The notes beneath the pieces are model-generated. The model was not told where the DNA came from and did no database searches. It was given only the letters and a program-made list of their open reading frames with translations. From Rubripirellula sp. (GTDB taxonomy: Bacteria > Planctomycetota > Planctomycetia > Pirellulales > Pirellulaceae), in assembly GCA_965216875.1 (NCBI GenBank), contig OZ244207.1:1024001-1088000 (forward strand): a stretch of 64,000 nucleotides of DNA. Reading direction: 5' to 3'. The position numbers and the translations under genes were made by a program. This document shows positions 1 to 64,000 of the stretch, piece after piece; position 1 is the stretch's first letter; each line of letters starts with the position of its first letter.

Positions 1-1543
1 AAGCTTCGGGGATGGGCATTGCGTTTCGGACATGATGCTGGCTGTAGGCGACTCTCGCACCGAGCAGATTTTGTGAGCTAATGGTTGTTGTTGCTTGTTG
101 GTTTGGATCGATTTCAAATGCGTTTGGCTTGCCGAAGTTCTTGGAAACGCTGTCCCACCAATGCTCGTAGGCTTGACGCATTTGTTTGCATTTGTGCGCG
201 TGTTGTGACGCAATGTCATGATGCTGACCAGGATCTTGCCGAAGGTCGAACAGTTGCGAACCGACTAATCGCCAAGGACCTGACATCACTGCAAAGTCTT
301 TGCCGTGGATGGGCATCCCATCGCCAATCGGCTTTGCAAAACGACCTTGGTGGTGGACGACCATTGTTCGCTGTGGCACACGCTGTCTCGGCTGCTTCAG
401 TACTGCTGCGAGCGAGATACCGTCGAATTCGATTTCATGCGGCAGCGACAGCCCACACAAGTCGATCAGAGTCGGCATCAAATCAAGATGGGCAGTCAAG
501 CCACTGACGTCCTTACCGCCGTTGATGTTGCCGCCTGGCCAATGGATGAAGCAGGCAGCCCGGTGCCCACCTTCGTAGGCCGACGCTTTGCGGCCACGCA
601 TTCCTGAATTGAACCCGCCCGTCTTCGTTGTCGACTCAACCCAGCCATTGCGGTCCGGTTTGCCGTTGTTCGTGAGCGTGACCCCGTGTCCCGTGCCGTT
701 ATCGTTAAGGAATACGAGGAGGGTGTCGCGATCAAGATTCAACGCGGCAAGGTCGGCACGCAGCTGTTTCAGGTTCTCGTCGATGCAGGCAATCATGCCA
801 TAAAAGTGTGCGCGCGAATGCGGTATGGCTGGGTTGTTGAGCAGCGGTGTGACGAATTTTTCGGGAACGTGCAGCGGCCCATGAGGCGCGTTGGTGGGTA
901 GATAGAGAAAGAACGGGCGGTCGCGGTTGCGTCTGACAAATTCCCTGGCTTCGCGGAACCAAACGTCGGTGCAATACCCTTGCACCTGTTCGGGTTCGTT
1001 ATTGCGAAAGTAAACGTCGTCGTAATAATCGTTGTTCCAATGGTCCGGCGTTTCGCCGATCATCCCACCCCCATGAATCAATGCTTCGTCGAACCCGCGG
1101 TCGGTAGGGCGAAACGGATAGTTATCGCCAAGGTGCCACTTGCCAAAGATCGCAGTGCGGTAGCCGTTGTCTCGAAACGCATTGGCGAGCGTCGTTTCGT
1201 CACGTTGAAGATGGTGTCGGCTCCCATACGTCAGCCAGACGCCGACGCGGGATGAATAACGACCGGTTAGCAGAGCCGCGCGAGTGGGCGAACAGGTTGG
1301 ATCGACATGAAAGTCGGTCAAACGAACTGAATCGCGGTGCAGTGAGTCGATGGCTGGAGTTTGAATGTAAGGGTTGCCGTGACAAGACATGTCGCCGTGT
1401 CCCTGGTCGTCGGTAAGAATGACGATCACGTTCGGCTTTGGGGATGCTTGGTCGGCGGCGCTGGCACTACCTGCAGCGGCAAACGTCAGCAACGCGAGGG
1501 CAAGACTCTGGTGGAATAGGGGATGACTGTTTGGGATCTGCAT
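1..1543 (-). CDS. Arylsulfatase (formylglycine-dependent sulfatase), 3' end outside the window
   Basis: Absent from the ORF track because it has no stop in the window. Manual translation from ATG 1543 gives a signal peptide, then KPNVIVILTDDQGHGD...TPAIDSL...CSPTRAALLTGRY (CxPxR motif). The same frame also reads as plausible protein at the window edge. Confidence 0.92.
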   Translation of the reverse strand, partial: MQIPNSHPLFHQSLALALLTFAAAGSASAADQASPKPNVIVILTDDQGHGDMSCHGNPYIQTPAIDSLHRDSVRLTDFHVDPTCSPTRAALLTGRYSSRVGVWLTYGSRHHLQRDETTLANAFRDNGYRTAIFGKWHLGDNYPFRPTDRGFDEALIHGGGMIGETPDHWNNDYYDDVYFRNNEPEQVQGYCTDVWFREAREFVRRNRDRPFFLYLPTNAPHGPLHVPEKFVTPLLNNPAIPHSRAHFYGMIACIDENLKQLRADLAALNLDRDTLLVFLNDNGTGHGVTLTNNGKPDRNGWVESTTKTGGFNSGMRGRKASAYEGGHRAACFIHWPGGNINGGKDVSGLTAHLDLMPTLIDLCGLSLPHEIEFDGISLAAVLKQPRQRVPQRTMVVHHQGRFAKPIGDGMPIHGKDFAVMSGPWRLVGSQLFDLRQDPGQHHDIASQHAHKCKQMRQAYEHWWDSVSKNFGKPNAFEIDPNQQATTTISSQNLLGARVAYSQHHVRNAMPIPEA

Positions 1544-1706
1544 GATCACGTTCGTTGAATTTGAGCTGGCTTCGAGGTACACGCCAGTCCTGACGCGTCC
1601 CTCTTTAGATACCGTATCCCGCAAAGATCTGCCGCAGAATCTACATCATTTTGGCAACGGCAACGGTCATCAGTACTTTCACGGAAAGGCAAAGTTGATT
1701 GTGCCC

Positions 1707-1879
1707 GTTCGTAGTACCGGCTTCAGCCGGAATCTTCTGGCTCTTCCGCCTAAAGGCGCCTAAAGGCGGGATTACGAACGATGTGAGCCGAACGCGCTAG
1801 CGTCGGGCCTTGCGTTCGATTTTTTGTCATGCGGAGCATGACCTACAATTGCTTGTCATGCCGAGCATGACCTACGAAC
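1707..1879. repeat. REP-like cluster: inverted pair of family A (GTAGTACCG..TTCA..CGGAA), one family B (GTGAGCCG...CGTCGGGCC), two family C (GTAGGTCATGCTCCGCATGACA)
   Basis: The same palindromic units recur at 26046, 29006 and 35496 (A), 28919 and 47825 (B), and 63761-63850 (C). There is an internal 10-bp duplication CCTAAAGGCG. Confidence 0.85.
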
Positions 1880-1883
1880 GACG

Positions 1884-3392
1884 CTAGTGATTGGTTTGTT
1901 TGACCAATTCGACGTAGAGTCGATCGAGTAGCTCGTTTGCCGAGAAGGGTTTTCGGATTGGAGCACAGGCTTCTGGATCGATGTGGTGAAACCTGAGTCG
2001 ATCGTCGGTGTAACCGGTCAAATAAACGACTGGGACGTCGCAGCCCATGGAACGCGCTCTGTCGGCGAAAGCTGGACCATTCATTTCCGGCATGATGATG
2101 TCTGAAAGCACGAGGTCGAAGCTTCGGTCTTGTACCTTCGCAAGGGCCTCGACGCCGTCGCCGGTTGAGACGACCAGCATTTCTTCGGTTTCCAAGATGC
2201 CGGTGATCAAGTTGCGAATGCGCGGGTCATCTTCGACCACCAAGATTTGGGTTCCTCGAAGGGTTTGCCTGCGCTGATCGATCAAGTTGTCGCCGGTGGA
2301 TACCATCACCACTTCACCCGGATCGTGTAGTGGAAACAGCAAGTCGATCGTTGTGCCCCGATCAAGTTCGCTATCGATCTGAACCGAACCTCCCGCTTCG
2401 CGCATGATTTTGCAAACCGATGCCAAGCCGAGTCCGGTGCCAGCTCCGGCCGCTTTGGTGGTGAAAAATGGCTCGAACGCTTTCTCTTGCGTTTCGTAAC
2501 TCATCCCAGACCCCGTATCCGAAAACGAAACCTTGGCTTGGTTTTCTTGAGTGACCGTAACGGATAGGTCAATGCGTCCGCCGTTTGGCATCGCGTCTCG
2601 GGAATTCGACGCCAGGTTCAGCAAGACGAGTTCGACGTTGCCGATTTCCGTTTGGATCCAAAGTGGCGTGTCGGGCCCGGTGTATTTGAGGGCAACGTCT
2701 TCGCCAACGAGCTTTTGAGCCAAGGGCAAGGTCGAGCGAATCGATTCGGTCAAATCGAGTCGCACCAATTGGCCACGATCTTTTCGGCTAACGGAAAGGA
2801 GTTTTCGAATCAATGATGCCGCGAGTGCTCCGGCGCGGTTGATTTCCAAAGCCCAATGGCGCCACTCGGAATGATCTTTGAGCACATCGGCAAGTAACCC
2901 CGAGTAGGTGATGATCGGAGCGAGCGTGTTGTTGAAGTCGTGTGCGATGCCGCTGGTAAGATTCCCGAGCACGTTCATCTTTTGCGCGTGCCGGACTTGT
3001 TTCTCGAGGTCCTTTTGTTCGCTCAGCTCGCGCCACGCGATGTGCAACATCGGTTCGCCGTCGGCAACGATTTCGGTCAAAAGGACTTCGACCGGGAACT
3101 CCTCGCCGTCGGACCGCCGGTGCACCCACTCGAAACGCTGGTTGCCAGCTTCACGGCTCAGGGCAAGTATCTCGTTGGCTTTGTCAAACGATCGCTTGCC
3201 ATCGGGTTGATAGACGGGCGAAATCTTGGATGGATGACACTGTAGCAATGACTGTTTGTCGGCGAACCGAAGCATGTCGACAGCCGCCTGGTTGCAGTCC
3301 ACGAAGCGATCGCCTTTGATGATAAGCATCGCATCCGCAGATTTTTCAAACAGGGCGCGGTATCGATCGCTCTCGGTGTCGTCGGAATTCAT
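1884..3392 (-). CDS. PAS-domain hybrid sensor histidine kinase with C-terminal receiver
   Basis: PAS domain, H-box GIAHDFNN, N-box LNLASNSRDAM, G-boxes DTGSGM and FFTTK..GTGLGL, receiver DLVLSDIIMPEMNG. Start placed at MNSDD (3392). Confidence 0.92.
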   Translation of the reverse strand: MNSDDTESDRYRALFEKSADAMLIIKGDRFVDCNQAAVDMLRFADKQSLLQCHPSKISPVYQPDGKRSFDKANEILALSREAGNQRFEWVHRRSDGEEFPVEVLLTEIVADGEPMLHIAWRELSEQKDLEKQVRHAQKMNVLGNLTSGIAHDFNNTLAPIITYSGLLADVLKDHSEWRHWALEINRAGALAASLIRKLLSVSRKDRGQLVRLDLTESIRSTLPLAQKLVGEDVALKYTGPDTPLWIQTEIGNVELVLLNLASNSRDAMPNGGRIDLSVTVTQENQAKVSFSDTGSGMSYETQEKAFEPFFTTKAAGAGTGLGLASVCKIMREAGGSVQIDSELDRGTTIDLLFPLHDPGEVVMVSTGDNLIDQRRQTLRGTQILVVEDDPRIRNLITGILETEEMLVVSTGDGVEALAKVQDRSFDLVLSDIIMPEMNGPAFADRARSMGCDVPVVYLTGYTDDRLRFHHIDPEACAPIRKPFSANELLDRLYVELVKQTNH

Positions 3393-3641
3393 CGCTTTAC
3401 ATGTCCAGGGTACCGGTAGCGATTGATGGAGTAGCAAGTGGGTGTTCTCGTTTTCCCCCACCAGGATTTTAGCAGGTCTCGGTCCTGCCATGAGCGTCGA
3501 GAGACCGGTCGCCCTGTCGGCAATAGGCTCGATTTTGGTGCTGGAATGGCCATTGTGGAGCATGGTTGAATACAATCGTTACTCAACCACATAATCCCGA
3601 CACACTTGATCCATCCAATCACCCAATCGTCCGACTCGCCG

Positions 3642-4433
3642 ATGAGACTCATACCCGTCCTTTTCTTCGTTTTGATGTCCGCCCTTACATCGGAGCTGCC
3701 CGCCAACGACGCGGGTGCGTGGCCCGAACTGAGTGGCGATGGTGTCACCGCCGCGGTGGACGGAAGAACGCTCACGCTTGAGCTTGATGCGGACACGGTC
3801 AAAGAAGGGAAGGTGGTCTTGCCGCGGTTATGCGCCACGATCCGCTCGGTACAGTGGCGGGGACATGCCGACGCGAAGATCGAGATTCGGCCTGAACAAA
3901 CGGAGTGGACCTTCACCTGGAAATCAGCGCCAGCAGATGCATCTGTGATCGAAATTGTGTTTGATACAGCGCCCTTGTTTCCAAAGGATTGCCCGATCGC
4001 GACCGCGCTTGGCGATGGTTCGGTCATGCTTCATGCTTGGCAAGCCGAAACGTTTGGCGACAAGATCCTGTTTGAACCCCAGTGGTACAAGAACACCGTT
4101 GGCTATTGGGTCGACGACAAGGCCTATGCGACTTGGGATCTCGAGGTGGAACAGCCGGGAACCTATTCGATCGCCGTGTTGCAAGGTTGTGGCAAAGGTC
4201 AGGGCGGCAGCGATGCCGTCGTGACCCTGAGCAAGGATGGTAAGGCAAAGGCGACGCTGCCGTTTCGAACGCTCGACACCGGGCACTTCCAGAACTTTCG
4301 CTGGATTCACCTGGGCATGATTGAGCTCTCCGAAGCAGGGGCCTACGAGTTGCGCATCAGTGTCAAGAAGATTGCCAAGGTCGCACTGTTTGATGTGCGG
4401 AACATCCACCTTGTGCGACAAGCTCAGCCATAG
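3642..4433 (+). CDS. Secreted protein with a C-terminal CBM-like beta-sandwich (DUF5077-like)
   Basis: Signal peptide MRLIPVLFFV. The C-terminal NTVGYW...ATW...PGTY..AVLQGCGKGQGGS...DTGHFQNF pattern resembles CBM6/35-like modules. Confidence 0.6.
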   Translation: MRLIPVLFFVLMSALTSELPANDAGAWPELSGDGVTAAVDGRTLTLELDADTVKEGKVVLPRLCATIRSVQWRGHADAKIEIRPEQTEWTFTWKSAPADASVIEIVFDTAPLFPKDCPIATALGDGSVMLHAWQAETFGDKILFEPQWYKNTVGYWVDDKAYATWDLEVEQPGTYSIAVLQGCGKGQGGSDAVVTLSKDGKAKATLPFRTLDTGHFQNFRWIHLGMIELSEAGAYELRISVKKIAKVALFDVRNIHLVRQAQP

Positions 4434-4451
4434 TCGAGCGACGCAGACCGC

Positions 4452-7049
4452 TCATTTCGTTCGGAAGACCTCGCTGTCTACTAAGTCAGCGATGAGGTCG
4501 CCGAACTTCAGGTTGTTGTCTTTGGCTGCATCAACGATGTCAGCAACGATTTTTCTTTCGCGGTAGTTGAGCGAACGCCCGGTTGCATAGGTCAATAACT
4601 TCTCGCTCAGGCAACAAGCAAATCGCGTAGGGTGATCGGTCAGGTATTTCTTCAGGTCGGTGACGTCACGCAGCTCTTCGCCGCTGGGGAGTGTGCCCGT
4701 TGCATCGATCGGGGATCCATCCTTGCGTTTGCTGCTTCCCTCTTGATCGAAGTATGCGGGGTACGTTTCTCTCCAGCGACCGATGGGGTCGAAGTTCTCG
4801 AGCACAAAGCCAAGCGGATCGATTTCGCGATGGCATGCGGCGCAGGATTGTTCGGCCATGTGTGTGGCCAATCTGGCTTTGGGAGTCGTTGCGCCGCCAA
4901 TGTCAGGGGTGAGTGCCGGAACGGCCTTAGGCGGCTCTGGCGGCGGTGAGCCCAAGATGTTTTCGAGCAACCAAACTCCTCGAAGCACCGGTTGGGTATC
5001 AACGCCGTTTGCCGTCGCCATCATGACTGCCGGCATCCCCAACAATCCGCCCACGCGACCTGATGGGTCGATGGCCACTTGCCGCATGCCCTTTTTGGCT
5101 TTCTGTTTCGCCTTTTTCGACCCCGCTTTCAGGCTTGGCAACTGGTAGATGTCTTTGCCGATCACCTCATCGGTGAAAACGAAATCTGGCGTGATGAGAT
5201 CGGTCACGTCTTGGTTGTTGTCCAACACATGGCGAAAGGTAAGCACGACTTCTTGCTGCATGCCCTGTCGATGCGCGGCGGTGAAGTTGCGAATCAAGCG
5301 TGCGTCGGGCATCAGTCGGTCGACCGCATCGAGGCCGAGCCACTGGTGCGTGAAGTCGGTGGCGAAGGTGTTGGAGTTCTTGAGCAGGCGTCGCGTTTGT
5401 TTTCGCAGTTCGCTTGGAGTCGATAGTTTTCCTGATGCGGCCAACTTCATCAAAGTCGCATCGGGCGGTCCCGACGTCAAGAAATAGGAGAGCCGGCTTG
5501 CGAGTTCGTGGCTAGAAAGCTCTCCAGCCCCAATGCTGCGATAGAGGAACGCTGGCGAAATCAATGCGGTGCGAATTGCCAAGTGCATTCCGGCGTCGAG
5601 CGAGCCGTTCGCTTGCCGCTCGTTGTCGACAAGTCGAACGTAGCTGTCGACTTCCGCTTCGGTTGCTGCGCGACGGAAAGTCGTACTTAGAAACTTGGTG
5701 AAGAAGCGTTTCAAAGCAGTTTGATCCGACTCTGGCGAGAGCTCGCCAAGGAACTGTTTGCGTTGTCGGTCCCGACGCTGTTGATCTCGGTCATCGTAGG
5801 GTTCGATAGGACCGATGATCTTGATGTTTTCGATCGCGATGTAAGGTCCTTCTTCAAAGAACTTGTAGACCAGCGTCTCACCGCTGGACACCGCGTTCTT
5901 TGAGACCGATTTGACAGCCTGTTGGAGTGCATCGCTGTCGGGTTGAAATTGCGAGACTTCGAGATCGTCATCGGCCATGACCTGTTTGAGTCGCTCCCAT
6001 CCGCTACCGCCGCGGGCTGGCGAACCGAGCTTTTTCCAGGCAGCCGCGATCTGAGGTTCTCGCAAAAACAGCGACTCTAAAAACTCAGGGTAGGCCGCTT
6101 TGTCTTCGTAGTTGAACGGCCCGTTGGAATAACGCGCGCGAACCGTTGCGCCAGCATCGAGGCCGATTTCAAACTCGAAGGTTCGTGTGCCGCCCGGCTC
6201 GATGGACAATGCCTTCTGACGCGGCGCCGTGCCAGTCATTTGGCTCGATTCGACCAGTAATTCCGGCACGTGACCCGATGCCTTTCTTGGATCGAAACTC
6301 GATGCCGTGATTGCGACTCGGTAGCGACCACTCGCCGGTGCCTCGAACTTGGTGGGCCAAGTTGCATGGCGTACGGCGTTGCTGCCGGACGATGCAAGCC
6401 GCATGGCTCCATCAATCAAGCAAGCGGACGAATAGCTAATGACAAGTTCTGGGGCCGGGACGTCAAATGTCTTGACCGCGGTCGGCTTCGTTTCGGGCGG
6501 GAAGAACTGGTCCGCGATTTCGGTTGCGGCGTCGGCGAGCGCTTCCAAGTGCGAAGCGGCAATCACGAGAGCTTCGCCTTGGTTGTCGAATCCGTGTTGT
6601 TCGTTGTCGGGCGGGAAGCCATCTGGGAGCGAATAGTTTTCCAGTCCGAAGATTTCTGAGACGGTGTTGGCGTATTCACGTCCGCTCAAACGACGAAGCG
6701 GCGTGCCGCCGATCGGGCTGTTTTCAATCAAAGCTCTGTCGAGCCAATCGAGAACCACTTTCCGCTGACGCTCGCTGGGTTGGTCCATGTCGGCAGGCGG
6801 CATGATCTTTTTTACGATCATGGTGTGGGCGAGTTCAAGCGACGAGATGACGTTGGCGTCATCCCAGTCCGGAGACGCAACCGGCAGGACAAAGTCGCCT
6901 TCTGCTGCCACGTTGTCATGGCAATCCATGCAGTATTGGCGCAGGACCTTTACCCCGTCCTCGATGCCGCTCTCTTCGGCCTGGCATTGAACCAGAGGCC
7001 ACAGCGTTGATGCGGCAATGAGAACAAAAACGCAACTACGCCCAATCAT
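4452..7049 (-). CDS. Planctomycete cytochrome c / DUF1587-1595-1592-1588-1585 protein
   Basis: Heme motifs CMDCH and CAACH, plus LRRLS..EY.NT, ELASRLSYFL..GPPD, PVLRGVWLLENILG.PPP.PP and ENFDPIGRWR. Start placed at MIGRS. Confidence 0.9.
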   Translation of the reverse strand: MIGRSCVFVLIAASTLWPLVQCQAEESGIEDGVKVLRQYCMDCHDNVAAEGDFVLPVASPDWDDANVISSLELAHTMIVKKIMPPADMDQPSERQRKVVLDWLDRALIENSPIGGTPLRRLSGREYANTVSEIFGLENYSLPDGFPPDNEQHGFDNQGEALVIAASHLEALADAATEIADQFFPPETKPTAVKTFDVPAPELVISYSSACLIDGAMRLASSGSNAVRHATWPTKFEAPASGRYRVAITASSFDPRKASGHVPELLVESSQMTGTAPRQKALSIEPGGTRTFEFEIGLDAGATVRARYSNGPFNYEDKAAYPEFLESLFLREPQIAAAWKKLGSPARGGSGWERLKQVMADDDLEVSQFQPDSDALQQAVKSVSKNAVSSGETLVYKFFEEGPYIAIENIKIIGPIEPYDDRDQQRRDRQRKQFLGELSPESDQTALKRFFTKFLSTTFRRAATEAEVDSYVRLVDNERQANGSLDAGMHLAIRTALISPAFLYRSIGAGELSSHELASRLSYFLTSGPPDATLMKLAASGKLSTPSELRKQTRRLLKNSNTFATDFTHQWLGLDAVDRLMPDARLIRNFTAAHRQGMQQEVVLTFRHVLDNNQDVTDLITPDFVFTDEVIGKDIYQLPSLKAGSKKAKQKAKKGMRQVAIDPSGRVGGLLGMPAVMMATANGVDTQPVLRGVWLLENILGSPPPEPPKAVPALTPDIGGATTPKARLATHMAEQSCAACHREIDPLGFVLENFDPIGRWRETYPAYFDQEGSSKRKDGSPIDATGTLPSGEELRDVTDLKKYLTDHPTRFACCLSEKLLTYATGRSLNYRERKIVADIVDAAKDNNLKFGDLIADLVDSEVFRTK

Positions 7050-8319
7050 TGATACCACGGCTTGTGCCCGAGAACGTTTCGATGGGGGAACCAAGTTGCT
7101 TGAGGATCGAGACGAACACGTCGCCAAGTTTCAAGGCATTTGAATCTTTGGCGTCCGTCGCAAGGTGCCGGCCGTGTTGGAATCCGCCGCCCGCGACAAG
7201 GGTTGGCAGGTCACGATTGGAATGTCGGCTTGCATCGCCCATCCCCGTGCCAAACATAACGACGGTGGTGTCGAGCAACGGACGGCCATCGGCGTCCGTT
7301 TTCTGTTTGAGTTGTGTCAAGAACCTTGCAAGGCACTTCATGTGTTCGGTTTCCACTCGAACCAAGTCCCGGATCAAATCGGGGTCGTTGCCATGATGCG
7401 ACAACGCATGGTATCCCGCGCGTAGCGTTTGGCCATCGAGCGTGAAGACTTGACCGAGTCCGGCGATAAACAGAGTTGCGACTCGAGTCGAATCCGTTTG
7501 CAGTGCCAACGCCATCAAGTCGAACATGATGCGTTCGCATTCAAGCATCAAGGTCGGCGCCACTGGATCATAGGCTGGCAATTCGTAATCGACCTGAACG
7601 GCATCGTCGGCCAGGTGATTGAGCTGTCGGCTCATCCGTTGTTCGAGTTCACGAAGCGACGTGAAATACTCTGACAGTTTTTGCTTGTCGTCCTTGTTGA
7701 CCGAACGCTCGAGTTGTTTGGCGTCTTCTCGAACCACATCGAGAGCGCTTCTTCCGCTCTTGAGCAAGTACTCCGTTCGTGCCCGGTCATCGGCGCTCGC
7801 AAACAGCTTTTTGTAAACCACGCTGGGCCGATTGATCATCGGCAACGGAACGCCTTGTCGCGTGAAAACCATGCGTTGTTTGGGGATGCCGCCGGCGCAC
7901 AGTTGTAAGGATTCGAATCGCGTCGATCTGCCGATGGTTTCGGCGGCGATCTGGTCGAGCGTGACATCGCCAACCCGCTGCCCACATAAAAAGTTGTCCC
8001 AGTTACGATGTCCGTTGGCGGCGCGATGATCGAAACCAGAGAAGACCGTGAAGTCATCGCGGTGCTGCTCAAGTGGTTCAAGGAGCGTGGTGGTTTTGTA
8101 GTTTTTGCCCGCTTGGTCGGGATAGAAAGCCTTGCGATACAAACCAAGGTTCGAGCCGACGCAGATCAGGCGTTTGGCTTTGCCTTCGTTCTCGCCGCCG
8201 TTTTCCGCCTCGTTTCGTTCCGAGGCGACGGCGCGTGGAGCCGACTGAAGCATCGGCAATGTCAGCGTCAGCCCAGCGGACTTGAGCACGGAACGGCGGT
8301 CGTTGTTGCTTGGTTTCAT
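7036..8319 (-). CDS. DUF1552 family protein with Tat-like leader
   Basis: RRSVLKSAG.TLTLPML leader, YHALSHH, and C-terminal GMGDASRHSNRDLPTLVAGG. Overlaps the DUF1592 gene start. Confidence 0.9.
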   Translation of the reverse strand: MKPSNNDRRSVLKSAGLTLTLPMLQSAPRAVASERNEAENGGENEGKAKRLICVGSNLGLYRKAFYPDQAGKNYKTTTLLEPLEQHRDDFTVFSGFDHRAANGHRNWDNFLCGQRVGDVTLDQIAAETIGRSTRFESLQLCAGGIPKQRMVFTRQGVPLPMINRPSVVYKKLFASADDRARTEYLLKSGRSALDVVREDAKQLERSVNKDDKQKLSEYFTSLRELEQRMSRQLNHLADDAVQVDYELPAYDPVAPTLMLECERIMFDLMALALQTDSTRVATLFIAGLGQVFTLDGQTLRAGYHALSHHGNDPDLIRDLVRVETEHMKCLARFLTQLKQKTDADGRPLLDTTVVMFGTGMGDASRHSNRDLPTLVAGGGFQHGRHLATDAKDSNALKLGDVFVSILKQLGSPIETFSGTSRGINDWA

Positions 8320-8638
8320 GAGCATCCAACGCGATGAGGGGATTTGCGGCCAGTGGGCCAAGGTGGGACGCCTGAGTGAATGCTCTTCGAAGGAGTGGTT
8401 TCGACTCTGGCGGGAGCGAGACATCCAGGCTTTGAGGGGACCGTCAGCATACCCAAGACGTTCGGTCGAAGCAAAGTGAATTCGTCCACCAAGCCGTCGA
8501 TCGATCGTCATGAACAATGAGCTGAATCGCAGGCGTTTTTTTCGGCAGTTTGGGGCGATACGCCAAATAAGCTTTGGGCCGAATTCGATTCAATCGCAAG
8601 CCCCTTGCTTTCTTCTCGACTTCTACAGATTGATCTCA

Positions 8639-11122
8639 ATGCGATCACGACCACTTCGACTCTCGCTGCTTTGTGTGTTGCTGGCTTGTGCGGCGTTCGG
8701 CAAGACGCACGCTGAGAATCCGACCTTCGTTTTGTCTCTGTCTGGCGAGCGAAAGCTTGTCTCATACAGTATCAGCTCCGACGGTAAGCTCTCGCGGATG
8801 ACGGAAACTTCGTTGGAGGCCAGTCCAGGAAATTTCTGCGTTGATGCAACCGGACAACACCTCTATGTCGCTGGCAGCATTCCCGATTCGATTCATGTCT
8901 TGCGTTCGGGGCGCGACGGATTGAGGCCACTGCAATCGATTCCTGCGCCGGCCAAAGCAGCGTATCTATCGGTGTCACCATCGGGTCAATTCTTGCTGGG
9001 GGCGTACTACAAGACCGGGCAAGTGACCGTTCATCGGATTGTTGGCGAGGGAAGAACGTCGACCGACCCGTTACAGGTTCTTGATGTTGCGCCACGCGCG
9101 CACTGCATCGTCACCGATCCGAGCGGACGATACGCATTCGTTCCCCATACGAGCGCCAATCGAATCTCGCTATTCAAGTTTGATTCTACCAACGGCATAC
9201 TCTCCCCCAACGAACCCGAGGCGTTGCCGCGCGGCGAAAAAACAGGGCCGCGTCATCTCTGGTTCCACCCGTCCCGCGAGTATGCCTTTGGCAGCGACGA
9301 GCAAGGGCGGTCGTTGAGTCTGTATAAGCTGGATGAAGAATCGGGGAAGCTTAAGATCCTGCAGACCGTTTCCTCCGTGCCCAGTGACTACGAAGGCAAA
9401 GGCACAACATCGCATGTCGAATCGGGGCCATTGGGCAAGCACGTTTACATTGCCAACCGTGGGCACGGCTCGATCGGCGTCTTTAAGTTCAATCGAAAGA
9501 GAGAATCGCTGACGCTGCAACAGCATGTTGAGGTTGCAAAAAACGTACGTGGGTTCGCCGTTTCTTCGGACGGGCAATTCTTGGTCGCTGCTGGACAATC
9601 CTCCAATCAACTGATTTGCTTTCGCGTTGGTCGCGATGGCAATCTGACGATGACCGATAAGCAATCATGTGGCAAAACGCCTTGGTGGCTTCGTTTCTTG
9701 CCAAACCAGGCGGCCGCGGACGGAACTTTGGTCGACTACGATGCGATCGATCGATCGTTAACGCTCGGGCAAGGCACGATGGCCGGAGAAGTGACCGCTT
9801 CGAGCGCGCTGTTGCAAACGCGATTGACAAAGGGCAGTCAGCTCGATCGCGATGGTGGGATTCCCGGTGGCGACGGCATCGTGAGGTTTCAATGGTCTCT
9901 TGATGACGACTTTTCCGATGCGGCAACGACGCCGTTTCAAGTGACCGGTCCTTTAAGCGACTTCATCGCGCGTGCAAAGATCGATGGGTTGAAACCCGGA
10001 ACACGCTATTTCTATCGAGCCCACTACGGTCACACGAAAGAAACGACCAAGGCAGGACCAACCTGTAGCTTCAAGACGTTGCCGGGATCGGATTCCGAAC
10101 GCGACGTCACATTCATCGTGGGAAGCTGTATGAACTACATCAAATTCATGCATGGGCGACGCGGCAATGCAGGCGGTCCGTTGACGGCGACGCCCGAAGA
10201 CAAGCGGCTCGGCTTTCCGGCATTCGCTTCGATGCGATCATTGCATCCCGAGTTCTTCATTGGTACCGGAGACATCGTCTACTACGACAATCCGTACCGC
10301 GTCGCACGTACCGTTTCTCAACTTCGTAAGTGTTGGCAAGAACAGTTTCGGTTTCCTCGGATGGTTCAGTTCTTTGCCGACGTGCCGACCTATTGGTCCA
10401 AAGACGACCATGACTTTCGCTTCAATGATTCCGATAACGAAACCAATCGCATCCCGCTGCCTAAGACGGGGATCGATATGTTCCGCGAGCAGTTGCCGAT
10501 CGCGGAAAGTGGCGTGTTCGATACGCCAAACTATCGGACCTTCCGCGTTTCAAAACATCTGCAGATCTGGTTGACCGAAGGACGCGATCATCGATCGGCC
10601 AACAACGATCCGGATGGTCCGGAAAAGACGATGTGGGGAAAAGAACAGCTTCAGTGGCTCAAGACGACACTGGTTGAAAGTGATGCGACATGGAAAGTGA
10701 TGGTCAACCCAACGCCAATGGTCGGCCCGGACGACGCCTACAAAAGCGACAATCATGCGAATCTGTTGGGCTTCCGACACGAGGCGGACGCCTTCTTTGA
10801 TTGGACGCGTCAAAAGGGAATCGAGAACTTGTTCTTGGTCTGTGGTGATCGTCATTGGCAATACCACAGCATCCATCCGCTCGGCATCAACGAATTCGCA
10901 TGCGGGGCGCTTAACGACGAGAACTCGCGGATGGGGGTTCCGCCGGGAGCCGATTACGGAAGCGATCCTGATGGCAAAGTCAAACAGCCCTACACGTCGT
11001 CCGAGCCAAGTGGTGGCTTCTTGCGCATTGAGGCTGGGAAGCGTCTACGGATGACGCACTTTAGCGACGACGGTGATCAGCTCTATCAGGCCGTTTTTCC
11101 GTCAGATGTTGGGGGCTCGTGA
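8639..11122 (+). CDS. Secreted fusion: lactonase (Pgl-like) 7-blade beta-propeller + PhoD-like alkaline phosphatase D
   Basis: N-half has AHCIVTDPSG, GPRHLWFHP and YIANRGH. C-half has a purple-acid-phosphatase-like N domain (GLKPGTRYFYR), GDIVYYD, KDDHDF and GDRHWQY. Confidence 0.85.
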   Translation: MRSRPLRLSLLCVLLACAAFGKTHAENPTFVLSLSGERKLVSYSISSDGKLSRMTETSLEASPGNFCVDATGQHLYVAGSIPDSIHVLRSGRDGLRPLQSIPAPAKAAYLSVSPSGQFLLGAYYKTGQVTVHRIVGEGRTSTDPLQVLDVAPRAHCIVTDPSGRYAFVPHTSANRISLFKFDSTNGILSPNEPEALPRGEKTGPRHLWFHPSREYAFGSDEQGRSLSLYKLDEESGKLKILQTVSSVPSDYEGKGTTSHVESGPLGKHVYIANRGHGSIGVFKFNRKRESLTLQQHVEVAKNVRGFAVSSDGQFLVAAGQSSNQLICFRVGRDGNLTMTDKQSCGKTPWWLRFLPNQAAADGTLVDYDAIDRSLTLGQGTMAGEVTASSALLQTRLTKGSQLDRDGGIPGGDGIVRFQWSLDDDFSDAATTPFQVTGPLSDFIARAKIDGLKPGTRYFYRAHYGHTKETTKAGPTCSFKTLPGSDSERDVTFIVGSCMNYIKFMHGRRGNAGGPLTATPEDKRLGFPAFASMRSLHPEFFIGTGDIVYYDNPYRVARTVSQLRKCWQEQFRFPRMVQFFADVPTYWSKDDHDFRFNDSDNETNRIPLPKTGIDMFREQLPIAESGVFDTPNYRTFRVSKHLQIWLTEGRDHRSANNDPDGPEKTMWGKEQLQWLKTTLVESDATWKVMVNPTPMVGPDDAYKSDNHANLLGFRHEADAFFDWTRQKGIENLFLVCGDRHWQYHSIHPLGINEFACGALNDENSRMGVPPGADYGSDPDGKVKQPYTSSEPSGGFLRIEAGKRLRMTHFSDDGDQLYQAVFPSDVGGS

Positions 11123-11127
11123 AGAGG

Positions 11128-11270
11128 GAACCACGAATGGTACGAATCGAACGAATGAAGATCGCGTACCGCCTTTCGTGCGGAATCCAAGTGAGCCGCT
11201 GGCCGTCAGGCCTCGGGCCCTTTGGCGCGCGTAGGAGTGTGAGGCCCGACGCAAGCGCGCTGGGCTCATT
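11128..11270. repeat. REP-like cluster (ACGAAT-repeat element, degenerate family A, family B variant GTGAGCCGCTGGCCGTCAGGCCTCGGGCC)
   Basis: A near-identical unit occurs at 43554 and 54207. Confidence 0.75.
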
Positions 11271-11343
11271 GAAGGGCCGTTTGTCATTGACTGACTCTCG
11301 CGTCTAGAATCATGACATTGGTTCGAGCGTACGGAGTGGAACG

Positions 11344-11901
11344 ATGACGACACTGTTTGCGAATCCTTATGAGGCGCCCAATACCGAGTCACTTGTGGAC
11401 GTTCACCCGACGCGTGAACGGTTTGCGATGCTGCCGCGGCTCGATTGGTTCACCGGTTCGGTGCTTGCCTCGAGTTTCGCAAGTGCGATTGGAATCTATC
11501 TCTATTTCACCCAAGGAATCTCGTCGATTGGTGACCCAATCTTAGCTCCCCTCGCGGCGCAAACGATCGTGTGGATTCCCATCTACCGGATGGCCACACC
11601 GGCACTCGTGCTTTTCATGCCGCAAACGAGCCGCCGTGCGTTTGGTCTGTTTCACCTCGTCATTAGCATCGGCGCGTGCGTGAATGATTTTGGTGGCGTC
11701 TATTTTGGGGAATGGGTGTTCGTATCGGCCATTGGACTCATCCCTAGCTTCCTGTTTTGTGTGACGCTGGGGATTGCTGTCTTTGCCTACGAGCTCTGGA
11801 AGGCCGAGCGTCGTACCCAGGTGATCGTGCATGGCTTTGGCTGGCTTGCAATCACCCTTGGTTTGCAAACGATGTTCTGGATGATCGGGATGGCCGCGTA
11901 G
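11344..11901 (+). CDS. Hypothetical multi-pass membrane protein with N-terminal NPY motif
   Basis: ANPYEAP followed by several hydrophobic segments. Confidence 0.7.
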   Translation: MTTLFANPYEAPNTESLVDVHPTRERFAMLPRLDWFTGSVLASSFASAIGIYLYFTQGISSIGDPILAPLAAQTIVWIPIYRMATPALVLFMPQTSRRAFGLFHLVISIGACVNDFGGVYFGEWVFVSAIGLIPSFLFCVTLGIAVFAYELWKAERRTQVIVHGFGWLAITLGLQTMFWMIGMAA

Positions 11902-11984
11902 CGGTTCGTCAACGCCAGCTGCAAGACCCGGCCGCTTACGCGATCACGGCTGACTGGTTTCGTTCGAGGTGCCAAACTTTCGCA

Positions 11985-12344
11985 TCAACGAAAGTCAGCG
12001 AACAACACGTCAGGGCCGCTGGTCGGTTTCTTCTTGGCGACCTTTTCGGTCTGGGCTGATACCTGTTTGATCAATCCAGGTTCGGCATCGCCCAATTCGG
12101 CATCGCCCAGTCCGGCATCGCCCAGTCCGGCGACTGCGGATTCGCTGCCCATCGCATGATCGCCCATCGCTTTGTCACTCAGGGTCAGGCTGCAGCTTCC
12201 GTCGGCACAGGCGGCACCGTCGGTTCCCGCTTTGCTGAATGGGTTTGGCAAAGGCGTGTCGAGGGATCGGCATCCAGCGAATGTGAAGCTGGTGATTAGA
12301 GCAACGGTCGCGGCCAGAATTTTTGGTGTTTGGGAGAAACGCAT
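11985..12344 (-). CDS. Small putative lipoprotein with CADGSC motif and (G/E)LGDA repeats
   Basis: Lipobox FAGC after a hydrophobic leader. Three 15-bp coding repeats at 12082-12126. Confidence 0.65.
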   Translation of the reverse strand: MRFSQTPKILAATVALITSFTFAGCRSLDTPLPNPFSKAGTDGAACADGSCSLTLSDKAMGDHAMGSESAVAGLGDAGLGDAELGDAEPGLIKQVSAQTEKVAKKKPTSGPDVLFADFR

Positions 12345-12439
12345 GTGGGATATCCCGGGTATTGGTTTGGAGGACGGCAAAGCGATGGAGTGTGGAGGCG
12401 ATTTGGTCTGATCTATCGGTTTTTTGTCCCTCAAGGCAA

Positions 12440-12455
12440 TGTGAGATCGTCAACA
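12440..12455. promoter_or_regulatory. Possible Crp/Fnr-type operator TGTGA-GATCGT-CAACA
   Basis: Partial match to TGTGA-N6-TCACA, lying between the divergent lipoprotein and Crp-family genes. Confidence 0.45.
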
Positions 12456-12712
12456 ACTTGCGGGAAAAACGTTGTGTTTTTGAAGTCAAAGCGTTTTAAA
12501 CGGTTTGTGGCGGGCTTAGCTGACAGATGTCCATTAAAGAGTTGCACGGACCGTCTGAGCGGTCGCAGGATCCGTCCGCAGGCTGCCCTTCACAAAGTCT
12601 TAACACGGCCAACGCCCGCTCGACGTCGAATCTTCATGACTCCCAAAAGGCAATTGACCCCGTGATTCACTCTTCGCATCAAGCCCCATCAAATCGCATC
12701 GCATCGATCAAC

Positions 12713-13426
12713 ATGGAATCATCAGAGGGGTCAAGCGGAGTCGAGCACAGCTGGCTGGCTCGACGAAATCCACTATTCAGCTCGCTCTATCCGCAGCAAG
12801 TGAGCGAGATTGAGTCGGCGATCAGTTACCGTGACTTTTCAAAGGGCTCGGCAATCTATTCGCCTGGCGATCAAGCCGATCACCTTTGCTTGTTGGAACG
12901 TGGGCGGGTGAAGCTCTGTAGCACTTCGGCCAGTGGGAAGCAGGCGATTCTGCGTTTCGTTGAGTCGGGTGAGATTTTTGGTGAGCTCGCCATCGTTGGG
13001 CAAACGCAGCGTGAAGAAATCGCAGAAGCGGCCGCCGACACGCGTGTCGCACTGTTGCCGGTTCAGCGACTGCGCCCCGTGGTGCGATCCAACTCAGATT
13101 TTGCTTTCATGTTGATGGAGTTGATTGCGACTCGCCGACGTGCTGCAGAACGCCGGGTCAAATCATTGCTGTTTCACAGCAGTCGCGATCGCTTGATCCA
13201 TCTGCTGACGGAACTCGCGCAGCAGTACGGTGCCGTCGAGGGCGGTGCTGAGAACCCGATTCGGATGTCGCACCTTGATGTAGCCAGCATCATTGGCAGC
13301 ACCCGTGAAACCGTGACGACGTTGCTGGGCGAATTGCAACTGCAAGGTTTGATACGTGTGAAACGTCAGCGTATCGAGATTTTGGATTACAAGGCCCTTA
13401 CGGCCGAGGCCGCACTTCCAGCGTGA
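12713..13426 (+). CDS. Crp/Fnr family transcriptional regulator
   Basis: cNMP-binding domain (GRVKL...GEIFGELA) and HTH (SHLDVASIIGSTRETVT). Confidence 0.93.
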   Translation: MESSEGSSGVEHSWLARRNPLFSSLYPQQVSEIESAISYRDFSKGSAIYSPGDQADHLCLLERGRVKLCSTSASGKQAILRFVESGEIFGELAIVGQTQREEIAEAAADTRVALLPVQRLRPVVRSNSDFAFMLMELIATRRRAAERRVKSLLFHSSRDRLIHLLTELAQQYGAVEGGAENPIRMSHLDVASIIGSTRETVTTLLGELQLQGLIRVKRQRIEILDYKALTAEAALPA

Positions 13427-13441
13427 TTCGAATCACGCTGG
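13418..13441. other. Perfect 24-bp palindrome over the Crp-gene stop codon
   Basis: CCAGCGTGATTC|GAATCACGCTGG. No U-tract follows. Confidence 0.6.
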
Positions 13442-13580
13442 CCGCATTTTGGCGGCGGCTGTGTCGAACCAAGCGTCATTGAAAGTTCCCCTGGCGACGA
13501 TCCCTCCGAAATGGTTATGGGATGGTTGTCGCCAGAAGTAGGAACTCTCTGACGCTCAACCCTTTACGGATATCGACACA

Positions 13581-13997
13581 ATGATTCGTGCATTTCGTGT
13601 GGCATTGCTTGTGCCCACCCTCGCTGTAATCACTCTCGCTTCAGCAAGTCGCGCTCAAGCTGAAACCAGCTGGCACACGACGCCCAAAGCGGCCTTCGAT
13701 GCGGCCCAAGCGAGCGGCAAGCCGATCTTGGTCTTTGCCAGTGCAACTTGGTGTGGCCCGTGTCAAAAAATGAAAAAGGACACCTGGGCCGATGCAACGG
13801 TTGAAGCCGTTGTTGCCGGGAACTTTGAGATGCTGAAGCTGGATGGGGACAAACACCGCAAGCTGCTCAAGAAGATGAAGGTGAGCGCTTTCCCAACCAC
13901 GTTGCTCTATTCGCCTGGCGGCCACTACGCCGACATGCATGAAGGGTACGCCGCGCCGCTGAAGTTGTTGACGTGGCTCAAGCAACAGCAGCCGTAG
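13581..13997 (+). CDS. Secreted thioredoxin-family protein
   Basis: Signal peptide, WCGPC active site, cis-Pro loop AFPT. Confidence 0.92.
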   Translation: MIRAFRVALLVPTLAVITLASASRAQAETSWHTTPKAAFDAAQASGKPILVFASATWCGPCQKMKKDTWADATVEAVVAGNFEMLKLDGDKHRKLLKKMKVSAFPTTLLYSPGGHYADMHEGYAAPLKLLTWLKQQQP

Positions 13998-14034
13998 GTG
14001 ATCGTCGCCTTCGTTGGAAGGTGATTTGTTTCGC

Positions 14035-14206
14035 CGGACCGGTCTCTGTTGTCCCACGCTCTGGCGAGCGTAGCTACGGTGGCTCCTAGTGCGTAGCTAC
14101 CTTCGCCAGAAGGTGGTTTGTTGCGCTGGACCGGTCTCTGTTGCCCCACGCTCTGGCGAGCGTAGGTACGAAGAGAAGCCCGGCAGCTGACGTGATTGCG
14201 GCTCAC
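14035..14206. repeat. REP-like cluster, family D (GTAGCTACGCTCGCCAGAGCGTGG and GTAGCTACCTTCGCCAGAAGGTGG) plus family B variant
   Basis: Three D copies in mixed orientation. The same unit occurs at 40689-41100 and 48886. Confidence 0.85.
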
Positions 14207-15657
14207 TGATTGGCCGATTCCTTTGCGGCGCGTTCGATTGCGGCGATCGTTTCGGGCGAGGGCTTGAAGGAACCGGGGCGATAGCCTTGGGCAATCTTCT
14301 TGGGTGTCCAGCCGTGTTTGTTCTTGTGGTTCCACGTCTCGGGATCGGCACCAAGGTCGGCCAGGAAATCAACGACGTCGGGAAAGGTTCGATAGGCTGC
14401 GCCATGCATCGGCGTTTCGAGATTCTTGTCGACCGTGTTCACATCGCCGCCACGATCGACCAACCACTGAATGGTTGCGATCACTTCGGCCGGCGTTCCC
14501 GGGTGTTCGTCAACTGCGGTCACACCCACACCGGCGGCAGCCATCAAGGGCGTGCAGCCATCTTTGTTGGGGCGATGCAGGTCCGCACCCAATTCCTCAA
14601 GTAATTCCATGAGCTGTAAGTCGCACCGTTTGGCGGCAAACAAGAAGGGCGTGCCACCCTGTGGATGCAGTCCGGCTTTGCCAGCCGAGCCGCGTCGCAA
14701 TTGCAGGTTCACATCCGCGCCGTTGGCGACCATCACTCGTACAAACTCAAGGCTCGTCAGTTTGCCTGAACCACGTGGTGGTGGATCGCCATCGACCCCG
14801 TCACCGCGGTTGGCTCGTCGTACCCAAGCGAGCGCATGAAGTGGTCCGTAGCCGCTGCGCTGATCATTCGGGTCAGCACCGGCTTTGACTAATTCCACCG
14901 CCATTTCGAAGTGTCCACTTTCGACGGCCAACAACAATGCGGACATTCGACTTCGCGGATTGCGGCCACTGGTGTTGGCTGGCTTCATCGCGTCGTTGAC
15001 ATCGACCCCCGCTTCGAGCAGTCGTTTGACTGCGCCGATGCGACCATGACGCGCCGCGAACAGGGTCGCGGTGAAGCCCGATTTGATCGACAGGTTTGGG
15101 TCGGCACCCGCGTCAAGTAATGCATCCACCGCGTCGACGTTTCCTTCGGCGGCTGCCCACATCAACGCGGTTTGGCCACGATGATCTTTGGCATCGAGTT
15201 CAGCGCCGCCGTCAATCAGGTATTGGACTGCCTTCCGCTCGCCTGTGCGGCTGGCTGTCATCAAGGGTGTTTCGTTACCGGGCAAACGGTGGTCAAGTTT
15301 TGCACCGGCATCGACCAAAAGCTTTACCAATGCCGCGTCGCCGCTGGTGCAGGCGATCGACAGCGGTGTGACCTTGTAAGCCGTTTCGGCATTCACATCG
15401 GCGTTTGCGCTAACAAGCTTTTGGGCCGCATCGGAATTGCCCCAGTAGACGGCCCAGTGCAGCGCCGTCATTCCGTCCGGCTGCGTTGCATTGATGTTGG
15501 ACTTCGAATCGAGTAGCTGTCCGAGAGCCGCCCAATCCTTGTTCTCGCTCGCATCGGCCAGCAACGGCGTCAAGTCGGCAGCGATGACATGCGGGCAGGC
15601 AAACAGAGAAACCAACAGAGCAATGGCGACGCTGCGGCTGCTAACAAACTGAATCAT
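14203..15657 (-). CDS. Secreted ankyrin-repeat protein
   Basis: Signal peptide and many ankyrin repeats (DGMTALHWAV, ETPLMTAS, GQTALMWAA, GCTPLMAAAG). Confidence 0.92.
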   Translation of the reverse strand: MIQFVSSRSVAIALLVSLFACPHVIAADLTPLLADASENKDWAALGQLLDSKSNINATQPDGMTALHWAVYWGNSDAAQKLVSANADVNAETAYKVTPLSIACTSGDAALVKLLVDAGAKLDHRLPGNETPLMTASRTGERKAVQYLIDGGAELDAKDHRGQTALMWAAAEGNVDAVDALLDAGADPNLSIKSGFTATLFAARHGRIGAVKRLLEAGVDVNDAMKPANTSGRNPRSRMSALLLAVESGHFEMAVELVKAGADPNDQRSGYGPLHALAWVRRANRGDGVDGDPPPRGSGKLTSLEFVRVMVANGADVNLQLRRGSAGKAGLHPQGGTPFLFAAKRCDLQLMELLEELGADLHRPNKDGCTPLMAAAGVGVTAVDEHPGTPAEVIATIQWLVDRGGDVNTVDKNLETPMHGAAYRTFPDVVDFLADLGADPETWNHKNKHGWTPKKIAQGYRPGSFKPSPETIAAIERAAKESANQ

Positions 15658-15677
15658 GGATCGAACGCAGGATTGGG

Positions 15678-17024
15678 CTACAGCGAGACGGGGTCAAAAA
15701 GGTCTTCCACGCGCCCACTGGCGTCGGCGAACGTTTCGATTGGCACACCCGCTTTGTTCAGCAGCGTGAGGTGCAAATTGGCCAACGGTGTTGGATCCTT
15801 GTATCGAATGTGTTGGCCGCCGCGCATGTTTCCAGCGGCGCCGCCAGCAACCAAGATTGGCAGGTTCGAGTGGTCATGAGCGTCGGGATCGCCCATGCCA
15901 CTGCCATACATGTAAATCGAATGATCGAGGAGCGATCCATCGGCTTCGGGCGTGGCGGCCATCTTCTCGAGGAAGTAGGCGAATAGCGAAACGTGGAACT
16001 GGTTGATTTTGGCAACCTTGGCGAGCTTTTCAGGATTGTTGCCGTGGTGAGTCACCGGGTGATGCGGTTCGGGCACTCCGATTTCGGGATAGGTCCGTGT
16101 GCTTGCTTCGCGAGCCAGTTGGAAAGAAACGACACGAGTGATGTCGGCTTGGAAGGCGAGGACTTGAAGATCGAACATCAACTTGGCGTGCTCTTCGTAG
16201 GCGGCCGGCACACCCACGGGACGATCCAAGTCGGGAAGCGGGTTGTCTTTGACGCTCGCTTCGGCCTTTTGGATGCGGCGCTCGACTTCGCGGATCGACG
16301 TGAAGTACGAATCAACCTTCTCGCGATCGTTTGCGCCGAGTTGGTTCTTCAGACGCTTCATTTCGTTGGTGACCGAATCGAGCAAACTTGCACGTTTCTT
16401 GAGTGCCGCCTCACGCTCGGTCGCCGAACCCCCTTCGCCGAACAGCGACTCAAAGACGATGCGCGGATGTGCTTCGGAAGGCAGGGGCGTGGTTGGCGAA
16501 GACCAAGACAGGTTGTTCTGGTAAACGCAGGCGTAACCGTTGTCGCATTGGCCAACGGTCGTCAGGAGGTCCATCGAAAGTTCGAGTGATGGCAATTGTG
16601 TGTCTTGGCCGATCTTTCGCGCTGCGATCTGGTCGACCGTTGTGCCAAGGTAATAGTCCGAGCTTTCGGTGAGTTTGGCTCGCGCGGCACTCAAGAAGGC
16701 CGAGTTCGAAGTGGCGTGGGAGCCGGGGTAGGCGTTTTGCAGGTCCATGCCCGTCAGCACGGTCACTTGGTCTTTGACCGATTCAAGCGGCTTGAGACTC
16801 GATGGCAATTGATCGAGCGTATTGTCTTTAGGAATCCACTCGGCGGGATTGAATCCCATCGGGATGTAGATGTACCCGAGGCGTCGCAGATTGTTGGGCG
16901 CCGCGACGGTGTTGGCCGAAGCGGTCATCGCGGGGATCATTGCATCGAGAAGCGGCAGGGCCAAGGCCGCGCCGGTTCCACGCAAAACGGTTCGTCGTGA
17001 CAGTGCTTTCCGTGATACGATCAA
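15678..17024 (-). CDS. DUF1552 family protein with Tat-like leader
   Basis: SRRTVLRGTGAALALPLLDAM, CDNGYACVY, HHPVTHH, and GMGDPDAHDHSNLPILVAGG. Confidence 0.92.
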   Translation of the reverse strand: MIVSRKALSRRTVLRGTGAALALPLLDAMIPAMTASANTVAAPNNLRRLGYIYIPMGFNPAEWIPKDNTLDQLPSSLKPLESVKDQVTVLTGMDLQNAYPGSHATSNSAFLSAARAKLTESSDYYLGTTVDQIAARKIGQDTQLPSLELSMDLLTTVGQCDNGYACVYQNNLSWSSPTTPLPSEAHPRIVFESLFGEGGSATEREAALKKRASLLDSVTNEMKRLKNQLGANDREKVDSYFTSIREVERRIQKAEASVKDNPLPDLDRPVGVPAAYEEHAKLMFDLQVLAFQADITRVVSFQLAREASTRTYPEIGVPEPHHPVTHHGNNPEKLAKVAKINQFHVSLFAYFLEKMAATPEADGSLLDHSIYMYGSGMGDPDAHDHSNLPILVAGGAAGNMRGGQHIRYKDPTPLANLHLTLLNKAGVPIETFADASGRVEDLFDPVSL

Positions 17025-19396
17025 TTTGCTGTCCTCTTTTGAAACGGCGTGCTTTCGACAATTCCTAGCACGATCGACGAAAATCGATAGTCGTTGTCCC
17101 TGGCGTTGCGAACGATGTTTCGCACCGCGGGCCCATCATAAGATTCTATTCCGCGCCCGAGTGCGTACACGAGCAGTTTTTCCGTGAGAGCTTGGACAAA
17201 CAGGTCCGGATTCCCCAAAATCGCACGTTCCAGATCATCTACCCCTGCGACTTCGCTGCCATCGGGAAGGATTCCCGAGACATCAATGGTCTGATCATCC
17301 TCAAACTCACGCCATCGACCGACGGCGTCAAAGTTGTCGAGAGCAAAACCGACCGGGTCGATCAAGTCGTGGCAGCTCGCACAGGCTGGGTTCGCTCGAT
17401 GTTGCGCGAGGCGATCGCGAAACGACAAGGCGACCTGCTCGTTCTTCTCTTTCAGCGTTGGAACATTGGGCGGGGGTGGCGGTGGCGGCGTGCCAAGGAT
17501 GTTTTCCAGAATCCAATTGCCACGGATGGTGGGCGCCGTGCGGGTGGCGTAGGAGGTCACCGTCAAAATGCTGCCGTGACGCAGGATGCCGCCGCGGTGA
17601 CTCGCCGGGGCGACTTTGACCCTTCGAAAGTGGCTTCCGAAAACGTGTGGGATGTCATAGTGCCTTGCAAGTCGCTCGTTGAGAAACGTTTCGTCCGACG
17701 CGATCAATGTCATCACGTTACGGTCTTCTCGCATCACGCTTTCAAACAACAGCTCGGTCTCACGCCGAAACGCGTTGCGAAGGTTGTCGTCAAAGTCGGG
17801 GAAACGCCGCAAGTCGGGCGTGACCGAATCGAGGTTTCGCAAGTAAAGCCATTGGGACGCAAAGTTATCGACAAGCGATTCGCTCTTGGGATCTTGCAAA
17901 ATTCGCACGACTTGACGCTCGAGAACGTCGGGAGATCGCAACCGCCCGGCGATCGCTTCGCCAAGCAATTCGTCATCCGGAATGCTGCTCCAGAGGAAGA
18001 ATGACAGCCGCGAGGCGAGTTCGACGTCGCTGATTAAGTAGTCGTCGCCAAGTTGCGTCCCCTCTGGCTCGACCTCGACGCGAAGCAAAAAGCTGGGGTT
18101 GACCAAGATCGCTGCGATCGCCGCTTCGATTCCCGCGTCGAATTTCTTGCCGCCATCGGAGTGCTCGTCAAAAAACTGCATCGGGCCATCGATGTCTCGA
18201 TCAGAAACTGGCCGTCGATAGGCTCGGCGCGCGAGTTTTTCAACGATGCCGCGAGCCCGTTCTCGAGACGGCGCCGATGAGTTCATGTCTGAAAAGATCC
18301 GTCGACGGCTTGGCGTCGCACCTGGTCCTTCGGGATCAAAGGGGCCAACGATCGAGATCTCGAAGATCGCCGGGTTTTGCCGTGGATGACGATGCCGGTT
18401 GTAGGCGGCGTCAAAAGGCTGACGCTTGATTTCGAGCAGCGACGATGAAGTGTTCGGAAACGTTGCCGCCACTTTGTGCGGTCCAGCTTTGACTGCGATT
18501 CGCACCTTCAGATTGGCGTCGATCATCGTGTCATCGCGTTTTTCGTAGCTGTTCTTGCCCGAGGGGGCTTCCACCACGAACTGATGCACGCGTTTTCGAT
18601 CGACAAGCAAGTCGATGGGGTGTTTGCCACGCAGGCCTTCGATGTTTTCGTCGCGGTCACGTGTGAGCCGCAACTGGAATTCATAGATTCCGTCTTGCTC
18701 GAAGTTGTGCTCGACCAATCCGCCACCGCGTGTACCGAGCGGCAGCCCTTCGATGTGAGACTCTTGGGTCAAATCAGCCGGCAGACGGAAGTTCACTCCG
18801 CCAGGTGTTCGTTGTCTGCCGCCAATGGCGATGCGGCTGATGTGCTGTGCCGCCGTGATGTAGCGACTCAACAAGACTGGCGACAACTCGCTGACCGTCA
18901 CGTTGTCAAAGCCATGACTCGATTCATCAGCAGGTAACATCTTTTGAACGTCGACATCGATTGCCAAAAGGTCGCGAACCGCATTCTGGTATTCCCGACG
19001 AGTCAAACGCCGAATCGACTCCGTTCGACCTGGTCGAGGGTGTTTGGCAGCGTGCTTGTCGAGCGCTGCAACCAACGCGCTGATCGCTGCGCGGTATTCC
19101 TTTTCGTCGGGACGGTCAGCATCAGCCGGTGGCATCTGACGCGATTGAATCCGTCGAAGCAGTTTTTCCCAGTGGGTGCTGTCCCATGTCGCACCTGCCG
19201 AAGCGATTTCGGTGACATCGAAACCGTCAAGGTCGAGGTTGCCCACCTTGTCGGCATCGTTGTGACAATCAAGGCAATAGCTTTGGACGAAGTCAGATAG
19301 GCCATCGAGATCGGCTTGACCATCGAGGTCTTGCCCAAAGGTGGCCGCTGATGAAGTGACGAGAATCAGCAGGGAGAGAAGAAAGGATGCGCGCAC
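17021..19396 (-). CDS. Planctomycete cytochrome c / DUF1592-family protein
   Basis: CLDCH and CASCH heme motifs, IRRLTRREYQN, ELASRLSFFLWSSIPD and DNFDAVGRWR. Start set at GTG 19396 before the signal peptide; the ORF-track extension overlaps the ArsR gene. Confidence 0.9.
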   Translation of the reverse strand: MRASFLLSLLILVTSSAATFGQDLDGQADLDGLSDFVQSYCLDCHNDADKVGNLDLDGFDVTEIASAGATWDSTHWEKLLRRIQSRQMPPADADRPDEKEYRAAISALVAALDKHAAKHPRPGRTESIRRLTRREYQNAVRDLLAIDVDVQKMLPADESSHGFDNVTVSELSPVLLSRYITAAQHISRIAIGGRQRTPGGVNFRLPADLTQESHIEGLPLGTRGGGLVEHNFEQDGIYEFQLRLTRDRDENIEGLRGKHPIDLLVDRKRVHQFVVEAPSGKNSYEKRDDTMIDANLKVRIAVKAGPHKVAATFPNTSSSLLEIKRQPFDAAYNRHRHPRQNPAIFEISIVGPFDPEGPGATPSRRRIFSDMNSSAPSRERARGIVEKLARRAYRRPVSDRDIDGPMQFFDEHSDGGKKFDAGIEAAIAAILVNPSFLLRVEVEPEGTQLGDDYLISDVELASRLSFFLWSSIPDDELLGEAIAGRLRSPDVLERQVVRILQDPKSESLVDNFASQWLYLRNLDSVTPDLRRFPDFDDNLRNAFRRETELLFESVMREDRNVMTLIASDETFLNERLARHYDIPHVFGSHFRRVKVAPASHRGGILRHGSILTVTSYATRTAPTIRGNWILENILGTPPPPPPPNVPTLKEKNEQVALSFRDRLAQHRANPACASCHDLIDPVGFALDNFDAVGRWREFEDDQTIDVSGILPDGSEVAGVDDLERAILGNPDLFVQALTEKLLVYALGRGIESYDGPAVRNIVRNARDNDYRFSSIVLGIVESTPFQKRTAN

Positions 19397-19691
19397 GGAT
19401 GACGTCGAATTGCGTGAGGAATAAGGAAGGTCTTCTGTAGGTGGGCCGCCGCGTACCCAATTGTAGCGTGGAGGCTGCGAATTCCCAATTCGGAAGTGGC
19501 ACGTCCGCCGATTCATGCCGCCCGAAATAGACCCACCTGACACAGAATCCCTCTGTGCGCGAAAGACCAGCGTCAAAACCAACACCGGCCAATGCAAATC
19601 GGCTCGGCGTTGCCGGTTTGACTGCCTCGGCGTTTCCGGCTTTTCGGGCGGTCGACCTGCTTCAGCCCGTTTGGAAGGTAGGAAAGATATC

Positions 19692-19719
19692 TTGACATAT
19701 CGTGACGTCGCGATATGTT
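19692..19719 (+). promoter_or_regulatory. Sigma70-like promoter overlapped by an ArsR-type palindromic operator
   Basis: TTGACA-N16-TATGTT. Palindrome ACATATCGTGAC|GTCGCGATATGT (19695-19718, one mismatch). Confidence 0.75.
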
Positions 19720-19747
19720 TAAGTAACCAGGAGTGACGTGCCGATCC

Positions 19748-20089
19748 ATGAACAAGAAAAAGAAACCTGCCAAGTCTGCTGACACGACCAAGCCGGTTGG
19801 AAGCGTCCAAGCGTTTGTCGATGCGGCCGAATGCCTCAAAGCACTCGCCCATCCAGTCAGGCTGCGGATTGTCCAGTTGCTGCTCCACGGCCAGTTCACC
19901 GTGGGGGAGATCGCCGAGGATTGCGAGATTCCTGACAATGTCGCGTCGGAACACCTTCGGTTGCTGCAGCGTTGTGGGTTTTTGATCAGCGAGCGCCAAG
20001 GACGCCGGGTCTACTACCAAGTGGCGGAACCGCATTTGGAGCAAATGATGGCTTGTATCGAAGGTCGATTTTTGGCCAGCGGCGCCTGA
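19748..20089 (+). CDS. ArsR/SmtB family transcriptional repressor
   Basis: LKALAHPVRLRIV...TVGEIAE...ASEHLRLL...RQGRRVYY. Confidence 0.93.
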   Translation: MNKKKKPAKSADTTKPVGSVQAFVDAAECLKALAHPVRLRIVQLLLHGQFTVGEIAEDCEIPDNVASEHLRLLQRCGFLISERQGRRVYYQVAEPHLEQMMACIEGRFLASGA

Positions 20090-20110
20090 GCGTCTCTCTT
20101 ATTTTGAACG

Positions 20111-20134
20111 ATATATCGTCACCTCACGAGATAA
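20111..20134 (+). promoter_or_regulatory. Second, degenerate ArsR operator
   Basis: ATATATCG-N8-CGAGATAA has the same spacing as ACATATCG-N8-CGATATGT upstream of the ArsR gene. Confidence 0.55.
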
Positions 20135-20170
20135 CGACAGCTGACTTCAAGCAAACTTGAAAGGAAGAAA

Positions 20171-20722
20171 GTGATGAACACCATCTCGCCAAAACGGCTC
20201 GCAGACACCAACGCATCGTCGCCCGTTGAGTTGATCGACGTACGGACGCCGGTGGAGTATCGCGAGGTTCATGCAACGCCAGCGCGCAACGTTCCTCTCG
20301 ACACGCTCGATCCTGAGGCGCTGATGGGTGGCCGCAATGGGAATGCCGGTGAGCCGCTTTATGTGATTTGCAAATCGGGCGGTCGCTCGACTCAGGCTTG
20401 CCAAAAGCTGATCGCCGCCGGACATGACAACATCGTCAACGTCGAAGGAGGCACAGACGCATGGGTTGATGCGGGGTTGCCGGTGCAGCGTGGAAAGAAA
20501 GCGATGGCACTGGAGCGGCAGGTACGCATTGCCGCTGGAGCGTTGGTCCTGATTGGCGTCGCACTCTCCTTCTTCAATCCTTACTTCCTGGGCCTCTCCG
20601 CCTTTGTCGGTGCAGGGTTGGTCTTTGCCGGTGTCACAAACACCTGTGGCATGGGAATGCTGCTGGCCAAGATGCCATGGAATCAGGTGAGAGGCTGCGA
20701 CAACGGATCATGCTCGGTTTAG
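20171..20722 (+). CDS. Rhodanese domain + DUF2892 membrane protein (YgaP-like sulfurtransferase)
   Basis: LIDVRTPVEY, active-site CKSGGRS, and C-terminal ERQVRIAAG...AGVTNTCGM...KMPWN. Confidence 0.9.
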   Translation: MMNTISPKRLADTNASSPVELIDVRTPVEYREVHATPARNVPLDTLDPEALMGGRNGNAGEPLYVICKSGGRSTQACQKLIAAGHDNIVNVEGGTDAWVDAGLPVQRGKKAMALERQVRIAAGALVLIGVALSFFNPYFLGLSAFVGAGLVFAGVTNTCGMGMLLAKMPWNQVRGCDNGSCSV

Positions 20723-20801
20723 CCCCGTACTCGTGCTCGTAATCGGCCTGAGCAATTTCGGCCGGATTGATAACGAGTACCGCAATGCTGAGCACGAATT
20801 C

Positions 20802-20825
20802 GTAGGGTGTGTGCTTGCACGCACC
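20802..20825 (+). repeat. REP-like family E (GTAGGGTGTGTGCTTGCACGCACC)
   Basis: Identical copy at 21254-21277 and an inverted variant at 21292-21315. Confidence 0.85.
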
Positions 20826-20861
20826 AACACGAGATTGATGCGCGAAAGCACACGAAAGAGA

Positions 20862-20922
20862 GACGTGAGACGAGTGGACGCGAAGAACCGCTCTGGTATC
20901 GCCGACGCACTCGTCCCACATC
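20862..20922 (-). ncRNA. Long hairpin directly 3' of the tRNA-like element
   Basis: 15-bp stem GATGTGGGACGAGTG / CACTCGTCTCACGTC with two G-U pairs that form only on the minus strand, followed by a pyrimidine run. Confidence 0.5.
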
Positions 20923-20926
20923 GCAG

Positions 20927-21002
20927 TGACCAAGGAGGGAGTCGAACCCCCAAATTCACGAGCCTCTCATGCTCGCCGCTTTGCCGGTTTGCGTACTTGG
21001 TC
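20927..21002 (-). tRNA. Non-canonical tRNA-Leu(GAG)-like RNA (possible pseudo-tRNA or tRNA mimic)
   Basis: Cloverleaf: GACCAAG/CTTGGTC acceptor + A73, D arm CGC-AAACCGGCAAA-GCG, anticodon arm CGAGC-ATGAGAG-GCTCG, T arm GGGGG-TTCGACT-CCCTC. Deviations are a 7-nt variable region, A at position 32 and no encoded CCA. Confidence 0.8.
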
Positions 21003-21030
21003 GCAAGAAGTAGTGTCCTGATGGCGCAAC

Positions 21031-21061
21031 AAAAAAGGCTCGATGCCAGTGACATCGAGCC
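21031..21061 (-). terminator. Intrinsic terminator (attenuator) upstream of the tRNA-like RNA
   Basis: GGCTCGATG-TCACTGG-CATCGAGCC-TTTTTT on the minus strand. Confidence 0.85.
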
Positions 21062-21089
21062 GCTACGAATTGCATTCGTTTTGCCGATC

Positions 21090-21176
21090 TCACACGGGCC
21101 TATCGCCTCCGCTCTCACCACATGAGAGTGAATCAAGCGAGCAGGAGGTGCAGTTGTATGGATAACGGCTATTCAT
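21090..21176 (-). CDS. Putative 28-aa attenuator leader peptide MNSRYPYNCTSCSLDSLSCGESGGDRPV
   Basis: Manual translation, below the ORF-track cutoff. The stop lies 28 nt before the terminator and inside the predicted antiterminator arm. Confidence 0.6.
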   Translation of the reverse strand: MNSRYPYNCTSCSLDSLSCGESGGDRPV

Positions 21177-21211
21177 GATTCAATGCGATTCTTGGGGGTC
21201 TGTTGAAAGGT

Positions 21212-21238
21212 AAAGACAATCGCCCCTCGCGAAGGTTC
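21212..21238 (-). promoter_or_regulatory. Putative ECF-sigma promoter GAACCT-N15-GTCTTT
   Basis: Resembles the RpoE-type GAACTT-N16-TCnAA consensus and sits about 35 nt upstream of the leader ATG. Confidence 0.5.
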
Positions 21239-21253
21239 ACGCATAAAAGCAGC

Positions 21254-21315
21254 GTAGGGTGTGTGCTTGCACGCACCGATCGCGTGACATTGGTGCGTGC
21301 ACGCACACACCCTAC
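21254..21315. repeat. Inverted pair of REP-like family E
   Basis: GTAGGGTGTGTGCTTGCACGCACC ... GGTGCGTGCACGCACACACCCTAC. Confidence 0.85.
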
Positions 21316-21340
21316 GAAAGAACGCCTGGACAATTATCCG

Positions 21341-22240
21341 TCAAACGCGGATGGCGACGCGCAGTTTGGCGCTTCGCGAGCGTGGGTTCTCGGCGACTTC
21401 GCGATCGCTCGGTCGAAGCGGTTTCTTGGTCATCACTTGCCAGCGTTCATCGTCGCTAAATGCATTCTTGACGATGCGGTCTTCGAGCGAATGAAAACTG
21501 ATCACCGCAACGCGGGCACCGCTTGAAAGCCAATCGGGCGCCGACTTGAGTGTGCGTTGCAGGATATCAAGTTCTTCATTCACCTTGATTCGCAGCGCTT
21601 GAAAGGTACGCGTTGCCGGGTGAATGTCATGATTCTTGCTGCGTGGAACACAGCGTCGGCAAATGTCGACCAAGTCGTTGACCGTTCGCACCGGACTTTC
21701 GTTACGCCGCTGGGCAACGATTTCGCGGGCGATCCGGCGACTGTAGCGTTCTTCGCCATATTGATAGATCACGTCGGCGATCGCTTGCTCTTTGTTCCAG
21801 GCGAGCCAATCAGCAGCACTGCAACCATTGTCGGGATCAAACCGCAAGTCGAGCGGGCCATCTTCGGTGAAACTAAACCCACGCGAGCGATCGGCAAGCT
21901 GATCACTCGAAAGGCCGAGATCCAGCACGAGTGCGTCGGCCGCTTCCAGCTCTGTCGCCGCCAACGCTCGCGGTGCCGCTTCGTAGCTTCCCAAGAAAAG
22001 GCTGAGTCTCGGGTCGTGTGTTTCGGTCTCGAAACGCTCGGTGACGGCGGGATCGCGATCGAGCGCAATCAAGTGCTTGAGGTGATCGCCCAGTGTGTCG
22101 ATCAGTCGTTTCGAATGTCCGCCGCCGCCGTAGGTGCCGTCGACGACGATTTTGGGCAGGGCGATGCCATCACCAATGTCTTCCGCGACCCAATGAACGA
22201 TTTCATCGGGCATGACCGAAACGTGACAACTTTGTGTCAT
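21341..22240 (-). CDS. rsmH: 16S rRNA m4C1402 methyltransferase
   Basis: DGTYGGGGHS, DLGLSSDQL, HPATRTFQALRI.VN.EL, VISFHSLEDR and NPRSRSAKLR. Start overlaps the upstream stop (ATGA). Confidence 0.96.
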   Translation of the reverse strand: MTQSCHVSVMPDEIVHWVAEDIGDGIALPKIVVDGTYGGGGHSKRLIDTLGDHLKHLIALDRDPAVTERFETETHDPRLSLFLGSYEAAPRALAATELEAADALVLDLGLSSDQLADRSRGFSFTEDGPLDLRFDPDNGCSAADWLAWNKEQAIADVIYQYGEERYSRRIAREIVAQRRNESPVRTVNDLVDICRRCVPRSKNHDIHPATRTFQALRIKVNEELDILQRTLKSAPDWLSSGARVAVISFHSLEDRIVKNAFSDDERWQVMTKKPLRPSDREVAENPRSRSAKLRVAIRV

Positions 22241-23223
22241 CCAAAGACGCTCTTGACTGTCTTGCTGCAGTGAAGGGCTTTTTCCAAGTTCCCGCTGACC
22301 TCTTTGAGGCGATTGAGGTCGCCCCCGCCAACTTCGGCGGCGAGCCAACCGGTGAACTTGATGTCCTGCAACGCCTTCTCGACTTCAGGCCAATTGATAT
22401 CCCCTTCGGTGATCTTGGCCCAGCCTTGTTTGGCGCGCGAGTAACCCTTGATGTCCAATTTTTTGATACGAGGACCAAGCGTGCGAATCCAGCCCGCCGG
22501 GTCACCGTACTTCCAATGGTTGCCGATATCGAACTGGACGCCAACCCAGGGCGAATCGAAGGCATCGACAAACTGAGCCAACTTGTCGGCGGTTTGGTCG
22601 TCGCTGCCATCGTGGTCGTACAAAAAATGGTTCCAGACGTTTTCGATCAAAATCGAAACACCGTGCTTTTCGGCATCCGGAAGCGCTTCGCGAATGCCCG
22701 CCATCGATCGTTCGAAGACTTCGGCTTCGGAGCCGTCCTTGCCGTGGCCTGGGACAAGCAGCATGGTGTCGGCGCCAACCGCTGCCGTTTCGGCGATCCC
22801 TTGTTTGAGCCGCTTGAGTGCATCGGCGCGGACTTTGGGATCGGGATCGCTATGTCGCACGCCCCAGTGATAGCCGCCAACCGTACCATCGATGATCAAG
22901 CCACTCGCTGCTGCGGCCGCCTTGGCTTGTTCCACATTGATTCCGGGCGTGTTGAGTTCGACCCCTTCGAATCCCGCTTCTTTGGCAGCTTTGAACTTGG
23001 CAACCAAGTCTCCCTCGACCCGGATCATGCCGATCTTGAGCGTCTTGCGCAGCCAGGGCAGTTCTTCTGCTGGCAGGGGATGCTCTTTGCCCCAAAGTTG
23101 ACTTGTCGCTGGCAGCGTCAACGCAGCCGCCGTCGCGCCTGCCATCGAGCGAACAAATTGACGTCGAGATTGTTCAGGTCGCATGTTTCTATTCTGTGGG
23201 TTGTTCATTTGTTTCGCACTCAA
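22237..23223 (-). CDS. Tat-exported sugar phosphate isomerase/epimerase (xylose-isomerase-like TIM barrel)
   Basis: SRRQFVR leader, IENVWN, FDIGNH, KLDIK and GWLAAE. Confidence 0.88.
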   Translation of the reverse strand: MSAKQMNNPQNRNMRPEQSRRQFVRSMAGATAAALTLPATSQLWGKEHPLPAEELPWLRKTLKIGMIRVEGDLVAKFKAAKEAGFEGVELNTPGINVEQAKAAAAASGLIIDGTVGGYHWGVRHSDPDPKVRADALKRLKQGIAETAAVGADTMLLVPGHGKDGSEAEVFERSMAGIREALPDAEKHGVSILIENVWNHFLYDHDGSDDQTADKLAQFVDAFDSPWVGVQFDIGNHWKYGDPAGWIRTLGPRIKKLDIKGYSRAKQGWAKITEGDINWPEVEKALQDIKFTGWLAAEVGGGDLNRLKEVSGNLEKALHCSKTVKSVFG

Positions 23224-24566
23224 ACTTGTTCAGGACCCAAGCAAACCAATTCTTCGCCAACGCGAATCAACAAGCGTCCTTGCGAATAAGCGGGAGTTGC
23301 ACCGACTGGGGCTCCCAAATCGACTTCACCGAGTTTCTCGAATGTGTCACTTGCCTTCAGCAGCGTTGCTTTTCCATCAAGGCTGATCAGCAACAGCGTT
23401 TGTCCAACAAGGATGGGTGACGCACCAAAGTTCCCTCCGATCCGCTTTTGCCAAACGCTCTCGCCTGTCTTTGCGTTGATGCAAGAGGCGATGCCTTTGT
23501 CATCGACCATGAAAAGGCGATCACCGCTGACGACGGACGTCGGAACATAGGGGGCACCGCGATCGATGCGGTAAACCGATTCGGGTTTGTCGGAGGATGA
23601 CTTGGGGATCTTTACGGCGACAAGGTGATTGCCGCCCCCGCCGCTGCCGCTTGATCCGATCACCAGATCACCAACGATCAATGGTGAACTGCAGCATCGC
23701 ATTTCGAACACCTTCAAGTTCCAAAGCATCTTTCCAGTCTTTGCGTCGAGTGCGAACATGCCGTTGCCGGTATTGGCGTCGATGATTTGCGTTGTTCCAT
23801 CGGCTGCTTCGTAGATTGCGGGAATGCCGTAGCACGAGCGCGTCGTCTCGAGCGGTGTTTCCCAAACGGTGTCGCCGGTCTTGCGATCGACAGCGATCAT
23901 GCGGCTTTGCCCTGGGGCATCACCCGGCTTGATTTGGTCGGCTTGTTGAGAATTGAAAAGCAGGACCATCGAACCAAAGATCCGTGGCGAGGTTCCGAAT
24001 CCGTGTTGACTTTGCCAGCTTCCAAAATCGCGTTTCCAGACCACGTTGCCGGCATGGTCAAGGCAGACGAGGAAGGTGTGATTCGGATCGCTCCAAGCGA
24101 CGAAGACGTTTTCTGCGTCGACCGCCGGCGTGCTTGAGGCGTAAGTATTGCGACGGTGTTGGTGATGGCCCGCCTGATCAAATTCTTTTGACCAGTTCAA
24201 ATCGCCCGAGACCAGATCGATGGATTCGACCGCGATCTTTTGTTCGTTGGGTTTGGACACCATCAGGAAGACGCTCTGGTCGTGTACCACGGGCGAACCG
24301 ACATCGCGCGAACCCAAGTTGCGGCGCCAAACATAGTCGCTCTCGTTCCAACCGAGTGGCATGTGGCCCGTCGCCACACCATGAGCGTTGTCGCCGTGGA
24401 ATTCGGACCAACCACTGGGGCTTTTGGCAGACGCCTCGGTTGCCGCAGAAAGGACCAACGCCAAGGCGGCCAACACAGCGAGGGCCGATGCTGGGGACGA
24501 CAGGAATGCAGGGCGCAACAGGGATGCAGGGCGCAGGAGCCCGTGCAGCCGGATGGATCGCTTCAT
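23220..24566 (-). CDS. PQQ-like (BamB-type) beta-propeller protein
   Basis: Signal peptide, W.EFHG, and repeated A.D..TG...W blades (STPAVD, SSPLI, GASPIL, ATPAY). Confidence 0.88.
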   Translation of the reverse strand: MKRSIRLHGLLRPASLLRPAFLSSPASALAVLAALALVLSAATEASAKSPSGWSEFHGDNAHGVATGHMPLGWNESDYVWRRNLGSRDVGSPVVHDQSVFLMVSKPNEQKIAVESIDLVSGDLNWSKEFDQAGHHQHRRNTYASSTPAVDAENVFVAWSDPNHTFLVCLDHAGNVVWKRDFGSWQSQHGFGTSPRIFGSMVLLFNSQQADQIKPGDAPGQSRMIAVDRKTGDTVWETPLETTRSCYGIPAIYEAADGTTQIIDANTGNGMFALDAKTGKMLWNLKVFEMRCCSSPLIVGDLVIGSSGSGGGGNHLVAVKIPKSSSDKPESVYRIDRGAPYVPTSVVSGDRLFMVDDKGIASCINAKTGESVWQKRIGGNFGASPILVGQTLLLISLDGKATLLKASDTFEKLGEVDLGAPVGATPAYSQGRLLIRVGEELVCLGPEQV

Positions 24567-24878
24567 CTTTGGATTGATCTCGTAAAGGTGATGTTCAACG
24601 CCCGCCCAGGCATTCGGGCCGAGGTTTTTGGGCACCCGCAATGCAAACGGCAAGTGACCGGCAGTGGATGGATCGGGAAGGCGGGTGGGGACGCGAGGCG
24701 GGATGGAATCGGGGGTGGGATTGAATCGATTTGGACAATCGCAACGGGCAACGTCGACTCAACCTCTGTGCATTGTAAGCGCTCGACGCCAATGTCGCTC
24801 GTCTGATCACACCTGCGTCCTAAGTTTTCTCGACCACTTTCTCACCGTTCACGACGCACCGGCAAGTCCCGCACCACC

Positions 24879-26012
24879 ATGTTCCGGATCGAAATCAGCC
24901 AAGATATCCAGTCGCTTTTTGCCGACGAAGATTGCTGGAACAAGCTCGCGGGGGGCGTGCCCTTTCGTGAAACGTCATGGCTTCGGCCCTGGTGGAACCA
25001 CTTCGGAACGCCGGGCGAGGCGTATGTGGTGATCGCCAAAGATGACGATGGCGTCACTCGAGGGATCCTTCCGCTATTTCGATCTGCCGATTGCCATCGT
25101 CACCTTGAAGTTGTCGGTGGCGGGCAAGCGTGCAGCGACCACGCATCGATTCTGGTTCAGCGCGACGATGTTGCCGAAGTCGCTCGTTCGATGGCCGAAT
25201 ACCTTGCCGATCATGCAAGCGATTCACAATGGGGATGGGACACGATCAGCATTGATGGTGTTGTTGACGGCGACCAGCCGATGGCGGAGTTTTCCAAAGC
25301 CATTGAAGAAGCCGGCGCCGCGCTTCATGCCCAGTCTCGAATGAGTACCTGGTTTAAGCCGAGCGATGACTCGTGGGATGAGCACCTGAAACATTTTGGG
25401 AAGACGCAACGCCGTAAGATGCGCCGTTGGAGCGAACGGATCGACAAGACCGATGGTCTCGAAAAATCAATTGTCGATAGGTTAGACGATGTGCAAGATG
25501 CTCTCGATTCACTGATCGACATGCATCAACGACGATGGAACGCCGAAGGCGAACCGGGCAGCTATGCCGATGCCGAGTTTGCCGCGTTCGTCCGCGATAG
25601 CGCTGATGACTTTTTCCGCCGCGGTCGACTTTATCTTCCAACGCTTTCGATGGATGACAAAGTGATCGGTGGTGAGCTTCATTTCATCGGTGGCGACAAC
25701 CGCCTGTATTGCTACAGCAGTGGCTACGACATCGATTCGGCGGAACTGGAGCCAGGCCGGATTCTTTGCGTTGAAACGCTGTTGGAGCTTTATCGACGCG
25801 ACCTCGCAGGTATCGATTACCTGCGCGGCGATGAACCGTACAAGAAACGTATGGCGGCAACGCCAACACGTATCTTTCATTTGCGTGTGATTGCACCAAC
25901 GTTGTTGCCGAGGTTGCGGCACGCAGCGTGGTGTGCTGGGTTTGAACTCAAGCAATGGGTCCGCCGCCACACAGGACGCAAGCCAATCGAAGTGGCCAGC
26001 ACGCTCGCGTAG
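24879..26012 (+). CDS. GNAT acetyltransferase, CelD/BcsL (Acetyltransf_6) type
   Basis: WLRPWW, GILPL, CSDH, YSSGYD....LEPG and IDYLRGDEPYK. Confidence 0.85.
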   Translation: MFRIEISQDIQSLFADEDCWNKLAGGVPFRETSWLRPWWNHFGTPGEAYVVIAKDDDGVTRGILPLFRSADCHRHLEVVGGGQACSDHASILVQRDDVAEVARSMAEYLADHASDSQWGWDTISIDGVVDGDQPMAEFSKAIEEAGAALHAQSRMSTWFKPSDDSWDEHLKHFGKTQRRKMRRWSERIDKTDGLEKSIVDRLDDVQDALDSLIDMHQRRWNAEGEPGSYADAEFAAFVRDSADDFFRRGRLYLPTLSMDDKVIGGELHFIGGDNRLYCYSSGYDIDSAELEPGRILCVETLLELYRRDLAGIDYLRGDEPYKKRMAATPTRIFHLRVIAPTLLPRLRHAAWCAGFELKQWVRRHTGRKPIEVASTLA

Positions 26013-26045
26013 GCGTGTGCGGGCATGCAGGTATTTCGTTAGTCA

Positions 26046-26109
26046 GTTTGTAGTCCCGCCTTTAGGCGGAAACGCACGAAGATTCCGGCTAAAGCTCGGT
26101 ACTACGAAC
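26046..26109. repeat. Inverted pair of REP-like family A
   Basis: GTAGTCCCGCCTTTAGGCGGAA ... TTCCGGCTAAAGCTCGGTACTAC between convergent genes. Confidence 0.85.
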
Positions 26110-28035
26110 CTACTCGTCGTTTCGGCTCAGGTCTTTGACGGACTCGACGAGTGCAATGACGTGTTCGACGGGGGTTTCTTTCAAGACGCCGTGGCCGAGA
26201 TTGAAGATGTGGCCGGGCCGTCCGGCAACCGATTTGAGTAGTTTGTCGGCCGCGTCACGAATGACTTCGGGTTCGGCTAGCAAGACGGCAGGGTCGAGGT
26301 TTCCTTGTACCGAACAATCGTGGCCAATCCTCTGCCAAGCAACGTCGAGAGGGATTCTCCAATCGACACCCACGACGGTGCGTCGATCACCACGCAGCAG
26401 CGGCAATAATTCCGGGTTTCCCGTCGCGAAGTTGATCACGGGGACGCCCGGTGTGATGCCGGCAATGATTTGCTTCATCCAAGGCAACACGTGCTCGGTG
26501 TAGTCAGCTGGCGACAGGCAACCGGCCCAGCTGTCAAAGATCTGGACACACTGAGCACCCGCGGCGATCTGATGATTGAGGTAGATCGTGATCGTTGCGG
26601 ACAAGCGATCCATGAGGGCGTGCCACGCGCCACCGTCGGCGTGCATCAGTTTTTTAGTGTTCGTGTATTGGCGGCTGCCGCCTCCTTCGATGGCATAGCT
26701 TGCCAGAGTAAATGGCGCGCCGGCAAAGCCGATCACCGGAATGTCTTCAGGCAAATCGGCTCGCGTCTGTCGAACCGTTTCAAAGACGAAATCGAGTTCA
26801 CTGTGGTCGTGTAGATCCTTGACGCGATCAATGTCGTCAAACGAGCGAATCGGGTTATGGATCACAGGTCCGTCGCCCGCAACGAATTCCAAGTCGAAAC
26901 CCATCGGCACGAGGATCGGGAGCAGGTCGGAAAAGATAATTGCAGCATCGACGCCAAGTCGGTCGACGGCGGTGCACATCACTTCGCTACACAGTTTCGG
27001 ATTTCGACAGAGTTCGAGGAACGATTGTTTCGCTCGAACCTCTCGGTACTCGGCCATGTAACGTCCTGCTTGACGCATCAACCAGATCGGTGTCCGCTCG
27101 GTGGCTTCACCGCGGCAGGCTCGGATAAACAAACTGTCGTTGGATGGGTGGTCAGACACAGTATTGGGAGTCGATGGGCTCGAAACTTGTAAGCGTTGTT
27201 TGGCCGCCACCATTGACCCGCAGCGTTTGGCAGATTCGGTGACGAGGTGCCCCATCTTGGGATGGGTGGGTTCCATGTCAACGTGGATGTCACACTCTTC
27301 CAACATTTGACTTGTGGTCGGTCCGATCGATGCAATGACCGTTCGGTGCAAACCGGCACGCAACTGATCGACCATGTTGAGTCGTTCAGCCATGCGCAAC
27401 ATGTTGACGACTTGATGGGCACTGGTAAGAAGTAGTACGTCGCGTTGACCCGCGGCCAGTGCGCGTACGTTTTGTTCCAGCGGGTCGGTGTCTTCAGGGA
27501 ATTCCCAGCCGTAAACGCGGACCGATTCGACCGTCGCGCCGCGCGCTTCCAAGCCGGCTACGAGCGAGGCGTTAGTGACACCGTATTCTTGCAGTCCGAC
27601 TGTTTGATTGGCGACCGGAACGAATTCGTCGATCGTTTGCAGTAGTTCACGCCAAGTGTTCGGTTCGGGCACCTTATAGGATGGCGTCACCCCGACCTCA
27701 CGCATGGCCGCAGCCGGCTTGGGACCGCGACACACAGTGATGATGTCTGAGAGCGAATCGAGAAACCGCTGCTTGTCCATGTGCGGTTCGATGGCACGAA
27801 GCAGGTATCGGAAGCCGACGCCCGTCATCAGGATCACGACGCTGACGTGGCCCGTCATCAAGCGATAGGCAAAGTCGATCGCGGGCCGGTTGGGTTCGAT
27901 GGGGACCTCGCGCATCGAAGGACTGACGTGCGCGGCACCGCCAAACTTTTGGATCATCCGTTCCATGTCGGCCGCGCGGCGGCTTTCCAATGAGGCGATT
28001 CGTAGTCCGTCAAAATCAGCTTCCGGCTGTGCCAT
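26110..28035 (-). CDS. hemE: Uroporphyrinogen-III synthase (HemD) - uroporphyrinogen decarboxylase (HemE) fusion
   Basis: N-half has CRGPKP, VRVYGW, LLTSAHQV and ASIGPTTS (HemD). C-half has PIWLMRQAGRYMAEY, IIFSDLL, GFAGAPFTLASY and IFNLGHG (HemE). Confidence 0.93.
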   Translation of the reverse strand: MAQPEADFDGLRIASLESRRAADMERMIQKFGGAAHVSPSMREVPIEPNRPAIDFAYRLMTGHVSVVILMTGVGFRYLLRAIEPHMDKQRFLDSLSDIITVCRGPKPAAAMREVGVTPSYKVPEPNTWRELLQTIDEFVPVANQTVGLQEYGVTNASLVAGLEARGATVESVRVYGWEFPEDTDPLEQNVRALAAGQRDVLLLTSAHQVVNMLRMAERLNMVDQLRAGLHRTVIASIGPTTSQMLEECDIHVDMEPTHPKMGHLVTESAKRCGSMVAAKQRLQVSSPSTPNTVSDHPSNDSLFIRACRGEATERTPIWLMRQAGRYMAEYREVRAKQSFLELCRNPKLCSEVMCTAVDRLGVDAAIIFSDLLPILVPMGFDLEFVAGDGPVIHNPIRSFDDIDRVKDLHDHSELDFVFETVRQTRADLPEDIPVIGFAGAPFTLASYAIEGGGSRQYTNTKKLMHADGGAWHALMDRLSATITIYLNHQIAAGAQCVQIFDSWAGCLSPADYTEHVLPWMKQIIAGITPGVPVINFATGNPELLPLLRGDRRTVVGVDWRIPLDVAWQRIGHDCSVQGNLDPAVLLAEPEVIRDAADKLLKSVAGRPGHIFNLGHGVLKETPVEHVIALVESVKDLSRNDE

Positions 28036-28263
28036 CGTCGCAGCAAACTCTCAGATACCGGGGGGTGGGCATTCAATTTGCCTCCGTGACTCGGGTCGAG
28101 CCGACTCAGGTCAGCGGGGCATTTCTCAAAGGACGTTCTCGTCGGGGCTTCGATTCCTCGACGACGTGTCATTGTAGGGAATTGTTGCGAAGTTACGATG
28201 AGTCCAAATTGTGCTCAAAAGCGATCGATTCAATCCAAGCCCTACTCTAGCCCCCGTTTACCT

Positions 28264-28908
28264 GTGCCCCGCAGTCCCGTCAAAGCACCGCCGTCCGATC
28301 TCGATTTGACTCGCTATCTGCGAACCATCCCACAGTTGCCCGAACAACTGAGTAGCCAGTCACTTTTTGGCAATGATCGTCCACTTGAAGTCGAAGTCGG
28401 TTCGGGCAAAGGGCTCTTCCTGTCAGCGACCGCCCCGGCCAATCCCAAGCACAATTTTCTCGGGATTGAGATCATGGCCAAGTATGCGACGCATTCGGCG
28501 GGTCGGATCGCAAAGACGGGCGTCGATAATGCGATGATGATTTCTGGGGACGCTGGCCCGCTGTTTGACGATAGGATCGGCGACGACAGCTTGGAGGCGG
28601 TGCACGTCTACTTTCCCGATCCTTGGTGGAAAAAGCGGCATCGAAAGCGTCGCGTTGTGAACGAAAAAAGCGTGCGTCACTTTTCACGCGTGATCCGAAG
28701 CGGCGGACGGTTTCATTTCTGGACCGACGTGCTCGACTACTTCGAAAACACCGTCGAGATGATCGCCGAGATTGCCCCGGAGTTTGGTGTGCCGATCCCC
28801 GAAGAAGAAATCGAAGCGACCCACGAACTCGACTACCGAACGCACTTTGAGCGGCGCAGCCGGCAACACAACATTCCCGTCTACCGCGTGCGCTACGAAC
28901 GGGCCTAG
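28264..28908 (+). CDS. trmB: tRNA (guanine-N7)-methyltransferase
   Basis: EVEVGSGKG, FLGIE, YFPDPWWKKRHRKRRV, WTD..DY and THFER. Confidence 0.95.
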   Translation: MPRSPVKAPPSDLDLTRYLRTIPQLPEQLSSQSLFGNDRPLEVEVGSGKGLFLSATAPANPKHNFLGIEIMAKYATHSAGRIAKTGVDNAMMISGDAGPLFDDRIGDDSLEAVHVYFPDPWWKKRHRKRRVVNEKSVRHFSRVIRSGGRFHFWTDVLDYFENTVEMIAEIAPEFGVPIPEEEIEATHELDYRTHFERRSRQHNIPVYRVRYERA

Positions 28909-28918
28909 CGATCCGTTT

Positions 28919-29160
28919 TGTGAGCCGTACGCGCAAGCGTCGGGCCCTTCGAGTTGCGTGAGAGATGGCAAGGCCCGACGCTAGCGCGTTCGGCTCACGG
29001 GGGCGGTTCGTAGTACCGTCTTTAGACGGAATCTTTAGGCCCTTCCGCGCGTTCGGTCCACGAGTATGAGCGCGGGACAAGACACCTGCGTGCTCGGATT
29101 AGGGGCGGGGACGCGGAGCGTCCGAAGAGTGCGTTACCACGCCGGAGCGTGGTAACGAGG
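28919..29160. repeat. REP-like cluster: inverted family B pair, family A, family G (GGACGCGGAGCGTCC...CACGC.GGAGCGTGG.AACGAG)
   Basis: Units recur at 47825 (B), 35496 (A) and 41128 (G). Confidence 0.82.
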
Positions 29161-29174
29161 ACAGAGGACACGAT

Positions 29175-30923
29175 TCATTTCGCTGGTTTGGGAACGACCC
29201 CTTTCGCAGTTCGATCACCGACGACGAAATAGCCCAGCGGGTTGTCGGTTTGATCGGCGATCATCCAGACCGCTCCTGGGCGTGTTGATTGCCGCTTGCG
29301 CCAGCCCGCTTCGAGTGTTCCGTACGGCCGCGGCTTGCCGCTGCGGTCCATCCAATAGACTTTCACCCCTTGTTGCCGCTCGTTGATCAAAACGATCTCG
29401 AATTTGTTTCCGTCGGGCCGCGAAGGCGGAACGTTTCCCTTGTTGATCGTTCGAAACTCGAGTGTCGCGAGTGCTTTGTCGCTTGGTGCGACGAAAGGCT
29501 TGAACGAGGTCGGAGCCACATCCCGAAAGTGTTGTAGACGTGCGGCATGTTCGGAAGCACCAGCAAGGTTGTTCCATTCGTACCGGTCCCGCAGGACGTT
29601 GTAGAGTTCTTCGCCACCGTCGTCGTAGCGGATGTAACGCCAATCTTTGCCGCTGATGCTGTAGTTGCCGGGGCGATTGAGGTGGGTGACGGAAGGATGC
29701 GGCCAATCCGCGTTTGCGTTTTGCAGCAGTGGCAAAAGACTCGGCCCGTCATGAACCTTTCTCGCGGGCAATCCAGCCAGTTCGGCCAGTGTCGGAAAGA
29801 GACTGAGCAGGTTGACGGGCTGGTCACATCGGGTGCCACTTTGAGTACCGGCGGGCAAACCCGGCGTCTGTTTGGGGACACGGACGATTAGCGGAACACG
29901 CGTGCAAACTCGCCAGCCGGTGTACTTTTGCCAGTGTTGCTTTTCGCCCAAATGCCATCCGTGATCGCTCCACAACACGACGATCGTGTTGTCGCGATTG
30001 GGGCCTGATTCGAGCGCATCCAAGACGCGCCCAATCATCGCATCGGCGAATGAGATGGAGGCGAGGTAACCTTGGATCGCCTGTCGCCATTGGCCGTGAT
30101 TGCGAATGTGGGCAAAGTACCGATTGGCGCCGCGGCGTTTTCCTGCGGTCGGCAAATCGTCCAGGTCGCCCTCGAGATACCCGGGTGGCAACTTGATTTC
30201 GTCGATTGGGAACGCATCAAAGTACTTTTGCGGGACAAACCATGGCTCGTGGGGCCGGTAGATGCCGCAGGCTAAAAAGAATGGTTTGTCATGCTGGCGA
30301 CTCAGTTGTTTACCAACCCAGTCCGAGACCAAATAATCGCCGCCGAATTCTTCGTCCGTTGCATCCAGTGCGGCCCAGTCCGTTTCGATGTATTGCCATG
30401 GCCCACCGCGCGGAAGGTTGACGGGGCGTTGCTTGGGGTACAGCGTGCGCGGAAACGGGTCTTCGGTCTCTTTGGACGGATAGTACTCGTCCCAGGATTG
30501 CGCGTCGATGAAGTAGTGCAGGATCTTTCCCGAGCCGGCTGACCAGTAACCCTGGCGCGAAAAGAACTTTGGCATCAGCTCGGCGCCGGGCAGGATTTCA
30601 CGCATCGATTGGCGATTGTCGTAAACCCCCGAAACGTGCGGAGAGATGCCCGTCATGATTGCAGTGCGCGACGGATTACAAGCGGGAGCGGGGCAGTGCG
30701 CGTTGGTGAAGAGGACACCACTCTCGGCCAGCCGATCGATATTGGGTGTTCGCGTTTGTGGATGACCGCCCATGCACCCAATCCAGTCGTTCAAGTCATC
30801 AACCGAGATGAACAAGATGTTGGGCGCCCGGTGCGCCGTCGGGCTTTCAGCGCTGCTGGGCGTTTGGAAGAGAAGTCCGACCGAGAGAATTGCGGCAGCG
30901 CAAATGAGTTTGGATCGGGGCAT
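29175..30923 (-). CDS. Secreted sulfatase (iduronate/choline-sulfatase-like) with C-terminal VHL beta-domain-like module
   Basis: PNILFISVDDLND, CNPSR, YRPHEPW and SDHGWHLGEK. C-terminal FEIVLIN...VYWMD..G..RPYGTL..G..KRQST..GAVWMI. Confidence 0.88.
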   Translation of the reverse strand: MPRSKLICAAAILSVGLLFQTPSSAESPTAHRAPNILFISVDDLNDWIGCMGGHPQTRTPNIDRLAESGVLFTNAHCPAPACNPSRTAIMTGISPHVSGVYDNRQSMREILPGAELMPKFFSRQGYWSAGSGKILHYFIDAQSWDEYYPSKETEDPFPRTLYPKQRPVNLPRGGPWQYIETDWAALDATDEEFGGDYLVSDWVGKQLSRQHDKPFFLACGIYRPHEPWFVPQKYFDAFPIDEIKLPPGYLEGDLDDLPTAGKRRGANRYFAHIRNHGQWRQAIQGYLASISFADAMIGRVLDALESGPNRDNTIVVLWSDHGWHLGEKQHWQKYTGWRVCTRVPLIVRVPKQTPGLPAGTQSGTRCDQPVNLLSLFPTLAELAGLPARKVHDGPSLLPLLQNANADWPHPSVTHLNRPGNYSISGKDWRYIRYDDGGEELYNVLRDRYEWNNLAGASEHAARLQHFRDVAPTSFKPFVAPSDKALATLEFRTINKGNVPPSRPDGNKFEIVLINERQQGVKVYWMDRSGKPRPYGTLEAGWRKRQSTRPGAVWMIADQTDNPLGYFVVGDRTAKGVVPKPAK

Positions 30924-31084
30924 CTTAAGCTTGCATGGTGAGGTGTGGTGGGCCGTCGCATTATAGACCAGCGTCTGCCGTGAAATGAGCGACTCGTTGC
31001 GATGCAGCCTGATTGCACATCGGTGCCCGACGATTGTGTTACATTTTTAGCCCCACCCCATTCCTTCTCGGCATCTTTGCAGCG

Positions 31085-32158
31085 ATGTTTGTCTTTGACG
31101 CCCACCTCGATCTCAGCCTCAATGCGCTCGAGTACAACCGCGATTTGCGGATGACGATCGAGGCGATTCGCGCTGACGAAGAGGGCATGGACGATTTAGC
31201 GGGACGTGGCAAAGGAACCGTTTCCTTCCCCGAGATGCGGAAAGCAGGAGTTGGACTCTGCGTCGCGACGCAACTTGCCGGCTGTATGAAACCACCCGGA
31301 CCGGTCGGCGCGTGGAATTCCCCCGATCAAGCGTGGGCGATGACGCAGGGGCAATTGGCTTGGTACCGCGCGATGGAAGCGGACGGCCAACTGCGCCCGA
31401 TTCGCAATGAAACGGAGTTAAGCGAGCATCTTTCAAATTGGAAGGCGTCGCCTGAATCGACACCGATCGGCTACATCCTGAGTCTCGAAGGAGCCGATTC
31501 GCTGAGAACGCTCGATGACCTGCAGGAGTCCTATGATCAAGGTCTGAGGGCGCTTGGGCCGGCGCATTACGGGATCGGCAGGTATGCGCTCGGACACGAC
31601 AAACAAGGTGGTGTCACTCAAGCCGGCCGCGAGCTGCTTGCCGAAATGGATCGGTTGAACCTGATCCTCGATGCGACTCACTTGGCCGAGCAAACGTTTT
31701 GGGACGCCCTCGAGCTGCACGCAGGGCCCGTCTGGGCAAGTCACCATAATTGTCGAGCCATCGTGGATGACCCGCGACAACTCGCGGATGATCAAATCAA
31801 GGCGCTCGCCGCCCGCGATGCCGTAATCGGCGTTGCGTTGGATGTGTGGATGGTCGCCCCCGGCTGGGTGCGCAAAAAGACAACGCACCCGCATCACCCC
31901 AATGCAAACTTGCAAACACTGGCCGATCATGTGGACCACGTCTGCCAACTGCTCGGTACAACAGAACATACGGGGATTGGAACCGATCTCGATGGTGGAT
32001 TCGGATTCGAGCAGACGCCGGCCGACTTCAATACCATCGCTGACCTATCCAAGTTCTTCGAGATCCTTCGATCGCGTGGTTATACCGACGACGATGTCGA
32101 AGCGATCAGTCATCAAAACTTCGTCCGCTTCTTAAAAAGGGCCTGGGCCGGAACATGA
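31085..32158 (+). CDS. Membrane dipeptidase (peptidase M19)
   Basis: FDAHLD, SLEGAD, LDATHL, ASHHNCR and GIGTDLDGG. Confidence 0.92.
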   Translation: MFVFDAHLDLSLNALEYNRDLRMTIEAIRADEEGMDDLAGRGKGTVSFPEMRKAGVGLCVATQLAGCMKPPGPVGAWNSPDQAWAMTQGQLAWYRAMEADGQLRPIRNETELSEHLSNWKASPESTPIGYILSLEGADSLRTLDDLQESYDQGLRALGPAHYGIGRYALGHDKQGGVTQAGRELLAEMDRLNLILDATHLAEQTFWDALELHAGPVWASHHNCRAIVDDPRQLADDQIKALAARDAVIGVALDVWMVAPGWVRKKTTHPHHPNANLQTLADHVDHVCQLLGTTEHTGIGTDLDGGFGFEQTPADFNTIADLSKFFEILRSRGYTDDDVEAISHQNFVRFLKRAWAGT

Positions 32159-33261
32159 ACGATCTGCGTTTCGAATTTCCACTCATCAACCCGGACGACG
32201 TCCTGTCGCCTGCGTTGATGGTTGATCCGGATCGGATCGCGCGAAACATCAGAACGATGATTGAGATCGTTGGGGGCGTTGATCAGATCGAGCGTTTGCG
32301 CCCTCACGTCAAGACGCATAAGATGCCCGAAGTGGTTGAGATGCAAGTCGCGGCCGGCGTGACCAAGTTCAAAGCCGCCACACTTCGCGAGGCGGAGATG
32401 GTTGCTGATTCGGGCGGCCAAGACGTGGTGCTCGCCTACCAGCCAGTCGGGCCGGGCGCGAAGCGGTTCGCGCATCTTGTTAAACACTTTCCTGACACGA
32501 CCTTTTCTGCGGTCGTCGATGACCCCAACATTGTTGCGCTCCTGAGTCGGTTGCATGGCGATTCGACACAGCCTCTGACACTTTTTATTGACGTCGATTG
32601 CGGGATGCATCGGACGGGGATCGAGCTTGGTGCAGGACTGGACGCACTGCGGACTCAAATTGAAGCGGATCCTCATCTCGAGTTCGGTGGGTTGCACGTT
32701 TATGACGGGCACATCCACGACCCGCAGCTCAATACTCGAACCGATGCCGCCCGCGCGATCATCGAAAAGATCGCCGCTTACGACCAGCAGAACGCTTCGC
32801 CGAACATCATCGGCGGCGGATCGCCGACGTTTGCGATATGGGCAAACGAAACGGCTTGGCAATGCAGCCCCGGCACACCGCTGCTTTGGGACTGGGGCTA
32901 TGGCGCGTCGCATCCCGACCTCGACTTTTCCGTTGCTGCCGCTTTGTTGACGCGAGTGGTCAGTCGGCCAGGCGGAAACCGACTTTGTCTCGATCTCGGT
33001 CATAAAGCGGTTGCCTCAGAAATGCCACTTGAGCAACGCGCGTTGATTCCTGAAATCAAGGACGCCGTCGCTGTTTCGCACAGTGAAGAGCATTATGTGA
33101 TTGAGACAGAGAGTGCCGCTTCGATCGCGGTAGGCCAAGAGTTCATTGCGATCCCCCGTCACATTTGCCCGACCGTCGCGTTGCACGAGTTCGCAATCGT
33201 CGTGCGAGACGGTCGTGCGACTGGCGAGCGTTGGCGCGTGACGGCGCGAAACCGACTGTGA
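32155..33261 (+). CDS. D-threonine aldolase / DSD1-family PLP enzyme
   Basis: LRPHVKTHK (PLP lysine), DVDCGMHRTG, HVYDGH, DLGHKAV, HSEEH and PRHICPTV. Confidence 0.9.
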   Translation: MNDLRFEFPLINPDDVLSPALMVDPDRIARNIRTMIEIVGGVDQIERLRPHVKTHKMPEVVEMQVAAGVTKFKAATLREAEMVADSGGQDVVLAYQPVGPGAKRFAHLVKHFPDTTFSAVVDDPNIVALLSRLHGDSTQPLTLFIDVDCGMHRTGIELGAGLDALRTQIEADPHLEFGGLHVYDGHIHDPQLNTRTDAARAIIEKIAAYDQQNASPNIIGGGSPTFAIWANETAWQCSPGTPLLWDWGYGASHPDLDFSVAAALLTRVVSRPGGNRLCLDLGHKAVASEMPLEQRALIPEIKDAVAVSHSEEHYVIETESAASIAVGQEFIAIPRHICPTVALHEFAIVVRDGRATGERWRVTARNRL

Positions 33262-33629
33262 TGTTCAACCCGAGTGAAGTCGACCCCATGTCTCAACCCG
33301 ATCGCGACGGCGAAGAACTCGATCCGCTCTACCTCAGCTCGCTCAAAGAACTGAGGTGGATTCTGGGCGTCTGGGCGGTTTCTTTTTTGTGGGTCATTGG
33401 GATCAGTCGGTGGTTGGGCTACCGCGCCGAAAATGCAGACCAGATTCAGCTCGTCCTCGGTATGCCGCTTTGGGTTTTCTGGGGTGTCTTTGTGCCCTGG
33501 ATTGCTGTGACTCTGTGGGTCACCTGGTTTGCAATGTGCAAGATGGAAGACCATCCACTTGAGGATGCGAACGAGGTTGAAGGTCGTGCTCGAGATGATT
33601 CGTCCAGCGAGGAAGTGACGGATGAATGA
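33261..33629 (+). CDS. DUF997 (YhdT-like) small membrane protein
   Basis: Two TM segments and GMPLWVFWG, directly preceding an SSS transporter. Start uncertain (33261 or 33288). Confidence 0.75.
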   Translation: MFNPSEVDPMSQPDRDGEELDPLYLSSLKELRWILGVWAVSFLWVIGISRWLGYRAENADQIQLVLGMPLWVFWGVFVPWIAVTLWVTWFAMCKMEDHPLEDANEVEGRARDDSSSEEVTDE

Positions 33630-35487
33630 GGGGGCCAGTTGGGCGCTGCTTACGTTCGGCATCTACACGGCCGCCGTTTTTGTCCTTGCCGTGCTCTCCA
33701 ACCGCGCGGCGAAATCGAAACAGGAGTTTGTGTCTGAGTACTTCTTGGGCAGTCGCAGTTTCGGGATTTGGGCATTCGCACTGACGTTTGCGGCAACCAA
33801 TTCCTCCGGCGGCAGCTTCATGGGGTTTCCGGCATTGATCTATACCCATGGTTGGACGCTGGCACTCTGGATCGCCGGCTTCATGCTCAGCCCATTGGTC
33901 GCGATGGGACTACTCGGCAAACGACTCAACCAGGTCGCCCGCAAGTGCAACGCGCTGACGATTCCGGAAGTCCTCGGTGGTCGCTTTGAAAGTCGCGCGG
34001 TCGGTCTCACTGCGACGGTGCTGCTGATCTTCTTTATGTTTTTTTACTTGATGGCGAACTTCAAAGCGGGCGGCGAAATCTTGAGCACGCTGCTTGCCGA
34101 TGAGCCGATCTATCGTTCCGCCGTCGCCAAAGTCGAAGCGTTGGCTAGCGGCATCCCCTGGGTGAGCAGTGCCGATCCGAACTACCTTGTTTGCCTGTTG
34201 GTTTTTTCGATCGCCGTGATCGTCTACGTCGTCTACGGCGGATTCCGTGCTGTCGTTTGGACCGACGTCATGCAAGGCATCGTCATGTTCCTCGGCGTGA
34301 TCCTGATGCTCGGGCTTGCGCTCTGGCAAGTCGGCGGGCTTTCCAATGCAACACGCAAGTTGGCTGAAATGACACCTCCCGAACTTGGGACAGCAATTGT
34401 CGAGTGCGCCGAACCGGCTGATTCGGACATTGTGTTCCCCAAGGGAGCGTGGATCAAACAAGACGGACAAACCTATCGACTTGGCCAGCAGGCGACGATC
34501 AACCGGTCATCAACGCGAAGCGAACCGATCAAGGTGCTGCGGTTGACCAGTGGCGCAGAGGCGGTCCTGCCGGACGAATTGCCAATCGCCGTCAGGCTTC
34601 AGGACTGTGAACTCGAGCCTTATCAATATGGTGCTGCGAGCAAGGGTGTTTACGTCACCAATCCTGGACCGAGCAATTCCAGTTCACTCGGTTTTCTTGC
34701 ACTCGGTACGGCGATCAGTTTCTTTATCTTTTGGCCATTCTCGGGGGCGGGGCAGCCGGGCAATATGGTTCGCTTGATGTCGTTCAAAGACACGCGAACG
34801 CTGCGCTACTCGATCGTCACGGTCGGTTTTTACTATGCCGTGATCTATTTCTCGCTTGTCGTCATCTGTTGTTGCGGTCGAGTTTTGCTTCCCGGCATGG
34901 AAGTGCATCCTGACCGCACGATGCCAGAACTCGCGACGAAACTGACCGAAAACGCGGGCGTTCCGTGGTTGGCCGGGTTGCTTGTCGCTGCTCCGTTCGC
35001 TGCAGTCATGTCGAGTGTCGACAGTTTCTTGTTGATGGTTTCCTCGGGCGTTGTGCGAGACGTCTATCAAGGGCACGTGCGTCCGGACGCCAGTCAATCG
35101 ACGCTCAAACGTTTGAGTTACCTCGTGACGGTGGCGGTCGGGATCTTGGCGTTCCTGTTTGTGCTTAACCCGCCCGAGTACCTGCAGGACTTGATCGTCT
35201 TTGCCAGCGGCGGACTTGGTGCTTGTTTCTTCATGCCGATGGTCCTGGCACTCTATTGGCGGCGAATGACTGCGGCAGCAACGGTGGCAGGCATGATCGC
35301 CGGGACGCTCACCCACGTAGGCTTGACCGCATGGGGCTACTACGAGCGCGGGCGTTTCGAAGCCTACGGCTTCCTTGGCTTGAATCCCTTTATCTGGGAT
35401 CTGTTGGTTGCGACAATCGCATGCGTGTTGGTCGCGAAGTTGACCAAGGTCGACGAAAAACTGGTGAGAAGATTTTTCTACCGGTAA
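33622..35487 (+). CDS. Sodium:solute symporter (PanF-like)
   Basis: YFLGSRSFG, SGGSFMGFP, YGGFRAVVWTDVMQG and AAVMSSVDS, with about 13 TM segments. Confidence 0.92.
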   Translation: MNEGASWALLTFGIYTAAVFVLAVLSNRAAKSKQEFVSEYFLGSRSFGIWAFALTFAATNSSGGSFMGFPALIYTHGWTLALWIAGFMLSPLVAMGLLGKRLNQVARKCNALTIPEVLGGRFESRAVGLTATVLLIFFMFFYLMANFKAGGEILSTLLADEPIYRSAVAKVEALASGIPWVSSADPNYLVCLLVFSIAVIVYVVYGGFRAVVWTDVMQGIVMFLGVILMLGLALWQVGGLSNATRKLAEMTPPELGTAIVECAEPADSDIVFPKGAWIKQDGQTYRLGQQATINRSSTRSEPIKVLRLTSGAEAVLPDELPIAVRLQDCELEPYQYGAASKGVYVTNPGPSNSSSLGFLALGTAISFFIFWPFSGAGQPGNMVRLMSFKDTRTLRYSIVTVGFYYAVIYFSLVVICCCGRVLLPGMEVHPDRTMPELATKLTENAGVPWLAGLLVAAPFAAVMSSVDSFLLMVSSGVVRDVYQGHVRPDASQSTLKRLSYLVTVAVGILAFLFVLNPPEYLQDLIVFASGGLGACFFMPMVLALYWRRMTAAATVAGMIAGTLTHVGLTAWGYYERGRFEAYGFLGLNPFIWDLLVATIACVLVAKLTKVDEKLVRRFFYR

Positions 35488-35495
35488 GTCACCCC

Positions 35496-35633
35496 GTTCG
35501 TAGTACCGCCTTCAGGCGGAATCTTCAGGCTCTACCGCCTAAAGGCGGGACTACAAACGGCGGCTGAATGTCGCCTTTCGCTCCGCGAAAGCAGCGCAAA
35601 TAAACGCAACTTTTGCGGAGCAAAAGGCGACGA
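35496..35633. repeat. REP-like cluster: inverted family A pair + family F (GTCGCCTTTCGCTCCGCGAAAG...CTTT(T/C)GCGGAGC.AAAGGCGAC)
   Basis: Family F recurs at 52351 and 56619. Confidence 0.85.
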
Positions 35634-35638
35634 TGCGC

Positions 35639-36235
35639 CTACGCGACGAGTGTCGGCAAAATCTTCTCGATCGCGGCGGGCATTGCTGCGCACTCTTGTT
35701 CAAACACGCGTGCCGCGAGCGTATCGGCGGTGTCGTCGTCGGTCACTTCGCACGTGCGTTGCAAGATGATCGGGCCATGGTCGTATTGGTTATCGACAAA
35801 GTGCACCGTGCAACCGCTGACTTTCACGCCGCGATCGATGGCAGCTTGGTGAACGTTGTGCCCGTACATGCCCTCGCCGCCGAACGCCGGCAAAAGCGAC
35901 GGATGAATGTTGATGACGCGGCCAACAAAATCGTCAGGGATCAACACGTGTTTCAAGAAACCCGCCATCACGACGAGCTTTGCACCACACTCGCGACAGG
36001 GATCAAACATCGCACGCGAATAGTCATCGGGATCGGAGTGAGCCGATTTGAGGACGGTTTGCGCTTCGATTCCGGCGTCGCGGGCGATCTGAACGCCTTT
36101 CACCTTGCTACTGCTACTGAGCACCAGTCGCACGTCGATGGGCAGACCGTGTTGGTCGCGATGCATCAACAAGTTGCTCAGTGTTCGACCGGATCCGCTT
36201 AGGAAAACGGCGACCGGAAGCGGCGACGGGTTCAT
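35639..36235 (-). CDS. purN: Phosphoribosylglycinamide formyltransferase
   Basis: LSGSGRTL, MAGFL, INIHPSLLPAFGG and GCTVHFVD..YDHGPII. Confidence 0.97.
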   Translation of the reverse strand: MNPSPLPVAVFLSGSGRTLSNLLMHRDQHGLPIDVRLVLSSSSKVKGVQIARDAGIEAQTVLKSAHSDPDDYSRAMFDPCRECGAKLVVMAGFLKHVLIPDDFVGRVINIHPSLLPAFGGEGMYGHNVHQAAIDRGVKVSGCTVHFVDNQYDHGPIILQRTCEVTDDDTADTLAARVFEQECAAMPAAIEKILPTLVA

Positions 36236-39200
36236 CAGCTGCCCACCTTTTTGACAAAGATCTGACCAAACTCCGTCTCAACCGCGTCAGCGCCGTCGAT
36301 TGCTGAAAGGACGAGCGTCAAGTCGCCCGTGTCCGGATTCTCGGCCAGCGTTTCGCTGCAGATTGATTCGCGATGTTCTTCGATCGCTCGCGTCACTTCT
36401 TCGTCTGTCGTCACAACGCCAACTTCGATGCGATCGCTGTATTCGCATCCGATCGTCTTGCGTTGGTTTTGGATGCCACGAATCAAGTCTTTCGAAATGC
36501 CCTCGCGGCGCAGCTCGTCGGTGACTTGCGTGTTCAGCACCACCACGCTGCCAGGGCCTTGAGCAGCGGCCCAGCCGTCTCGCGCTTTGAGGCGAACTTC
36601 GATGTCTTCGTTATCGAGTTTGAGTGGGCCGTCGGGTAGGTCGATCGTGACAAAGCCAGAGCTTTGGAGATCGTTCAGCAGCGCGTTGCCGTCCGCTTTG
36701 GCCAGTGCCGCTTTGACCGCCGGAACCTGTTTGCCGACTTTGGGCCCGAGGCGTTTGAAGTTGGGGACAACGGTGTATTGAACGTATTCGTCCGCCTCGG
36801 TGGTGTAGTCGACCGCTTTCACATTCAGTTCATCGCGGACGAGTTGATCGTGGTCACGAAGCCATTCGATTTCGCTGTCGTCGGCCAGGACGACTTCGAC
36901 CTTCGAAAGGGGCAGTCGAACCTTCAGCTTTGCTTCGGCACGCGCCGACCGTCCAAGAGATGCGATCTCACGAAGCAGCTTCATCGACTGCGAAAGTTTG
37001 GCGTCGACCCGTGCTTCGTTGACGACCGGGTAATCGCAAAGGTGAACGCTTTCGAACGCCTTGCCGGCAAACGGCTGCGTCAATCGCTGCCACAACGTTT
37101 CGGCCAAGAAGGGCACGAAGGGAGCGACGACCTTGGTCACTTCCAGCAACGTTTCATACAGCGTCCAGTAGGCGTCCGCTTTGTCTTGCGGGTCCGCGAC
37201 CTCTTTCTTGGCCCAGAAACGATTGCGGTTTCGACGCACATACCAATTGCTGAGCGCATCGACTAATGCATTGATCGATTGGCATGCCCCGTAGTTGTCC
37301 AATCCGTCCATCTTTTCGACGACTTCGCCCACGGTGCGATTGAGTTCGGAAAGGATCCAGCGGTCGATTTCGCAGCGCTCAGACGCCGGGCGATACGACG
37401 GTGCGGATGCGAGCGACTCGGGTGAGAGGTTGCCGTCAACCTCTGCCTCGGTCGGGTCAAAACCATCTTCGACAGCGTAGTTGGTGAAGAAGGTAAAGAC
37501 GTTCCAAAGCCGCAACAGGAATTCAGGGATCGAATCCTTGATCGATTGTTCGGCATAGATGATCGAATTCCACGGCGCTTGGTTGGCAAAGAAGTACCAA
37601 CGCAAAGCATCAGCGCCGTAGCGATCAAAGATCTCTTCGGGGCTACGGTAGTTGCGAAGCGACTTCGACATTTTGCCGACCTTCTTCGCAAACTTTTCGT
37701 CAGGCGAGGCCGAGGTTTCGGACTCGTCCAGGACGATGTGCGCTTTGCCGTCAGCCGTTTCCGATTGCCACCACTGCGAGAGCATCAAGCCAAGGACGAT
37801 GCAGTTTGCGAACGGGTGCGGGTAGACCGCGTCGGCAAACGCGTCGTTGGCGTTGGTGTTGTCGTTTTCAGAGATCGACGCACCTTCACCAAACAACATC
37901 GTGCTGATCGCAAGTTGGCTGTAGAACCAACCGCGTGTCTGATCGAGTGCTTCGCTGATAAAGTCGGCTGGGAATTGGTCCTTGAACCGGTCGTCGTTCT
38001 GGTGAGGCCAACCCCATTGCGCGAAGGGCATCGCGCCGGAATCGTACCAGCAATCGATCACTTCGGTGACGCGTTTCATCCTCGCCCCGTCGGCGAAAGG
38101 TGACGCGTAGGTGACCTCGTCGATGTACGGTTTGTGAACACGCAGGTCGTCGGCAAGTTCGGGGTTGGCTGCTTTCGCGTTTTCCCAAACTTCGGTGCCC
38201 TGCACGTCGGGTTTGGCAAGCAGTTCTTCGTAGCTGGAGATCGCTTCCATCTTGCCGGTTTCTTGGCAGACCCAGATCGGCAGTGGCGTTCCCCAGTAGC
38301 GTTCGCGTGAAAGCGCCCAGTCAACGTTCGACTCGAGGAAGTTGCCGAACCGACCGTCGCGGATGTGCTCAGGTTGCCAACCAATTTTTGAGTTGTTCTT
38401 GAGCATCAAGTCGCGGAACTTGGTCGTGCGAATGAACCAGCTGCGCCGCGGGTATTGGATCAGCGGGTCTTGTTCGGCACGCCAACAGAATGGGTAGTCG
38501 TGCAAGTACTGTTCTTGATGCAGCAGTCGGCCAGCTTCGCGTAGGGTTCGCGTGATGGGTTTGTCGGCGTCTTTGACCCAAGTGCCCTTCATCTCCGAAA
38601 ACTCGTCGGTGAACTTGCCGTCAGGGCCAACGGCACACAGCAGTTCAGGACGCTCGCCTTCGACGAATCGCTTCTGCTCGGCGACCAACACGTCATGGTC
38701 GACTTCACCAAACGCGGGGGCTTGGTGGACGATGCCACTGCCCGATTCGGTGGTCACAAAGTCGGCAGCAACCACGCGCCAAAAATGGTGTTCGGTCCCG
38801 CCGCCGACGAGCGTTCCGGTGGGGTCACCAGTCGATGTTTTGTAATTGGCAAACGGGGGTTCGTAACGTTGCCCAATGAGCGAATCGGCCGAAACCTCTT
38901 CGATCACTTTGAGTTCACGTTTTAACTTGCCAGCGATCGTTTCGACGAGCGCCGAAGCCATCACCAGTTCTTCGCCCGAGTCTTCGTCACGCACGACGCT
39001 GTAGGAAACGTTCGTCGGGTGAACGGCTGCGTAAACATTGCTCGGCAGCGTCCATGGCGTCGTTGTCCAAACGACCAAGGAACGACCGGGGTGATCGACG
39101 AGTGGAAACAGGACGTAAACACTTGGGTCGGCAACTTCACGATAGCCTTGACCGACTTCGCCCGAGGAAAGTGCCGTGCCACCCTGTGCCCACCACCAAA

Positions 39201-39753
39201 CGATTTTGTGACCTTGGTAGAGCAGTCCGCGATCAAACAGATTCTTCAGGCTCCACCAAACACTCTCGACATAACTTTGGTGGTAGGTGACATACGCTTC
39301 GTTCAAGTCGACCCAAAACCCGAGTCGCTTGGTCAGCGTTTCCCATTCTTTCATGTAGCGCCAAACGCTTTGTTGGCACTTTTGGATGAACGGCTCGATG
39401 CCGTACTCTTCGATCTCTTCTTTGCTGTGGATGCCAAGCGACTTGCCGACTTCGACTTCGACGGGCAAACCGTGTGTGTCCCAACCAGCCTTGCGCTCGC
39501 ACCGATAGCCGCGCATCGTCTTGTAACGAGGGAACACATCCTTGATCGATCGCGTCAGGCAGTGTCCTGGGTGGGGCATGCCGTTGGCGGTCGGTGGGCC
39601 CTCGTAGAAGACAAACGACGGACTGTCCGATCGTCGTTCGAGCGATTGATCATAGATGTTGTGTTGTTCCCAAAACTCCAGAATGTCCTTTTCGAGTTTG
39701 GGGAAACTGGGGCTGCCGTCGACAGAACGAAAGGGGCTGACAGAAGCGGACAT
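36235..39753 (-). CDS. ileS: Isoleucine-tRNA ligase, type 2 (archaeal/eukaryote-like)
   Basis: [58 protein letters not shown] and KMSKS. Long type-2 C-terminus without a zinc finger. Confidence 0.97.
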
Positions 39754-39987
39754 GGGCCTTAACGCAGCGGAATGTGGTTGCGAAACGGATCGCTTTAAAA
39801 GTTTGCAGCTGAATCTTCAGCAAAGTCGACCTGTGGGTAAACATCGATCCATTGAATGTTTGACACCGATTGCGTGGTTCAGTTCAGGTCGATTGACTCG
39901 GTGCGGCGGCGGGGCGACTTACGTGTGAGCTGGAACGGAGGGGTAAATCCGTTCCTGGGAATCGGACGACGGCGGGTCAGTTGCCGA

Positions 39988-40446
39988 CTATTTGACGTTG
40001 TCGAAGTCGTCGAATTCGTCCAGACCGTCGTCTTCTTCGTCATCACTATCATCGCCGGTGGTCAAACCGAACTCGGCGCTAATCTCATCGTCGATTTCAA
40101 TCTCGTAGTCGTCTTCGAGTTCTTCTTCGAAATCGTCATCAAAGTCATCGTCGAAGTCGTCTTCGTCGATGTCATCAAACTCGTCGATGTCGTCGTCGTC
40201 ATCCAGGTCGTCGCCGAAGCCGCCGTCGCCATCACCGAAGCCAGGGTTTTCCTCGTCGTCGTCGCCGCCTTCTGCGTCGTCGCCCTCATCATCCACGCCA
40301 TCGTCGTCGTCCAGGTCGTCCGACATTTCGGGCTTCGAGTCCGTTGGTGTGCCCACCACGGTCGGACGCTCGCCAGCGGGGCTGGTAACTGCCGTGGGAA
40401 TAAGGGTTTCGGTCAATTCAGATGGTGCGGGAGCGACCAGGGTCAT
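39988..40446 (-). CDS. Highly acidic low-complexity protein
   Basis: About 65 of the last 112 residues are D/E. Alternative start at 40326 (MSDDL). Confidence 0.75.
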   Translation of the reverse strand: MTLVAPAPSELTETLIPTAVTSPAGERPTVVGTPTDSKPEMSDDLDDDDGVDDEGDDAEGGDDDEENPGFGDGDGGFGDDLDDDDDIDEFDDIDEDDFDDDFDDDFEEELEDDYEIEIDDEISAEFGLTTGDDSDDEEDDGLDEFDDFDNVK

Positions 40447-40688
40447 AGGAAAACTATCTTCGGGTTGATATCGGGGGTGGCCGGAGGCCTGAGGTTTCGC
40501 TGTGGAGTAGCTGAGAATGATAGAAAGAGCAGCCGAAAAACTCTACCTACCTACCGCGAATCCCCGCCAACTGTTCCTGCGGAGTGCCGCTAACCGCCCT
40601 CGGCGACCGCAATTTGGCCGTTGAAGTCGTGGTTTGTGGCTAGCCGCGATCATTTATGGGGCCGTAGCTTTGCTCGCCCGGGCGAGGC

Positions 40689-40874
40689 GAGTTCGTAGCT
40701 ACGCTCGCTAGAGCGTGGTGAGTTCGTAGCTACGCTCGCTAGAGCGTGGTGAGTTCGTAGCTACGCTCGCTAGAGCGTGGTGAGTTCGTAGCTACGCTCG
40801 CTAGAGCGTGGTGAGTTCGTAGCTACGCTCGCTAGAGCGTGGTGAGTTCGTAGCTACGCTCGCTAGAGCGTGGT
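40689..40874 (+). repeat. Six identical tandem 31-bp units GAGTTCGTAGCTACGCTCGCTAGAGCGTGGT (REP family D)
   Basis: Units start at 40689, 40720, 40751, 40782, 40813 and 40844. There are no spacers. Confidence 0.97.
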
Positions 40875-41062
40875 GAGTTCGTAGTCCCGAGCTTTAGCCG
40901 GAATCTTCTCGCAATACGCCCATCGACTGGGACGACAAGCTTCGTAGCTACGCTCGCCAGAGCGTGGTGAGTTCGTAGTCCCGAGCTTTAGCCGGAATCT
41001 TTTCGCAATACGCCCATCGACTGGGACGACAAGCTTCGTAGCTACGCTCGCCAGAGCGTGGT
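40875..41062 (+). repeat. Two tandem 94-bp composite units (family A + linker + family D)
   Basis: 40875-40968 and 40969-41062 differ at one base. Confidence 0.95.
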
Positions 41063-41077
41063 GAGAGTGAAAATCAA

Positions 41078-41180
41078 CTTCTGGCGAAGGTAGCTACGTT
41101 CCGGGAAGGTGGCTACGGTCCGCGAAGGGGACGCGGAGCGTCCAAGAGTCCGTTCCCACGCGGAGCGTGGGAACGAGGGG
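41078..41180. repeat. Inverted family D copy plus family G element
   Basis: CTTCTGGCGAAGGTAGCTAC, then GGACGCGGAGCGTCC...GTTCCCACGCGGAGCGTGGGAACGAG. Confidence 0.8.
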
Positions 41181-41451
41181 GAACGAGTGGAGGGGATTCG
41201 GCAGTAGCGGTTCTTGGGTGTTTGGGAAGGCCGGGGCGACCAGGCAAAGCGTCGCAAGTTTGGCGTAGAAGTCTCTTTTCCGAACGAACACCGAGCCCGT
41301 TTTCCGATGCGATGAAAGCGGAAGTGTGGCCAAACCGCCGTTGACGTGAGGCCGCAATTATCCGATTCCCCGGTGTGGCGATTCCTGCAAATCGATTTCT
41401 GATTGCTAGCAATCTCCCGCTCGACCCACGACCCGAACCGCACGGAAGATC

Positions 41452-42171
41452 ATGAACGTCCGATCGACGACATTCTGCGCCGCACTCCTGACCCTGCTTG
41501 CCGCTGGCTGTGCAGGCCGCCAATACGGACACCTGCTTGCGACCGACGACAAGGACATGGTGGGCAGTCACGCAGCGGGTGCCGCCACTTGGAATCCACT
41601 GATCGACGAAGCGGTTGCGAAGTTGCTTTCGAGGTGTCCGCCGCCGGTTCAGCCGGTTGTCTTTGATCAGGCTGCGGGCGATGCGCCGCTTGACATGCAA
41701 ACGATTGGATCCGCGCTTGCGGGTGGTCGCGCTTCGGTCTGTTTCGTGGGTGTCGAGAACGCCAGTGCCGAAGAACTCGCCGACTTCAAAGAAGAACTCT
41801 ACGAACGCATTGACGCGCAGCTCAGTTCGTCCGACGCCTTCCGTCCGATGAGTCGTAGGGTTGTTGATGCCGCATTGCTTGAAACGCGCATGCGTCCCGA
41901 TTCACTTTTCTTGCCCGCCAACCAGCAAGTCTTTGCCAGTGTGTTGAACAAGCAAGGCAACCCGCTTGACTACTTGATGTTCGCCAAAGTCACCACGGGG
42001 ACAACGGACCGCAACAAGAGTAGCCAGCGCGACTACACCTTGACCCTTGAACTTGTGAATCTGCATACCCAAGAATCGCTGAAAGAGAACGCAACGATTC
42101 GCAAGGGTTATTCCAAGACGCGCGGTGGAAAGTGGTGGAACTACGGTCCATTCGATCAAGCGGACGGTTAA
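41452..42171 (+). CDS. Lipoprotein, LpoB/CsgG-like fold
   Basis: Lipobox LAAGC and C-terminal DY.M.AKV......QRDYTLTLELVNL.T pattern. Its position next to a COG3014-like gene supports the call. Confidence 0.65.
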   Translation: MNVRSTTFCAALLTLLAAGCAGRQYGHLLATDDKDMVGSHAAGAATWNPLIDEAVAKLLSRCPPPVQPVVFDQAAGDAPLDMQTIGSALAGGRASVCFVGVENASAEELADFKEELYERIDAQLSSSDAFRPMSRRVVDAALLETRMRPDSLFLPANQQVFASVLNKQGNPLDYLMFAKVTTGTTDRNKSSQRDYTLTLELVNLHTQESLKENATIRKGYSKTRGGKWWNYGPFDQADG

Positions 42172-42177
42172 GCCGAG

Positions 42178-43557
42178 TTGATGGTCATGCCACACGCAGT
42201 GCGAGCCGCGGCGGCGCTGCTTTGTCCCGTTTCGTTTGTGGTTGCAAGCTTCGTTCTTGTCGCCAGTTCGGGATGCGCGCGTTCACAGCTATCGATCGAT
42301 TCGGCTCGCCAGTCGTACGCACTCGGCGAGCTTTCGGTAGCGCGAGAAGGCCTCACGGAAATACACGACAGAGATCGCAAGCTTGCTCGTGCGGTCTCGC
42401 TTGACCTTGCGATGGTCGAACTGGCGGCAGGTGATCGGGAGTCGGCGCAAGGTCGACTGCGTCAGTTGCGAGATCAGTTCGACGCTCAACCGAAGCTCTC
42501 GCTTGCCCATGAAGCGACGGCGATCCTGACCGACGACAACGCACGCGTTTTTCGCCCGGCAGGTTATGAAGAAGTGATGATCCGCGCGATGCTCGCGGTT
42601 TGTTCGCTTGCTGGTGATGGATCGGATGCCGAAGCGTATTCGCTGCAGGCTTCGATGAAGCAAAGTGAATTGGCACGTCAAGCGGAACAACGCGGTTTGC
42701 TTGATGCCGCTGATGTTTATCAGCCGCTTGCCCTCGCGCCCTACTTGCGAGGCATCTTGCGCGAAGCGACGCACCGTGACTATGACGATGCGGCGCGAGC
42801 CTATCAGCTGGTCAGTGCCGCGCGTCCGCAATTCGCGCCGGCTCAGGAAGATATCGCACGTGCCAGCGGAGGTGTTCACAGCGCAGCCGGCAATGGGGTG
42901 TTGTATGTGATCGGCTGCGTCGGACGGGGTCCTGTGCTGCAGGAAACGACGGCACCTACGACCTCAGCTGCGCTTAGTATTGCGTCGGCCGTTTTGAATG
43001 CTGAGACAAACGAGGACGATGACGACGGCGACGAAGTTGTGCTGCCAAACATTGCTCAAGTGAAGATTCCGACGGTCGTTGTACCGGAATCATCGATCGC
43101 TGCGATCGGAACACGGATCAATGGGGAGCTTTTTGGTGCAACGCAAACGTTGACGGACGTCACGGAACTGGCCGTCCGCCAAACGGAAGCCGAACAGCCC
43201 TACACGATCGCTCGCGCCGTCGTTCGGCGAGTGACCAAAGAAGCGACCGTTGCAGAAGTGGGAGATTCTCTTGGTCTCGAAGGTTCGGCCGGGTCGCTTT
43301 TTCATTTTGCAGCCGCGTCGGCATGGAGCGGCGCCGAAAAGGCGGACACGCGATGCTGGGGGCTGTTGCCTCGAGAGATTCAGGTGCTGCGAGCCGAGCT
43401 GCCTGCGGGAAGACATCACGTCGCGTTGGAGCCGCTTGATTTCCAAGGGCAGCCGACCGCGGCCGCTCGCCAGTTGACGGTCGAGATCGAAAACGGACGC
43501 AATCGTTACATCGTTGCGATCGCACCCGATCGATACATCTACCTTGCCAACGAGTGA
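42178..43557 (+). CDS. COG3014-like TPR lipoprotein
   Basis: Lipobox SSGC, helical N-half with YEEVMIRAMLA, and C-terminal KADTRCWGLLP.EIQVLR.ELPAGRH. Confidence 0.7.
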   Translation: MMVMPHAVRAAAALLCPVSFVVASFVLVASSGCARSQLSIDSARQSYALGELSVAREGLTEIHDRDRKLARAVSLDLAMVELAAGDRESAQGRLRQLRDQFDAQPKLSLAHEATAILTDDNARVFRPAGYEEVMIRAMLAVCSLAGDGSDAEAYSLQASMKQSELARQAEQRGLLDAADVYQPLALAPYLRGILREATHRDYDDAARAYQLVSAARPQFAPAQEDIARASGGVHSAAGNGVLYVIGCVGRGPVLQETTAPTTSAALSIASAVLNAETNEDDDDGDEVVLPNIAQVKIPTVVVPESSIAAIGTRINGELFGATQTLTDVTELAVRQTEAEQPYTIARAVVRRVTKEATVAEVGDSLGLEGSAGSLFHFAAASAWSGAEKADTRCWGLLPREIQVLRAELPAGRHHVALEPLDFQGQPTAAARQLTVEIENGRNRYIVAIAPDRYIYLANE

Positions 43558-43639
43558 CCCCGCTGGCCGTGAGGCCTCGGGCCCTTGCCCATAAGATGCC
43601 AGCGTTTGATGCCCGGCCGCTTACGCGCTTACGGCTCAC
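43554..43639. repeat. REP-like family B variant pair filling the gap between convergent genes
   Basis: GTGACCCCGCTGGCCGTGAGGCCTCGGGCC ... GCCCGGCCGCTTACGCGCTTACGGCTCAC. Confidence 0.8.
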
Positions 43640-44202
43640 TGGTGATAGGCGTTTTCGAGCAGGTTTTTCATTCGCTGCGTCGTCGGAAGTTGCACGACGA
43701 TGCCCAACAAACAAATACCCACGATGGCGAGGTGAATCATCATTTGGTTGTCGAGCATCATGAGCACGAGATTCACAATCCCCGCGCCTTCCAGGCAAGC
43801 TTGGCTTGTGATCGTCGATCCGCGGTAGACGCCCAGTAGTCGGGATGCCGCACGGTTGGGCGTGCGGTCAATGTCGATCGGGGGCTGCATCTTCTCGTTG
43901 CTGCTGCGGTAGTCGTGAACCGCCTTGGCTCGCAACAGCAGCGGTAGCAAGATCGCCGTCGAGATCATCAGGATTGCTGCGCCGCCACCGATGTAAAGAA
44001 ACAACGGGTCTTCGTCTGGCTCGCCGTCGATTCCAAGCACGAACAACATGATCGCGGCGGTTGCGATCAACCCCTGGGCCAACCCAAACGTGATGAACAT
44101 GCCGGCGCGGGCTTGCACCCGGATCGATTCACCGTCGCCAAGATTGCCAAAGTCATCATCTTGGGGCTCGGGTGAGAGGTAGGGATTTTCAATCGGATGC
44201 AT
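43636..44202 (-). CDS. Hypothetical 4-TM membrane protein with N-terminal NPY motif
   Basis: ENPYLSP, four hydrophobic segments, and QACLEGAGIVNLV. Confidence 0.75.
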   Translation of the reverse strand: MHPIENPYLSPEPQDDDFGNLGDGESIRVQARAGMFITFGLAQGLIATAAIMLFVLGIDGEPDEDPLFLYIGGGAAILMISTAILLPLLLRAKAVHDYRSSNEKMQPPIDIDRTPNRAASRLLGVYRGSTITSQACLEGAGIVNLVLMMLDNQMMIHLAIVGICLLGIVVQLPTTQRMKNLLENAYHQ

Positions 44203-44296
44203 GAGCTTGCTGGAATCGGTCGTCGGTGATCGGGTGGGTGTTTAGCTTAGGCTGAAATGCACGTGATTTGGGGCGCGAACCTCGTTTGGAGACAAC

Positions 44297-44336
44297 GTCT
44301 ACGAGGAATACACTCGGTCTACGAGGAATACACTCG
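44297..44336. repeat. Exact 20-bp tandem duplication spanning the methyltransferase stop codon
   Basis: GTCTACGAGGAATACACTCG x2. Confidence 0.9.
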
Positions 44337-45140
44337 CGAAAGTGCGTACATGAAGATGGAGCTGGCGGCCGAGACGTTCAGAGAATCGGTACCGAGGCTC
44401 ATCGGAATCGAAACACGATGCGTTGCCGTCTGTTGAATCGCCTCGGGAATCCCTTCCGATTCGTGGCCGGCGATGATCAGCAAACCGCTGGGCCGTTGGT
44501 TGGAACAACGCAAAGCATACTCATCGAGCGGAATCGAATCCTCGGCGAGGGTCGTCGCGAGACTGTCGATCCCCTTCTGCTGCGAGAGTGTTTCGATCTG
44601 CTGCTCAGGCGTGTCCCAATGGTAGAGGCGTTGTTTGAAAAGGTTCCCCATGCTGACTCTTAGGACGCGGCGAGCGAAGGGATCGATTGTTCCCGGGCCA
44701 ATGAGCACGTGTCGAATTCCAAACGCGGCGGCCGATCGCATGATCCCACCGACGTTGGCCGGATCGTAAATGCCAACCAAGCCGATCGCGATGGGCAGGT
44801 CGTGGGGGTCAAACTCGAAAGCATCCATCGATCGAAGCGGTTGGCGCTCAGCGAGTGCCATCACGCCGCGGTGAAAGTCGAATCCGACCAGCGACTTCAA
44901 CTGCTCCGGCGGCAGCGAGTACACGGGAATCTCGACCGGCAAGAGCGAGGCGAATTCGTTTTCGTGCCCGTGCGTGACCAACAGCGAGACGATGTTGTAT
45001 TGGCTCGCGATCAAACGTTCGACGAGCAATCTGCCCTCGGCGACGAAATACTTACCGCGAGGCCGCGCGGTGTCGTGGCGCAGATCGATAAACGGCTCAA
45101 GTCGCTCGTCGGTTGGATCGTCAAGCACAATGACGGGCAT
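44319..45140 (-). CDS. TrmH/SpoU family RNA 2'-O-methyltransferase
   Basis: FVAEG, FHRGV, DPANVGGIMRSAAAFG, RVSMG, GHESEG and IPM...DSLNVS. Confidence 0.93.
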   Translation of the reverse strand: MPVIVLDDPTDERLEPFIDLRHDTARPRGKYFVAEGRLLVERLIASQYNIVSLLVTHGHENEFASLLPVEIPVYSLPPEQLKSLVGFDFHRGVMALAERQPLRSMDAFEFDPHDLPIAIGLVGIYDPANVGGIMRSAAAFGIRHVLIGPGTIDPFARRVLRVSMGNLFKQRLYHWDTPEQQIETLSQQKGIDSLATTLAEDSIPLDEYALRCSNQRPSGLLIIAGHESEGIPEAIQQTATHRVSIPMSLGTDSLNVSAASSIFMYALSRVYSS

Positions 45141-45838
45141 GGTTCAAGGGAGTCGCTCGAGTGAGTCTTGGGAATCTTTGAGAGTCGATGGATTGTCGTA
45201 CCGAGCCTTCGCAAGAATCTTCTGCCCGATGGCTTAGGCATCAACAGCAGTGCGAAGCCATTGCGCGTTGTTCATTCGGCATCGTCGATACAACCCGACG
45301 TGATACACCGCCGCGACCCAAGCTGAAAAGCGGTCGGCGTAGGGGAAACCCTTACTTTCGTGGCAATTTTGCGAACATTGAGCACCGTTTGCGAATCAGG
45401 TGCTACTTTTGAGCGTTACCAGTGAAAAGGCGACATATCGACGGCCTGAGGACGTTCTCAGCAACATGGGGCATTGGGGCTTGTTGAGGAATGTCCTCGG
45501 CCGTCGAAAATTCTTTCCTGTCGCTTCGCGCCTTTCATGTCGCGTAATCGCTACGCTTTGCGCAGCACGAACCGCCACGCTGCTCAGTTGCGACTATCGC
45601 TCGTTTTTCGACCGCGTGATTCAATCGACGTGCGACGTTTAAGTTGTCGATCGACCGCAAGTGAAAGGCATCTCCCGTCGGGCATCGCTGATGTTCATCG
45701 TTTTGATAACGGGAAAAGTCTGATCTTCGTCTTCGACGGCCGTGATTGGGGCTAACAAATGGTCACGGCGATCCCACCCAACGATCGCGAAGCAAACGGG
45801 GCATTTGCTTTGCAGCCCCAACCTTTGACAGTCGCCCA

Positions 45839-46525
45839 ATGCCCATCCGCGTTTTAATCATTGATTCGCACGAGATCGTTCGTGCGGGAATCAAGATGGC
45901 TTGCGAAACCCGCAGCGATCTTCAGTTTGTTGGCGAGGCAAGCACGCTCGAGGGTGCGACATCGCTCGCCATCGAATCCTCTGCGGATGTCGTCGTCGTC
46001 GACCCCACCGTGTCGGGTCCGGAAGGTTTGATTGAGCTTCAGCAATTGCATCTACAATTGCCCACCCTTCGCATCCTTGCCTTTACCAATGACGACGGCC
46101 CCGAGTTTGCCCAGGCCGTGATTGCAGCCGGCGCGTCGGGCTACCTCATCAAGGACGCATCGATCGATGAGATGGCGGTCGCGATTGGGTGCGTGCATCA
46201 GGGACGCGTCTTTATCAGTCATTCACATGCAGCGTCGCACTCACCAGCCAGCGTGGTCAACGTGGCGTCCGAAGTCGCAACAACGGACGCGGCCGAGTAC
46301 TTGCAATCACCTCCACAGCTCTCGGGGCGCGAATCAGAAGTTTTGTCGCTGCTTGCCGATGGTTTGACCAACAAGCAAGCGGCCGAACGTTTGTTCTTGA
46401 GTGTGAAAACAGTCGAAACCTATCGCTCTCGGATTATGAAGAAACATGGACTGCGTGACCGGGCGGAGCTTGTGCAATTTGCCAAGCATGCCGCCCGTGT
46501 CGCGTCCCCTTCTTGGGGCGGTTGA
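45839..46525 (+). CDS. NarL/LuxR family response regulator
   Basis: Receiver (IRVLIIDSHEIVR, DVVVVD, GASGYLIK) and HTH (LSGRESEVL..LADGLTNKQAA..LFLSVKTVETYR). Confidence 0.93.
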   Translation: MPIRVLIIDSHEIVRAGIKMACETRSDLQFVGEASTLEGATSLAIESSADVVVVDPTVSGPEGLIELQQLHLQLPTLRILAFTNDDGPEFAQAVIAAGASGYLIKDASIDEMAVAIGCVHQGRVFISHSHAASHSPASVVNVASEVATTDAAEYLQSPPQLSGRESEVLSLLADGLTNKQAAERLFLSVKTVETYRSRIMKKHGLRDRAELVQFAKHAARVASPSWGG

Positions 46526-46629
46526 GAATTAAAAGTCGGCTTGTCGACCGAGCATTGCCAGCGAGAGGTTCAGCCGTAATGATGCAGGCCTCATGATGAC
46601 GCCCCGCAAGACGACAAGGTGACTTTGGC

Positions 46630-47766
46630 ATGTCGGATCAACTGCAGCCTGGCAAAAAGCGAATCGGAATCCTAACGTCCGGCGGCGATTGCCCCGGCCT
46701 GAACGCCGTCATCCGCGCGGTCTCCAAGGCGGGCTTCTGGCTTGGTTACGAAGTGGTCGGATTTGAAGATGGCTTTGAAGGCCTCGCCGATCCCGTTCGT
46801 TACCGAGTGCTAACGCCTCAGAACACGGCGGGAATCCTTGTCCAGGGCGGCACGATTCTTGGCTCAACCAACAAGGGACGCTTCGGCGCTCGCGTCGGCG
46901 CGTCGGGGCGAGCGGAGATTGATCCCGCGCTGGTCAAGCAGGTTGGCAAGACCTTTGACGACTTGAATCTCGAGGGGTTGATCGTCGTTGGGGGTGATGG
47001 CTCGCTTTCGACGGCGCTTCAGTTCCACGAAGCCGGTTTGCCCGTGGTGGGTGTTCCCAAGACCATCGACAACGATTTGTCGGCAACCGCTTTTACCTTT
47101 GGTTTCAACAGTGCCGTGCTCTGCTGTGCCGATGCGCTCGATCGGTTACACACCACCGCCGCCAGTCACGGCCGCGTGATGGTCTTGGAAGTGATGGGGC
47201 GGCATACCGGTTGGATCGCCTTGCATGGTGGCATCGCAGGCGGTGGCGATGTGATCTTGATTCCCGAGATTCATTGGACCTACGAAAATATCGTGGCCAA
47301 AATCGAAGAGCGAACAAAACTCGGCAAGAACTTTACCTTGGTGGTCGTTGCCGAAGGGGCTCATTTGCCTGACGGTTCGCTGGTGACCGACGATGAGAAG
47401 CAAATCAACTTGCAAGCCAAGCTGGGTGGCATCGGGCAAGTCGTCACCCAGGAGCTTGGGCAGCGCATCGACCAAGAAACTCGCTGCGTGGTGCTCGGTC
47501 ACCTGCAACGTGGCGGAGGTCCAACAACCTTCGACCGCGTGCTCTCAAGCCAATATGGCGCGCACGCTGTGCGCTTAATTGTTGAAAAACAATTCGGCCA
47601 CATGGTTTGTTGTGACCCGCCGAACATCTTGAGCGTGCCGATCGAGCATGCGGTGAGTCATTTGCGAACAGTCGATCCTCGTGGTTCGGCCGTTGTCACC
47701 GCACGAGCAATGGGAATTAGCTTGGGCGACACACCGGGCTATCAGAATCCGTTCCATACTGCGTAG
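46630..47766 (+). CDS. pfkA: 6-phosphofructokinase (ATP-type GGDG motif)
   Basis: TSGGDCPGLNA, GGDGS, PKTIDND, EVMGR and LGHLQRGG. Confidence 0.93.
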   Translation: MSDQLQPGKKRIGILTSGGDCPGLNAVIRAVSKAGFWLGYEVVGFEDGFEGLADPVRYRVLTPQNTAGILVQGGTILGSTNKGRFGARVGASGRAEIDPALVKQVGKTFDDLNLEGLIVVGGDGSLSTALQFHEAGLPVVGVPKTIDNDLSATAFTFGFNSAVLCCADALDRLHTTAASHGRVMVLEVMGRHTGWIALHGGIAGGGDVILIPEIHWTYENIVAKIEERTKLGKNFTLVVVAEGAHLPDGSLVTDDEKQINLQAKLGGIGQVVTQELGQRIDQETRCVVLGHLQRGGGPTTFDRVLSSQYGAHAVRLIVEKQFGHMVCCDPPNILSVPIEHAVSHLRTVDPRGSAVVTARAMGISLGDTPGYQNPFHTA

Positions 47767-47932
47767 GCCGGATCAAGGAGCCACAGCGACGCCGATCCGG
47801 CAAGCTCACTCATCTTTTTGACGCTGTGAGCCGTACGCGCGAGCGTCGGGCTTTTGGAGTCGGGCCTTTCGACATTGGCCGTTGGAGTCGGGCAACCGAT
47901 TGTAGGGCCCGACGCTAGCGCGTTCGGCTCAC
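47763..47932. repeat. REP-like family H (GTAGGCCGGATC...GATCCGGCA) plus inverted family B pair
   Basis: H resembles the enterobacterial REP layout. The B pair matches 28919-28999. Confidence 0.78.
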
Positions 47933-47960
47933 AGAAATCGGCAAAGGGATGCGACCCAAC

Positions 47961-48003
47961 AAAAAAAGTGGTGTGACTACACGCCCAAGCGTAGCCACAC
48001 CGC
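47961..48003 (-). terminator. Strong intrinsic terminator on the minus strand
   Basis: GCGGTGTGGCTAC-loop-GTAGTCACACCAC-TTTTTTT. Confidence 0.8.
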
Positions 48004-48190
48004 CTTTAATTCAAATCCGCGAGAGTAAGTTGCCGAGTTGCAACGACGATTCCCACATGTCGTCCGCATCTTGTTCAGTTGAGTCGACTCACCTGAATTC
48101 AATACGGCACAACAATTCGCCGTTCTCGACGACCCGCTCCGATAGTTGAGCGTCGGATCGACCCACTCAGTCGATCCTCGCCGGTAGGGT
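47961..48190 (-). ncRNA. Candidate small RNA (chain of hairpins ending in the terminator)
   Basis: No convincing ORF, at least five stem-loops, and an orphan terminator. Confidence 0.45.
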
Positions 48191-48436
48191 TATGCATCGG
48201 CTAGCAAACGCTCAGATTGCGACGGTAAACCGAGTTTGATTCCGAAAGAGCTGTCGGACGTGCAAGCGAAACCGGTTGTACCGATTGTTCCGGTTGTCAC
48301 AGTCGCAGCGGCACTGCGAGTCGGCTGATCGCATTTACCTGCGATTGCCCGCAAGGCATTCGATTGCGTTGACCCGCGTTCAGCTGAAAGGTAGATCCAT
48401 CTGGACGTTTCTTCGCATTTATTGGAATCGAGTGTC

Positions 48437-48814
48437 ATGTTTCGCCGACTCGCCGTTACCGCATTGTTGATCTGTTTTCTGGCCGCTTCGGGTTCGGCGG
48501 CTTCGCCGTCTGGTTTTTGGCGCGGCTCTTGGACGAGCCAAACGACGGGACACCGCGGACCTCTCAAGGCACACATTCGCCAAACGGCTCCCGACACCTA
48601 TCGGGCTGTTTTTGTGGGACGATTCGCGGGCGTGGTTCCGTTTGTCTATCCGGCCAAGTTGGAACGCGCTGCGGGCAGCTGCGACTGCTACACCTCAAGT
48701 CAACGACTGCCGCTGCTAGGCACCTACAAAATGTCGGCCCACATCGACGCCAACCAATTCAACGCCACGTTCCGCGGTCGCAAGGACCGCGGAACGTTTC
48801 GAATGTCGCGTTAA
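48437..48814 (+). CDS. Small secreted hypothetical protein
   Basis: Signal peptide, then G.W.GSW.S..TGH.GPL and a beta-rich body ending DRGTFRMSR. Confidence 0.75.
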   Translation: MFRRLAVTALLICFLAASGSAASPSGFWRGSWTSQTTGHRGPLKAHIRQTAPDTYRAVFVGRFAGVVPFVYPAKLERAAGSCDCYTSSQRLPLLGTYKMSAHIDANQFNATFRGRKDRGTFRMSR

Positions 48815-48821
48815 CACTTTG

Positions 48822-48909
48822 GCAGGGTGCTTGCACGCAACCGCTTCCACCTCAAAAGGCTGATGGCCACCGCGGCTGCACGAACCACCTTCTGGCGAAG
48901 GTAGCTACG
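48822..48909. repeat. Degenerate family E and family D REP copies
   Basis: GGGTGCTTGCACGCAACC and CCACCTTCTGGCGAAGGTAGCTAC. Confidence 0.65.
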
Positions 48910-48929
48910 ACCGTGTCATCAAGCCGTGG

Positions 48930-49685
48930 TTAGGACGCAGGTGCTTCGGGGACTTGTGGCGGCGGACCATAAATGTCTCGGTAAAGCACGAATGTCGCTG
49001 CGAACGAAATCGGCATGAATAGGATGGCCGGCACGTAGCACATCATCGCGAGCAGGATCGACAAGAACATGATCACGATCAGGAAGCCGAAGACGCCCCA
49101 CAAGTTTTCCCGCACGCCTCGGTAACTGAGCTTCACCGCGCTGACGCCATCGAGTTTTCGATCAGCGATCAGTTGGAAGGTGAACATGAAGGGTAGGTAG
49201 GCGAAGAGGTTGATAAAAAGGATCAGGATGTAGCCCAGGATGAGCATCAAGAAGAAGGCCGGCGGCGGCTCTTGTTGCTGATCCATCATCAAGACCATTG
49301 GCAGGAAGATCAGAAGCCCGATCAAGAGCATGCCGACCAACACGGCGCAGATGGTAAATGCGAAGATGCAAAGCCACGCAATCAACGACTCCTTGAAGTA
49401 TTCGAAGCCTTTGAAGAGTGTGGAAAGTTCTACCTTTCGCCCCGATTCTTGATCGATGTAGCAAAAGTAGAGGCCAACAAGCATGGGGCCAAAGATGATT
49501 CCCATTGGTACGGCCGAGCCGATCAGAATCGAGATGAACGCGATTCCGAGAAACAGCCAGTAGTTGCCGGCAATCAACCCTCTGCCGCGTTCAATCAATT
49601 CAAACGGCTTGACTTTGACCTTGTTCACACCGAGGGGCTGTTCGGGGATCGCGGTCGTCGGCTGATAGGGATTCTCTGAACTCAC
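48930..49685 (-). CDS. Multi-pass membrane protein with N-terminal NPY motif
   Basis: ENPYQP, GPMLVGLY.C, LFKGF and about 5-6 TM segments. Start set at GTG 49685. Confidence 0.78.
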   Translation of the reverse strand: MSSENPYQPTTAIPEQPLGVNKVKVKPFELIERGRGLIAGNYWLFLGIAFISILIGSAVPMGIIFGPMLVGLYFCYIDQESGRKVELSTLFKGFEYFKESLIAWLCIFAFTICAVLVGMLLIGLLIFLPMVLMMDQQQEPPPAFFLMLILGYILILFINLFAYLPFMFTFQLIADRKLDGVSAVKLSYRGVRENLWGVFGFLIVIMFLSILLAMMCYVPAILFMPISFAATFVLYRDIYGPPPQVPEAPAS

Positions 49686-49778
49686 CGTGCATTCCTGCAA
49701 ACGAGAACGATGCTGCAAATCAATGGAGCATCAAGTTTACAGCAATCCGCACGGCGATTGGACGTCGAGCCGATGCCG

Positions 49779-50636
49779 TTAGAACAAATCTCGCAAGACG
49801 CGCAGGTTGATCACGTCCCAATCTTCGCCGGTTTCTTCGTCGGTTCCCTTTTCCGTTTCGAGATAACCTGGAATCTCGCCGAGCATGTCGTCAGCAAAAA
49901 GGAAGCGAAAGGCATCGACGCCCAATTCGCCGCGGCCAATGTGTTCGTGACGATCAACACGACTCCCGCAAGGTTTCTTGCTGTCGTTCAAATGCAAGGC
50001 ACTCACGCAACCTGCCGGTAACAGATCATCGAGTTCTTGCCGCCAGTCGGCAAACCCTTGCGCCGTGTTGATCTCGTAGCCGGCTGCGAAGGCGTGACAG
50101 GTATCCAGGCACACCCCGACGCGATCATCGTCGGCAATTCCGTCGAGCATCTGCGCAAGTTGTTCGTTGGTGTGACCGAGACACGTGCCTTGGCCAGCGG
50201 TGTTCTCGAGCAATAGTCGGCATGAACCTGCCGGGACGCGATCGATGACTTCGGCAACGGCGTCGATGATTCGGTTGATGCCGTCTTCTTCGCAACTCTT
50301 GGTGAAGGCGCCGGGGTGCACGACCAGACCGTCGAGGTCCAAAACGTTGCCTCGTTCGAGTTCGATCACCAACGCATCGACTGACTTTTGAAAAAGCGCG
50401 TCATCCGGTGTCGCCATGTTGATCAGGTAGGACGCGTGCGCGACACGACCGCGCATGCCCGACGACTCGTAAGCCGACTTCCAGTTTTCGATGACTTCGT
50501 CGGTCAGCGGTTTCGCTTTCCACTGGTTGTTATTCTTGGTGAACACCTGGATCGCCTCACAACCAACCTCGAGGGCGCGGGCGACCCCTTTGTCGAGTCC
50601 ACCGGCTACGGAAACATGGGAACCGAGAATTGGCAT
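49779..50636 (-). CDS. nfo: Endonuclease IV (AP endonuclease)
   Basis: GSHVSVAGG, HASYLIN, VHPG, LENTAGQG, CLDTCH, HLNDSK, DRHEHIG and LET. Confidence 0.96.
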   Translation of the reverse strand: MPILGSHVSVAGGLDKGVARALEVGCEAIQVFTKNNNQWKAKPLTDEVIENWKSAYESSGMRGRVAHASYLINMATPDDALFQKSVDALVIELERGNVLDLDGLVVHPGAFTKSCEEDGINRIIDAVAEVIDRVPAGSCRLLLENTAGQGTCLGHTNEQLAQMLDGIADDDRVGVCLDTCHAFAAGYEINTAQGFADWRQELDDLLPAGCVSALHLNDSKKPCGSRVDRHEHIGRGELGVDAFRFLFADDMLGEIPGYLETEKGTDEETGEDWDVINLRVLRDLF

Positions 50637-50999
50637 GGGTGCTCCAACGATTGCGACGAAGTATGCGTGACACGAGCGGGGTTGATCTCGCGACGATCGT
50701 ATCGAGTGCACCGCGAATGACAAACCGGAGAGAGATATCGATGCTGTTGGCGAATCTGCCCTGCCACCGCCCACGCAGCCGGATCGCCCGCGCAGTCAGA
50801 TCACCCAGGGGGCTGATTCATACGGGCTGATTTCACGGCAGAAACCATGAATCGCTGGAAAAACCGATTCTCCGCGCGACGTTTTGCCCGCGGGACGCCC
50901 ATTTTGGACCGGAAATGAGCCCGATTTGCAGTACCGTATAGATTAGCGATCCCGCACAACAGCACCGAAACCCCGCCCCCGACGGTGGGTTCCATCAAT

Positions 51000-52343
51000 A
51001 TGAATACTGCAAGAATCTTTGCCTGCGTGGCCCTGACGATCCTCACGGCAACCACCGTTTCGGCTCAGCGAGGCGGTGGTGGAGATCGCGGTGACCGCGG
51101 CGGTGATCGTGGCGGCGGTGGATTTCGCGGTGGTCCCGGTGGTGGCGGCCCTGGCGGCGGTTCCCGAGGTGGTCCTGGTGGTTTCCGGGGCGGGGGCGGA
51201 CGAGGCGGATTCGACCCAACCGAAATGCTCAAACGACTCGACACCAACGGAAACGGTGTCCTCGATCCCGACGAACAGCAGGGGCCAGCCCAATTCATGA
51301 TCGGCCGCATGGCCCAGGCGGACCCAAGTATCAAGGTGGGCTCGCCGATCTCGCTCAAGAAGATCAGCGAAGGCTTCGAGAAGATGCGCGCCGAACGTGA
51401 GGGACGCGATTCGGGCGGTTCATCAAGTCGGACTCGAACCAACTCCACCGACGAAGCTGCCCTGATGGCCGAGTTGTTGGTGCCTGGGTTTGGCAACGAA
51501 GAAGAACCAACACCGCTGCTCGGTTTTGGTGCGACCGCTGCGATGATGGATGTCACCGTGACCGACGCCGATCGTCGAGAGGCGTCCGAACGGATGCGCC
51601 AGTTCGATCGCAACCGAGATGGATTCTTGACCAAAGAAGAACTGTCGAGGTTCTCTGGCAACCCAATGGACTTTGACCGCAACCGTGACGGAAAACTGTC
51701 GGAGAGCGAGTTGACCGTGCGGTACGCTCGTCGCCGTGAAGGCCGAGAAGAGGCTCAGGCGAACGACGACCGAAATCGTCGACGTGACGATGATCGAAAA
51801 CGCAAGTCAGATCCGCCAGACGTGTTTGGCGATCGTAAGTCGTATCGTTCAACGCCACGATCTTTGCCAGAGGGATTGCCGCGGTTCTTTGAAGACAAAG
51901 ATGGCGATCGTGATGGCCAGGTCACGATGACGGAGTATGCCACGGAGTGGAATGAGGATGTGATCGCGGCTTTCTTTCGCAATGACCTAAACGGTGATGG
52001 AATCATCACCGTTGCCGAGGCCATGCGTGCACTCGAAATGGGCGACGGAGCATCAGGCTCCACCTACACATCGTCATCCGCATCGTCTGGTTCCGACTCA
52101 GGCTCTTCGTCAAGTGACGCGTCGACCGGTTCATCCGTGCCCTCGGACGTCAAACCTGATCCCAAGCTTGTGACGTATGCAAAGCGAATCATCACACGCT
52201 ATGACAAGAACAACGACAGCCAGCTGACGCCGGCCGAGTGGGAAAGCATGTTGATCAGCCCCGCAAAGGCTGATGCCAACGGCGATGGTCGCGTGACCGT
52301 TGAAGAGTACGCGATCTGGTTGACCCTGAGATCGCGAAAGTAG
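51000..52343 (+). CDS. Secreted multi-EF-hand protein with Gly/Arg-rich N-terminus
   Basis: Signal peptide, RGG-rich tract, and seven EF-loops (DTNGNG, DRNRDG x2, DGDRDG, DLNGDG, DKNNDS, DANGDG). Confidence 0.88.
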   Translation: MNTARIFACVALTILTATTVSAQRGGGGDRGDRGGDRGGGGFRGGPGGGGPGGGSRGGPGGFRGGGGRGGFDPTEMLKRLDTNGNGVLDPDEQQGPAQFMIGRMAQADPSIKVGSPISLKKISEGFEKMRAEREGRDSGGSSSRTRTNSTDEAALMAELLVPGFGNEEEPTPLLGFGATAAMMDVTVTDADRREASERMRQFDRNRDGFLTKEELSRFSGNPMDFDRNRDGKLSESELTVRYARRREGREEAQANDDRNRRRDDDRKRKSDPPDVFGDRKSYRSTPRSLPEGLPRFFEDKDGDRDGQVTMTEYATEWNEDVIAAFFRNDLNGDGIITVAEAMRALEMGDGASGSTYTSSSASSGSDSGSSSSDASTGSSVPSDVKPDPKLVTYAKRIITRYDKNNDSQLTPAEWESMLISPAKADANGDGRVTVEEYAIWLTLRSRK

Positions 52344-52350
52344 TTGGATC

Positions 52351-52414
52351 GTCGCCTTTCGCTCCGCGAAAGCAGCGCCGGCATACGCAACTTTCGCGGA
52401 GCGATAGGCGGCAA
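52351..52414. repeat. REP-like family F long hairpin
   Basis: Matches 35569 and 56619. Confidence 0.85.
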
Positions 52415-52425
52415 TGTGCCATCAC

Positions 52426-53145
52426 TTACTGCTGTTCGCTTTCTAGGCGTTCAGCTTCAATCATTGCCTGTTCGGCGAGCTCAGACGCCTCGATCGATTT
52501 TTGAATCAACGGCATCACGACGTTACGATAGATTTCTGCCGCGAAGGGATAACGTTTCATTTGTTGAAACGCCTCGTACGCCGATTCGCCTTCCGCCGCT
52601 GACATGTCGACCGATTGCGTTCGACCCTCCGCGTCGACCAGCACCGATTGGTAGCGAACCTTTCCGTCGTCACCCTCAACGCGTTGGACATCGTGCAGTT
52701 GTGCTGTCTGATGATCAAACGCACCTTCAGGTTCTTGCTCAGCCGGTTCGGCGCCCGCCTCGAGTCCGAGCGTGTTGGCGATCGATGAGGTGACTTCCGC
52801 CACCGACTCCTCGTTCGAAATCGCTTCGAGTCGCTGCAGGTTCTTTTCCAGCTCTGAGAGCTTTCGCTCGTCGGGCAGTTTTTCGAATTGCTCGATCTGG
52901 GATTCGATCGAAGCTTCAAGTTGGTCCGCTGGCACATCGGGAGCCGGAGCTGGCTTGGGAAGGTCGGGCGGGGGGGACGTTCGGGCTGGCTCGGAGGCCG
53001 CGCCGCTGGCGATCGCGAATTCGTTCGGATGGCTGGCTTCTTCTCGCTGCGGCAAGTACCAGGCAAAGAGGACGATCGCCAATCCAATGTGGAAGACGAT
53101 CGAAATGATGATCGCGCGACGTCGCCAAGTTTGCCTCGTGTCCAT
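52426..53145 (-). CDS. Hypothetical single-TM protein (TonB-like TM SIVFH, Pro-rich linker)
   Basis: IIISIVFHIGLAIVLFAW, a Pro-rich linker and an acidic helical body. Confidence 0.7.
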   Translation of the reverse strand: MDTRQTWRRRAIIISIVFHIGLAIVLFAWYLPQREEASHPNEFAIASGAASEPARTSPPPDLPKPAPAPDVPADQLEASIESQIEQFEKLPDERKLSELEKNLQRLEAISNEESVAEVTSSIANTLGLEAGAEPAEQEPEGAFDHQTAQLHDVQRVEGDDGKVRYQSVLVDAEGRTQSVDMSAAEGESAYEAFQQMKRYPFAAEIYRNVVMPLIQKSIEASELAEQAMIEAERLESEQQ

Positions 53146-53398
53146 AACGTCCATTCTAATTCTTCCGTAGTGGACGAGGCCACGAGTCCCCAGCTCCTTG
53201 ATTTCGAAACTCTTCAATCTTGAAACTCTTGGGTCTCGAGAGCAGCGATCGAGGGACTCGTTGCCTCGTCCACTACGACAAAATTGCCCAGTTTCACGGT
53301 GATTCGTCTTACGTCGGTGTCCCCAATCGCGGTATGGTTCGCAAAACAAGGACCTCAGCGGTATTGCTCGCCCACTTTCACAAGCGGACTCAGACAGG

Positions 53399-54139
53399 AT
53401 GTCGGACCTCTATTTCGCGAAAGTACCTCTCCGAAACACCTACTTGCGGGTGAAGAATCGGATCTCGAAAGGCAACGAATACTCCGATTTGATGCGGCGA
53501 TATGACATCAACTTGGTGTTTGATGTCGGTGCAAACAAAGGCCAATACGGCCGAGAATTGATCTCGAGCGGCTACCGCGGACGCATTGTGTCGTTCGAGC
53601 CCCTCCCGTCAGCCTTTGCCAAACTCAAGCTGAATCGCTGGAGCTTTTCGTCGTGGCAAGTCGAATCGTTTGCACTTGGTGCCGAAGAGAGCACGGCAAC
53701 GCTGAACGTCTCCGCCAACTCACAAAGCAGTTCGCTGCAACCGATGTTACAAGCACATGTCGATGCGGCCCCCGAAGCGGCCTACATTTCGACCTGTGAC
53801 GTTCCGGTTCGTCGGCTCGATCAGGTGTTCGACAACTATTATCGCCCTGGCGATCGTTGTTATTTGAAGCTCGATGTTCAAGGTCACGAGCACCATGTGT
53901 TGGCCGGCGCCTCGGAGTGTCTCGACAAGATCATCGCGGTTCAAGCCGAGTTGTCGATTTCGCCGCTCTATGAGGGCGCCCAGACTTGGCGCGATGCGAT
54001 CGATTCGATGGAATCGCTCGGTTATCGTTTGATGCTTCTGACCCCCGGCTTTCGTGATCGCGACACGGGCGAAATGATGCAAGCCGATGGCGTGTTCGTA
54101 CGCAACGACGCAGTCGAAAGCGTGCGAAGGGCCGCCTAA
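53399..54139 (+). CDS. FkbM family methyltransferase
   Basis: FDVGANKGQY, SFEP and LKLDVQGHE. Confidence 0.92.
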   Translation: MSDLYFAKVPLRNTYLRVKNRISKGNEYSDLMRRYDINLVFDVGANKGQYGRELISSGYRGRIVSFEPLPSAFAKLKLNRWSFSSWQVESFALGAEESTATLNVSANSQSSSLQPMLQAHVDAAPEAAYISTCDVPVRRLDQVFDNYYRPGDRCYLKLDVQGHEHHVLAGASECLDKIIAVQAELSISPLYEGAQTWRDAIDSMESLGYRLMLLTPGFRDRDTGEMMQADGVFVRNDAVESVRRAA

Positions 54140-54206
54140 GTCGAGTGCTGCGGATTGCAATCTTGGTGCCACCAGAGCAACTTCTTGCGCAGTTTGGGCT
54201 GCGCCC

Positions 54207-54299
54207 GTGAGCCGCTGGCCGTCAGGCCTCGGGCCCTTGCCGACGCGCACTAAGGTTGAAGGCGAGAAAGGCCCGGCCGCTTACGCGATCGCGGCTCAG
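54207..54299. repeat. REP-like family B variant pair
   Basis: Matches 11191 and 43554. Confidence 0.82.
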
Positions 54300-54356
54300 T
54301 TGTGTGAACTTCGGCAAGGATTTCTGCTGATGGAAGCGCAATCGCAATCTCGAGCA

Positions 54357-54611
54357 CTAGCGAGCCTTTTGTGATTGAGCGTCACGGTTGCCCTGCTGGT
54401 GAGGGCTAGGCATGACTTGCAAGTTTGCCTGCTCTTGTAGGCTGGGCAAGTGTTCCGGAAGGTCGAACACGAGCTCGTGACGGCGAATCGAAACCTCTTT
54501 CGGCGCTTCGATTGAAAGTGTGACGCGGCGGCCACGAATTCGCTGGATTGCGATTCGTGTGTTCCCGTCGATCACCAATTCTTCTCCAATTTTCCTTGTC
54601 AGCACCAACAT
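54357..54611 (-). CDS. csrA: Carbon storage regulator CsrA family protein
   Basis: MLVLTRKIGEELVI...RVTLSIEAPKEVSIRRHEL. Confidence 0.92.
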   Translation of the reverse strand: MLVLTRKIGEELVIDGNTRIAIQRIRGRRVTLSIEAPKEVSIRRHELVFDLPEHLPSLQEQANLQVMPSPHQQGNRDAQSQKAR

Positions 54612-54857
54612 CCGTTTTCTCCAATTCCGTTGGATTCCAGTTGCTTGCATTTCGCAATCAATGCAGCGGTTTGTTTGCCCTCCCTGTCTCTACGCGGAAA
54701 TGTTCGCTTCCGCCCGCAGTCCGCCTGTGCCAGATCGAGTGTGCGGAAAACCGCGATTGGCTGCAGGCAATCAGATGCTCTTCCGCCTCGAGGGCCCTTT
54801 TTGGTAAATCGCATACTTACGTTTTTGGTAAGCGTTTCCCCAACCAAGAAGTCACGG

Positions 54858-55979
54858 ATGTCTTCTGCCATGTTCCAACGTTGTTTGCTCGGACTTTGTT
54901 TGTTGACGGTCACTTCGAGTGTGACCTTTGCGGACACCCCTAGCTTGTTGAAGATTTTTGGTCGCACAGCAAAGGCGAAGCCGATTGCTGATGCAAACTC
55001 GTTCAAGCTGAGTGCAGAAGACGGGCCTTGGTTGATTTTGGCCGCGACCTTTGTCGGCAACGACGCAAAGCAGCGTGCACAAAAGCTGGCCACCGAAATC
55101 CGCAGTGAAATGCGGTTGCCAGCCTATATCTACAACGAGAAGTTTGACTTCACTGGCAAGTTGAATTCACCCGATCGCAACGCCCCTAAGATGCGTTACG
55201 CCAACCAATACGAATACGAAGCCTACGCCGTTCTGGTTGGTGAATACGATTCGGTCGAAAACAAGAATCTCGAAAAAGACCTCGCATCGATTCGTACCGC
55301 ATCGCCTTCAGTCTTTGACAAAAAGAACCAGGAAGTCGCCGATCCCGACAAGCCTGTCACCATGCTCAGCGCGATCAAAGACAAATTGACTCGCGCCAAG
55401 AAGGGCAAAGGACCGATGGCGTCTGCGTTTGTCACTCGCAACCCATTGCTTCCCAAAGAGTACTTTGATGCACCTGAGGTCGACTCGTTCGTCCACGCGC
55501 TCAACAAAGATTTCCCATCGAACAATCTGTTGCAAAACAAAGGCAAGTTCACGGTGATCGTTCGTACGTTCCAGGGACTCGAGACCGTTGTCGATGGACG
55601 CAACGACAAAAAGTTCTTGCCGAACCTGCGTCGTTTGGATCAATTCGCCGAAGACGCTGAAAAGATGACGGCCAAGCTTCGCGCTGACGGAGTCGAGGCT
55701 TACCAATTCCACGACCGCTTCAAATCGATTGTGACAATTGGTAGCTTTGACGAACTGGGACGCGAATTGCCCGATGGTCGTTTCGAATACTCGCCCGAGA
55801 TTCGACGCGTGATGAAGAAGTACAGCGCGCTAAATGACCAAGTGGCTCGTGTGATTCCACAACAAGGGATTGCAGCGAATCACATCGACAAGATTCCGTT
55901 TGACGTCAAGCCAACGCCAATCGCGGTCCCGAAACCGTCCAAACGCAGCCTCTACAGCTCGGCTTTCGGCCGTCGATAA
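54858..55979 (+). CDS. Secreted hypothetical protein
   Basis: Signal peptide and a long ORF with two GPW.I.A.TF / KFTV.V.TF-like halves. Coupled to rdgB. Confidence 0.75.
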   Translation: MSSAMFQRCLLGLCLLTVTSSVTFADTPSLLKIFGRTAKAKPIADANSFKLSAEDGPWLILAATFVGNDAKQRAQKLATEIRSEMRLPAYIYNEKFDFTGKLNSPDRNAPKMRYANQYEYEAYAVLVGEYDSVENKNLEKDLASIRTASPSVFDKKNQEVADPDKPVTMLSAIKDKLTRAKKGKGPMASAFVTRNPLLPKEYFDAPEVDSFVHALNKDFPSNNLLQNKGKFTVIVRTFQGLETVVDGRNDKKFLPNLRRLDQFAEDAEKMTAKLRADGVEAYQFHDRFKSIVTIGSFDELGRELPDGRFEYSPEIRRVMKKYSALNDQVARVIPQQGIAANHIDKIPFDVKPTPIAVPKPSKRSLYSSAFGRR

Positions 55980-55981
55980 TC

Positions 55982-56590
55982 ATGTTTGATCTTGTCCTGG
56001 GAACCAACAACGCAAAAAAGCTCGTTGAACTTCGCTTGTTGCTTCCCGCGGATCGGATCAAGCTGACACCTCTTTGCGAGATTCCCGAGTCATTTGACGT
56101 CGAGGAAACCGGCACAACGTTCACCGAAAACGCCGCGCTCAAAGCGACCGAGCAAGCCAAACACCTCGGCCGCTGGGTGCTTGCCGAAGACAGCGGTCTG
56201 TCGGTTGATGCACTCAAAGGTGAACCGGGTGTCTATTCCGCTCGTTACGCCGGGACACACGGTGATGACGAGGCGAACAACGACAAACTGTTGGAATCGC
56301 TTGCCGGAGTGCCCGAAGAAAAACGGGGGGCGCAATACAACTGCTACCTCTGTCTTTCCGATCCTGAAGGCAACGTTCGCATCCAAGCCAATGCTAAGTG
56401 CGGCGGTAGGATCGCGACCGAGCGAACCGGAACGGCTGGGTTTGGTTATGACCCACTGTTCATCATCCGCGAATACCATCGCACCTTCGGCGAGCTTGAT
56501 CTGGCTGTCAAACGAGCGATCAGCCATCGGTCGCGAGCATTACGCGTGTTCATTCCAAAGCTGTTGCGACTGGTCGAACAGGAATCGTAA
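55982..56590 (+). CDS. rdgB: Non-canonical purine NTP pyrophosphatase (HAM1)
   Basis: TNNAKK, ETGTTF.ENA.LKA, EDSGL, PGVYSARY, GFGYDPLF and SHR. Confidence 0.96.
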   Translation: MFDLVLGTNNAKKLVELRLLLPADRIKLTPLCEIPESFDVEETGTTFTENAALKATEQAKHLGRWVLAEDSGLSVDALKGEPGVYSARYAGTHGDDEANNDKLLESLAGVPEEKRGAQYNCYLCLSDPEGNVRIQANAKCGGRIATERTGTAGFGYDPLFIIREYHRTFGELDLAVKRAISHRSRALRVFIPKLLRLVEQES

Positions 56591-56617
56591 GGCCACACGA
56601 GCTTCTGGTATCGCGAT

Positions 56618-56681
56618 TGTCGCCTTTCGCTCCGCGAAAGTATCGCTCAGAAACGCAACTTTCGCGGAGCGAAAGGCGACG
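56618..56681. repeat. REP-like family F long hairpin
   Basis: GTCGCCTTTCGCTCCGCGAAAGT ... ACTTTCGCGGAGCGAAAGGCGAC. Confidence 0.88.
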
Positions 56682-56780
56682 ATGTACCGCCGATATTTCT
56701 ATCAGCGGCCTTACCATCTCGAGAAGCCTGCGAGCACGACCGTAATCGCTTGCTTTCGCTTTCTTGCTCGGTGGCGTCTT

Positions 56781-59700
56781 CTAGTCGTCTTTGGCTTCGC
56801 GCAATAGTTCTGCCATTCTTGGACGATCCTGTTGAATCTGCTCGAGATCGACGGGCATTCCGATCGCGCGACCGATTCCGGTGTAGAAACCGGCTAGACC
56901 ATCGGACCATTCACCTGAAACGACATCGACGACGGTTTCGCCGCGATCATTCTCGACCGCCGGCGTCGCTCCTTGTTCGAGGAGCAATCGAACCACTTCT
57001 TCGCGACACATGAAGGCGGCGACGTGCAGCGGCGTGTTTCCATCTTCGTTGCCCCTCGATACGCGGGCACCTTTGTCGATCAGGTACTTCACCATCTCGA
57101 CGTTGCCACGCAGAGCCGCGTTGCTGAGCGCCGTCGAACCTTCTCGCGGTCGTCTTCCGTTGATGTTGGCACCGGCCGCCAACGCCCGCTCAACTGCATC
57201 GCGATCGCCTCGGTTGACGGCATCGCTGAGTGCGATTTGCTGGTTGGTTCGACGCGCGTTGATGCGTTGTTTCAATTCGCGTGCGTCATCAGCGTTGTCG
57301 ACGATGTGAAAGATAAAGTCGTTGCTGAATTGACCACTCGGGTTTTGCAATTGAATCAAATGCATCCCTTTCTCGGGAAGTGTTTCAAGCGTGATGGTTA
57401 GCGTTTCGCCATCGATCGAGACGCTTCCATCGGTGCGGCGTCCATTGACGACGATGTTGGGGGCTTCACTGACATGCCGTCCACTAACGGTCATTTGACG
57501 TTTGCCTGGGTGGAGCACGGGGAAGTCTTGATGTCCGCGTTGTTGCTCGATGGGGCCGAGTGTCCAAATGGCTGGTTGAGGATGATCGACGTCGGCCGCG
57601 TTTCCGTGCCGGGCTGAGAAGGTGCCAACAAAAGATTTGGTTGATGCCATCGCGAGCAAGCGTTCAGTCGGGTAGGCCGTTCGCGTTTCGTTGCAAACGT
57701 AACTTCCCGAGCCGTCGTACTTCAGTGAGACGCTTGTCGAGTTGTTGTCGCCTAGTAGGACACCATCCACTTCAAGGACGACCGCACCTTCCTCGGCCGC
57801 CTGTTCGAGCTCGTGCAGCAGTTCGACCGTCGCGGTGTCATCCGCTGTCGCGGGGTCAAGCGTCAATTGACGAGCGAATGCGCCCGAGTATCCCGTACTG
57901 CCTTCCAAGACCATGTCCCAAACGGGATCAAATCGTCTTCGGCCGGCCCAAGAGAATTGCCACAAGCGTCGTTCGGGGATACCAAGTTCGGTGATGCTGC
58001 GGAAAAAGTCAAAGCTGATGATGTTCAACCGACCCTGAGGCAGAATCAGCCATCGGTCATACGCACCTCGCCAGGTCGGCGCGTCCATTCCCGAGCCCGG
58101 CGTGTTGGTGCTGACCCAATAGGGCATGCGATGACAGTCACCGCATACGTTGGGAGTCGGGCCGCCTTGATGGTCACCGTCGATATGAAACAGCTTGAAC
58201 CCATCGAGCGCGCGATCGGAAACGGTATTGGTGTAGGCACGGCGCTGCGCAGGCGGGTAGGGGACGCTCAACAAAAAGGTCGCCATGTCATCGCGTTGCT
58301 GCGCGCTGAGTCGACCAGACTTTCCTTCGTCGTTCTTACCCTCGTGACCGACCATCGCCATGGTGGAGGCGAGCCCGCCGTCGATCAGGTTCCGAGTGGT
58401 GCTTTCGGGAACGTCAAGTTCAGCATTGGGTTCGACATTGCCATGCACGTTGGCACTGTTATTGCCACCATAGGGATCGCCCGGGATGCCGTCCCAATGA
58501 AACGGCGCCGTGTCACGGAGTCCACGAATCGGCATCGTGGAGCGGGGCATGATTTGGTCGCCACCGGTCACGATCGGAGTTTTCAATACCCAGAGCAATT
58601 GATCGGTGTGGCCGTCTGGGTGACAACTTGCACAGGAAAACGTCTCGGTCGTCGAAGCCGCTGCGGTGTTGAATGCGATGCGTCCTCGTTTGACGACAGG
58701 ATGCGTGGGGTCGTCGAGGGCGATCCGTTTTTTGACCACGGGATGGGAGCGATCGGACAGGTCGAGCGATACAACTGAGTTTTCGACTGCATTGAAAACC
58801 CAGCCGCCCTTTAGTTGCCCATCGTTGTCATGAATTAGCGCCAAGCCACGAGGGACAGCGTCTACCCTGACGCTTCCAAGTACGTTTCCGGTCGCGGTGT
58901 CGACCGTGAAGACCTTGTCGGAACCGGCCGCGGTGGCGACGAGTGTTGAGTCGTCCTCGGAAACCTGTATCGCAAAGGGCGTCGCCAAGGCCGTTCCCGG
59001 TTCAGGGTGTTCGGGGGGCAACGGTTCAAGCTCAATCCGTGTTGGTTTCTGGTACTTTCCGTTGGCAAAGGGTACCGCCGTGATCTGATTGAGAAAGGCG
59101 CGGTTTTCGAGTTGAGCCAGGCCGTGCTTTTTCGTGCCGCTTCGTCCGTTGACTTCGTTTCGAGCGTCGGTCTGTGCGACGTAGACGTTGCCTTGGGAGT
59201 CGACTGTGAGGCCGTAAAGGAGTGTGCCCAGGTCCTCGACCACCTGGACGATTTTGTCCGTGCTGGTGTCGTAAACATAAAGGTCACGATCAGGAACTTC
59301 GGGGTGTTTGATGATGTCGACAACCGCACCAAGGGAAAGCACGTTGTTGTTGGCGACCGAATGCTGGTGCGCATCGAACGTCACAAGGTCTCCATCCATC
59401 GGGGGCTGCCCGCCAGAGAGTTGGGTGCGATTGTTCGATTCAAAGGGAATGACGTAGAGCCTGTCACCTCGGACCACGATGTCGCGTGGGTCTTGAGCGG
59501 TCAGGAACAGACGCTTGGTGACCTTGCGAGCCGCGACATCGATGACAGCGATGCGATTTTCGGACGACAACGCAACGTACGCCTTGGTGTTGTTTGCGAA
59601 AGCGATTCCAACGGGCTCGTCAAATCGCGTCGCCTTTGTTTCCGGATCGATGTCTTGAATGGTCGCGATCACATGCAGGTAAGTGCGGCTCGCGGGGACG

Positions 59701-60053
59701 ACGTCAATCACCGACACCGTGTCGGAGACATGGTTTGAAACCCATACCTCGTTGCCATCGGGACGGACGGCGACCGACACAGGGTCAACGCCGACCGGAA
59801 TGCGATGGACGATCCGGTTGGATGCAATCGCAATGACATCGACCGTGTCGGACGGCGTGTTGACGACAAAGACGTGATCACCGGTGATCGCGATGGGCGA
59901 GGCGTGGGGGCTCAGGAAGGTCGGGTGTCCCACTTCAGGCAAGTCGGCGCGAACACTCTGCTGATCACGACGACGTTCTAATTCGTTTGCGCTACTGACA
60001 GTCGGAAACCACAGAATCGCTACCGCAGTGGTCAGCGCGATGGCTCTGTTCAT
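56781..60053 (-). CDS. Secreted YVTN/YncE beta-propeller + di-heme cytochrome c (peroxidase-like) + ankyrin protein
   Basis: IPVGVDPVSVAVRPDG.EVWVSN..SDTVSVID blades, heme motifs CASCH and CGDCH, TAPFHWDG, and C-terminal ankyrin repeats (GNTPLHVAA). Confidence 0.87.
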   Translation of the reverse strand: MNRAIALTTAVAILWFPTVSSANELERRRDQQSVRADLPEVGHPTFLSPHASPIAITGDHVFVVNTPSDTVDVIAIASNRIVHRIPVGVDPVSVAVRPDGNEVWVSNHVSDTVSVIDVVPASRTYLHVIATIQDIDPETKATRFDEPVGIAFANNTKAYVALSSENRIAVIDVAARKVTKRLFLTAQDPRDIVVRGDRLYVIPFESNNRTQLSGGQPPMDGDLVTFDAHQHSVANNNVLSLGAVVDIIKHPEVPDRDLYVYDTSTDKIVQVVEDLGTLLYGLTVDSQGNVYVAQTDARNEVNGRSGTKKHGLAQLENRAFLNQITAVPFANGKYQKPTRIELEPLPPEHPEPGTALATPFAIQVSEDDSTLVATAAGSDKVFTVDTATGNVLGSVRVDAVPRGLALIHDNDGQLKGGWVFNAVENSVVSLDLSDRSHPVVKKRIALDDPTHPVVKRGRIAFNTAAASTTETFSCASCHPDGHTDQLLWVLKTPIVTGGDQIMPRSTMPIRGLRDTAPFHWDGIPGDPYGGNNSANVHGNVEPNAELDVPESTTRNLIDGGLASTMAMVGHEGKNDEGKSGRLSAQQRDDMATFLLSVPYPPAQRRAYTNTVSDRALDGFKLFHIDGDHQGGPTPNVCGDCHRMPYWVSTNTPGSGMDAPTWRGAYDRWLILPQGRLNIISFDFFRSITELGIPERRLWQFSWAGRRRFDPVWDMVLEGSTGYSGAFARQLTLDPATADDTATVELLHELEQAAEEGAVVLEVDGVLLGDNNSTSVSLKYDGSGSYVCNETRTAYPTERLLAMASTKSFVGTFSARHGNAADVDHPQPAIWTLGPIEQQRGHQDFPVLHPGKRQMTVSGRHVSEAPNIVVNGRRTDGSVSIDGETLTITLETLPEKGMHLIQLQNPSGQFSNDFIFHIVDNADDARELKQRINARRTNQQIALSDAVNRGDRDAVERALAAGANINGRRPREGSTALSNAALRGNVEMVKYLIDKGARVSRGNEDGNTPLHVAAFMCREEVVRLLLEQGATPAVENDRGETVVDVVSGEWSDGLAGFYTGIGRAIGMPVDLEQIQQDRPRMAELLREAKDD

Positions 60054-60267
60054 TGCCTAAAGCACCTGCTGGAGAAGATGTTGCGAAAGTCGAAACATCG
60101 ATTGTCGCGCTGAGGTTGGCATTTCCGCTAGAGTCGCGGAAAAAAAGTTACAGTCGGAAACAGAGCTGATTCCGCGGTGTCACGCTTCGGTTACAAACCG
60201 TCACCCAGGTGCGCTATGATGAAGGCTCGGCTTGGAAAGACGAAACGCGACGCACGTGAGGATTCAA

Positions 60268-61305
60268 ATGAGCTCATTTCGAACGCTACTGCTGAGTGCG
60301 ATCGTCCTCGCCACATGTCCCACTTTCGCTGACGATCCTTCGTCGGTTGATGTGTTTCAAGGCCCGATGAGACTCGGTGAATCGGGGTTATCCAATGAAG
60401 ACTTTTTCTCGTTCACGTCGATTGGCCAGTGGCGTCTCGAAGTGGATGGCAAACCAGTCATTGTTTCGGTGTATCACGACTTGGCAAAACGTTTGGGCGG
60501 GCAATGGATCGATGAACATGGCATTCTCGATCTCAGCAACGTTAGCTTCCGCGACAAGCGTTTGCGTTTTGTGTCGATACCGACCGGCGATCGGCAACTT
60601 CAATGGCGGCTAGCGGGATCCACCGTTGACGACGAGCTTGTTGGTACGGCGTCGAATGATCGTGATGGCGCAAGCTATGTCGAAGGAAATCGGATTCGTG
60701 AAACGCCGCCTGAGGTGGGGCGTTGGAGCGTCGGCTTTCGAGAACGACGTGTGAACCGCAGCCTGCAAATTTCGATGCTTGATGATGGACGGTTGGTCGC
60801 CGGTTTCCGGTTGAATGACGGGATGGAACCGATCGACGTTCACATCGCGGACGGAAAGTTTGAATTCGAATTGGGCGGTGCGGACTTTCGCGGTGCACTA
60901 CGTTCGACGAATGTCTTTGATGGAAAGCTTGAAACGGCCAGGGCCGAAGCGAGCATGGCCTTCATGCGTATCGGTCGCCCAATCATCGGCTACTGGCAAT
61001 GTGACTTGTCGGATTCGGGCAGCGATCAAAGGCTGGTCATCATGCCTGACTTCAGCGGTTGGTTTGGTCCCTACAAAATCACCGAGATCGAATGCGATGA
61101 TCTCGAAACTTACGCGCAGGTTTTTGGTGGCGAGGAATTGAAGCAAGCGTCCCTCTCTTTTTCCTACACCGATGCAAAGGGAGTCGAGCACAGCTTCATC
61201 GGAGAGGTCACGGGGGAGCAAATGGCGGGAAAAATCGATTCCGGTACCGAGATGACCGCCAGACGCCGGCACAAATGGTGGGCAGCGACGAAGTTTCGAA
61301 AGTAG
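60268..61305 (+). CDS. Secreted hypothetical protein with three repeated beta-rich modules
   Basis: Signal peptide, and modules beginning SIGQW, EVGRW and IIGYW. Confidence 0.72.
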   Translation: MSSFRTLLLSAIVLATCPTFADDPSSVDVFQGPMRLGESGLSNEDFFSFTSIGQWRLEVDGKPVIVSVYHDLAKRLGGQWIDEHGILDLSNVSFRDKRLRFVSIPTGDRQLQWRLAGSTVDDELVGTASNDRDGASYVEGNRIRETPPEVGRWSVGFRERRVNRSLQISMLDDGRLVAGFRLNDGMEPIDVHIADGKFEFELGGADFRGALRSTNVFDGKLETARAEASMAFMRIGRPIIGYWQCDLSDSGSDQRLVIMPDFSGWFGPYKITEIECDDLETYAQVFGGEELKQASLSFSYTDAKGVEHSFIGEVTGEQMAGKIDSGTEMTARRRHKWWAATKFRK

Positions 61306-61705
61306 CTCGGCGCCCGCGTTCTCTTGGAAGCGACCCTACATACACCTCAATTCGGGGGGCGGTTTTGCCGTTTTTTTCGGTTGTGGCGTGAGGTGGTGCC
61401 GGCTGAGGTCGCGGTCGGGCCCGGGAAGTCCTAACTCCGGGGCGTTTATGCTTGGTTCTGGGCATATCGGGGAGTATCATTGGGCCTGACGGAAGTCTGC
61501 CGCGACCCTGGGGAAGCGGGCTGGTGACCTCGTTTGGTCATTTGCTCGTTGGGTGTCAGGCTGACCCGCCTCATCCGTCGACCGAGTTGTTCTGCTGTTT
61601 TTGCCCAGAGAATGGGGCGACAGCAGGTGGAATCCCAAGAATCAAAGCCAGCTAAATGTACTCGTCCCGCTGGCGAGGCGAACCTGCTTCAAAAGGAACC
61701 TATCT

Positions 61706-62530
61706 GTGATCACCCGAATCGCATTGTCCGTTGCAGCCGTTTTTGCAATTTCAATGTCAGTTCCCGCTCACGCTGACAACATCGACGAAGCAGCAGCGCT
61801 CAACGTCGGCTTGTTTGAAGCGATGGATGCTGGCCAGGTGGATGTGAAATTCATCCCCCAAGATGCAAAGAAAGCAAACGTCCTGATTAAGAACCTGACC
61901 GACAAGCCTCTTCACCTGCGGCTTCCCAACGCGTTCGCCAGCGTCCCTGTTCTTGCCCAAGGCATGATGGGCGGCATGGGCGGCATGGGTGGCGGCGGCA
62001 TGGGCGGCGGAGGCATGGGTATGGGCGGCGGTGGCCAAGCTGGCGGCGGCGGTATGGGTGGCATGGGCGGCGGCGGCATGGGCGGCATGGGCGGCGGCGG
62101 CATGATGGGCGGCGGCGGCGGATTCATGCGAGTCCCACCAGAACGTATGAAAAAGTTTTCGGTCAACACCGTTTGCCTCGAACATGGCAAGCCCGACCCA
62201 AATCCGAAAATGCCTTACAAGATCGTTCCAATCGAACAGTTCACCGATAATCCGCGCGTTCGCGTCATCTGCGAAGCACTCGGTTACAACCAAGTCACTC
62301 AGAACACGGCTCAAGCTGCAGCGTGGCACATCATGGACAAGATGAGCTGGCAAGAATTGGCTGCTAAGAACCGCGTCGAGAGCAAGTACGTCGGTAACAT
62401 TCGCTGGTTCTCGCCGATCGAACTGCGAACAGCAGCTGCGGTTGTCAACGAAGCGACCCGCATCGCCAAAGCACGCAGCGACAGCGATTCGAGCAGCAGC
62501 GAGTCGAGCGAAGCCGATTACGAAGGCTGA
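61706..62530 (+). CDS. Secreted protein with a Gly/Met (GGMGG) low-complexity insert
   Basis: AAGGA upstream of a GTG start, signal peptide, GGM tract at about 61960-62125, and VCLEHGKPDP. Confidence 0.82.
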   Translation: MITRIALSVAAVFAISMSVPAHADNIDEAAALNVGLFEAMDAGQVDVKFIPQDAKKANVLIKNLTDKPLHLRLPNAFASVPVLAQGMMGGMGGMGGGGMGGGGMGMGGGGQAGGGGMGGMGGGGMGGMGGGGMMGGGGGFMRVPPERMKKFSVNTVCLEHGKPDPNPKMPYKIVPIEQFTDNPRVRVICEALGYNQVTQNTAQAAAWHIMDKMSWQELAAKNRVESKYVGNIRWFSPIELRTAAAVVNEATRIAKARSDSDSSSSESSEADYEG

Positions 62531-62561
62531 GCCGCCAAGCGATTCGCTTTGAAAAACACGT

Positions 62562-62596
62562 AACCGCACCAGTCGATCTGGTGCGGTTCTTTTTTT
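62562..62596 (+). terminator. Intrinsic terminator
   Basis: AACCGCACCAG-TCGAT-CTGGTGCGGTT-CTTTTTTT. Confidence 0.88.
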
Positions 62597-62611
62597 GGCA
62601 TGACCGATGCA
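62596..62611 (+). promoter_or_regulatory. Possible sigma-54 promoter for fliG
   Basis: TGGCATGACCGATGCA has exact GG-N10-GC spacing. Confidence 0.45.
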
Positions 62612-62749
62612 ATCGTCACGTCAACCCGATCGGTCATTGCCCAAATCCTAGGTCGACAACAGCCCAAAGAAACCACTGCCGATACTCAGACGGTGGGTTT
62701 TTTCCATGACATTTCAATGGGGCTGGGCATGTCGACTGCGGGGAATTTG

Positions 62750-63754
62750 ATGTCCTTTGACGAAGCGGGTCTGAAAAAGGCCGCCGTCCTATTGATGAGT
62801 CTACCGACCAAGACGGCCGCCACCGTCTTGGGCCAGCTGCCGCCGCGATACATCGAGGCGATCAGCATCCATATTGCGCAGACCGAATCGGTTGGCGGGG
62901 ATGACCAAGAGATCGTCATCGCCGAATTCCTGACCAGTAAGGCAAGCTCGCTGTACGCGAGTCCCGGTGGTCTCGAACGCGCCAAGGAACTGATCAAGGA
63001 AGCGCTCGGTCGCGACGCAACCGAGCTGATCGGCAATCTGCAACAGACCATCGAGGCGATGCCATTCGGCTTCATCAAGAAGGTCGATTCGCAAACGCTG
63101 CTTCAATTCATCGGTGACGAACACCCGCAAACGATCGCTCTTCTCTTGAGTCACGTACCCGGGCACTACGCCGCAGAAGTGCTCGCGGGACTCGAGCCGG
63201 ACAAGCAGCTTGACGTGATTCGGCGAGTGGCATCGATTGGACGCACGAGTCCCGAGGCTGTCAACGAACTGGAATACGGCCTCGAAATGCGTCTCAGTAG
63301 CATGGTCAACCAGCAACACAGCAACGCCGGCGGCGTCGAAAGTGTGGCTGAGATTCTGAACGTCTGCGAACGTTCGATCGAACGGACCATCATGGAATCG
63401 CTTGGTCGCGAAGATCCGGAGCTATCCGATGACATTCGTCGCCTGATGTTTGTCTTCGAGGACATTTCGAAACTTGCAGACCGCGACATTCAAGCGCTGC
63501 TGAAGAATGTCGAAACGGCTCAGTGGGCCATGTCGCTCAAAGGTGCCAGCCAAGGGCTGCAGGAAAAGGTGATGCGCAACATGAGTTCGCGTGCTGCGGA
63601 CAACCTTCGCGAGGAAATGGAGTACCTCGGAAGTGTCCGCGTTAGCGAGGTCGAATCGGTCCAACAGAAGATCGTCGACATTGTGCGCCACCTCGAAGAC
63701 ACGGGCGAAATCTCGCGACCAAGCGGCGAGGAAGAAGAAGAGTACGTGACCTAG
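62750..63754 (+). CDS. fliG: Flagellar motor switch protein FliG
   Basis: GLKKAAVLLMSL, EHPQTIALLLS, GGVESVAEILN, MFVFED, NMSSRAA and QQKIV. Start is 62750 or 62729. Confidence 0.96.
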   Translation: MSFDEAGLKKAAVLLMSLPTKTAATVLGQLPPRYIEAISIHIAQTESVGGDDQEIVIAEFLTSKASSLYASPGGLERAKELIKEALGRDATELIGNLQQTIEAMPFGFIKKVDSQTLLQFIGDEHPQTIALLLSHVPGHYAAEVLAGLEPDKQLDVIRRVASIGRTSPEAVNELEYGLEMRLSSMVNQQHSNAGGVESVAEILNVCERSIERTIMESLGREDPELSDDIRRLMFVFEDISKLADRDIQALLKNVETAQWAMSLKGASQGLQEKVMRNMSSRAADNLREEMEYLGSVRVSEVESVQQKIVDIVRHLEDTGEISRPSGEEEEEYVT

Positions 63755-63760
63755 TCACGA

Positions 63761-63851
63761 CGTAGGTCATGCTCCGCATGACAAACCTGGGCTCGCCGTA
63801 GGTCATGCTCCGCATAACAAGACGACCGATGTCATGCACAGCATGACCTAC
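63761..63851. repeat. Three REP-like family C copies (two forward, one inverted)
   Basis: GTAGGTCATGCTCCGCATGACA and variants, the same unit as 1825-1875. Confidence 0.87.
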
Positions 63852-64000
63852 AATTCGCCTTCCATTTCCGCTAGTTCGCGGTCGTACAATGCGCGGATTT
63901 CGTCAAGGTCGACTTCGGGATCTGGCATTTGCGGGTTCATCTTCTTCAGCGTGCGGTGCACGATTCCCGCGACCGCTGCGTCGCGGTACCACTTATGGTC
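63848..64000 (-). CDS. Polyphosphate kinase 2 family protein, 3' end only
   Basis: Manual translation DHKWYRDAAVAGIVHRTLKKMNPQMP...EL*. The DHKWYR motif is typical of PPK2 C-termini. Confidence 0.75.
   Translation of the reverse strand, partial: DHKWYRDAAVAGIVHRTLKKMNPQMPDPEVDLDEIRALYDRELAEMEGEL

What the first reader, a model, noticed from the sequence alone, without database searches (positions are those of the whole stretch)
20862..21238. Leader-peptide attenuator whose only output is a non-canonical tRNA-like RNA plus a hairpin
Seen on the minus strand, in order: ECF-like promoter (21238-21212), 28-codon ORF (21176-21090), intrinsic terminator (21061-21031), tRNA-Leu(GAG)-like cloverleaf (21002-20927) and a 15-bp hairpin (20922-20862). 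No protein gene follows before the convergent rhodanese gene. Three mutually exclusive pairings can be read directly. (1) Codons 3-7 (GCCGTTATCCATAC, 21169-21156) pair with GTGTGAGATCGGC (21095-21083). (2) That same segment, which contains the leader stop codon, can instead pair with the terminator 5' arm CTCGATGTCAC (21059-21049), enclosing a small ACGAAT/ATTCGT hairpin. (3) The terminator itself. Established: this logic matches ribosome-stalling attenuators that control ABC-F or WhiB7/WblC genes, where early stalling gives read-through. Inference: translation stress or ribosome-targeting antibiotics switch on an RNA-only effector (decoy, mimic or spare tRNA) rather than a protein.
Basis: partly seen in the sequence, partly recalled or inferred. 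Interest (0 to 1): 0.88.

Follow-up and report, generated by a model that had tools for sequence, protein, structure and literature searches.

The report
Translation-sensing gate before a spare tRNA
A tiny translated reading frame and a stop/go RNA switch sit between a stress-type promoter and a spare leucine tRNA gene, the same layout that heads long spare-tRNA gene arrays across this bacterial order, so these tRNAs are probably made only when ribosomes falter.

Summary
The tRNA is real (ARAGORN Leu-GAG; Rfam 44.9 bits). It is a solitary copy of the short-variable-loop tRNA-Leu(GAG) otherwise found inside long tRNA arrays.

The main result is comparative. The window's leader has no full-length homologue, but its architecture recurs in front of tRNA arrays across the order. 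That architecture is a GAACC-N16-GTCT promoter, a short uORF whose UGA stop lies in a strand complementary to the terminator's 5' arm, an intrinsic terminator, and a tRNA a few to about 110 nt later.

- I extracted about 90 such leaders, including three others in this genome.
- In 49 of 50 typical family leaders the uORF stays open across 13 in-frame length classes.
- The terminator shows covariation. The antiterminator is nearly invariant, with one compensatory pair that is seen in the window copy.

Best reading (about 0.6): a ribosome-dependent transcription attenuator gates a spare tRNA. A ribosome at the stop codon masks the antiterminator and transcription ends; a lagging ribosome gives read-through.

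No expression data exist. I found no published description in seven literature searches. This scan earlier noted analogous leaders in phages.

The parts
21234..21238 (-). -35-like element GAACC of the conserved leader promoter
   Evidence: Sequence read. GAACC-N16-GTCT is exact in 50 of 53 family leaders, present with N16/17 in type B leaders, and present in 24 of 29 leaders from other families. In this genome it precedes only 4 of 50 tRNA unit heads: the three arrays and this unit.
21211..21217 (-). -10-like element GTCTTTA; the predicted start of transcription is near 21205
   Evidence: Same calls as the -35 element. GTCT is invariant in alignments A1 and A3. The transcription start is inferred, not observed.
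21090..21176 (-). 28-codon uORF (leader peptide); the UGA stop is at 21092-21090
   Evidence: Listed and translated. Its two Leu codons are CTT (codon 14) and CTC (codon 17), both read by anticodon GAG. The stop aligns with the invariant TGA of the family.
21156..21169 (-).
   Evidence: The domain has z -1.82, not significant. It is not conserved in relatives.
21083..21098 (-). Region 2: the 5' strand of the antiterminator, containing the uORF stop codon
   Evidence: It ties for best duplex partner of the terminator 5' arm at -14.7 kcal/mol. One pair shows a compensatory change, C-G to U-A, relative to the family.
21065..21079 (-). Small ACGAAT/ATTCGT hairpin enclosed by the antiterminator
   Evidence: Relatives have a short hairpin at the same place.
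21031..21061 (-). Intrinsic terminator: 11-bp stem, 3-nt loop, T6. Its 5' arm is region 3 of the switch.
   Evidence: Across the family 99.6% of cells pair, 3 pairs carry compensatory changes, and 0 of 500 shuffles reach the observed values.
20926..21002 (-). tRNA-Leu(GAG) with a 7-nt variable loop, A73 and no encoded CCA; a solitary copy of the array-type tRNA
   Evidence: It is 87% identical to the array copy at G000 628816-628892 and 92% identical to a same-genus array copy. In an 8-sequence family alignment, 11 of 22 pairs carry compensatory changes and the window copy keeps all pairs.
20862..20922 (-). Long hairpin 3' of the tRNA, followed by an interrupted U-rich stretch; a possible unit terminator or 3' stabiliser
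   Evidence: -34.8 kcal/mol, z -3.8. It is unique in the genome. No shared counterpart was seen at the ends of the three arrays. Its function is inferred.

Best explanation
The unit at 21238-20862(-) is a ribosome-dependent transcription attenuator that gates a spare tRNA-Leu(GAG) of the type found in tRNA arrays. It is a divergent, single-tRNA member of a leader family that heads long tRNA arrays throughout the order.

**Proposed sequence of events.**
1. Transcription starts at a GAACC-N16-GTCT promoter, which looks ECF-sigma-like.
2. The 28-codon uORF is translated.
3. The UGA stop lies inside region 2 (21098-21083). Region 2 can pair with the 5' arm of the terminator (region 3) to form an antiterminator about as stable as the terminator itself.
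4. If the leading ribosome keeps pace and sits at or near the stop codon when region 3 emerges, region 2 is masked. The terminator then forms and transcription ends 28 nt before the tRNA.
5. If ribosomes lag or stall earlier in the uORF, region 2 is free. The antiterminator forms and RNA polymerase reads through into the tRNA.

**Shown:** the elements, their conservation, the maintained reading frame, the terminator covariation, and the complementarity of region 2 to region 3.

**Inferred:** that the uORF is translated in this organism, the direction of the switch, the sigma factor, and that the tRNA is charged with leucine and used.
For: **1. Anatomy.** All elements are at the stated coordinates.

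**2. No room for a separate tRNA promoter.** Only 28 nt separate the T-tract from the tRNA here. In type B relatives the tRNA starts 5-52 nt after the T-tract. The sigma-70 scan found no promoter-like site in 20400-21800.

**3. Homologous architecture elsewhere.**
- 53 unique family leaders, counting the window. The exact promoter is present in 50 of 53. The uORF stop lies 31-38 nt before the terminator. The first tRNA is Phe(GAA) in 49 of 53.
- 12 type B leaders with a different terminator but the same GUGAC/GUGUCAC core; 11 of 12 have a uORF.
- 29 leaders from 11 other families: 24 with the promoter, 28 with a uORF ending at the core TGA, 28 with a tRNA within 150 nt.
- The core covariance model hit 76 of 151 genomes of the order, in 22 of 30 families. 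In this genome it hit exactly four places: the three array heads and this unit. The window copy was in the training set.

**4. The frame is maintained.** 49 of 50 typical leaders keep ATG..TGA open across 13 length classes (33-52 codons), all in frame.

**5. Terminator.** 99.6% of cells pair, 3 pairs carry compensatory changes (34 cells), and 0 of 500 shuffles reach these values.

**6. Antiterminator.**
- 97.1% of 414 cells pair, against 45.7% or less when the partner is slid. One compensatory pair occurs, in the window copy and in L032.
- The most stable partner of the terminator 5' arm anywhere in the leader covers the uORF stop in 52 of 60 leaders (the window ties) and in 24 of 29 leaders from other families.
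- Local antiterminator energy is -17.9 kcal/mol in the window and about -15 to -26 in relatives. Terminators are -18.5 to -25.8.

**7. Masking.** Placing a ribosome footprint at the stop codon removes the antiterminator in every leader modelled. This holds by construction of the overlap.

**8. The tRNA looks functional.** Compensatory changes preserve every stem.

**9. Known biology of arrays.** The long tRNA array of Anabaena is silent and is induced under translational stress (PMC8421152, passages read).
Against: - **No expression data.** No RNA run holds the stretch. The transcription start, termination and read-through are all unobserved.
- **No close homologue of the window's own leader.** None was found in 61 relatives or 301 family genomes, nor with the two metagenome patterns. 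The uORF peptide is not recognisably the family consensus. A 28-codon ORF alone is not improbable.
- **Weak antiterminator covariation.** There is one compensatory pair in 2 of 46 sequences. The helix is otherwise invariant, which neither proves nor refutes pairing.
- **No third-position excess in the uORF.** Entropy per codon position is 0.56, 0.65 and 0.64. The peptide itself is therefore not under ordinary protein selection. Some conservation may reflect RNA structure.
- **Folding does not give a clean three-state switch.** In the window the antiterminator is favoured on the truncated transcript even without a ribosome. In about half of the relatives region 2 is predicted to pair instead with a 5'-UTR GUCAC motif.
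- **Codon match not significant here.** The uORF's match to the tRNA it controls is 2 of 27 codons, P 0.28.
- **Not a general feature of the lineage at this site.** Same-genus genomes have no tRNA downstream of rsmH.
Confidence: 0.6

Rival explanations
1. Relic. The unit is a rearranged fragment of an array head (a leader plus one tRNA) that landed between two REP-like repeats. It is no longer regulated or used, and its intact look reflects recent origin.
For: - The unit is flanked by copies of a palindromic repeat present in hundreds of copies.
- It is absent downstream of rsmH in 5 of 5 relatives checked.
- The uORF peptide is diverged from the consensus.
- The antiterminator has a central G-G mismatch that the consensus lacks.
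- Decayed leaders exist: L067 has a broken uORF and no promoter, and L126 is followed only by what reads as the 3' end of a tRNA (its T arm), with no tRNA that ARAGORN calls in the 3-kb locus.
Against: - Every functional element is intact: the invariant promoter bases, an open uORF ending at the family's TGA, and a perfect terminator.
- All tRNA stems are kept through compensatory changes.
- A compensatory change keeps the antiterminator pair.
Confidence: 0.15
2. Sigma-factor control only. An ECF-type sigma factor decides expression. The terminator is a constitutive damper or a processing/stability hairpin, and the uORF has no sensing role.
For: - Promoter motif and spacing are the most strictly conserved parts.
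- In this genome the motif is tied to the tRNA units.
- In Anabaena, control of the array is at the promoter, through a repressor (PMC8421152 passages; PMC10272220 listing).
Against: - It does not explain why 49 of 50 leaders keep the frame through 13 length classes.
- It does not explain why the stop codon always lies in the strand complementary to the terminator arm, across two unrelated terminator sequences.
Confidence: 0.1
3. Small-protein gene. The uORF encodes a functional peptide whose mRNA ends at the terminator. The tRNA is made only by unregulated leak-through.
For: Across the order the uORF has conserved N-terminal (SSIQER / SSRLEQ-like) and C-terminal (PLRL / PRLM-like) motifs.
Against: - There is no third-position excess.
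- The window peptide lacks the motifs.
- The tRNAs abut the terminator and have no promoter of their own.
- The one protein-family scan that touched the uORF was of the 142-aa ORF 20708-21136(-). It overlaps the uORF's 3' part in another reading frame and matched nothing. The uORF peptide itself was not scanned.
Confidence: 0.08
4. Decoy or mimic RNA, one of the first reader's options. The cloverleaf is not a decoding tRNA but binds or titrates a factor such as a nuclease, a synthetase or a T-box-like sensor.
For: - The variable loop is short for a Leu tRNA.
- Array relatives have C33 in 4 of 8 copies.
- Rfam's default filters missed the window copy.
- Arrays have been proposed as anti-defence elements (PMC12803027, passages).
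Against: - The cloverleaf is complete, with U33, A73, a canonical T-loop and stems kept by covariation.
- Five of the six array Leu genes folded in this genome have the short form, covering anticodons GAG, CAA, UAA and UAG (twice). The CAG copy keeps the long arm.
- Array tRNAs are reported as aminoacylated in Anabaena (PMC8421152; the passage seen only introduces that test).
Confidence: 0.04

Closest known systems
whiB7 uORF transcription attenuator of mycobacteria (PMC10274678; abstract read)
   Same: A promoter-proximal uORF sits upstream of an intrinsic terminator. Stalling in the uORF is thought to cause antitermination. The system is activated by knock-down of tRNAs and aminoacyl-tRNA synthetases. 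The uORF sequence varies between species while the architecture is kept.
   Different: The output here is a tRNA or a tRNA array, not a transcription factor. The promoter is ECF-like. The stop codon is embedded in the antiterminator strand. There is no experimental evidence here.
Classical leader-peptide attenuators of amino-acid operons (trp, his, leu, pheA; recalled, with PMC1183508 and PMC3082878 seen only in search listings)
   Same: Alternative hairpins compete (2:3 against 3:4). A ribosome that reaches the stop masks region 2 and favours termination. An upstream stall favours read-through.
   Different: There is no run of regulatory codons in the window's uORF. The partner that sequesters region 2 is unclear: codons 3-7 here, a 5'-UTR motif in relatives. 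The controlled product is the decoder itself rather than a biosynthetic enzyme.
L-array (trn operon) of Anabaena sp. PCC 7120 and its repressor TrcR (PMC8421152, passages; PMC10272220, listing only)
   Same: Redundant tRNA genes lie outside the housekeeping set. They are silent normally and are induced when translation is impaired. The paper lists Planctomycetes among the phyla that carry such arrays.
   Different: Regulation there is by direct repeats at the promoter and a repressor. Here a uORF/terminator switch lies between the promoter and the tRNAs. The window holds a single tRNA, not an array.
Antibiotic-responsive ribosome-stalling attenuators of resistance genes (bmrCD PMC4191407, mef/mel PMC4335068, ermB PMC8274638; search listings only)
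   Same: A leader peptide plus a terminator or alternative structures respond to ribosome stalling.
   Different: Those systems use drug-dependent arrest peptides and control proteins. No arrest motif or drug dependence can be shown here.
Leader-ORF/terminator cassettes before phage tRNA clusters, noted earlier in this scan (e1-5725793, e1-6107749, e1-6112425, e1-5824790, e1-5749140; AI notes, unchecked)
   Same: A small ORF ends in or near a stop/go switch immediately upstream of tRNA genes.
   Different: Those are in phage genomes with other promoters and sequences. My exact-pattern scans of viral contigs for the Pirellulales terminators found none. The relationship is by analogy only.

Membership tests
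Ribosome-dependent (leader-peptide) transcription attenuator | A short translatable ORF between the promoter and the terminator | tested here: met
   A 28-codon ATG ORF at 21176-21090. The frame is kept in 49 of 50 typical leaders, 11 of 12 type B leaders and 28 of 29 leaders from other families. Translation itself is not observed.
Ribosome-dependent (leader-peptide) transcription attenuator | An intrinsic terminator between the uORF and the regulated gene, with no separate promoter for that gene | tested here: met
   The terminator is supported. The gap to the tRNA is 28 nt here and 5-52 nt in type B leaders. No sigma-70-like site was found, and the family promoter motif does not occur in the gap.
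Ribosome-dependent (leader-peptide) transcription attenuator | An antiterminator that excludes the terminator and overlaps the ribosome's footprint | tested here: met
   Region 2 contains the stop codon and pairs with the terminator 5' arm: -20.0 kcal/mol, z -2.57. The stop-codon window is the best partner in 52 of 60 leaders (the window ties) and in 24 of 29.
Ribosome-dependent (leader-peptide) transcription attenuator | Covariation support for the alternative helix | tested here: inconclusive
   97.1% of cells pair, but only 1 pair (2 cells) carries a compensatory change. Shuffle counts are 12 of 500 and 5 of 500. The helix is mostly invariant.
Ribosome-dependent (leader-peptide) transcription attenuator | Regulatory codons matched to what is controlled | tested here: inconclusive
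   Window: 2 of 27 codons are CUY, P 0.28. Two small-array leaders match their own tRNA sets strongly: 15 of 36 (P 9e-7) and 15 of 29 (P 3e-6). For the array-1 leader of this genome, a hand count gave 13 of 28 against an estimated 39% expected, so no enrichment.
Ribosome-dependent (leader-peptide) transcription attenuator | Read-through changes when ribosomes stall | not testable with these tools
   No RNA run holds the stretch.
L-array tRNA genes (Santamaria-Gomez et al. 2021, PMC8421152) | Member of a long, contiguous tRNA gene array | tested here: not met
   It is the only tRNA in the 64-kb window. The nearest arrays lie 0.39-0.45 Mb away.
L-array tRNA genes (Santamaria-Gomez et al. 2021, PMC8421152) | Sequence homology to array tRNAs rather than to the housekeeping isoacceptor | tested here: met
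   It is 87% identical to the array Leu(GAG) of this genome. In 6 of 6 relatives' loci examined, the homologue lies inside an array. The housekeeping Leu(GAG) at 3165451 has a long arm.
Canonical bacterial tRNA-Leu (class II) | A long variable arm (stem-loop) | tested here: not met
   The variable region is a 7-nt unpaired loop. The five housekeeping Leu tRNAs are 84-87 nt long and have a variable stem.
Canonical bacterial tRNA-Leu (class II) | Cloverleaf, A73 discriminator and a Leu-type D arm (3-bp stem, large loop with GG) | tested here: met
   That these features serve as LeuRS identity elements is recalled, not tested.
ECF-sigma-type promoter | A -35 element containing AAC and a -10 element containing (C)GTC, about 16-17 nt apart (consensus recalled) | tested here: met
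   GAACC-N16-GTCT here, with the same motif and spacing in relatives. Dependence on an ECF sigma factor is not testable with these tools.
Known cis-regulatory RNA families (T-box, riboswitches, Rfam leaders) | A match to a curated covariance model | tested here: not met
   In 20000-22000, with E up to 10, only the tRNA exceeded a gathering score. Nothing was found in related leaders either.

The most novel reading that the evidence does not exclude
The Pirellulales leaders may form a class of tRNA-supply feedback attenuators. In this reading the uORF acts as a test track whose codons sample the tRNAs encoded downstream. Loss of particular tRNAs, for example to anticodon nucleases of defence systems or toxins, or general ribosome slowing, would then directly switch on structurally variant back-up tRNAs. 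The window would hold the minimal case: one leader with CUU and CUC as its only Leu codons, controlling one back-up tRNA-Leu(GAG).
Probability: 0.25. Interest if true: 0.9.

Novelty: new variant of a known kind. Interest (0 to 1): 0.77.

Why it matters
Long arrays of redundant tRNA genes are widespread and poorly understood. The only studied case, in Anabaena, is silent until translation is stressed and is controlled by a repressor.

A conserved uORF/terminator switch in front of such arrays across a whole bacterial order would be a second, mechanistically direct route. The ribosome itself would report translation trouble, and the response would be more tRNA.

This gives a concrete and easily mutated cis-element for testing two things: what these arrays are for (stress back-up, or counter-defence against tRNA-cleaving nucleases), and whether short-arm tRNA-Leu species are charged and used. 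The single-tRNA unit in this window is the simplest natural version for reporter work.

It would also extend leader-peptide attenuation, known for biosynthetic, resistance and regulator genes, to genes whose product is an RNA of the translation machinery.

Tried and rejected
- **Homologues of the window's own leader.** BLAST-type searches over 61 relatives and 301 family genomes matched only the tRNA or the terminator. A search with the closest leader (L032) over 401 genomes found nothing beyond the terminator. Two metagenome pattern scans found 0 stretches.\n- **Synteny.** rsmH in 5 relatives has neither a tRNA nor the rhodanese gene downstream. This gives no comparative information on the locus.\n- **Expression.** No RNA holder was listed for the stretch. 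I did not use read laying, because the only possible RNA runs held none of the sampled words.\n- **Viral origin.** Exact type A and type B terminator patterns found 0 matches in viral contigs.\n- **A dedicated sigma factor next to the arrays.** Pfam on 16 flanking ORFs showed one Sigma70_r2 protein 1.8 kb from array 2 and nothing consistent. The five other genome hits of the extended promoter motif are about what chance predicts, by my rough estimate of about 3.4 expected, and lead to no informative genes.\n- **An internal leader upstream of the array Leu(GAG).** None was found. The gap holds an odd tRNA-like cloverleaf instead.\n- **A shared hairpin at array ends resembling 20922-20862.** None was seen.\n- **The 5'-UTR GUCAC motif as a conserved region 1.** 87% of cells pair, with no covariation. 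I dropped the test, so that idea is untested here.\n- **Ribosome-position folding as a discriminating test.** It does not separate early, middle and no-ribosome states. Only the stop-codon state is clear, and that follows from the overlap itself.
Full report
**1. What is in the window**

On the minus strand I read, in this order:
- a REP-like palindrome at 21316-21253;
- GAACC at 21238-21234 and GTCTTTA at 21217-21211, 16 nt apart;
- a 28-codon ATG ORF at 21176-21090;
- a small hairpin at 21079-21065;
- an intrinsic terminator, with an 11-bp stem at 21061-21037 and T6 running to 21031;
- 28 nt of spacer;
- a tRNA at 21002-20926;
- a long hairpin at 20922-20862;
- a second copy of the palindrome at 20853-20799.

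ARAGORN calls the tRNA Leu(GAG), and it is the only tRNA in the window. Rfam's tRNA model scores it at 44.9 bits, E 7.9e-8. No other family in 20000-22000 approaches its threshold.

The upstream gene is rsmH (MraW methylase, E 2.4e-86). The downstream convergent gene is a rhodanese/YgaP-like protein. The ORFs that overlap the unit match nothing. The palindrome is a dispersed repeat: most of the 371 BLAST pieces from this region fall on it.

Folding gives these values:

| Element | Energy (kcal/mol) | z-score | Shuffles folding as well |
|---|---|---|---|
| Terminator | -19.2 | -6.25 | 0 of 200 |
| Antiterminator, 21099-21046 | -20.0 | -2.57 | 1 of 200 |
| 3' hairpin | -34.8 | -3.8 | 0 of 200 |

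Of the three pairings, only (1) is statistically unremarkable.

**2. What the tRNA is**

- **The genome's tRNA set.** The genome is 8.26 Mb in one contig and has 99 ARAGORN tRNAs. They include three dense arrays at about 591-594.7 kb, 606.7-608 kb and 628-632.6 kb.
- **Housekeeping against array Leu genes.** The five dispersed Leu tRNAs are 84-87 nt long and have a variable stem-loop. Five of the six array Leu genes are 73-77 nt with a short variable loop, as is the window gene. The sixth, the array Leu(CAG), keeps the long arm.
- **Closest relatives.** The window tRNA is 87% identical to the array Leu(GAG) at 628816-628892 and 92% identical to an array copy in a same-genus genome. In 6 of 6 related loci examined, the homologue lies inside an array.
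- **Structure.** An alignment of 8 such genes gives a cloverleaf in which 11 of 22 pairs carry compensatory changes. The window copy keeps every pair, A73 and the conserved 7-nt variable loop.

It is therefore a genuine member of a conserved short-arm Leu(GAG) family. It is redundant with the housekeeping gene at 3165451, and here it stands alone. Whether LeuRS charges it cannot be tested with these tools.

**3. The leader is not unique in kind**

- **No full-length homologue.** The leader has none in this genome, in 61 relatives or in 301 family genomes. In 5 of 5 relatives checked, rsmH has neither a tRNA nor the rhodanese gene downstream.
- **The lead from the terminator.** Its terminator matched about 30-nt stretches at about 88% identity in a dozen genomes. 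In the three of five fetched loci that contain tRNAs, these stretches lie 58-106 nt upstream of the first tRNA of an array. One more lies in this genome, before the tRNA-Phe at 608012.
- **Type A leaders.** I followed the lead with a typical leader as query and an exact-pattern scan of one genome per species. All 36 hits from that scan come from Pirellulaceae- or Planctomycetota-labelled records. Together these gave 53 unique leaders, counting the window.
  - 50 of 53 have GAACC-N16-GTCT, 177-287 nt before the terminator.
  - Where a uORF was found, its stop lies 31-38 nt before the terminator.
  - The first tRNA follows the terminator match by 31-109 nt. It is Phe(GAA) in 49 of 53.
  - A caveat: its figure of 94 of 401 genomes overstates the number of leaders. 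The query included the first bases of tRNA-Phe, and many weak hits cover only those bases.
- **Type B leaders.** A second type has a different terminator (a CCCGGUGUCAC... stem) but the same promoter, the same uORF-stop arrangement and the same GUGAC/GUGUCAC core.
  - It heads array 1 of this genome.
  - It also heads arrays in 11 further genomes.
  - 11 of 12 have a uORF, and the tRNA starts only 5-52 nt after the T-tract.
- **Spread across the order.** A covariance model of the core, from region 2 through the terminator, hit 76 of 151 genomes drawn from the order, in 22 of 30 families. In this genome it hit exactly four places: the three array heads and the window unit. The window copy was in the training set. 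Of the 29 best loci, all from other families:
  - 24 have the promoter;
  - 28 have a uORF ending at the core TGA;
  - 28 have a tRNA within 150 nt, which is Phe in 25 and Glu in 3.
- **Promoter specificity in this genome.** Of 50 tRNA unit heads, only these four carry the promoter motif upstream. GAACC-N16-GTCT as such is not enriched genome-wide: 68 occurrences against 66.8 expected.

**4. Evidence that the uORF matters**

- **Frame kept.** In 49 of 50 typical family leaders the frame from the conserved ATG to the conserved TGA is open, although length varies over 13 classes from 33 to 52 codons, all in frame. The one exception (L067, same genus) has also lost its promoter.
- **No sign of selection on the peptide.** Nucleotide entropy is about equal at the three codon positions (0.56, 0.65, 0.64). 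This pattern indicates selection for being translated to a fixed end point, not for the protein sequence. It also means that part of the conservation may be RNA-level.
- **The window's uORF.**
  - It keeps the end point. Its TGA aligns with the invariant TGA.
  - Its peptide does not match the consensus.
  - By eye it shares a short DSL..SCG..G.D stretch with the array-1 leader of the same genome.
  - By eye it shares a Y-x-C-x-S-C stretch with L032.
  - I give neither resemblance any statistical weight.

**5. Evidence for the switch**

- **Terminator.** It is strongly supported. 99.6% of 506 cells pair, three pairs carry compensatory changes in 34 cells, and 0 of 500 shuffles reach these values.
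- **Antiterminator conservation.**
  - Region 2, with the stop codon inside it, pairs with the terminator's 5' arm in 97.1% of 414 cells.
  - When the partner is slid, at most 45.7% of cells pair.
  - Several one-sided changes keep wobble pairs.
  - There is one compensatory pair, C-G to U-A, found in the window copy and in L032.
  - 12 and 5 of 500 shuffles reach the observed values.
  - The helix is mostly invariant, so covariation is weak.
- **Antiterminator as best partner.** An independent test is more telling. Among all 18-nt windows of each leader, the most stable partner of the terminator 5' arm covers the uORF stop codon in 52 of 60 leaders. The window copy ties at -14.7 kcal/mol. The same holds in 24 of 29 leaders from other families, even though the terminator sequences differ.
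- **Comparable stability.** Local antiterminator energies are -17.9 kcal/mol in the window and about -15 to -26 elsewhere. Terminators range from -18.5 to -25.8.
- **Effect of a ribosome at the stop.** A footprint placed at the stop codon removes the antiterminator in every leader, which follows from the overlap.
- **What folding does not resolve.**
  - On the truncated window transcript the antiterminator is already favoured without any ribosome.
  - In about half of the relatives, region 2 is predicted to pair instead with a conserved 5'-UTR GUCAC motif.
  - The 'no translation' state therefore remains open.

**6. Mechanism proposed**

The elements, their order, their conservation and their complementarities are shown. 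The rest is inferred, as follows.

Transcription starts from an ECF-like promoter. The resemblance to the ECF consensus is recalled, not tested. The uORF is translated. A ribosome that reaches the UGA covers region 2, so the terminator forms 28 nt before the tRNA. A ribosome that lags or stalls upstream leaves region 2 free to capture the terminator's 5' arm, and RNA polymerase reads into the tRNA.

This is the logic of the trp-type attenuators and of the whiB7 uORF attenuator. The latter is activated by knock-down of tRNAs and synthetases (PMC10274678, abstract). It also fits what is known of long tRNA arrays. In Anabaena the array is silent, and translational stress induces it through promoter repeats and a repressor (PMC8421152 passages; PMC10272220 listing).

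**7. Does the leader sense the specific tRNA it controls?**

| Leader | uORF codons cognate to its own tRNA set | P | Note |
|---|---|---|---|
| L032 (small array) | 15 of 36 | 9e-7 | cross-match to L034's set: 6 of 36, P 0.44 |
| L034 (small array) | 15 of 29 | 3e-6 | cross-match to L032's set: 10 of 29, P 4e-4; the two sets share Leu codons |
| Window | 2 of 27 | 0.28 | both Leu codons are CUY |
| Array 1 of this genome | 13 of 28 | not computed | hand count; about 39% expected by my estimate; no Lys or Ile codon, although the array starts with Lys and Ile tRNAs |

The first three rows come from one search, which used this genome's codon usage as the expectation. The result is two for and two neutral or against, so I leave the question open.

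**8. Rivals**

- **A recently stranded relic.** The unit is flanked by repeats, absent in relatives and has a diverged peptide. Against this, every functional element is intact.
- **Sigma-factor control with a passive terminator.** This does not explain the maintained frame or the position of the stop codon.
- **A small-protein gene with leak-through.** There is no third-position signal, and the tRNAs have no promoter of their own.
- **A decoy RNA.** The cloverleaf is complete and its stems are kept by covariation.

**9. Novelty**

Seven full-text searches found no description of a uORF/terminator leader before tRNA genes or arrays. The L-array paper, in the passages I read, and a 2026 paper on mycobacterial arrays mention none. 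I did not open the supplements.

Earlier notes of this scan describe analogous leader-ORF switches before phage tRNA clusters, and a 635-nt RNA near the head of this genome's arrays. These are unchecked AI notes, and I found no sequence link to viral contigs.

I class the finding as a new variant of a known kind. The mechanism type is leader-peptide attenuation, which is known. The output (spare tRNAs), the promoter type and the order-wide conserved family appear to be undescribed.

**10. Verdict**

- Confidence that this unit works as a translation-sensing attenuator of a spare tRNA is about 0.6. The main limits are the lack of any RNA data and the lack of close homologues of this particular copy.

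Noticed in passing
window 21253-21316 and 20799-20853: Two copies of a roughly 60-nt palindromic (REP-like) repeat bracket the unit. Most of the 371 BLAST pieces from this region against the genome fall on it. Rfam gives only chance microRNA-like hits on it.
   Followed up: partly
L003:1418-1505, L004:1398-1477, L016:1575-1746, L006:1580-1737, and G000 about 628897-628965: The gap just upstream of the array Leu(GAG) gene holds a conserved tRNA-like cloverleaf. It has a CAU anticodon loop (CUCAUAA) and an unusual TGCGACT T-loop. ARAGORN does not call it.
   Followed up: no
alignment A2 (L017, L003, L016, L004): Four of eight array-type tRNA-Leu(GAG) genes have C instead of the near-universal U at position 33. 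The window copy has U33.
   Followed up: no
G000 3282034-3282109 and 3442059-3442132; L146; L140; L016 and L153: ARAGORN makes several unusual calls. In this genome it reports a tRNA with anticodon CUA (labelled Pyl) and one with a 4-base anticodon. In arrays of relatives it reports a 'Stop(tta)' tRNA, an Asp(atc) tRNA and tRNAs with the 4-base anticodon cggg. These are possible suppressor or recoding tRNAs, or miscalls.
   Followed up: no
L001 (same DNA as window 20926-21002): Rfam in gathering mode, with its default filters, did not report the window tRNA. The permissive mode scored it at 44.9 bits. Standard annotation may therefore overlook array-type tRNAs.
   Followed up: partly
alignments A1 and A4, all leaders: Every leader's uORF ends in UGA, and in nearly all of them the next base is C. 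As I recall, UGA-C is a weak termination context in E. coli. It could lengthen ribosome dwell on region 2. The window copy has UGA-G.
   Followed up: no
L067 (G001, same genus) and L126 (G267): These look like decayed or disrupted leaders. L067 has lost its promoter and its uORF. In L126, ARAGORN calls no tRNA anywhere in the 3-kb locus, and the bases right after the terminator read like the 3' end of a tRNA (its T arm).
   Followed up: partly
L115:138-6348 (G000 595087-601297, upstream of array 1): Genes next to array 1 include a HEPN_Swt1 protein, DUF5343, DUF3606 and a small RelA/SpoT-domain protein. This is a defence-island-like neighbourhood.
   Followed up: no
uORFs of leaders from other families (L132-L160): Across the order the uORF peptides share an N-terminal motif like LRPSSIQER and a C-terminal PLRL, although the codon-position test showed no third-position excess in the family set. 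The cause could be RNA structure, a nascent-peptide effect or both.
   Followed up: partly
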